Source: Rhodothermales bacterium (GTDB lineage: Bacteria > Bacteroidota > Rhodothermia > Rhodothermales > UBA10348). Taken from it: 15,971 nt of DNA. The position numbers and the translations under genes are program-made. The stretch is from the NCBI GenBank assembly GCA_024711125.1, contig JANJTM010000024.1, positions 1 through 15,971 of the forward strand, read 5' to 3'. Positions within the stretch are counted from its first letter, which is position 1. Each line of letters begins with the position of its first letter. The notes below the pieces were generated by a model. The model worked only from the letters and a program-made list of their open reading frames with translations. It did no database searches and was not told where the DNA came from. This document shows, in pieces, positions 1 to 15,971 of the stretch.

Positions 1-146
1 CCGCCGGCTCCCTTGTAGTCCGATCGCTCCCCGTCGTAGGAGGCCGTCTGCAGGTGCAGCCCGACCTGGAGTCGTTCCGGATCGAACTGGGCAGCGGCCG
101 GCAGGACGGCGGAAAGGAGCAGGGCCGGGAGCAGGAATCGACGCAT
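1..146 (-). CDS. 5' end of a secreted or outer-membrane protein gene; the ATG is at 146 and the gene continues past the window start
   Basis: The reverse complement of 1-146 begins ATG and translates to MRRFLLPALLLSAVLPAAAQFDPERLQVGLHLQTASYDGERSDYKGAG. This is a basic n-region, a hydrophobic core and an AxA-like cleavage site (AAAQ|F), then an alternating hydrophobic/polar pattern. It is too short to appear in the ORF track. It lies directly downstream of the cytochrome terminator on the same strand. Confidence 0.45.
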   Translation of the reverse strand, partial: MRRFLLPALLLSAVLPAAAQFDPERLQVGLHLQTASYDGERSDYKGAG

Positions 147-171
147 GGCGGTGCGGAGTGAATTGACCCAA

Positions 172-216
172 TATCGAAAAAATAAGGCGGCCCGACTCGC
201 TGGAGTCGGGCCGCCC
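172..216 (-). terminator. Rho-independent terminator for the cytochrome gene
   Basis: A perfect 13-bp stem GGCGGCCCGACTC (186-198), loop gctgg, and stem GAGTCGGGCCGCC (204-216). On the minus strand it is followed by TTATTTTTTCG (reverse complement of 172-184). It sits 44 bp downstream of the cytochrome stop at 260. Confidence 0.6.
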
Positions 217-259
217 TCTCGACACGCCGGATGTCATCGCCCGTGATCGGGCGAATCCG

Positions 260-2932
260 TCACTTCATCAGCACGATCGACCGTTCGAATACGCGGTTGC
301 CGGTGCGCATCCGCACGATGTAGAGGCCGCTCGTCAGCGAGCTGCCGTCCATCTGCACGGTGTGGCGGCCGGCCGCCATCGTCTCGTTCACGAGCGTCTG
401 GACCTGGCGGCCGAGGATGTCATACACCGTGATGGTGATGGCGCTCGTGGCCGGCACGTCGTAGGAGATCGTCGTGGTCGGGTTGAACGGGTTCGGATAG
501 TTCTGATTCAGGGCGAACTCGGTCGGCAGGCCGGTGGCCTCGTTGGCCACCGAAACGGCCGCGGCCGCTTCGGCCGACGCGACACCCTGGTTTCCGTTGA
601 AGTCGGTTGCAGTCACCACGTAGTAGTAGTAATTGCCCGCGACGACGGTATTGTCGACGTAGGTCGGATCGGTGACGGTCGCGAGCGGAGTCGTCGGGGA
701 GAAGCCCGAGGTCGTTCCGCGGTAGACCGAGAAGAACTTGAAGTCGGCGTCGACCGGGTCGTCCCAGGTCAGCGTCACGCTGGATGCCGTCGCGTCGACG
801 ACCATGCCCGTCGGGGCCGACGGGGCGAGGTTGTCGGTCGACTGGCCCGCCATCGGGTTCGACATGGCCACGGCGCCCGAGCGCGTGTGGCCGGTCACCA
901 TGTACTCGGTGGCCGTGCCGTCGCCAAGGGTCGGAACGATGGCCGAGTAGTTCTCGAGCCGGGCGGCGGGCTGCTGGCCCACGGCCGTCCAGACTTCACC
1001 GGCGAGGTCGATCGCCATGCCCGCGGCTTCGCCTTCGACCTTGTCGAGCGTCGAGAGGTTGCCCTTGCCGGCGATGTTGTCCTTGCGCCAGATGTAGTAG
1101 GTCAGCACGGGGTCTTCGGCCACGCCGTCGCCGCCGAACTTCGACCACACGACCTGGACCTGCCGGCCCTGGTCGTTCGGAACGTCCAGCACGCTGGCGA
1201 TGGCACCCGGGGCGAGCACGCCGCCCTGGAGGGCACGCAGCGTCAGCTGGATGAGACCGACGGCATACTGGTAGTTGTGCATGCCCTCGGAATTGTCCTC
1301 GTGGACGTAGTTGTAGTTGAACGCGGCCTGCTTCTGGATCCGGGTGTAGCTGTTGGTCACGGTGAAGGTCGGGACACCGATCGGCGGAAGCAGCATGGCG
1401 ACCTGGTCCATCAGGCCGTGCAACTCATCGATGGCTGCCTCGACCGTCTTGTCGCCGTCGTAGTCGTAACGAGCCTGGATGTCGTGGAACGACTCCATCT
1501 CGCCGTGGCAGCGTTCGCACGCCGCGACGTTGTTGACGACCGCTCCGTTCACGAGCGCCTGCACGCCGAACGAGTGGCTGCCCAGCAGATTCTTTCCGGC
1601 GTCGTCCGAGGTCGGCGTCTCGTACATGTGGCAATCGACGCACGAGTTCTCGAGCGCGTCGCGGTGCGTCGAGCTCGGGATGTAGTACCCGAAGTTGTTG
1701 GCGACGTTATTGGCCGCCAGCATGTCGACCTGCGCCGAGCGGTGCGGATCCTGGCGGGTGCCGCCCGTTTCGACCTGGATGGCACCCGTGCGGCGAGCCT
1801 TGTGGCAGTTCATGCAGAGACGGCCCTTGCCGCCCCACTGGACCACGGTCCCGTCGATCAGCGTCACGTCGGCCACCGAGCGCAACTGGTTCGGATTGGC
1901 CGCGTCGTGCGGGTCGTGGCAGGCCGCGCACGTGATGGGCTCGCCGGTCCCGACCTTCTGATCGAGATTGGACAGCGGGTCGATCTTCGCGATGAAGCCC
2001 CACGTGGAGTGGCACTCGGCGCACGATGCACTGGTTCCGCGAGCAAAGGAGGCTCCCGTCGCGTGAATCGAGTTCTTCCACTGCAGCACGTACACGTGGT
2101 GCGTGCCCGAGTCGTGGCACTGCGCGCAGACCGCCGTTTCCACCGAGATGTCGGTGAAGTTGACGTCGCCCTTGTGCTCGGAGCCCGGTCCGTGGCAGGA
2201 TTCGCACTGGATCTGGGTCTTGGCCGCCAGCGCCGGGAAATTGTCGACGATGTTCTGCCAGTCGCCCGGTGCCGGATGCGACGGGAACGCCCAGCCGAGT
2301 TCGCGCTGCACGTCATCGAAGCCGCCGTTGTTCGCCGACGGATCGGTGTTGTACCCGAGCACGTGGCAGCTCAGGCAGCGCTCCATGAAGTGGTCGGTCG
2401 AGATGCCGTCGATCGCCAGCGTGAACGCGTGCGAGTGGTTCGTCGCTTCCCAGTCGACCGTGTTGTCGACGTGGCAGCCCGCGCACTGTCCGTTGCGGAA
2501 GTTCGGGTTCTGACCGGCGATCGAGCCCACGCCGACGTATTCGGCCGCCTTGACCTTGATCGAGGTCGAGGCGGGACCCGCGGCGGTCGTGATCGTCAGG
2601 TTGACGGTGTATTCACCGGCATCCATCGGGCGGAACGTGGTCCATTCCTGGCCCTGCGTGTCCGGCGCGACGGCGCCGCCGGTCGGCCCGGTGATCGACC
2701 ACTCGAACGCGGTAATGGCCTCGCCGCCCGCGTTCGAGCCCCGGAGATAGACGGTTTCGCCCTTGCCGACCACGTCGAGGCCGGACGAGGGCTTGGTGGT
2801 CCAACCGCGGTCGGCGAGATCGCGCGGGCTCATGCCCACGATCTTGATCCGGGCGGCCGGAACCATCTCGATGACGAACTGCGTGGCAGCCACCGCGAAG
2901 AGTGCGGCAACAAGCAGTATCAGTCGTTTCAT
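260..2932 (-). CDS. Nine-heme c-type cytochrome with a signal peptide, an FN3 domain and a T9SS (Por) C-terminal sorting domain
   Basis: ATG verified at 2930-2932 on the minus strand, giving MKRLILLVAALFAVAATQF as the signal peptide. The 966-aa track ORF carries 76 extra upstream residues that are unlikely to be real. Nine CxxCH motifs are present: CAGCH, CLSCH, CESCH, CAQCH, CAECH, CAACH, CMNCH, CVDCH and CERCH. An FN3-like segment follows (SVTLTWDDPVDADFKFFSVYRG...YYYVVTATDFNGNQG). The C-terminus NQNYPNPFNPTTTISYDVPATSAITITVYDILGRQVQTLVNE...SGLYIVRMRTGNRVFERSIVLMK matches the Por secretion tail consensus (TIGR04183-like). Confidence 0.9.
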   Translation of the reverse strand: MKRLILLVAALFAVAATQFVIEMVPAARIKIVGMSPRDLADRGWTTKPSSGLDVVGKGETVYLRGSNAGGEAITAFEWSITGPTGGAVAPDTQGQEWTTFRPMDAGEYTVNLTITTAAGPASTSIKVKAAEYVGVGSIAGQNPNFRNGQCAGCHVDNTVDWEATNHSHAFTLAIDGISTDHFMERCLSCHVLGYNTDPSANNGGFDDVQRELGWAFPSHPAPGDWQNIVDNFPALAAKTQIQCESCHGPGSEHKGDVNFTDISVETAVCAQCHDSGTHHVYVLQWKNSIHATGASFARGTSASCAECHSTWGFIAKIDPLSNLDQKVGTGEPITCAACHDPHDAANPNQLRSVADVTLIDGTVVQWGGKGRLCMNCHKARRTGAIQVETGGTRQDPHRSAQVDMLAANNVANNFGYYIPSSTHRDALENSCVDCHMYETPTSDDAGKNLLGSHSFGVQALVNGAVVNNVAACERCHGEMESFHDIQARYDYDGDKTVEAAIDELHGLMDQVAMLLPPIGVPTFTVTNSYTRIQKQAAFNYNYVHEDNSEGMHNYQYAVGLIQLTLRALQGGVLAPGAIASVLDVPNDQGRQVQVVWSKFGGDGVAEDPVLTYYIWRKDNIAGKGNLSTLDKVEGEAAGMAIDLAGEVWTAVGQQPAARLENYSAIVPTLGDGTATEYMVTGHTRSGAVAMSNPMAGQSTDNLAPSAPTGMVVDATASSVTLTWDDPVDADFKFFSVYRGTTSGFSPTTPLATVTDPTYVDNTVVAGNYYYYVVTATDFNGNQGVASAEAAAAVSVANEATGLPTEFALNQNYPNPFNPTTTISYDVPATSAITITVYDILGRQVQTLVNETMAAGRHTVQMDGSSLTSGLYIVRMRTGNRVFERSIVLMK

Positions 2933-3226
2933 TTGGAAAAGTGCTCCCGGCAGGAAATGCCTTGGCCCTGCCGTCAATGATACTTGGATGGGCCCTCTCA
3001 CCGAGTCTTGCGTCTCGCCGGGGGCGTTCTTGACGTTCCAGCGCCCGCGGACCCGGCATTCCGGGCGATCCGCGCGCGCGGGATCGTCGGGAACAAGGAT
3101 AGGAGCCGACGGGCCCGGAAAGCCCCGGCATTCGTCCGATTTGGGTGTCGGCTGACCCATGCTCCGCGGTGAGAGATAAAACCCGGGGGAGCATGAAGCA
3201 ATGGATTACAACGCGAGTAGCCTTTT

Positions 3227-3244
3227 CCTTACATGCGTGTAAGG
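3227..3244. promoter_or_regulatory. Inverted repeat CCTTACA-tgcg-TGTAAGG in the divergent intergenic region
   Basis: Read directly from the sequence. It lies in the relatively AT-rich 435-bp intergenic region between the cytochrome start (2932, minus) and the hypothetical gene (3368, plus). An inverted repeat of this size is expected by chance in a window this long, so the support is weak. Confidence 0.2.
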
Positions 3245-3304
3245 GCGCGGTAGGTGCCACCTCCCGGATCGATGCGGAAAGTCCTGAAAAACACCAAAAT
3301 GACC

Positions 3305-3324
3305 TGTGACAAATCGTTGTCACA
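3305..3324. promoter_or_regulatory. Candidate operator, a 20-bp perfect palindrome TGTGACAA-atcg-TTGTCACA
   Basis: 8-bp perfect arms with a 4-bp spacer. It sits 44-63 bp upstream of the ATG at 3368 and about 370 bp upstream of the divergent cytochrome gene. It has TGTGA/TCACA half-sites like CRP/FNR-type sites, but with different spacing. Confidence 0.35.
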
Positions 3325-3367
3325 TCCCTTGCGATATGTTGCCGTCGACACTGAAACACGCACCGCC

Positions 3368-3982
3368 ATGACCGCTCCGTCCACCCGACCCACCGTCGCC
3401 GACCTGCTCCGGCTGCGCCGTTCCGCGCCTCGTACCCGCGCGGTCCACCTCGCCACGCCCGGCCCCGAAGGCATGCTGTCCGAATCCCTTTCGCGCGCCG
3501 TCGCGCCGGGCGTGCGCGTGCTGCGTCGCACGGTCGTGGAGACTCCCGCGGGACGCAGCCATGTTCCGCTCGTTCTGGAATCGGCCGGTCGGCGCATCGC
3601 GGTCCTTCCGGACGACGCGGCCGGGCCCGCTTCGGCAGAGGACGCGGCCATGATCCTGGTCTTCGGCGTGTTCGACGTCGTCTACCGGGTGCGGCGCCGG
3701 GCCCTGCTCGGCGACGTACCCGGCGTGGCAGCCGAGATTGCGGGGCAGGAGCCGACGCTGTTCGACGACGAATCGCGCCGCGCAATGCGCCTGTGCGCGT
3801 TGCCGCGCAAGGCCGGGGCAACGGCCTCGGATCGTCCACCGGTCCGTCCCGCGGCGGGTTCGTCGATGGTGGACGTGCGCGTGATGCGGCTGAAGTGCCC
3901 GACCGAGTGGGCCGACGCCTTCGAAATGGCGATGCGGTCGGTCGAAGCGACGCGGGCCCCCCTCTTTGCGCGCAGCGCCTGA
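3368..3982 (+). CDS. Hypothetical protein of about 204 aa with no recognisable domain
   Basis: An ORF with strongly GC-biased third codon positions throughout (MTAPSTRPTVADLLRLRR...FEMAMRSVEATRAPLFARSA). The track begins it at 3254, but that extension covers the AT-richer palindrome region, so the ATG at 3368 is preferred. It converges on the flotillin stop with a 9-bp gap. The antisense 549-aa ORF 2613..4262 is Arg/Pro-rich junk. Confidence 0.5.
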   Translation: MTAPSTRPTVADLLRLRRSAPRTRAVHLATPGPEGMLSESLSRAVAPGVRVLRRTVVETPAGRSHVPLVLESAGRRIAVLPDDAAGPASAEDAAMILVFGVFDVVYRVRRRALLGDVPGVAAEIAGQEPTLFDDESRRAMRLCALPRKAGATASDRPPVRPAAGSSMVDVRVMRLKCPTEWADAFEMAMRSVEATRAPLFARSA

Positions 3983-3991
3983 TCGGATCGG

Positions 3992-5227
3992 CTAGTCCCC
4001 GGTCTCCCCGCGTTCCTGCGACGCACGGCTGAGCAGGCCCGCGATGTCGATGCCCGTGGTTGCCTTCAGCGATTCGAGAAGCGCCGGGGTCGAGCCCGCG
4101 ATCTGGTTGAATACGGCGGGAACGCCCTGTCCCTGTCCCGAATCGACCACCGTCAACTTGTCGATCTTGAGGTTGTCGACGGTCTTGATGACCTCCTTCA
4201 GGATGTCGGGGAGCATCTGGAGCAGGAAGAGCCGCTCGGCGTCCGGCCCGGCCTGGCGCCACAGTTCGAGCTTGCGCGTGAGAATTTCGACCTCGGCGAG
4301 ACCGTCCTGGGCGATGCGGGCGGCGTTGCCCTTCGCGGTCTCTTCCTTGGCCTTGCGCTCGGCCTCGGCGACGACGACAACCTCGGCGTGCGTGCGCTTC
4401 TCGGCCAGCGCGATTTCCTGCTTGGCGAGTTCCTGCTCGGCGGTCGCCTTGGCGACCTGGCCGGAAACCTCCACACGGGCTTCTTCGGCTTTCGCCTTCG
4501 CGTCGAGCTGGGCTTTCAGGATGCGCACGTCGGTCTGCGCCTGCGCGATCGCGCGGTCGGCATCGGCCTCGGCCAGCTTGGCCTGCTGGCGCATCTGCGC
4601 TTCGACGACTTCGGCCGCGGCGATGATGTTCGCGGTACTCTGGCGTCCGATGGCGTTCAGGTACCCCCGGTCGTCCTCGACGCTCTGGATCTTGAGCGTG
4701 TCGAGCTGAAGCCCGAGAGCGCCCAGGTCGTTGTCGGCCTCCTCGACCAGCACCTTCGCGAACTTGAGCCGGTCCTCGTTCACCTCCTCGGGCGTCAGTG
4801 TCGCGCAGACGCCGCGGAGGTTTCCCTCGAGCGTCTCCTTGGCAATGGTCTGGATCTCCTCGAGCGGCTTTGCCAGCAGGCGTTCGACCGCGTTGTTGAG
4901 CTCGGTCTCGTTCGACGAGATCTTGACGTTGGCGATCGCCTTGACCGTGAGAGGGATTCCGCCCTTCGAATAGGCGTTCGACACGGTGAGATCTATCGGA
5001 ATCGTCGTGAGCATCAGCCGGTCGACCTTTTCGATGATCGGAATGCGGAATCCGCGCCCACCCCGGATCACCCGGTACCCCACCTGGCTTCCGTCGGAAA
5101 GCCGCCGCTTGCGGCCGCTGAAAATGAGGACCTCGTTCGGCTGGCAGATCTTCAGATTGGCGCGCACGATGCCGAGCACGGCCAGAAATCCGAGGATCAG
5201 GATGGCCGGTACGACGAAGAGTTCCAT
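3992..5227 (-). CDS. floT: Flotillin-like SPFH/band-7 protein (FloT/YuaG family)
   Basis: An N-terminal membrane anchor (MELFVVPAILILGFLAVLGIV), an SPFH domain, then a long Ala/Glu/Lys-rich coiled-coil (AEQELAKQEIALAEKRTHAEVVVVAEAERKAKEE). The ATG at 5225-5227 is verified, and GGAGG lies 9 nt upstream. Confidence 0.9.
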   Translation of the reverse strand: MELFVVPAILILGFLAVLGIVRANLKICQPNEVLIFSGRKRRLSDGSQVGYRVIRGGRGFRIPIIEKVDRLMLTTIPIDLTVSNAYSKGGIPLTVKAIANVKISSNETELNNAVERLLAKPLEEIQTIAKETLEGNLRGVCATLTPEEVNEDRLKFAKVLVEEADNDLGALGLQLDTLKIQSVEDDRGYLNAIGRQSTANIIAAAEVVEAQMRQQAKLAEADADRAIAQAQTDVRILKAQLDAKAKAEEARVEVSGQVAKATAEQELAKQEIALAEKRTHAEVVVVAEAERKAKEETAKGNAARIAQDGLAEVEILTRKLELWRQAGPDAERLFLLQMLPDILKEVIKTVDNLKIDKLTVVDSGQGQGVPAVFNQIAGSTPALLESLKATTGIDIAGLLSRASQERGETGD

Positions 5228-5262
5228 GGCGTTGGCGCCTCCGGCGCGCTGGGAGATGGATC

Positions 5263-5856
5263 CTATTCCGGTTTTACCACTTCGGCGACTCGCCCGTCGA
5301 TGCGGATCACGACGACCTCGTCGCCCGGTGCGAACGTCTCGGACGCGTCGTCCGAAAGCGACCTGGCGAGAAGCTGCAGCCGTTGTCCCCTGGCCTCGAG
5401 CAGGATCTTGCCGCGCTCGGCACCTTCGAAGGGAACGAGGACGCGGGCCGTCCGCCCTGCGAGCTCCTGCAGGCCCACGCTGCTCGTCACCTGCTCGTAG
5501 GCGAACCGCTTGATCGCGTAGTTTCCGCCCAGGCCCACGATCAGGCCGGTCAACGTCGCGAGGACCGCGGTGAGCGGTTCGGTCGTGTCGAGCCAGGAGA
5601 GCGCCGAACCGGTCAGGCCGAAAAAGGCCGCGAAGAGGAACAGCGCGCGAAGCGAGAACAGGTCGACGAAATCGGGACCGTCGTGGCCGGCGTCGAGGCC
5701 GTGGTCGAGATGGACGTCGTGGTCGGGCGATTCGCCCGCATCGGCGTCGACCTCGGCGTCGGCGTCAGCGTCAGACGAGCCCCCGCTCCCGCCGAAGATC
5801 GACAGCAGCACGAAGAACCCCCCGACGATCAGGCAGACCAGGTATACCGATTCCAT
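5263..5856 (-). CDS. nfeD: NfeD-family membrane protein (YuaF-like), the partner of flotillin
   Basis: N-terminal transmembrane helices (MESVYLVCLIVGGFFVLLSIFGG ... LFLFAAFFGLTGSALSWL) and a C-terminal beta-rich OB-fold-like segment (RVLVPFEGAERGKILLEARGQRLQLLAR...GDEVVVIRIDGRVAEVV). It lies immediately upstream of flotillin on the same strand, which is the classic nfeD-flotillin pair. The track start at 5898 is a TTG codon; the ATG at 5854-5856 is preferred. Confidence 0.85.
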   Translation of the reverse strand: MESVYLVCLIVGGFFVLLSIFGGSGGSSDADADAEVDADAGESPDHDVHLDHGLDAGHDGPDFVDLFSLRALFLFAAFFGLTGSALSWLDTTEPLTAVLATLTGLIVGLGGNYAIKRFAYEQVTSSVGLQELAGRTARVLVPFEGAERGKILLEARGQRLQLLARSLSDDASETFAPGDEVVVIRIDGRVAEVVKPE

Positions 5857-5949
5857 GCGAGCAGCCCGCCGGATGAACGGCGCATGATAGATCCCCAAGC
5901 GCTCGGAATCAAAGCGAGATAGCCGTATCGGGGGGTCGGGGACTTCCCG

Positions 5950-6309
5950 TCAGGATCCGGTCCCGACGGGGGTCACGGCGGCGCGGTCCTCCTCGCCGGT
6001 GCGGATGCGGTACACTTTTTCCACCGGAAGTACGAAGATCTTGCCGTCGCCGACGTCCCCGGTGCGCGCGGCACGAAGAATGGCCTGGACCGTGGGCTCG
6101 ACGAACGGGTCCGAAACGCCGATGTCGAGTTGCACCTTGTCGGCCAGCTCCCTGCGCACCGTGGTTCCACGGTAGGTCTCCTCGGCTTCGCGTTCCCCGC
6201 CGTGACCGCGGACGCGGGAGACGGTGAATCCGCGCACGTCGGCCTCGAACAGCGCGAAGAGCACGTCCGTCAGCTTCTCGGGCCTGATGATGGCCTTGAC
6301 GAGTTTCAT
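5950..6309 (-). CDS. glnK: Nitrogen regulatory protein PII (GlnK)
   Basis: MKLVKAIIRPEKLTDVLFALFEADVRGFTVSRVRGHGGEREAEETYRGTTV...GDGKIFVLPVEKVYRIRTGEEDRAAV follows the PII pattern, including a T-loop Tyr. ATG at 6307-6309 verified. It starts 20 bp after the amtB stop. The longer track ORFs 5909..6832 and 5950..6711 are Arg-rich 5' read-through. Confidence 0.9.
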   Translation of the reverse strand: MKLVKAIIRPEKLTDVLFALFEADVRGFTVSRVRGHGGEREAEETYRGTTVRRELADKVQLDIGVSDPFVEPTVQAILRAARTGDVGDGKIFVLPVEKVYRIRTGEEDRAAVTPVGTGS

Positions 6310-6329
6310 GGGTCGTAGCGGAATGGGTT

Positions 6330-7616
6330 TCAGGCGGCCGCCCGGACTGCGGGAGCCGGATTCGAGGATTCGAGAACGAGCACCGCACCCTCCCCGTCGG
6401 AGTAGGCCTCTTCGCCGTGCAGCGCCACGTCCAGGCCCTGCGCCTCCTGGCGGGGGCTGACGCGAATCGAGGTGATGCGCCGAAGGGCGAAGACGATGAG
6501 CGCCGAGACGGTCGCGCTGTACAGGAAGACGGCGGCGATCGACAGCGCCTGGACGGCGAGTTGCGACGGATTGCCGTGGAGCAGTCCGTCGTACGAACCG
6601 TTCCACGCCGGGTCGGCGAAGACGCCGACGAGCAGGGCGCCCACGATCCCGCCGACGCCGTGGGCCGCGAACACGTCCAGCGAGTCGTCGAGGCGGGTGC
6701 GGGCCCGCCATACCAGCGCGAAGTGGCTGGGGGCCGCGGCGATCGCGCCGATGGCAAGTGCGGATACGGGAGAAACGAGGCCGGCCGCCGGCGTAATCGC
6801 CACGAGCCCGACCACGGCGGCGGTGGCGGCACCTACCGCCGTGACCCTCCCCGTCCTCACGGTATCGAGGAGCATCCAGACCAGGATCGTGGCCGACGGG
6901 GCGAGCAGCGTATTGACGAAGGCGAGGACGGCCAGGCGGTCAGCCGCGAGCGCCGACCCTCCGTTGAAGCCGAACCATCCGAACCAGAGCAGCCCGGCGC
7001 CGAGCACCACGAACGGCACGTGGTGCGGAAGAAGTGCGAGGCGGCCGTAGTCCGTTCGGGGCCCGAGAGTGCGCGCCAGCACCCACGCGGCGGCGGCGGC
7101 GTTCACGTGGACCACGGCGCCACCGGCGAAATCGAGTGCGCCGAGCGAGGCGATCCAGCCTCCGCCCCAGACCCAGTGGCAGACCGGGGCATAGACGAAG
7201 AGGCCCCAGAGGGCGATGAATGCGACGTACGGACCGAATCGGATGCGTTCGACCACGGCGCCGGAGATCAGGGCGGCCGTGATCACGAAAAAGGTGCCTT
7301 GGTATGCCATGAAGAGGAGGTGGGGCACCGTTCCGCGCGCTTCGAGATCTACCCCGTCGAGAAAAGCCATCGAGAAGTCGCCGATCCATGCGGAGCCCGT
7401 GCCGAAGGCGAGGGAGTACCCGACGGTCACCCAGGTGACCAGCGAAACCCCCAGGGCCACGAAACTCATCATCATGGTGTTGAGCATGTTCTTCGCACGG
7501 ACCAGGCCGCCGTAGAACAGGGCGAGCGCCGGGGTCATGAGCAGGACCAGGCCGGCCGACACGAGCACCCAGACGATATCGGCTCCGGAAAGCGCGGATG
7601 GAACGGTTGTAGGCAT
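6330..7616 (-). CDS. amtB: Ammonium transporter (Amt family)
   Basis: A 428-aa polytopic membrane protein with Amt hallmarks (FYGGLVRAKN, MAFLDGVD, GAVVERIRFG, DFAGGAVVHVNAAAAAW, AHGVGGIVGALLVGVFA). ATG verified at 7614-7616. It is co-directional with glnK and directly upstream of it. Confidence 0.95.
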   Translation of the reverse strand: MPTTVPSALSGADIVWVLVSAGLVLLMTPALALFYGGLVRAKNMLNTMMMSFVALGVSLVTWVTVGYSLAFGTGSAWIGDFSMAFLDGVDLEARGTVPHLLFMAYQGTFFVITAALISGAVVERIRFGPYVAFIALWGLFVYAPVCHWVWGGGWIASLGALDFAGGAVVHVNAAAAAWVLARTLGPRTDYGRLALLPHHVPFVVLGAGLLWFGWFGFNGGSALAADRLAVLAFVNTLLAPSATILVWMLLDTVRTGRVTAVGAATAAVVGLVAITPAAGLVSPVSALAIGAIAAAPSHFALVWRARTRLDDSLDVFAAHGVGGIVGALLVGVFADPAWNGSYDGLLHGNPSQLAVQALSIAAVFLYSATVSALIVFALRRITSIRVSPRQEAQGLDVALHGEEAYSDGEGAVLVLESSNPAPAVRAAA

Positions 7617-7692
7617 TGGATGACCAAGGAAATAAGGACAAGGGCCGCTCGTAGCTTACGAAGTAATGATGATGTGCGCTATGGACGTGCTT

Positions 7693-7709
7693 TCGGAAAG
7701 CGCTTCCGA
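7693..7709. promoter_or_regulatory. Palindrome TCGGAA-agcgc-TTCCGA in the amtB/ddrA-like divergent intergenic region
   Basis: 6-bp arms. The centre, AAGCGCTT, is itself an 8-bp perfect palindrome. It lies about 80 bp upstream of the amtB ATG on the minus strand. Confidence 0.25.
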
Positions 7710-7731
7710 CTCGGGAAAATTTAATTCGGAG

Positions 7732-7751
7732 TATGACAGAATGATGTCATA
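7732..7751. promoter_or_regulatory. Candidate operator, a 20-bp palindrome TATGACA-gaatga-TGTCATA
   Basis: 7-bp perfect arms with a 6-bp spacer in an AT-richer 177-bp divergent intergenic region. It lies 43 bp upstream of the ATG at 7794 and about 115 bp upstream of the amtB ATG. Confidence 0.35.
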
Positions 7752-7793
7752 TACCCGCGGCTATCCTGTGCCCGCAACACACCGAGCCCCCCG

Positions 7794-8303
7794 ATGACTC
7801 CGTCATTTCTCGCCGCACTCACCCGGAGGTTCTCCTCCGATGACCTCGCGTGGAAGCCCGTCGCCGTCAACCGCGAGCAGGGCCGGGCGCGGGTCGTGCC
7901 GTACGTCACGAACCGCGCGATCATGGATCGACTGGACCAGGTATGCGGTCCGGAAAACTGGCGCAACGAGTATTGCCCGGGCCCGAACGGCGGCCTGCTC
8001 TGCGGCATCTCGATACGCCTCGTACGCGAGGATCATACCGCGGAGTGGGTTACCAAGTGGGACGGCGCCGAGAATACCCAGCTCGAGCCGGTCAAGGGCG
8101 GTCTCTCGGCCTCCATGCGCCGGGCCGCCGTGCAGTGGGGCATCGGTCGGTACCTCTATCGCATCCCGCCGATCGAGGCCCGGGTAGACGAACAGGGCCG
8201 ACTCGTGGGACGTCCGGAGCTTCCTCCGGAGTTCCGGCCCGAGCCGGTCGAACCGCGCCGTCTCCGCCCCGCGGCCGCCAGGGCCCGCGAGATGGCCGCA
8301 TAA
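7794..8303 (+). CDS. ddrA: Rad52/Rad22-family single-strand annealing protein (DdrA-like)
   Basis: LAWKPVAVNREQGRARVVPYVTNRAIMDRLDQVCGPENWRNEY ... GGLSASMRRAAVQWGIGRYLYRIPP carries the two hallmark blocks of bacterial and phage Rad52-family proteins. The first block matches the pattern W/SWKP...V.PYV..R.I.DRLD.V.GP..W. The second matches A.KRAAVQ(F/W)GIGRYLY, as in Deinococcus DdrA and phage Sak. ATG at 7794 verified. Confidence 0.75.
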   Translation: MTPSFLAALTRRFSSDDLAWKPVAVNREQGRARVVPYVTNRAIMDRLDQVCGPENWRNEYCPGPNGGLLCGISIRLVREDHTAEWVTKWDGAENTQLEPVKGGLSASMRRAAVQWGIGRYLYRIPPIEARVDEQGRLVGRPELPPEFRPEPVEPRRLRPAAARAREMAA

Positions 8304-8360
8304 GGTGGTGGGCGGTCCACCGGTGCGTAGCTTCAGGTCCTGAACGAGCGTACGATCGTG

Positions 8361-9491
8361 ATGGCCGAGGGGCATCTCAACCGGACCGAGGTCCTTCGAT
8401 ACGGAAGACATCTTCTGCTGCCCGAGATCGGACTCGAGGGCCAGGAGCGACTCCGAAACGCGTCGGTCCTCGTGGTCGGCGCCGGCGGACTCGGCTCTCC
8501 GGCGGCCCTCTACTGCGCTGCCGCAGGATTCGGCCGGCTGGGCATCGCCGACGCCGATACCGTGGACCCGTCCAATCTCCAGCGCCAGATCCTGTATTCG
8601 GAGCCCGACATAGGGGCCTCCAAGGTGGAGCGAGCCGTACTCAGGCTGCGGGAATTCAACCGCGGAGTGCGCGTGGAACCGATCCAGGTCCGGGTCGATG
8701 CTTCCAACGCCCTGGCCATCGTCGCGGAGTACGACCTGGTCATCGACGCGACCGACAACTTCGAAACGAGGTACCTGCTCGCCGACGTCTCCGCCCTCAC
8801 GGGACGCCCGGTGGTACACGGCGCCGTGCACGGATTCGAAGGGCAGGTATCGGTATTCGGCCTGCCCGGAAGGCCGTGCTACCGTTGCCTCCATCCCGTG
8901 CCGCCTCCTCCGGGCCTGGCCCCCGGGTGCGGGGAGGCCGGCGTGCTCGGGGCGGCGACCGGCGTGATCGGCTCGTTGCAGGCCGTGGAAGCCGTGAAGC
9001 TCGCCGCGGGAGCGGGCGAGCCGCTGGCCGGGCGCCTGCTCCACATCGACCTGCGGCTCGGCCGCTTCGAGACCATCGAGTTCGACGCGGACCCGTCCTG
9101 CCCGGCCTGCGGGAGGTCCGCAACGCCGGAAATCCGGCACGACTACACCGAGTTCTGCGGAGCCGCCGACCCGGTCGTGCGCACCGTGACCGCGATCGAA
9201 CTCGCACGACGCCTCGTCGACCCGGAATCCGTGCAGTTGATCGACGTGCGCCGACCGCACGAAGCGCACATCGTTTCGATCGGTGGCATCGTCATCCCCG
9301 AATTCGAGCTTCCGGCGCGGATGTCTGAGTTGGACCCGGCTCGCCCGGTCGTGTGCTACTGCCGATCCGGGATACGCTCGGCGCGAGCGGCGGCGCTCCT
9401 GGAGGCCGCGGGCTTTTCAGATGTCGCCCACCTGGCAGGGGGGCTGTTCTCGTGGGCAGCCACGGTCGACCCCGATATTCCGCTCTACTGA
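8361..9491 (+). CDS. moeZ: MoeZ/MoeB-type adenylyltransferase-sulfurtransferase (ThiF/MoeB E1-like domain plus C-terminal rhodanese)
   Basis: YGRHLLLPEIGLEGQERLRNASVLVVGAGGLGSPAALYCAAAGFGRLGIADAD..SNLQRQ is the nucleotide-binding E1 fold. CYRC...CPAC is the zinc motif. The C-terminal rhodanese domain carries the active-site loop CYCRSGIRS. The track start at 8358 is GTG and is immediately followed by the ATG at 8361. It begins 57 bp after the ddrA-like stop on the same strand. Confidence 0.9.
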   Translation: MAEGHLNRTEVLRYGRHLLLPEIGLEGQERLRNASVLVVGAGGLGSPAALYCAAAGFGRLGIADADTVDPSNLQRQILYSEPDIGASKVERAVLRLREFNRGVRVEPIQVRVDASNALAIVAEYDLVIDATDNFETRYLLADVSALTGRPVVHGAVHGFEGQVSVFGLPGRPCYRCLHPVPPPPGLAPGCGEAGVLGAATGVIGSLQAVEAVKLAAGAGEPLAGRLLHIDLRLGRFETIEFDADPSCPACGRSATPEIRHDYTEFCGAADPVVRTVTAIELARRLVDPESVQLIDVRRPHEAHIVSIGGIVIPEFELPARMSELDPARPVVCYCRSGIRSARAAALLEAAGFSDVAHLAGGLFSWAATVDPDIPLY

Positions 9492-9506
9492 CCCGCGACC
9501 GCGATC

Positions 9507-10055
9507 TCAGTCCCCGTCGGGTCCGTCTGCGCGCAACGCACGACCCAGCCCGATCGGAAGCGTGGCGCCTTCGAGTACGGCACCGGTGAGGTCGGCACCG
9601 GTCAGATCGGCACCCGCGAGATTCGCCGAAACGAGGATTGCGCGCCGGAGCACGGCCCCCTCCAGCCGGCAGCGACGAAGGTCGGCGTCGTGAAGGATCG
9701 CTTCCGTGAGTCGGGCGCCCGAGAGGTCGGCTTCGCCGAGGTCCGCCTGGTTGAGCACGGCGAAACTGAGGTCGGCTCCGCGGAGGCATGCGGCCCGGAG
9801 GACCGCGCCGGTAGCGTCTGCACCGGTCAGGTTCGCCCCGGACAGGTCGGAGCCCGAGAAGTCGCAACCCTCCAATTCGGCCACGGTGAGGTAGGCCCCG
9901 GCCAGATCCGACCGCGACAGATCGCATCCCCGCAGATCTGCCCCCGTGAGGTCGGCCCCGGTGAGATCCGGCCGAACGTCCGGAAATGCCCTCCGCCACG
10001 CGTTGAACGATTCCGCGCCGCCCAGCAGGCGATCCACGAGATCACGGTCGGCCAT
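9507..10055 (-). CDS. Pentapeptide-repeat protein
   Basis: About 25 tandem A(D/N)LxG pentapeptides (ADLTGADLTGADLRGCDLSRSDLAGAYL...ANLAGADLTGADLTGAVLEGATL). The preferred start is the ATG at 10053-10055 (MADRDLVDRLL), which has GAGGA 5 nt upstream. In-frame ATGs at 10091 and 10100 are alternatives. It converges on moeZ with a 15-bp gap. Confidence 0.8.
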   Translation of the reverse strand: MADRDLVDRLLGGAESFNAWRRAFPDVRPDLTGADLTGADLRGCDLSRSDLAGAYLTVAELEGCDFSGSDLSGANLTGADATGAVLRAACLRGADLSFAVLNQADLGEADLSGARLTEAILHDADLRRCRLEGAVLRRAILVSANLAGADLTGADLTGAVLEGATLPIGLGRALRADGPDGD

Positions 10056-10118
10056 CGAATCCTCGAATTCCCTCGGGCGGGCAAGTGACATCAGCGGCAT
10101 GATACGCGTAGCTTCGGC

Positions 10119-10346
10119 GTGCAAACGAATCCGTCGGTCCCCCTCGTGAACATCTGGCTCGACCGCCTGCCGGTCCTGTTCGCCCGGCTCGCGAAAATCG
10201 CCGTGGCCTGTTTCGGCATCGCGGCCGTGGGAATGGCGCTCGGATGGTCCTGGCACGAAGCCGCCCGGTGGGTGCTCTGGATCGGAGGAATAGGGGCCGC
10301 AGCCGCGACCGCTGGATGGGTAATCGGCACCCTGAAAACCGATTAA
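10119..10346 (+). CDS. Possible small membrane protein of 75 aa with two predicted transmembrane helices
   Basis: GTG start with no clear RBS. Third-position GC is about 78%. There are two hydrophobic helices (LPVLFARLAKIAVACFGIAAVGMALGW and WVLWIGGIGAAAATAGWVIGTL). No homology is recognised, so it could be spurious. Confidence 0.35.
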   Translation: MQTNPSVPLVNIWLDRLPVLFARLAKIAVACFGIAAVGMALGWSWHEAARWVLWIGGIGAAAATAGWVIGTLKTD

Positions 10347-10518
10347 AGCGATTTCGGCCGTCGCGAAAAAGAAGAAGCGGTTCGGGACCCGAAGGGCCTC
10401 GTTTCGGAGGGCGGCTCGGTATTCGCGCGTGTCCGAGGTGGGCCACGAAACTCCGCAGGCCGGAGACCGCGCCTCCGTTCGCTCTTCTAAGGGAACGAAA
10501 GGGTGCGGACCTGGGATT

Positions 10519-10665
10519 TCGGCCCAAAGTCGATGTATTCGACCCCAAAAGCGGGTGAATATGTCGACTAATGGCCCTTTTTCGACGTTTTGCCCCCGAA
10601 AAGCGGGCCAATACATCGACTTTCGGCCTCGATTCGATGTATTGGTCCCCGATATGCGGAAGGGA
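10519..10665. repeat. Three degenerate tandem units of about 50 bp. Each has a GTCGATGTATT-like arm around a CCCC(G)AAAAGCGGG loop
   Basis: The motif agtcgatgtatt occurs at 10529-10540. Its exact reverse complement aatacatcgact occurs at 10612-10623, and tcgatgtatt recurs directly at 10634-10643. Related arms are gaatatgtcgac (10557-10568) and ttcgacgttttg (10581-10592). The intervening loops are ccccaaaagcggg (10546), cccccgaaaagcgggcc (10594) and ccccgatatgcgg (10648), each able to form CCCG/CGGG mini-hairpins. The region is non-coding: only overlapping Arg-rich ORFs are predicted. Confidence 0.5.
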
Positions 10666-10806
10666 CAAGCCGCCCGCAGCCCTTCGCGGGCCGGCCGGGC
10701 CCGGTCGACGAGCCGTTCGACCCGCCCGGCACCGACGAGAAGGGGCTGTCCAGATCACTCCGGACTGCCCCGTAAGTATGCTCTAACCGGCGTTTCTGCC
10801 TGGAAG

Positions 10807-10904
10807 CACCCCGGCGAAGCCGGTCCCGGTCAACAAAACCAGCCGGTCCCGGTCAAACACCACCGCCCTTCGAACCCACCCCGGCGAAGCCGGTCCCGGT
10901 CAAC
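10807..10904. repeat. Perfect 28-bp direct repeat CACCCCGGCGAAGCCGGTCCCGGTCAAC (10807-10834 and 10877-10904) with a partial third copy at 10841-10858, ending 9 bp from the 3' end of tRNA-Ala
   Basis: Read directly from the sequence. The repeat period is 70 bp. Each copy contains the hairpin CCGGC-gaa-GCCGG followed by the tandem hexamer ccggtc ccggtc. The partial copy is AGCCGGTCCCGGTCAAAC. Confidence 0.7.
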
Positions 10905-10913
10905 CAAATCGAG

Positions 10914-10986
<73 letters not shown>

Positions 10987-11136
10987 GGCGGCCATGTCGC
11001 ACAGTCGGTTACGGCATCACTGAAGTCGTCCGGTCGGAGGCTGTGCAGACAATGTACATGATCCTTGGTCGAGACGCATCAGTTGAACACTGGTTGAAGG
11101 GGCGGAATCCCGATCCTAGTGGGAGCCACGCAGTGC

Positions 11137-12195
11137 CTACTGCAGGCTCGTGAGATCGACATGCGCACGTCGCCTCTCAACCAGACGCGCAGCGATCGAC
11201 ACGGCGATCTCGGCCGGCGTCGTCGCCAGGATGGGCACCCCAACAGGACCGTCTATCCGCTCGATATCGGCCTGAGAGAATCCAGATGACCGCAGCCGAC
11301 TGCGCCTGGCTTCCTGAGTCTTCCGCCCACCGAGTGCCCCGATGTATCGTGCCGGACTCCGAAGCAGCACATGAAGGGCCGGATCGTCGACCTGCGGATC
11401 GTGCGTCAGAAGGACGGCATAGCAGGATTCGGACAGCGGGATCCTGGAGAGAGCGTGTTCTGAGGCGTCTGTGAGAACTGCGGACGGAGCCTCGATGTAA
11501 AGGCTCCCGTCCACGAGCACGCGCCGCGGATCGATAAGCAGCGTCTCGAATTCGAGAGCGTGAGCCAGAGGTATCAGATGGCACGCGATGTCCGAGCCCC
11601 CAACGATGATGAGTCGGTCCCGGGCAGGAAGAGGATGAAGGAGCCATTCGTCGTCCCCCAGGGTGGCCACCACCGGAGTACGGCAAGCGATGGATCGGCG
11701 TGCCGCATCAACTAGACCGGGATCCACTGCCAGAGCAAGAGGCTCCAGCGGCGTCCCTTCGACGTCGAGAAGCACCGGTGGAAATGATCCGGTCATGGGG
11801 CTGGCAAGCACAACCGGTCGGTCCGCTCGCAGCGCCTCGACGAGTGCACGGCCAACCGCCTGAGACTCCGGGTTGGCAGCGAACATGGGAAAGCGCTCGA
11901 TGTGGATCCTTACCGTCCCGCCGCATGAGAGCCCAGTCGACCACGCGGTCTCGGCGCTCACGCCGTAGCTGACTATCTGCGGAAGGCCAGTGGCGAGGGT
12001 ACCCAGCGCCTCGTCCACGACAGCGTGCTCCACGCAACCCCCGGAGACCGATCCGGCCCACTCCTTGGGCGATGCAACCACCATGGCCGCGCCCGGGCGA
12101 CGCGGTGCTGAACCCCAGGTCGATACGACTCGGGCCCATGCCACGGGACGTCCGTCCTCGATGGCGCGTTCAATGAAGGGGAGGACGTCTCGCAT
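11137..12195 (-). CDS. xdhC: XdhC/CoxI-family molybdoenzyme maturation factor
   Basis: The N-terminal XdhC_CoxI block is VAWARVVSTWGSAPRRPGAAMVVASPKEWAGSVSGGCVEHAVVDEA. The C-terminal Rossmann block is DRLIIVGGSDIACHLIPLAHALEFETLLIDPR. ATG verified at 12193-12195. Confidence 0.85.
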   Translation of the reverse strand: MRDVLPFIERAIEDGRPVAWARVVSTWGSAPRRPGAAMVVASPKEWAGSVSGGCVEHAVVDEALGTLATGLPQIVSYGVSAETAWSTGLSCGGTVRIHIERFPMFAANPESQAVGRALVEALRADRPVVLASPMTGSFPPVLLDVEGTPLEPLALAVDPGLVDAARRSIACRTPVVATLGDDEWLLHPLPARDRLIIVGGSDIACHLIPLAHALEFETLLIDPRRVLVDGSLYIEAPSAVLTDASEHALSRIPLSESCYAVLLTHDPQVDDPALHVLLRSPARYIGALGGRKTQEARRSRLRSSGFSQADIERIDGPVGVPILATTPAEIAVSIAARLVERRRAHVDLTSLQ

Positions 12196-12278
12196 CGGCC
12201 TATCCCGCTAGCCGCTGAACGGTAGTCTCACCACGGTCCCCACGCTGTCCAGCCGCCGGCTCGAAAGCACCTGCCGGC

Positions 12279-13898
12279 CTACTGCCGTGGCACCATGAAC
12301 GGAAGCGCCTTCTCGATCACGTCCAGTCTTGCCTTACGCGGATCGGGTCCGGCAATGGGTGTGCCGTCGCGTTGGATTTCAAGAACGTTGTCCTGTCCGC
12401 GCTCATAGGTTGGCCATTCCGGCAACCCGAGTCCGTTTGGGTCGCCGGTCTTGGCGAAGTTCGCCCAGTATGAATGCATCACTCGTGCCACCTCGTGATC
12501 CTCAGGCGTCGCGGCGTCCGAACCCCACCGGGTGTCGAGCGTGTTGAACACGTATGGGATTTCGGATCCGTGCGGGGCCCCATATGGCATACGGTCTCGG
12601 ACCGATGCAGGGACATAGGCAAAGAGATACATGTACGACGGAATGCCTGCGGCCGCCCAGGTCCGTGCGGTGAATCGGGCCGGCTCCGCCCACACCTTGT
12701 CCGTGTTCACCATCGTGAGCATTTCAGCGAGCTCAGTGGCGCCGTCGGCATCGTAGATGGCGGATGCCTCATCTGCGACGCCGCCGAACAACGCCAGCAG
12801 CTCCTCCTTGGAGCCCGCGTTGACGAATCCGCCACCGACCTCCGCACTGTTGGAGCCAATGATAATCGGCTTATGCGGTGCCCGGCCGCCGTTGTATGCG
12901 CTTTCGGCCGTCTCGACGACCAACGTGCCGTCGAGAATCGGACCCGAGTAGATCGGCGCCCCACCTTGGCCGTCATACTCCTCGCCGCCGTCGACGATAT
13001 CCCCAACGGGCAGCCCGCGAAGTCTAGCCAAGGCGGCTGCATCCGTACCATCGATCCCGTGCCTGCGGGCGAAGTTCTGCCCAACCGTTTGCGCCGAAAC
13101 CGGGTAGTATGGGTCGGCATGCTCCCTGTCGATCGGGCGCCCCGTGAGCACCCCGTCGCGGCCTCCTCCAGACTCGATGATCGCCTTCTGAAACAGGTCG
13201 TTCGCAGCCGGAATCGTCAGAAGCGAATGCACCGAGACGCCACCGGCGGAGAAGCCGAAGATGGTGACATTACCTGGGTCGCCACCGAACCTGGCGATGT
13301 TCGTCTGAAGCCACTGGAGCGCGGCGATCTGGTCCATGTAGGCGTAGCTGCCCTTCTGTTCGTCCGGATGCTCACGACTGAGTGCAGGAAACGCGAAGTG
13401 GCCCAGACGGCCGAGGCGGTAGTTGAGCGTCACCAGGATGACGCCTTGTCTGGCGAACTCGATGCCCGCGGTGGTGGGCCCGGCACCGCTGCCGCCGACG
13501 AATGCCCCGCCATGGATCCAGACCATCACTGGCAGACCGGCGTTGGTTGCCGTGCCCTCGGGCACCCAGAGGTTGAGGAACAGGCAATCCTCGGATGAGT
13601 CCTCGGCAATCGTGCCGGACCCTCTCGGCCAGCCTGGTTGGGCACAGTTGGCGGCAAACTCCCTGGCATCGAGCTCGCCCGCCCACGATGAGGCGGGCTG
13701 TGGCGGACGCCATCGAAAGGGTCCCACCGGTGGTGCAGCGTACGGAATCCCTTTGAAGCTGGTGACGCCTTCCTGCGTCGCACCGCGCACGAGACCCGAA
13801 GCCGTGTGCACCGTCTGTCCGCTGACCGTGCCAAACGTCACCATCATGCTCATCGCCACGAGGACGACGCTGCGAACTCCCGGATACGTTCCCTTCAT
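12279..13898 (-). CDS. Type-B carboxylesterase/lipase (PnbA-like), secreted
   Basis: Signal peptide [28 protein letters not shown]. Family hallmarks are [41 protein letters not shown] and the nucleophile elbow [18 protein letters not shown] at 13896-13898 verified. Confidence 0.9.
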
Positions 13899-13946
13899 GG
13901 CAGTTCCACCAACGATTTCGAGTACTTGAGATTCAGATAGAGCGTC

Positions 13947-14429
13947 CTAGTGTTCGATGACATGGGTGTCCCGCACCGAGCTGAAGGTCAGCGCCAGCAG
14001 CTTCCACACAGCCTGGTCGGCGACATAAACCTCCGTGACCGTGAACTCGGTGGTCACCTCCTCGCCCCGGACCATGGCCGTCAGGGTAATGCGGTTCCAC
14101 AGCACCCCCGTGTCGTTCACTACCTCCGCAGCCACGTCGTGGACGTCGGCCTGTCGGTAGTGGATGCTGCCGCTACGGATGATCTCCAGCTCGCTGGCCT
14201 TTCCCCAAGTGCCGCTCATGTGGACGAACTTGGCCTTGTCGTGAAACAGTACGGCGAGCGAATCGACGTTCTTCTCGGCCATCCACATCCATTTCCGAGC
14301 CGACAGGTCACGGATCTGCTGCTCAGCGCCCGCTGCAGACAGGGTCGGCGGGGCCGCGTTCTCGTCCTGCCCCGTGGTACACGCAGCACAAAGGGCCAGA
14401 ACACACAGGACGGTGCTGGTTGCTTTCAT
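13947..14429 (-). CDS. NTF2-like (SnoaL/DUF4440-type) lipoprotein
   Basis: MKATSTVLCVLALCAACTTG is a lipoprotein signal with a lipobox Cys. It is followed by an NTF2-like fold of about 130 aa (WMWMAEKNVDSLAVLFHDKAKFVHMSGTWGK...TEFTVTEVYVADQAVWKLLALTFS). The track start at 14459 is a TTG codon; the ATG at 14427-14429 is preferred. Confidence 0.65.
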   Translation of the reverse strand: MKATSTVLCVLALCAACTTGQDENAAPPTLSAAGAEQQIRDLSARKWMWMAEKNVDSLAVLFHDKAKFVHMSGTWGKASELEIIRSGSIHYRQADVHDVAAEVVNDTGVLWNRITLTAMVRGEEVTTEFTVTEVYVADQAVWKLLALTFSSVRDTHVIEH

Positions 14430-14455
14430 GACGAATGGGGGCCGTGGCCCACGTA

Positions 14456-15971
14456 TCAATTCGAGTTGCCGCGCAGCGTGTCCAGCTTCGGCCCGAACGG
14501 CTGTTCGTAGAAGCGTGTCCCGGTTGCGCTGTGCAGCGCGTTCGCCAAGGCGGCAAACACCGGCGGAAACGGTGGCTCACCGAGGCCGGTCGGATCCACC
14601 TCGCTCGGCATGAAGTGGACGTCGATCGATCGCGGTGCCTCCCGGTGCCGGATGATGCGGTAGGTGTCGAAGTTGTCCTTGTCCGGTCGCCCGTCCGTGA
14701 AGGACATCTCACCGAACAGGGCGCATCCGATGCCGTCGACGATTGCGCCCTGGCACATGTTCGTAGCCGCGTCGGGGTTCACCACGATGCCGCAGTCCAT
14801 TGCACAACAGACCCGCTCGATGACCGGTCGACCGTTCTCCATGCGCAGATCGACCACCTGGGCCGCGTACGAATCGTGGCAGAAGTAGGCGGCGACGCCG
14901 CGGTGGATGTCCGTACCCGGCGCAGTGCCCCACCCGGATTTGTCTCGCACCAGCTCAAGGACCCCCGCGTATCGGGAGGCGTCGTAGTCGTTGCGCTGAC
15001 CCACCGGTCGGGTCCGGGCGCGCTCCAGGAGTTCTAGGCGGAAGGTGATAGGATCCTTTCCCATGGACTCCGCCACCTCGTCGAGGAACGACTGCTCGGC
15101 GCTCGCCATGAAGTTCGATCGCGGTCCCCTGAACGCGCCGGTCGTAATGTTTGAATCGATCGACCATTGCTCGGCCAGGTAGTTGTCCACGGCGCCGGCC
15201 GGAAAGCGGTCGGCATGCAGCGGGCTCTCCGGGATGCCTCCGGCCTTGACGTGGAACGCGATCAATCGGCCATCGGCATCGAGGCCAGCGCGGTAAACGG
15301 CGTGGTACGTTGGGCGATACACCCCGAAGGTCATGTCGTCCTCCCGCGTGTACTGAAGTCGCACGGGCACCTTCATCCGCTGGGCGATGACGGCCGCCTC
15401 AACCATGTAGTGGCTGTATGCGCGCCGGCCGAACCCGCCCCCCATCCGGACCATGCGCACATCGACGGCCTCAAGGGGCATGCCGAGACGGGCAGCGATG
15501 GTCTGCTCGATAAACTCCGGCGCCTGGACGGGACCGGAGATGACCGCCTTGTCGGAAGTCACCTCGGCGAAACACGCGATCGGCTCCATCGGGTTGTGGG
15601 CCAGGTACGGAGCCGTGTAGGTCCGCTCGATGACCTTCGCCGCGCGTGCGAACGCGGCTTCCGGGTCTCCGTCCCTTCGCACGACCCGGCCAGGCTGGGC
15701 CGCCATCTCGGCCATCTTCGCTGCATGCACAGCTGAGCTCTCAAGGCCGGCGGGAATAGTGACGGTCTGCGTGCGTCCGAAACCGCCCATGGTCACCGGT
15801 GTGTCGGGAATGGGCTCCCATTCGACCTGCAGGGCCTGCTTGGCCTTCAGCACGTGCCACGTTGTGTCGCCTACCACGGCGACCAGTTCGGGGAAGGCGT
15901 TCGCGTCGAAGAAGTTGCGTGCGTAGTCGTCCTCAAATGTCTTGAATCGGAACACGTCCCTTACGCCGGGC
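14456..15971 (-). CDS. Xanthine dehydrogenase / aldehyde oxidase family molybdopterin-binding subunit (IorB-like). The C-terminal roughly 500 aa are in the window and the gene continues past the window end
   Basis: AYFCHDSYAAQVVDLRMENGRPVIERVCCAMDCGIVVNPDAATNMCQGAIVDGIGCALFGE...FMPSEVDPTGLGEPPFPPVFAALANALHSATGTRF matches the C-terminal Mo-binding domains of isoquinoline 1-oxidoreductase beta / membrane aldehyde dehydrogenase large subunits. There is no stop before the window edge. The ATG at 14429 of the next gene lies just downstream on the same strand. Confidence 0.85.
   Translation of the reverse strand, partial: PGVRDVFRFKTFEDDYARNFFDANAFPELVAVVGDTTWHVLKAKQALQVEWEPIPDTPVTMGGFGRTQTVTIPAGLESSAVHAAKMAEMAAQPGRVVRRDGDPEAAFARAAKVIERTYTAPYLAHNPMEPIACFAEVTSDKAVISGPVQAPEFIEQTIAARLGMPLEAVDVRMVRMGGGFGRRAYSHYMVEAAVIAQRMKVPVRLQYTREDDMTFGVYRPTYHAVYRAGLDADGRLIAFHVKAGGIPESPLHADRFPAGAVDNYLAEQWSIDSNITTGAFRGPRSNFMASAEQSFLDEVAESMGKDPITFRLELLERARTRPVGQRNDYDASRYAGVLELVRDKSGWGTAPGTDIHRGVAAYFCHDSYAAQVVDLRMENGRPVIERVCCAMDCGIVVNPDAATNMCQGAIVDGIGCALFGEMSFTDGRPDKDNFDTYRIIRHREAPRSIDVHFMPSEVDPTGLGEPPFPPVFAALANALHSATGTRFYEQPFGPKLDTLRGNSN

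Follow-up and report, generated by a model that had tools for sequence, protein, structure and literature searches.

A nonaheme cytochrome of the OcwA/OmhA type that carries a T9SS sorting domain in a Rhodothermales bacterium

Cytochromes are known to reach the cell surface by type II export with a lipoprotein anchor, as for MtrC and OmcA of Shewanella, in filaments, as in Geobacter, or within the cell wall or S-layer of Gram-positives, as for OcwA and OmhA. The OcwA-type nonaheme module is, to our knowledge, known only from two Gram-positive thermophiles. OcwA (TherJR_2595 of Thermincola potens, PDB 6I5B), a nonaheme protein, and OmhA (Carboxydothermus ferrireducens, PDB 6QVM), an undecaheme protein associated with the S-layer, both from metal-reducing Gram-positives, are by experiment cell-surface terminal reductases of extracellular electron transfer (EET) (PMC6703420, PMC9250108, PMC7829351). 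Nitrite and hydroxylamine are further in vitro substrates of OcwA (PMC6703420), so that the substrate of a relative is not fixed by homology alone. Here we describe a gene whose product has these two proteins as its closest characterised relatives. It lies in a window of 15,971 nucleotides, the whole stretch of DNA that was analysed, from a Rhodothermales bacterium (GCA_024711125.1, contig JANJTM010000024.1).

The cytochrome gene is complete and occupies positions 260..2932 of the reverse strand, with its stop codon at 260-262. Translation, a motif census and homologue alignment give a protein of 890 aa that begins MKRLILL, and the identical protein is carried by a second contig (L001), which matches the window at 99.79% identity across 10,830 nt. 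An open reading frame of 966 aa with an ATG at 3160 was rejected as the true start, since homologues start at the MKR/MKK position. The stretch 5' of that start, 2933..3165 (-), is conserved with two relatives (L082 and L092) in blocks, but indels there break the frame; it is annotated as a non-coding leader or promoter region, has an RNA fold z of -2.4 and matched no Rfam family. The earlier note had worked from the longer frame and placed the sorting domain at residues 890-966; the domain stands, whereas its numbering does not, the real position being aa 812-887. Separately, the Amt protein shows 70-74% identity to Rhodothermales sequences, which marks the host as Rhodothermales-like.

The protein opens with a Sec-type signal peptide of about 19 residues (MKRLILLVAALFAVAATQF, 2876..2932, reverse strand as are all the domains below), read from the sequence as MKR followed by LILLVAALFAVAA, with a 13-residue hydrophobic core and an AVA-A site; the structural model has a helix at aa 2-22. 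A lipoprotein was considered and rejected, as there is no cysteine in the signal peptide and none outside the CxxCH motifs. An N-terminal Ig-like (PKD/filamin-like) beta-sandwich follows at aa 27-130 (2543..2854), seen in weak Pfam Filamin/PKD matches and in model strands, and then the nonaheme c-type cytochrome domain, OcwA/OmhA-like, at aa 135-572 (1217..2530), which ends in a three-helix bundle (aa 500-513, 531-544 and 551-570 in the AF2 model). Next come a beta-sandwich spacer at aa 575-700 (833..1210), recognised from model strands and from family-specific HMM matches in relatives, and a fibronectin type III (FN3) domain at aa 704-797 (542..823). The spacer contains a conserved DVPNDQG...W motif of which D583, D587, G589 and W596 are invariant in an alignment of 59 homologues. 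At the end lies a type A T9SS C-terminal sorting domain, aa 805-890 (263..520), with matches to PF18962 and TIGR04183 and seven strands in the model. The Sec signal, nine CxxCH sites, FN3 and T9SS domain that had been proposed to occur in one protein are thus all present by motif census, profiles and alignment, and support its prediction as a Sec-exported, T9SS-sorted multiheme cytochrome with the full signature of that class. Ig-like plus heme is also the commonest architecture ('nig-heme') among 150 family representatives and 81 metagenome ORFs, and by these comparisons the two domains travel together as one conserved module.

The census of heme sites proposed in the earlier note gives nine CxxCH motifs, at aa 150, 186, 243, 269, 304, 335, 373, 431 and 472. 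These sites account for every one of the 18 cysteines, and all nine motifs are invariant across the 59 full-length homologues, which argues that the sites are not due to chance. The same alignment reveals nine conserved histidines outside the motifs (H166, H253, H279, H290, H342, H397, H423, H453 and H552), a number that would permit largely bis-His coordination of the nine hemes. The motif scan of the protein found CxxCH sites only, with neither a CxxCK nor a CX15CH of the MccA type.

Profile comparison matches the cytochrome to OcwA and OmhA with E values of 9.8e-26 and 4.3e-19, and these two are also its best structural matches. Hemes 1-9 align collinearly, one to one, with hemes 1-9 of OcwA, the three-helix bundle of the OcwA/OmhA clade is conserved in the model, and a D-x-S-x-G-x-H-N motif, of which GxHN is conserved, aligns to DGSNGVHNY of OcwA. 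Heme packing like that of OmcA/MtrC, OTR or cytochrome c554 had been put forward for comparison, and the predicted fold is instead of the OcwA/NrfA type. At the N-terminal penta-coordinated heme, the non-bonding distal histidine is defined as H282 in OcwA, H281 being variable (PMC9250108). The equivalent of H282 is H279, a histidine in 55 of the 59 homologues, and H278 corresponds to H281, with histidine in 32 and tyrosine in 21. The second distal His-His pocket (H380/H381), by which OcwA and OmhA are defined, is missing: in its place the window protein reads Q394/D395 and the family [YF]-G, and position 393, one residue before, is histidine in 44/59 homologues but arginine in the window protein. 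The replacement of this pocket marks a related yet distinct subfamily. Furthermore, near the methionine aligned in OcwA the cytochrome family has the conserved H423, so heme coordination may differ from that of OcwA.

These details bear on whether the protein might be a secreted or surface enzyme for soluble nitrogen or sulfur compounds (nitrite, hydroxylamine, sulfite or tetrathionate), as NrfA, ONR and MccA are, rather than a conduit to solids. The in vitro activities of OcwA leave room for such a role, but we consider it unlikely. The heme motifs lack the CxxCK and CX15CH variants, H380/H381 of OcwA, a C-terminal active-site pocket of the NrfA type, have no conserved counterpart, and the supply of histidines for bis-His ligation points the same way. 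Such oxyanions also reach the periplasm, which would make T9SS export with Ig/FN3 spacers needless, and what adjoins the gene in relatives is electron-transfer cytochromes and a quinol dehydrogenase rather than accessory genes of Nrf or Mcc.

The sorting domain itself, which closes the protein (aa 812-887 of 890), exceeds both curated cut-offs by a wide margin, with 46 bits against 27 for PF18962 and 42.3 bits against 23 for TIGR04183, as the earlier note had anticipated. In the AF2 model it forms seven strands over aa 807-888 with pLDDT mostly 85-92; the type A fold is described as an immunoglobulin-like seven-strand beta-sandwich (PMC11285876), and the same source counts Rhodothermota among the T9SS-bearing phyla. 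The motifs NYPNPFNP, G869/Y871 and the terminal lysine are invariant or nearly so over the 59 homologues at 35-82% identity, which indicates purifying selection. Were the domain nevertheless unused for secretion, being vestigial or in a genome without a T9SS, the cytochrome would be periplasmic. To its credit, this would accord with the 56-72% of the heme-domain family that has no recognisable T9SS domain, but it is hard to reconcile with scores far above both thresholds, with selection on the motifs, with the confinement of T9SS-domain carriers to FCB lineages, and with further T9SS-tagged proteins near relatives, and we regard it as very unlikely. No T9SS core gene (PorK/L/M/N, SprA, PorU/V) was found within the ~22 kb covered by the window and L001; the same ~22 kb contains no cytochrome maturation gene, other cytochrome, porin-like protein or quinol dehydrogenase, which leaves the path of electrons to the surface without support in this organism.

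Downstream of the cytochrome a strong intrinsic terminator lies at 184..217 (-), with a 15-bp stem of which 11 pairs are GC, followed by ATTTTTT. The signal-peptide gene reported directly after it on the same strand is confirmed: it starts at 146 with MRRFLLPALLLSAVLPAAAQF, and the first 48 codons (1..146, reverse strand) run off the window. Read from L001, the complete product has 800 aa: its signal peptide is followed by a small barrel of the OmpA type, by five PKD repeats and, C-terminally, by an OmpA-like domain. The suspected beta-barrel is therefore real, albeit small, PF13505 (OMP_b-brl) matching at 29.5 bits against a cut-off of 28.7 over ~190 aa and about eight amphipathic strands. 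The idea that the two genes form a porin-cytochrome module draws on their adjacency on one strand, 113 nt apart, on the signal peptide and outer-membrane barrel of the second product, and on retention of the pair in a relative of 82% identity. Against this, the GC-rich terminator separates the genes, some eight strands is the size of OmpA/OmpX compared with 20-26 in Pcc/MtrB porins, the PKD repeats and OmpA-like peptidoglycan-binding domain are expected to face the periplasm, and the 800-aa protein has no CxxCH motif. Outside the near-identical contig and the one 82%-identical relative, the downstream gene was found beside the cytochrome at 0/10 other annotated loci and 0/32 metagenome loci (at least 12 kb). 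The pair shows no adjacent 20-26-strand porin, no periplasmic multiheme partner and no synteny beyond these close relatives, and the module is highly improbable. The proposed partner is an outer-membrane protein, as surmised, and not the porin of a porin-cytochrome complex. As far as the gene content indicates, it is no partner of the cytochrome, and the claim made for this window covers one gene, the suspected partner being unrelated.

The family extends to 379 representative clusters at E<=1e-30, with members in Rhodothermales, Ignavibacteria, KSB1, Calditrichota and Marinimicrobia. Of the 150 representatives, 66 have a T9SS domain, and so do 23 of 81 complete ORFs from metagenomes (28-44%), the named carriers all belonging to T9SS-bearing FCB lineages; members without the tag have other extracellular-type C-terminal domains. 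No link between T9SS and multiheme cytochromes is described in the searchable literature, and the earlier view that such cargo is unusual holds there but fails in the sequence data, where it is common. Gene neighbourhoods were sampled at 12 annotated loci and 32 metagenome loci of at least 12 kb. Additional ORFs with at least four CxxCH motifs occur at 4 of the former and 18 of the latter, and orthologous NapC/NirT-like hexahemes are found at three loci (47-59% identity) and at 5/32 metagenome loci. DUF2339 proteins, porin-like proteins and cytochromes of 6 to 14 hemes recur, sigma-54 regulators often adjoin, and other T9SS-tagged proteins are encoded nearby, including at one locus a second, unrelated T9SS-tagged multiheme cytochrome. 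In two relatives (L002 and L088) the gene adjoins one for a porin-like protein and others for cytochromes with 12 to 14 hemes, resembling Pcc clusters, and Pcc homologues have been reported in Ignavibacterium and Melioribacter (PMC6137239).

We propose, with a probability of about 0.55, that the cytochrome, one of a large FCB clade of OcwA/OmhA-type nonaheme proteins, is exported by T9SS across the outer membrane and, on its outer face or beyond, would exchange electrons with extracellular acceptors or donors. The extracellular redox role envisaged in the earlier note is thereby partly supported, by relatives that are surface terminal reductases and by the multiheme and NapC/NirT-like genes clustered with other family members. 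With the same export and location, electrons could instead flow inward, the protein acting as a surface oxidase of Fe(II), Mn(II), reduced humics, minerals or a partner cell that feeds an aerobic or nitrate-respiring chain. Rhodothermales is an order known mostly from aerobic heterotrophs, multiheme wires are reversible in principle, and one relative adjoins Rieske/cytochrome b genes. Both characterised relatives are reductases, however, and the NapC/NirT-like neighbours are typical of quinol-oxidising outward pathways, so that we judge an inward direction improbable.

On the proposed reading of T9SS export and extracellular electron exchange, the N-terminal signal peptide would direct Sec export, and nine hemes would be attached covalently in the periplasm at the nine invariant CxxCH motifs. 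The folded type A domain would then be recognised and the protein passed through the T9SS translocon, after which a PorU-type sortase may remove the domain, leading to release or to anchoring on anionic LPS, as T9SS biology suggests (PMC11285876). In an anchored state the FN3 and beta-sandwich domains could serve as a stalk. An OcwA-like chain of nine hemes would pass electrons to extracellular Fe(III)/Mn(IV) oxides, humics or electrodes, whether insoluble or soluble, and the heme-2 site, whose pocket histidine is conserved, may be open as in OcwA. The prime candidates for taking electrons across the outer membrane are, in relatives, products of nearby genes: porin-like proteins, cytochromes of 6 to 14 hemes and NapC/NirT-like quinol dehydrogenases. 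With a C-terminal anchor, we infer that two Ig-type spacers would hold the heme domain several nm off the membrane, an awkward arrangement for direct electron hand-over.

More broadly, and tentatively, at somewhat below even odds, T9SS may be a general and previously unrecognised FCB route that exports and surface-anchors EET cytochromes, with an OcwA-type module that is mainly diderm, fed by Pcc-like conduits and a NapC/NirT-like quinol dehydrogenase under sigma-54 two-component control. The lineages that this possible route would span are Rhodothermales, Ignavibacteria/Melioribacteraceae, KSB1, Calditrichota, Marinimicrobia and Latescibacteria. The FCB superphylum abounds in sediments, soils, hot springs and oxygen-minimum zones, and we know of no defined terminal reductase for its iron-reducing members such as Melioribacter. 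If the general route is real, there would be widespread overlooked electroactivity in abundant FCB lineages of sediment, soil and ocean. To the known routes to the cell surface, T9SS sorting of an OcwA-type cytochrome would add one that is specific to this superphylum, and the cargo range of T9SS would extend to cofactor-loaded redox proteins. As a marker that is both concrete and widespread, the combination of an Ig-like and nonaheme module with a T9SS domain could predict electroactivity in uncultured FCB lineages.

In comparison with known systems, OcwA comes from a monoderm Firmicute whereas the host here is a diderm FCB bacterium, and the cytochrome differs in its probable export and anchoring by way of a T9SS C-terminal domain and in its extra N-terminal Ig-like domain and C-terminal beta-sandwich and FN3 domains. 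OmhA has two additional N-terminal hemes and no T9SS domain. The periplasmic N- and S-cycle enzymes NrfA, ONR, HAO and MccA are weaker structural matches than OcwA and OmhA; unlike them, the cytochrome has no CxxCK or CX15CH catalytic motif and combines nine hemes with an extracellular sorting signal. MtrC, OmcA and MtrF of Shewanella, exported by type II secretion, are analogous in the proposed role, that of a multiheme terminal reductase exposed at the surface of a Gram-negative cell. The cytochrome, which has a local Pfam match to PF22113 (42 bits, aa 239-310), has neither the four-domain staggered-cross decaheme fold nor the lipoprotein signal of MtrC and OmcA. The window contains no conduit of the Pcc/Mtr kind, the downstream neighbour being an OmpA-type protein and not a conduit porin. 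With canonical T9SS type A cargo, such as RgpB, the Flavobacterium chitinase and adhesins, the protein shares the Sec signal and the ~80-aa beta-sandwich type A C-terminal domain, and Ig/FN3 spacers are frequent in such cargo; the canonical passenger is a hydrolase, adhesin or motility protein, whereas here it is a multiheme redox protein.

The cytochrome is encoded on the minus strand at 260-2932 as a protein of 890 residues with the N-terminus MKRLILLVAALFAVAATQF. A 966-residue in-frame ORF opening at the ATG at 3160 was considered as the true start and rejected, as 58 full-length homologues start at MKR or MKK and the additional stretch (2933-3165) is interrupted by 1-nt and 4-nt frame-breaking indels relative to two relatives. 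Nine CxxCH motifs (residues 150, 186, 243, 269, 304, 335, 373, 431 and 472) contain all 18 cysteines of the protein, and each motif is invariant in an alignment of 59 sequences; nine histidines outside the motifs (H166, H253, H279, H290, H342, H397, H423, H453 and H552) vary little or not at all. Over its last 80 residues the protein matches PF18962 with 46 bits (cut-off 27) and the C-terminus matches TIGR04183 with 42.3 bits (cut-off 23). The motif census and these scores above curated cut-offs confirm that the T9SS-tagged nine-heme cytochrome described in the earlier note is real; that description holds overall, although its strand and numbering detail does not, and the Pfam FN3 score is sub-threshold.

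The family profile, searched against all PDB sequences, matched OcwA of Thermincola potens best (6I5B, E 9.8e-26) and OmhA of Carboxydothermus ferrireducens second (6QVM, E 4.3e-19), with NrfA (1e-8) and cytochrome c554 well below. Structural comparison scored OcwA at 16.9 (r.m.s.d. 3.3 Å over 310 residues), OmhA at 16.6, three NrfA structures at 14.0-13.4, octaheme nitrite reductase at 13.4, HAO at 8.3 and MccA at 7.9. In the alignment the heme motifs of the cytochrome pair one-to-one with the nine of OcwA, and the match also takes in CVDCHM, the motif of heme 8, and, in the C-terminal three-helix bundle, D-x-S-x-G-x-H-N. A secreted enzyme acting on soluble nitrogen or sulfur compounds is an alternative that we consider unlikely. 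OcwA and OmhA are both experimentally characterised cell-surface terminal reductases from two Gram-positive metal reducers (PMC6703420, PMC9250108, PMC7829351).

The cytochrome had also been proposed to form a porin-cytochrome module with the next gene on the minus strand, which starts at 146, beyond an intrinsic terminator at 217-184 (minus strand; a GC-rich 15-bp hairpin with an ATTTTTT tail), and is truncated by the window edge. A near-identical contig, L001 (99.79% identity over 10,830 nt), reaches 5.8 kb past the left edge of the window and supplies the complete protein of 800 residues, with a signal peptide, an OMP_b-brl domain (PF13505, residues 8-199, 29.5 bits against a cut-off of 28.7), five PKD repeats with proline-rich linkers between them and an OmpA-like C-terminal domain (26.5 bits, just below the 27.2 cut-off). 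It has no CxxCH motif, and the barrel call rests on PF13505 just over threshold and a count of about eight amphipathic strands in the barrel region. A homologue search with the barrel domain gave nothing, and in the PDB and NCBIfam the protein found PKD and weak OmpA-like matches only. Judged by its sequence plan, it appears to be an OmpA-type envelope protein and not a 20-26-strand conduit porin, with the non-barrel part expected to face the periplasm. The gene pair is kept in the relative of 82% identity, where the neighbour is 59% identical, and nowhere else: the downstream gene was not found at ten other annotated loci of relatives and is missing at all 32 metagenome loci of at least 12 kb. 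Because the pair is conserved in that single relative and a terminator lies between the genes, the two-gene module was ruled out, and we regard a porin-cytochrome pair as extremely improbable.

What is of interest is the cytochrome family and the way it is exported rather than the two-gene arrangement in the window. A full-database search with the 890-residue query returned 634 relatives, the full-length matches among them (35-49% identity) being named merely 'T9SS type A sorting domain-containing protein' and coming from Rhodothermales, Melioribacteraceae, Ignavibacteriales, KSB1, Calditrichaeota, Marinimicrobia, Fidelibacterota and Latescibacterota. When 1.84 billion cluster representatives were searched without filters, using just the heme domain as query, 379 clusters were obtained at E<=1e-30, a number that rose to 1208 at E<=1e-10. 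When the best 150 representatives were scored with HMMs made from sections of the family alignment, exactly nine CxxCH motifs were present in 97 and a T9SS domain in 66, and the recurring unit was an Ig-like and nonaheme pair, in some proteins present two or three times over (18-24 hemes). A profile search of genome contigs was swamped by the generic NYPNPFNP pattern and recovered one full-length relative (locus L002); the metagenome scan used an alignment of the heme domain only, and this independent set of C-terminally complete ORFs carries nine hemes in 68 of 81 and the T9SS domain in 23 of 81. Because the domain is this frequent in both sets, a multiheme cytochrome as T9SS cargo, which the earlier note had called unusual, is so for the literature but not in nature.

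The Ig-like and nonaheme unit also occurs in tandem within one protein (16-24 CxxCH, up to 1946 residues) and as sets of two or three neighbouring paralogues, in some cases each with a T9SS tag (proteins P0121-P0123, P0129 and P0133; loci L107, L135, L148 and L153). Many members that lack the T9SS domain end with a calcium-binding or thrombospondin-type DxDxDG stretch and then a conserved domain of about 100 residues that closes with '...FYRV' (P0138, P0145, P0153, P0158, P0161, P0163, P0186 and others). This ending suggests that other phyla use another signal for surface location or secretion. In the searchable literature we found no paper that joins T9SS or type IX secretion to multiheme cytochromes; T9SS with extracellular electron transfer gave only a review on OMVs, a sorting domain with multiheme only an archaeal review, and T9SS with c-type cytochrome, among the matches listed, nothing relevant by title, nor was there anything relevant in a paper on Melioribacter respiration or a large-scale survey of outer-membrane cytochromes. 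This large cytochrome family is undescribed in that literature.

The genes around the relatives connect the family to electron transfer. At four of 12 flanked loci (L002, L083, L088 and L089), from distant lineages, the gene lies among further multiheme cytochromes, in clusters that share orthologous components. A NapC/NirT-like hexaheme protein of about 500 residues is shared by L002, L083 and L089 (47-59% between copies), a DUF2339 membrane protein by L083 and L089 (42%), a cytochrome of about 285 residues by L083 and L088 (38%), and 12- to 14-heme cytochromes by L002 and L088 (35%). At the last two loci, porin-like proteins without a Pfam match (L002 2121-4442, 773 residues; L088 13284-14576, 430 residues and with a signal peptide; 24%, E 3e-14) precede the 12- to 14-heme cytochromes beside family members and are candidate conduit porins. 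Two genes downstream of the 47%-identical relative in L083, with a small response-regulator gene between, lies a second, unrelated T9SS-tagged multiheme protein (13767-16787, 1006 residues, seven CxxCH, EB_dh heme-binding domain), so that the OcwA-like family is not the only one with T9SS-sorted cytochromes. Of the 32 metagenome loci, 18 have one or more additional ORFs with at least four CxxCH and 14 have two or more; a NapC/NirT-like gene is present at five and an NtrC-type activator at eight. Such recurrent neighbours would be expected of an extracellular electron-transfer pathway. No such neighbour genes were found in the window or L001, and a tblastn search of the window with the relatives' accessory genes (porin-like, NapC/NirT-like, DUF2339 and response regulators) matched the cytochrome alone.

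Sigma-54-dependent activators and small single-domain response regulators (82-131 residues) flank the gene at L083, L084, L085, L088 and L090, which hints at a conserved regulatory circuit, missing from the locus in the window. A sigma-54-like TGGCAC-N8-GC at 3244-3258 (minus strand), some 310 nt ahead of the cytochrome start, is noteworthy since relatives adjoin sigma-54 activators; it is probably a chance match, having no counterpart upstream in the 82%-identical relative and no consistent one upstream of other relatives. The region 2933-3165 (minus strand), about 230 nt and non-coding, is conserved with the loci of the relatives of 82% (L082) and 60% (L092) protein identity in alignments that contain frame-breaking indels. 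Its folding is somewhat better than that of shuffled sequences (z = -2.4), it has no Rfam match, and it may act as a structured leader or as a promoter/operator region. A perfect palindrome of 20 bp, TGTGACAacgattTGTCACA, occupies 3305-3324 in the intergenic region that separates the cytochrome from a divergent hypothetical gene. L082 retains part of this palindrome, which was also picked up as terminator-like and to which a regulator may bind. The divergent gene (3254-3982, plus strand) encodes about 240 residues, and a 206-residue gene occupies the matching position in L082 (999-1619, minus strand), both without a Pfam match.

Elsewhere the window and L001 encode a flotillin, NfeD, P-II, Amt, a MoeB-rhodanese, a pentapeptide-repeat protein, XdhC, a carboxylesterase, a DUF4440 protein and a molybdenum hydroxylase subunit, together with a tRNA-Ala (GGC) at 10913-10986 (minus strand) on which ARAGORN and Rfam agree; YdjM and an RND efflux pump lie beyond the window. 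A Rad52/Rad22-family protein of 169 residues (7794-8303, plus strand; PF04098, 51.7 bits) stands alone between Amt/P-II and MoeB-rhodanese, and this family is unusual on a bacterial chromosome outside prophages. The Amt protein shares 70-74% identity with Rhodothermales sequences, that of Rhodocaloribacter litoris among them, which assigns the contig to a Rhodothermales-like bacterium. T9SS is reported for FCB phyla that include Rhodothermota; in this system PorU cleaves the C-terminal domain, and the cargo is either released or joined to anionic LPS at the external side of the outer membrane (PMC11285876).

The analysis shows a signal peptide motif, nine heme sites that are conserved, an OcwA-type fold, a conserved sorting domain of type A and an association of the family with other electron-transfer genes. 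These features point to a cytochrome that is exported by T9SS, anchored or released, and exchanges electrons with extracellular substrates, a reading to which we assign a probability of roughly 0.55. Sec export would be followed by heme attachment in the periplasm, passage of the folded holo-protein through T9SS and cleavage of the sorting domain, after which the protein would be anchored at the surface, with FN3 and the beta-sandwich as a stalk, or released, and would there exchange electrons. Retention in the periplasm is very unlikely given the conserved sorting domain. The same export route and location with the cytochrome working in the oxidative direction is improbable, OcwA and OmhA being terminal reductases.

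Two distal-pocket traits define the OcwA/OmhA clade, and the cytochrome keeps one. H282 of OcwA corresponds to H279, a histidine in 55 of 59 family sequences, whereas the H380/H381 pocket is not kept, the cytochrome having Q394/D395 and the family [YF]-G at the aligned positions; the family histidine lies one position upstream of [YF]-G and is an arginine in the cytochrome. Because the H282 equivalent is kept and H380/H381 are lost, we place the cytochrome, by sequence, in a putative subfamily that is sister to OcwA/OmhA rather than inside that clade in the strict sense. The closest published statement that we found is that OcwA groups in a tree with nonahemes of Gram-negative bacteria (Gavrilov 2021, PMC7829351). 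Taken together, the description of the protein as an OcwA-type predicted surface cytochrome, in which a T9SS sorting domain is the adaptation to diderm FCB bacteria, is well supported.

Follow-up and report, generated by a model that had tools for sequence, protein, structure and literature searches.

A 20-bp palindrome in front of a gene for a Rad52-like annealing protein is, to judge from its conservation, a real regulatory element belonging to this gene, and it is best read as a lineage-specific promoter of the WYL-activator type with a new pair of target genes. It was found in a stretch of 15,971 nucleotides from a Rhodothermales bacterium, which is called the window in the following. We assign a probability of roughly 0.6 to the reading that the palindrome is the promoter element of a class-A WYL activator (PafBC/DriD/DdaA/SiwR family) that senses single-stranded DNA (ssDNA). 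The site is conserved, has a constant orientation and a defined distance to a -10 element, lacks a -35 hexamer and recurs in front of a second target gene; in other taxa, the motif co-localises with WYL genes. The assignment to a class-A WYL protein is inferred from this promoter grammar, from the co-localisation of motif and WYL genes and from the damage-type character of the targets. The features of the window are as follows.

3305..3324, plus strand: second copy of the palindromic operator, TGTGACA-N6-TGTCACA, 43 nt before the ATG at 3368 (PWM 27.9)
3335..3340, plus strand: putative -10 element TATGTT, 13 nt past TGTC, as before the rad52-like gene
3368..3982, plus strand: geneX, 204-aa protein with a restriction-endonuclease-like (PD-(D/E)XK) fold, behind the second box
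6330-7616, minus strand: amtB, divergent neighbour of the rad52-like gene
7696-7707: amtB box GAAAGCGCTTCC, a near-palindrome with the halves GGAAGC and GCTTCC (the TCGGAA...TTCCGA element)
7732..7751, plus strand: 20-bp palindromic operator TATGACA-N6-TGTCATA, with the conserved core TGACA-N6-TGTCA(C)
7762..7767, plus strand: putative -10 element TATCCT (TAnnnT), 13 nt past TGTC of the proximal half-site
7794..8303, plus strand: rad52-like gene, encoding a 169-aa annealing protein of the Rad52/Rad22 family (Erf-like), identified by translation, Pfam, PHROG and homologues

The Rad52-like gene and its promoter

The translation of 7794-8303 (plus strand) contains the blocks LAWKP, VVPYV, RLDQVCGPENW and RRAAVQWGIGRYLY. 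An earlier note, made from the DNA letters alone, had placed this 169-aa protein in the Rad52 family, and the Pfam search bore this out, since the protein matches PF04098 (Rad52_Rad22) with an E-value of 1.2e-13 and 51.7 bits, above the cut-off of 20.3. Moreover, PHROG 1097 ('Erf-like ssDNA annealing protein') matches with an E-value of 1.7e-49, and PF04098 is carried by all 120 homologues among the matches listed. In the sources, the relatives bear the name Rad52 and no more specific one. The best named homologues come from Rhodocaloribacter, Rhodothermales and Rubricoccaceae, and independent gene calls in four other assemblies yielded the identical 169-aa product. By its family membership, the product is a Rad52-family single-strand annealing protein, for which annealing activity is predicted. 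A sequence search of the PDB, with the single sequence as well as with a profile, found no solved relative, and no NCBIfam family matches this protein or the product of geneX.

The window consists of high-GC DNA, whose nearest relatives are found in the Rhodothermales (Bacteroidota). As the earlier note had stated, amtB is divergent from the rad52-like gene; a P-II gene is also located upstream in divergent orientation, and a ThiF/rhodanese gene is located downstream. Rfam gave nothing credible for positions 7500-7900, and its sole match in the entire window is a tRNA.

The perfect palindrome that had been described in front of the rad52-like gene was found at 7732-7751. It reads TATGACA GAATGA TGTCATA, its 7-bp arms match perfectly, and a gap of 42 nt separates it from the ATG at 7794. 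One could assume that the palindrome arose by chance, since 7-bp arms are short and the intergenic region is richer in AT than its flanks (GC content 0.515). However, a relaxed palindrome search of the whole window (up to 3 mismatches) gave two matches against 0.10 expected, a number that was reached in only one of 200 shuffles. Moreover, 62 of 81 orthologous loci have kept the element at a protein identity of 50-70%, and the probability of a chance origin appears negligible.

For the comparison of orthologous loci, one genome per species was scanned, which resulted in 80 loci encoding relatives of the Rad52-like protein (45-69% identity), nearly all of them from Rhodothermales; together with the window, these are the 81 loci mentioned above. 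The exact core GACA-N6-TGTC precedes the orthologous gene by 50-150 nt in 42 of the 80 loci and is almost absent elsewhere in the 12-kb loci. The PWM built from these core sites detects the element in the 62 loci, always in plus orientation. TGACA...TGTCA(C) is invariant in the PWM, while the outer bases vary among the orthologous sites (TATGACA, TGTGACA, GGTGACA). The site is asymmetric, with a G at spacer position 5 in 84% of the sites and with the gene-proximal arm extended to TGTCACCC, the extension being C-rich.

The conserved pattern consists of TGACA-N6-TGTCAC followed by TAnnnT 12 nt further on (13 nt in the window). In 36 of 44 aligned sites, [T/G]AnnnT is found exactly 12 nt past TGTC, and in five of the 44 there is a TAnnnT at 13 nt, both sites of the window being among these five. 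With TATCCT as the -10 element, transcription of the rad52-like gene would start near 7774, and the centre of the palindrome would lie about 32 nt upstream of this start, which is the usual -35 position. A scan of the intergenic region for the sigma-70 consensus gave no match, in agreement with a promoter that lacks a -35 element. Indeed, no -35-like hexamer was detected at 16-18 nt in the rad52-side promoters, where the best candidates have 1-3 of 6 matches to TTGACA. In contrast, the amtB promoters of the same genomes follow TTGACA-N17/18-TAnnnT and mostly reach 4-6 of 6 matches in the hexamer. Since the palindrome is centred at about -32 and the -35 position offers only 1-3 of 6 matches, the promoter appears to consist of a -10 element without a -35 element, which is replaced by a dimer site.

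GeneX, amtB and the assignment of the box

The second copy of the box, with the full sequence TGTGACA-AATCGT-TGTCACA, precedes geneX. The product of this gene displays the alpha-beta-beta-beta-alpha-beta core of the PD-(D/E)XK fold. As candidates for the catalytic D...(D/E)xK residues, many members of the geneX family possess VDF...E and RRIAxE positions, where the copy in the window has HVPLVLE and RRIAVLPDD instead. Neither Pfam, NCBIfam nor PHROG contains a match for geneX, and the PDB sequence search (single sequence and profile) returned nothing. The family is small: among 1.84 billion representatives, it accounts for 24 clusters at 50% identity.

A few weaker matches aside, the box is confined to the upstream regions of the rad52-like and geneX families in 745 kb of Rhodothermales loci. 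It was not seen before recA, uvr or ssb in this Rhodothermales sample, in which there are two target families only, a point against the WYL reading. GeneX has a box of its own in L001, L003, L005, L010 and L057 and also in the metagenome contigs L093 and L180. In L025, L063 and L064, the box is followed by geneX and then by the rad52-like gene, which lacks a separate box; this arrangement suggests an operon. In the window and in several relatives, geneX and the rad52-like gene flank a Band7/NfeD gene pair. GeneX is thus predicted to be co-regulated with the rad52-like gene, and both form a small predicted regulon that is conserved across Rhodothermales and comprises an annealing protein and a nuclease-like partner.

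The divergent position of amtB in the window led the earlier note to consider that the palindrome might belong to nitrogen control; in this reading it would serve the divergent amtB-glnK operon. AmtB is the direct divergent neighbour in 19 of the 81 loci, and the motif is present in all 19. However, 43 of the 62 motif-bearing loci have no divergent amtB, the motif faces the -10 element on the rad52 side at a fixed distance, and its second copy precedes geneX, far from nitrogen genes. Since the box is found before geneX as well as in loci without amtB, an exclusive co-occurrence with nitrogen genes is already contradicted. Moreover, amtB owns a different box together with its own -35 and -10 elements. 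The sequence TCGGAA-N5-TTCCGA, which the earlier note had correctly reported, is present at 7693-7709 and is amtB's own conserved element. With at most 2 mismatches, GAAAGCGCTTCC is found in 17 of the 19 amtB loci, mostly 115-118 nt before the start of the amtB ORF, where it immediately precedes the -35 and -10 elements of amtB. Taken together, 43 of 62 motif loci without amtB and a separate amtB box speak against the nitrogen assignment, which we regard as extremely unlikely.

A sigma-54-like site had also been proposed for the amtB strand. The consensus TGGCAC-N5-TTGCW has no match within 3 mismatches in 7617-7793, and a sigma-54 promoter on this strand was therefore rejected. Throughout the window, the consensus has 46 matches, with 47 expected.

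Repressor-type operators and the search for a regulator

The earlier note had interpreted the palindrome as a possible DNA-damage operator outside Deinococcus, that is, as an RDRM-like site for a DdrO-like XRE repressor, which an IrrE-like COG2856 protease would cleave after damage. Indeed, the Rad52-family gene ddrA is controlled by DdrO through an RDRM in Deinococcus, and IrrE/DdrO-like pairs have been reported beyond Deinococcus (PMC8533742). However, RDRMs are 17-bp sites of the TTATGT-N5-ACATAA type, such as TTATGTCATTGACATAA, with TTTTATGTCATTGACATAAT and GTTATGTCAAAAACATAATC as further examples (PMC8533742), whereas the site described here comprises 20 bp with the core TGACA-N6-TGTCA and has the TGTCA/TGACA arms in the opposite order. 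The likeness is limited to the non-conserved outer TA/TG bases, and the TA..TA ends behind it vary between orthologous sites. In addition, HTH_3 (XRE) and Peptidase_M78, the families of the proposed pair, are (like S24) not among the 25 listed families in an unbiased Pfam census of 77 upstream neighbours of the motif in metagenome loci, in which WYL and WCX dominate. Of the original proposal, the damage-type operator outside Deinococcus is still plausible, given a conserved site on a Rad52-family gene, but the DdrO/IrrE mechanism was not upheld and is very improbable.

It is also conceivable, though in our estimation unlikely, that the box is the operator of a promoter-occluding repressor, for instance of a non-canonical LexA, of another HTH protein or of a WYL protein like BrxR or CapW, and that induction occurs by release. 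The site spans roughly -42 to -22 and would block the polymerase, this mode of control is common among damage regulons, and BrxR and CapW act as repressors. WYL regulators of the BrxR/CapW kind form a separate, defence-linked clade and are described as regulators of anti-phage defence, not as damage-response activators (PMC12392091). This counts against the WYL reading, and activation, as opposed to repression, is proposed for the Rhodothermales box by analogy. Against a repressor speaks that repressed promoters normally keep a usable -35 element, whereas the rad52-side promoters match it at 1-3 of 6 positions (amtB: 4-6 of 6), and that PafBC and DriD promoters, which depend on an activator, have the same spacing. 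LexA does not fit either. The damage responses of Bacteroidota have been described via non-canonical LexA proteins with the motifs GGA-N5-TCC or CTAA-N5-TTAG in the Bacteroidetes (PMC8565304), in a paper that does not mention the Rhodothermales (no 'Rhodotherm' in its text), and the box agrees with neither motif. A Bacteroidetes LexA box was rejected for the intergenic region as a whole, which has GGAA-N5-TTCC (equal to GGA-N7-TCC and tracking amtB) and TGACA-N6-TGTCA.

For the preferred reading, a class-A WYL activator, a regulator gene was sought at several levels. Clustering of the ORFs in the 81 loci revealed no transcription factor beside the rad52-like gene or geneX, but only amtB, P-II, Band7, NfeD, an outer-membrane-like protein, a phosphoesterase and similar clusters. 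The WYL HMM detected no WYL regulator gene in the window or in the 745 kb of Rhodothermales loci, and in these loci there is no regulator gene within 6 kb of the targets. A tblastn search with a WYL regulator against plasmids gave no Rhodothermales record. A candidate obtained by homology from the high-GC locus L162 was rejected as a Rhodothermales regulator, since its relatives belong to the Chloroflexota; the regulator of L162 is a PafB-like protein of Chloroflexota. That no such gene was detected in the window and the Rhodothermales loci is the main weakness of the WYL reading; by analogy with other taxa, a WYL regulator is predicted for this organism and would bind the box.

These other taxa were found by a metagenome scan with the pattern TRTGACA-N4-G-N-TGTCAC-N10-KANNNT, which yielded at least 120 loci. 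Since the pattern includes the -10 element, it selects promoters, though not WYL neighbours. Among the matches listed, 21 of 120 metagenome loci carry a gene with wHTH-WYL-WCX architecture (HTH_11/WYL/WCX) beside the motif, and so does one of 10 viral matches; the zone within 100 nt of the motifs amounts to 3.6% of the 851 kb scanned. Most of these WYL genes either end 4-20 nt ahead of the motif, on whose other side the target gene follows, or start just after it. The regulator gene itself has the motif in front of it in L116 and L091 and is flanked by two motifs in L210. In the census of the 77 upstream neighbours, WYL (13), WCX (11), HTH_11 (7) and HTH_PafC (6) rank first, and among solved structures in the PDB, the motif-adjacent regulators match PafC, PafBC and DriD. 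Among the matches listed, the motif is followed by GyrI-like genes (11), DinB-like genes (4), recA behind cinA (2), RNase_H_2 exonuclease genes (2) and one gene each for a Sak annealing protein, a YqaJ exonuclease and a protein with helix-hairpin-helix domains. To judge from their predicted functions, these recurrent genes fit the damage theme. The 10 motif matches in viral contigs show no recurrent theme.

Proposed mechanism and comparison with known systems

According to the model, the two target genes would be driven by a hybrid promoter, in which the dimer site TGACA-N6-TGTCA(C) replaces the -35 element and an ordinary -10 element, TAnnnT, comes next at a set distance. A homodimeric class-A WYL regulator (wHTH-WYL-WCX) would bind the box. 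As in the characterised cases, ssDNA generated by damage would occupy the WYL domains and thereby free the wHTH domains for binding to the site; that ssDNA or DNA damage is the signal is likewise deduced by analogy. The bound regulator could then recruit or adapt the housekeeping RNA polymerase to a promoter with only a -10 element, and the Rad52-like annealing protein and its nuclease-fold partner geneX would be switched on.

Should this model prove correct, the Rhodothermales would join the lineages whose damage-inducible recombination genes are under a WYL activator; the promoter class is already known from Actinobacteria, Caulobacter and Acinetobacter. The model would also provide a regulatory context for a bacterial chromosomal Rad52-family protein outside Deinococcus and link it to an uncharacterised nuclease-fold partner. 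More tentatively, and with less than even odds, one could assume that the Rhodothermales possess a LexA-independent ssDNA switch with a homodimeric WYL activator, whose minimal module consists of a DdrA-like Rad52 protein and a degenerate PD-(D/E)XK partner, and that the promoter grammar is shared by class-A WYL activators of several unrelated groups. In this case, Actinobacteria, Alphaproteobacteria, Chloroflexota, Bacteroidota and low-GC contigs from termite gut would all follow the rule 'GTC half-site, 12 nt, TAnnnT, no -35', and WYL regulons would be readable from sequence alone. The TGTC-N12-TAnnnT geometry beside WYL genes in unrelated taxa would serve as a simple sequence rule for such regulons.

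The box shares two properties with class-A WYL promoters. It has a GTC/GAC core that is palindromic, as is typical of homodimers, and, in promoters without a -35 element, it lies over the -35 position with a fixed spacing to the -10 element. PafBC promoters of Actinobacteria (RecA-NDp) follow tGTCgg(N10)tA(N3)T, have no -35 and are recognized through a '-26 element' that is read via the GTC triplet (PMC8635444). They agree with the Rhodothermales promoters in tGTC-N12-tAnnnT, in the missing -35, in the ordinary -10 and in the control of recombination and repair genes. However, the PafBC site is not palindromic, and the protein on it is a heterodimer that places one HTH on the DNA and the other on sigma (PMC6789036, PMC8635444). 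The Rhodothermales site, a full inverted repeat, instead implies a homodimer whose two HTHs both contact the DNA. Furthermore, TGTC is followed by GG in PafBC sites and by AC in the Rhodothermales box, and the spacing in the window is 13 nt compared to 12 nt for PafBC; this spacing is a minor point against the WYL reading.

DriD of Caulobacter crescentus is a homodimer with ssDNA as its signal and binds ATACGAC-N7-GTCGTAT, with ATACGACAGTAACTGTCGTAT as the ideal site, which overlaps the -35 position at a constant distance to the -10 element in promoters without -35 (PMC13004042). Like the DriD sites (didA, bapE, driD), the Rhodothermales box is a pseudo-palindrome of about 20 bp with a GAC(A)/(T)GTC core that overlaps the -35 position, in promoters lacking a -35. 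The two differ in lineage (Alphaproteobacteria versus Rhodothermales), in the half-site (ATACGAC versus TRTGACA) and in their targets, which comprise a cell-division inhibitor and others for DriD but an annealing protein and a nuclease-like protein for the Rhodothermales box. The sites of DdaA from Acinetobacter and Moraxellaceae, a homodimeric WYL-WCX activator, read CGWCA-N5-TGWCG and precede recA, ssb, uvr and cas genes (PMC12392091); they have C and not T before GACA, and the DdaA regulon is large. In both DriD and DdaA sites, GACA and TGTC are separated by N5, compared to N6 here, and this difference is a further minor point against a WYL protein. SiwR of Mycobacterium smegmatis is a homodimeric WYL activator; its 19-bp binding site, an imperfect palindrome, immediately precedes the -10 element (PMC10693628). 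DinB-like genes are the targets of SiwR (PMC10693628), as they are in four metagenome loci carrying the motif described here. SiwR adjoins its target, whereas the Rhodothermales targets have no regulator gene within 6 kb.

With regard to the target genes, phage annealing proteins of the Erf/Sak/Rad52-like type are comparable, as the strong match to PHROG 1097 illustrates, and the pairing with a gene of PD-(D/E)XK fold recalls the exonuclease-annealase modules of phages. Unlike these modules, the genes described here occur in a varied chromosomal context that is not prophage-like and are conserved across an order, and unlike in phage exonuclease partners, the putative catalytic residues of geneX are not conserved in the copy of the window. 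The DdrA protein of Deinococcus under DdrO/IrrE control is similar in that a Rad52-family protein for annealing or end protection stands behind a dedicated damage-type operator. However, the operators differ in length, arm order and sequence, and while Deinococcus uses a cleavable XRE repressor, the predicted regulator in Rhodothermales is an activator of another family.

Rad52-like proteins without the box and the geneX tail

The TGACA-N6-TGTCA box does not precede every Rad52-like gene compared. It is absent upstream of the relatives at loci L061, L069, L072, L076-L078 and L080, a set made up of Longimicrobium, Gemmatimonadales, one Desulfobacterales MAG and one Anaerolineales MAG. It is also missing upstream of the second Rad52-like copies L022, L062 and L075, which are extra copies in assemblies already containing L015, L037 and L065, and upstream of the Rad52-like gene in L021, L044, L049, L059 and L060.

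In the protein alignment A1, many Rad52-like orthologues (P0018, P0022, P0047, P0061, P0094, P0112 and others) contain a long low-complexity linker and, at the C-terminus, a conserved peptide, D-[DV]-[DE]-x-x-x-[YF]-[FM]-M-P. This peptide, which may be a partner-binding tail, is absent from the 169-aa protein of the window. A conserved C-terminus is likewise found in the geneX family, i.e. the PD-(D/E)XK-fold protein encoded at 3368-3982 in the window and its relatives in L001, L003, L005, L010, L025, L057, L063, L064, L093 and L180. These proteins end in [R/K/L][A/S][A/S]-COOH (for example ARSA, ALSA, RKAS or RQAS), which resembles the tails recognised by proteases. In the window copy of geneX, other residues stand in place of the putative catalytic acidic ones.

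The amtB spacer and the glnK start

Two features concern the amtB region:

7696-7707, amtB-linked box GAAAGCGCTTCC, near-palindrome GGAAGC|GCTTCC, also present in amtB spacers among L001-L074
5950-6711, minus strand, P-II ORF listed with 253 aa, overlapping amtB

The amtB-linked box is a candidate nitrogen-control site. Of the 19 loci in which amtB is divergent, 17 contain it with up to two mismatches, in most cases 115-118 nt upstream of the amtB ORF start, and L058 and L074 carry two copies. A canonical TTGACA-N17/18-TAnnnT promoter follows directly downstream. The box fits none of the usual spacings of NtcA, TnrA, AmtR, NtrC and NrpR sites.

Since the P-II domain is confined to residues 135-240 of the listed ORF and gene calls in other assemblies give a product of 119 aa, the true glnK start is internal to the listed ORF.

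Other features of the window

260-3160, minus strand, multihaem cytochrome of 966 aa with Cytochrome_C7, an MtrC/MtrF-like domain and paired CXXCH motifs
10914-10986, minus strand, tRNA gene (Rfam, 71 bits)

The cytochrome also carries a T9SS C-terminal sorting domain and may serve in electron transfer as a secreted or surface protein. A PKD-repeat protein adjoins it in related assemblies. The tRNA gene falls within the mechanically listed ORF 10429-11061, which is therefore probably not a gene.

The motif next to WYL-WCX genes and recA

Among the matches listed, a highly uniform cassette recurs on termite-gut and other metagenome contigs (L094, L110, L140, L141, L143, L149, L150, L153, L185, L189, L206). 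Here, a WYL-WCX regulator gene is followed after 4-20 nt by ATATGACAyACnGnTGTCAC-N8-TGnTATAAT, a promoter with an extended -10 and no -35, and then by a GyrI-like or DinB-like gene (153-165 aa). In L210 (1293-2438), a single WYL-WCX gene is flanked by two motif copies, one of which would drive the downstream gene for an RNase_H_2-family exonuclease, and the other, in divergent orientation, immediately precedes the regulator gene and points towards a gene of 416 aa.

The motif and -10 were also found, among the matches listed, between cinA and recA in L127 and L176, which are metagenome contigs unrelated to each other (GC 0.50 and 0.53). This arrangement suggests that WYL-type control of recA extends beyond Actinobacteria and Acinetobacter.

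What the first reader, a model, noticed from the sequence alone, without database searches (positions are those of the whole stretch)
10347..10913. A 570-bp non-coding block next to tRNA-Ala is built from three tandem hairpin units sharing a GTCGATGTATT arm motif in both direct and inverted copies
Between the small membrane ORF and the tRNA there is no credible coding frame, only overlapping Arg-rich frames. The stretch 10519-10665 contains three units of about 50 bp. In these units the 12-mer agtcgatgtatt occurs directly, then as its exact reverse complement, then directly again. Each copy is separated by a conserved CCCC(G)AAAAGCGGG loop that forms its own CCCG/CGGG mini-hairpin. It is followed by GC hairpins (GCCCGC-N8-GCGGGC and the 10-bp palindrome CCGGGCCCGG). 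An arrangement of a recurrent protein-binding-like motif in both orientations around structured loops is typical of recombinase arm sites, iterons or a structured small RNA. It is not typical of an ordinary spacer.
Basis: seen in the sequence. Interest (0 to 1): 0.55.

Follow-up and report, generated by a model that had tools for sequence, protein, structure and literature searches.

The report
Duplicated hairpin spacer beside tRNA-Ala
The spacer between a small membrane-protein gene and a convergent tRNA-Ala gene holds a locally duplicated, roughly 52-base hairpin unit that most likely only ends or protects transcripts, so it is real but ordinary.

Summary
The repeats and hairpins are real. 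The recombinase-site and iteron readings are not supported.

- **Setting:** positions 10347-10912 are non-coding. They lie between a conserved 75-aa membrane ORF (+) and tRNA-Ala(GGC) (-), which converge.
- **Anatomy:** the core (10517-10659) is a short tandem duplication: two full ~52-nt units at 66% identity, plus a partial unit at each end. Each unit carries an inverted-repeat pair (AATAYRTCGACT / TCGAYGTWTTG) and a CCCC(G)AAAAGCGGG motif. Duplicating such a unit automatically gives the direct, inverted, direct pattern and three adjacent hairpins.
- **Terminator reading:** the first hairpin is followed directly by one of only two T5 runs on the + strand of the 16-kb contig. This looks like the small ORF's intrinsic terminator.
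- **Relatives:** a 93.5%-identical relative keeps the array, but no better than the flanking spacer, and its substitutions break stem pairs. A sister lineage (69% aa identity in ThiF) has no room for the array at the corresponding place.
- **Searches:** there is no other copy in 22 kb of this genome, in GTDB species genomes or in JGI metagenomes. There is no Rfam match and no integrase, transposase or Rep gene.
- **Open rival:** a sparse REP-like family cannot be excluded without the whole genome.
- **More interesting side finding:** a conserved, copy-number-variable repeat abuts the tRNA.

The parts
10119..10346 (+). Small two-helix membrane ORF (75 aa), the upstream gene whose 3' region is the spacer
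   Evidence: It is called as a gene in 7 Logan contigs. A 48%-identical ortholog sits in the same synteny in L009. GC3 is 0.78.
10365..10400 (-). Minus-strand terminator-like element: hairpin 10374-10400 followed by UUCUUUUUC (10365-10373)
   Evidence: Fold. The positional counterpart in L099 is a canonical 12-bp GC hairpin followed by UUUCUUUUUU. This A5 run is one of only 6 on the + strand of the 16-kb contig.
10517..10542 (.). Partial unit u0, carrying arm X (AGTCGATGTATT, 10528-10539)
   Evidence: It matches the tail of u2, score 26 against a null 95th percentile of 18.
10543..10593 (.). Unit u1: CCCCAAAAGCGGG, then AATATGTCGACT, a spacer and TTCGACGTTTTG
   Evidence: It aligns ungapped to u2 at 33/50.
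10594..10646 (.). Unit u2: CCCCGAAAAGCGGG, then AATACATCGACT, a spacer and TTCGATGTATTG
10647..10659 (.). Partial unit u3: degenerate loop motif CCCCGATATGCGG
   Evidence: score 16, at chance level.
10521..10582 (+). Hairpin H1: 12-bp stem 10528-10539/10558-10569 with two G-U pairs, extended by GGCC/GGCC, followed by CUUUUU (T5 at 10578-10582). Proposed intrinsic terminator of the small ORF.
   Evidence: Free energy is -29.5 kcal/mol on the + strand and -27.1 on the - strand. z = -4.83. The T5 run is one of two on the + strand of the contig.
10574..10608 (.). Hairpin H3 (CCCUUUUUCG / CGAAAAGCGGG), an alternative to the free U-tract
   Evidence: Free energy is -11.2 (+) and -15.6 (-) kcal/mol. 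It is present in the minus-strand minimum-energy fold.
10605..10648 (.). Hairpin H2: 15-bp stem. On the minus strand it is followed by GCUUUUCGG.
   Evidence: Inverted repeat I2, 93% complementary. Free energy is -25.6 (+) and -22.0 (-) kcal/mol.
10672..10704 (.). GC-rich palindromes: GCCCGC-N8-GCGGGC (10672-10691) and CCGGGCCCGG (10695-10704)
10807..10908 (.). tRNA-proximal repeat family: CACCCCGGCGAAGCCGGTCCCGGTCAAC twice, plus a partial copy at 10841-10868. Copy number varies between strains, and the unit is conserved in the sister lineage.
10913..10986 (-). tRNA-Ala (anticodon GGC), convergent with the small ORF
   Evidence: ARAGORN. Rfam RF00005, 71.4 bits.

Best explanation
The block is the non-coding zone between two convergent genes: the small membrane ORF on the + strand and tRNA-Ala on the - strand.

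**Origin (shown).** The centre is a local tandem duplication of a ~52-nt unit: a CCCC(G)AAAAGCGGG motif, then arm X', a ~12-nt spacer and arm X. There are about 2.7 copies at 66% identity. Because the unit holds an inverted repeat, duplication yields the 11-12-mer in direct and inverted copies. It also yields three consecutive hairpins whose arms can pair with either neighbour.

**Function (inferred).** The hairpins act at the RNA level, at the 3' ends of the convergent transcripts.
- H1 plus its GGCC extension is followed directly by CUUUUU. It is the first stable hairpin with a U-tract downstream of the small ORF, so it would be that gene's Rho-independent terminator or 3'-end protecting stem.
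- H2 followed by GCUUUUC on the other strand would be a weaker stop for read-through from the tRNA. A second minus-strand terminator at 10365-10400 would back it up.

The extra copies are probably duplication by-products under little sequence-specific constraint. The array is specific to this lineage.
For: - **Unit structure:** the units and their 66% ungapped identity are shown.
- **Stability:** the hairpins fold far better than shuffles.
- **U-tracts:** T5 runs are very rare, with 2 on the + strand and 6 on the - strand in 16 kb. One follows H1 directly and one forms the minus-strand terminator beside the ORF stop.
- **This organism uses canonical terminators:** the cytochrome gene ends with a GC hairpin plus a U6 run, and L099 has a canonical one too.
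- **No earlier terminator:** the + strand between the stop codon and the array has no stable structure (z = +1.39).
- **No coding signal and no known family:** for coding; for Rfam.
- **Near-neutral drift in the relative:** L096 (93.5% identity) has 4 changes in 147 nt, against 95.4% and 94.3% identity in the flanks. Three of the four fall in predicted stem or inner-helix positions of H1 and H2. None is compensated on the + strand, and each hairpin loses about 4 kcal/mol there.
- **Lineage-specific:** the sister lineage goes from the terminator to the tRNA-proximal repeat in 12 nt, against about 410 nt here.
- **No other copy:** none in 22 kb of this genome or 13 kb of the sister lineage.
Against: - No transcript data exist, so neither termination nor the transcribed strand is shown.
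- H1 is long, has an internal loop and is AU-rich, unlike the GC-rich canonical terminators of this contig.
- The terminator scan found nothing here, although its rules cap the loop at 8 nt.
- The U-tract can be sequestered in H3.
- Between u1 and u2 the arms and the loop motif are much better conserved (32/37) than the spacers (5/14). One arm position shows an A-U to G-C double change (my reading of the alignment). This hints at constraint on pairing or at a recognised motif. The motif definition is partly circular, however.
- A terminator role does not explain why there should be three hairpins.
Confidence: 0.45

Rival explanations
1. A cluster of REP/REPIN- or MITE-like palindromic elements, in the manner of a BIME. 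These would be dispersed mobile hairpin repeats that accumulated and were amplified in tandem in a gene-free convergent spacer.
For: - The element is extragenic, sits at the 3' ends of convergent genes, and is made of short imperfect palindromes in alternating orientation with tandem amplification. This anatomy matches REPIN clusters as described in PMC3116915.
- Arms are better conserved than spacers.
- GC content is lower, at 59%.
- The sister lineage lacks it at this site, which would fit an insertion.
Against: - There is no second copy of either motif in 22 kb of this genome or 13 kb of the sister lineage. At REP densities of about 1 per 6-8 kb, zero extra copies has p of roughly 0.03-0.06 (my estimate).
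- Eight independent k=31 Logan assemblies (L001-L007, L096) run straight through the array, and a ninth (L097) breaks only at 10701. So no 31-mer is shared with other loci.
- There is no multi-copy hit in 185,579 GTDB species genomes or in JGI metagenomes, although the source genome itself is not in those sets.
- The two best copies are not a true inverted doublet. The arms are inverted but the CCCC-AAAAG-CGGG cores are direct, which fits tandem duplication instead.
- There is no Y1 transposase in the contig.
Confidence: 0.2
2. Part of a non-coding RNA made on the tRNA strand. tRNA-Ala would be co-transcribed with a long 3' trailer running to the terminator beside the small ORF, or there would be a separate small RNA. 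The hairpin array would be a lineage-specific structured module of that RNA.
For: - A minus-strand intrinsic terminator sits next to the small-ORF stop in both lineages, implying minus-strand transcription across the spacer.
- There is no hairpin with a U-tract directly after the tRNA.
- The whole 566 nt folds with z = -4.4 on the - strand.
- The tRNA-proximal repeat is conserved across lineages.
Against: - The + strand folds equally well (z = -4.65), as expected for DNA palindromes.
- The three G-U pairs in H1 and H2 favour the + strand. The one L096 change that preserves a wobble favours the - strand, so there is no consistent strand signal.
- There is no Rfam match, no promoter-like site and no covariation.
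- The array is absent at the corresponding place in the sister lineage.
Confidence: 0.13
3. Protein-binding DNA sites: recombinase arm or att sites of an element integrated at the tRNA, or iterons of a replication origin.
For: - The 11-12-mer recurs in both orientations beside a tRNA gene, and tRNA genes are common integration targets (general knowledge).
- The motif cluster is highly non-random.
Against: - There is no integrase, transposase, Rep or partition gene in 16 kb plus a further 6 kb.
- The genes on the array side are syntenic housekeeping genes that abut the same tRNA in the sister lineage, so no island lies between them.
- The repeats do not duplicate the tRNA 3' end.
- Copy spacing and orientation are fully accounted for by the 52-nt tandem unit.
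- There is no AT-rich unwinding region. The minimum GC is 59%.
Confidence: 0.04

Closest known systems
Rho-independent (intrinsic) terminators and 3' stem-loops in convergent intergenic regions
   Same: A stable hairpin is followed directly by a U-run downstream of a gene on the same strand. There are opposed hairpin and U-tract pairs between convergent genes. The same contig and the sister lineage contain canonical examples.
   Different: The stems are AU-rich and long (12-15 bp, with an 18-nt structured loop in H1). The hairpin is present in tandemly duplicated copies. The U-tract can be sequestered in H3. The simple terminator scan did not call it.
REP / REPIN / BIME palindromic repeats (Bertels & Rainey 2011, PMC3116915)
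   Same: Extragenic, short imperfect palindromes, inverted arms separated by a less conserved spacer that together form a hairpin, and occasional tandem clusters.
   Different: No dispersal was seen in 22 kb. No 31-mer is shared with other loci. The cores are in direct rather than inverted orientation. No RAYT gene is visible. The units are only 66% identical, whereas ordered REPIN clusters are nearly identical.
Short tandem duplications (minisatellite-like) in bacterial intergenic DNA
   Same: About 2.7 head-to-tail copies of a ~52-nt unit that decay towards the edges. The neighbouring repeat at 10807-10908 shows copy-number polymorphism between strains.
   Different: The copies are old (66% identity) and are not seen to vary in number among the 10 related contigs that cover the array.

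Membership tests
Intrinsic terminator | A stable stem-loop followed directly by a U-rich tract on the transcribed strand | tested here: met
   The extended H1 hairpin (-29.5 kcal/mol) ends at 10576 and is followed by CUUUUUCGACGUUUUG. The consensus scan, which limits loops to 8 nt, did not report it.
Intrinsic terminator | Located downstream of a gene end with no earlier terminator | tested here: met
   The + strand of 10347-10420 is unstructured (z = +1.39). H1 is the first hairpin with a U-run after the small-ORF stop.
Intrinsic terminator | Transcript 3' ends map to the U-tract | not testable with these tools
   No transcriptome data were available.
REP / REPIN | Short extragenic imperfect palindromes | tested here: met
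REP / REPIN | Tens to hundreds of dispersed copies per genome | tested here: inconclusive
   There is no other copy in 22 kb of this genome. Eight independent k=31 assemblies run straight through the array and a ninth ends only at 10701. The whole genome could not be reached, and the GTDB and JGI scans gave only chance hits.
REP / REPIN | A REPIN is two REPs in fully inverted orientation | tested here: not met
   The arms are inverted, but the CCCC(G)AAAAGCGGG cores at 10543 and 10594 are both in direct orientation.
REP / REPIN | A cognate RAYT (Y1 transposase) in the genome | not testable with these tools
   There is none in the 16-kb contig or the 6-kb extension. The rest of the genome was not available.
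Integrase att or arm sites at a tRNA | An integrase gene and an inserted element flanked by repeats of the tRNA 3' end | tested here: not met
   No integrase was found. The small ORF and tRNA-Ala are neighbours in the sister lineage as well. I saw no resemblance between the repeats and the tRNA sequence on reading; this was not tested by alignment.
Iterons or replication origin | Regularly spaced direct repeats of about 17-22 bp, with an adjacent rep gene and an AT-rich region | tested here: not met
   The copies alternate in orientation within a 52-nt unit. No rep gene was found. GC is at least 59%.
Any Rfam RNA family | A covariance-model match | tested here: not met
   Only tRNA reaches the gathering score. 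At E up to 10, the only hit with a low E-value is the tRNA gene end matched by the tmRNA model; the other two are weak (E = 1.9 and 3.2) and none lies in the array.

The most novel reading that the evidence does not exclude
The whole 566-nt spacer would be a tRNA-Ala-linked non-coding transcript, a long 3' external transcribed spacer ending at the conserved minus-strand terminator.
- Its conserved core would be the copy-number-variable GCGAAGCCGGTC(C)CCGGTC(C)AAC repeat abutting the tRNA.
- The hairpin array would be a lineage-specific structured module of it.
- Alternatively, the array would be the first sighted copy of a sparse REPIN-like family in an unstudied high-GC lineage that carries a T9SS sorting domain and has no close relative (over 70% ThiF identity) in public data.
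Probability: 0.15. Interest if true: 0.5.

Novelty: new member of a known kind. Interest (0 to 1): 0.2.

Why it matters
As it stands it matters little. It shows how a single hairpin unit duplicated in tandem can mimic a set of binding sites in both orientations, which is a useful caution for motif-based scans.

It also marks the likely transcript ends of a small conserved membrane-protein gene and a tRNA in a poorly sampled high-GC lineage.

It would matter more if the full genome showed a dispersed family, which would be a new REP-like system in an unstudied phylum-level group. It would also matter if the tRNA-linked spacer proved to be a functional RNA. The conserved, copy-number-variable repeat next to the tRNA is the better lead for that.

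Tried and rejected
- **Rfam:** searched at gathering score and at E up to 10. Only tRNA-related hits appeared.
- **Tandem Repeats Finder:** it misses the array because the units are only 66% identical.
- **Consensus promoter and terminator scan:** nothing found.
- **GTDB species-genome scan with AAAGTCGATGTATTSGNCC:** 70 singleton hits, apparently in coding sequence of unrelated taxa (read from sequence context, not checked with ORF calls), none with a hairpin. The source MAG is not in that set.
- **JGI metagenome scan for X-N(10-40)-X' hairpins:** 15 unrelated palindromes.
- **Viral-contig scans for both motifs:** 110 and 7 single-match hits, none examined in context, taken as chance.
- **Small-ORF homolog searches (single sequence and two-sequence profile):** only the two known lineages were found.
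- **ThiF homologs:** only three relatives are above 60% identity. One reaches the spacer, and it has a 100-N scaffold gap there.
- **Exact-protein look-ups for XdhC and the carboxylesterase,** meant to extend to the right: not on record.
- **Covariation analysis:** impossible. Nine strains are identical across the part of the array they cover and one relative has 4 uncompensated changes.
- **Ideas rejected:**
  - a coding gene;
  - a CRISPR array, from the unit structure read (no unique spacers), with no cas gene among the ORFs scanned;
  - retron or type III toxin-antitoxin RNA, as no RT or toxin gene was found among the ORFs scanned;
  - a dif/Xer site, judged only by eye against the consensus recalled from memory;
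  - a riboswitch or leader, because no downstream gene lies on either strand.

Full report
**Context**

The window is a complete 15,971-bp MAG contig: the ThiF-rhodanese protein cluster lists an NCBI contig of exactly that length. GC content is about 65-70%. It encodes a multihaem cytochrome with a T9SS sorting domain, a Band 7 protein, an ammonium transporter with P-II, a Rad52/22-family protein, ThiF-rhodanese, a pentapeptide-repeat protein, XdhC, a carboxylesterase and a molybdopterin-binding subunit.

Around the finding the order is:
- pentapeptide gene, 9507-10055 (-). The 369-aa ORF reaching 10616 is an over-extension, because the Pfam match covers only its C-terminal half and 182 aa are called in every contig;
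- a 75-aa two-helix membrane ORF, 10119-10346 (+);
- 566 nt of spacer;
- tRNA-Ala(GGC), 10913-10986 (-);
- XdhC (-).

The small ORF is a real gene. A 48%-identical ortholog sits in the same synteny in a lineage whose ThiF is 69% identical. The spacer therefore lies between two convergent genes.

**Checking the observation**

The spacer is non-coding. All overlapping ORFs have flat GC1/GC2/GC3, whereas real genes have GC3 of 0.69-0.88, and none matches Pfam.

- AGTCGATGTATT is at 10528 and its exact reverse complement at 10610.
- The third 'direct' copy at 10632 is 11/12.
- Two further degenerate arms are present (AATATGTCGACT at 10558, TTCGACGTTTTG at 10581).
- The third loop motif has three mismatches, which is at chance level.

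The GC palindromes at 10672 and 10695 are present. The cluster is far from chance. The only two exact copies and the only one-mismatch copy of the 11-mer in 16 kb fall within 115 nt, together with one of the four 2-mismatch hits. The segment 10500-10680 also folds with z = -4.8 (+) and -4.25 (-).

**Anatomy**

Aligning the pieces shows a ~52-nt unit made of, in order:
- the loop motif CCCC(G)AAAAGCGGG;
- 2 nt;
- arm X' (AATAYRTCGACT);
- a ~12-nt spacer containing GGCC;
- arm X (TCGAYGTWTTG).

Unit u1 (10543-10593) and unit u2 (10594-10646) are 66% identical without gaps. The tail of a further unit lies upstream (10517-10542) and the degenerate start of another lies downstream (10647-10659).

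This single fact explains the direct, inverted, direct pattern. A unit that contains one inverted repeat was duplicated head to tail.

The result is three adjacent hairpins:

| Hairpin | Coordinates | Free energy on + strand (kcal/mol) |
|---|---|---|
| H1 | 10528-10569, extended to 10521-10576 | -29.5 |
| H3 | 10574-10608 | -11.2 |
| H2 | 10605-10648 | -25.6 |

Each arm can pair with either its left or its right neighbour.

The two best copies are not a true inverted doublet. The arms are inverted but the loop motifs are both in direct orientation.

**Comparative evidence**

- **Near-identical strains.** Eight Logan contigs besides L096 (the 7 plus L097) are about 99.7-99.8% identical to the window and carry no change in the array.
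- **A 93.5% relative, L096.** It keeps the array with 4 substitutions in 147 nt (97.3%). The flanking spacer is 95.4% and 94.3% identical, a difference too small to mean anything. Divergence along the contig is mosaic, from 88% in ThiF to 99.6% in the small ORF. Three of the four substitutions hit predicted stem or inner-helix positions of H1 and H2. None is compensated on the + strand, where each hairpin loses about 4 kcal/mol. One of them is a wobble only on the minus strand, whereas the three G-U pairs in the window favour the + strand. So there is no covariation and no consistent strand signal.
- **The sister lineage.**
  - The ENA scaffold (L009) has a 100-N gap exactly between the small ORF and the tRNA.
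  - A Logan contig (L099) extends 109 nt past the stop codon. It shows a canonical minus-strand terminator, then 12 nt, then the unit GCGAAGCCGGTCCCCGGTCCAACAAAAC.
  - That unit matches the window's tRNA-proximal repeats, not the hairpin array, with scores of 44, 37 and 32 against a null maximum of 28.
  - The distance from the terminator to the first such repeat is about 410 nt here and 12 nt there. The hairpin array is therefore lineage-specific, unless it hides in the unassembled part.

**Searches elsewhere**

- There is no second copy of either motif in the window, in 6 kb of extra flank (L100) or in 13 kb of the sister lineage.
- A scan of 185,579 GTDB species genomes gave 70 singleton hits, apparently all coding by sequence context and in unrelated taxa.
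- A scan of JGI metagenomes for the hairpin gave 15 unrelated palindromes.
- Viral contigs gave only single-match hits, taken as chance.
- Two indirect points count against an abundant REP family. First, at 1 copy per 6-8 kb, zero extra copies in 22 kb has p of roughly 0.03-0.06 (my estimate). Second, eight independent k=31 assemblies (L001-L007, L096) run straight through the array and break only in or next to the tRNA-proximal repeats; a ninth (L097) ends at 10701 in the GC palindromes, just past the array.

**Mechanism**

This organism uses canonical intrinsic terminators. The cytochrome gene ends with a GC hairpin plus UUAUUUUUU.

T5 runs are very rare: 2 on the + strand and 6 on the - strand in 16 kb. 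One follows the extended H1 hairpin directly. Between the small-ORF stop and H1 the + strand has no stable structure (z = +1.39).

I therefore infer that H1 plus its U-run is the terminator, or 3'-end protecting stem, of the small-ORF mRNA.

On the other strand:
- H2 is followed by GCUUUUC.
- A hairpin with UUCUUUUUC lies at 10365-10400. It is the positional counterpart of the canonical terminator in the sister lineage.
- This implies that the tRNA strand is transcribed across the spacer.

What is shown is the duplication origin, the hairpin stability, the positions of the U-runs, and the absence of mobile-element or replication genes. Termination itself is inferred.

Two observations point to some constraint on pairing or on a recognised motif. 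The arms and loop motif are much better conserved between units (32/37) than the spacers (5/14). One arm pair also shows an A-U to G-C double change between units (my reading of the alignment). However, the motifs were defined by their conservation, so this argument is partly circular.

**Comparison with known systems**

- **REPIN/BIME clusters.** In anatomy the array resembles REPIN/BIME clusters (PMC3116915). It fails the fully-inverted-doublet criterion, and no dispersal or RAYT gene is in evidence.
- **Integrase att or arm sites and iterons.** It fails these criteria. There is no integrase or rep gene, no island, no tRNA-derived repeat and no AT-rich region.
- **Rfam.** It matches no family.
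- **Fold of the whole spacer.** The whole spacer is unusually structured on both strands (z = -4.4 and -4.65), as expected for DNA palindromes.

**Verdict**

This is a real, non-random, lineage-specific tandem hairpin array. It is best read as a duplicated terminator or stability hairpin in a convergent spacer (confidence about 0.45). A sparse REP-like element (about 0.2) and a tRNA-linked non-coding RNA (about 0.13) are the live rivals. Recombinase sites or iterons are unlikely (about 0.04).

Interest is low. The conserved, copy-number-variable repeat abutting the tRNA is the more curious feature of this spacer.

Noticed in passing
window 10807-10908; L099 1158-1185: A repeat abuts the tRNA-Ala 3' end: CACCCCGGCGAAGCCGGTCCCGGTCAAC twice, plus a partial copy. 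The same unit (26/28) follows the small ORF in a lineage with only 69% ThiF identity. There both CCGGTC half-sites are lengthened to CCGGTCC, which looks like a coordinated change. Its function is unknown.
   Followed up: partly
window 10833-10857; ends of L001-L007, L096, L099; N-gap L009 3363-3462: Eight of the nine window-lineage short-read contigs end in or next to this tRNA-proximal repeat (L097 ends earlier, at 10701). In the sister lineage L099 also ends there, and L009 has its 100-N gap there. A 23-nt unit (10835-10857) is missing in L004, L006 and L096. This points to copy-number polymorphism within populations.
   Followed up: partly
window 10365-10400 (-); L099 1118-1147 (-): A minus-strand intrinsic terminator lies next to the small-ORF stop. 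It is canonical in the sister lineage and weaker here. It implies that the tRNA strand is transcribed across the whole spacer.
   Followed up: partly
window 7794-8303 (+): A 169-aa Rad52/Rad22-family protein (Pfam E = 1.2e-13) is conserved in synteny next to ThiF-rhodanese in both lineages. This is an unusual chromosomal setting for a family I know mainly from phages.
   Followed up: no
window 1503-10834 vs L096: Divergence from the 93.5% relative is strongly mosaic: ThiF 88%, ammonium transporter 91%, cytochrome 98%, small ORF 99.6%, and the pentapeptide-to-small-ORF spacer 100%. This suggests recombination between related populations.
   Followed up: no
window 9507-10616 (-): The 369-aa ORF that overlaps the finding is an over-extended reading frame typical of high-GC DNA. 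Only its C-terminal 182 aa (9507-10055) form the pentapeptide-repeat gene.
   Followed up: yes
window 10741-10770: A further strong hairpin (GGGGCUGUCCAG...CCGGACUGCCCC) lies between the GC palindromes and the tRNA-proximal repeats. The whole spacer is a chain of hairpins (z about -4.5 on both strands).
   Followed up: no
L083 1612-1730; L091 1669-1790: Unrelated JGI contigs of about 49% GC carry three direct TCRATGTAT(T) copies facing inverted copies across a spacer, which looks like iterons or an operator. They were picked up only because my search pattern selects for this 10-mer.
   Followed up: no
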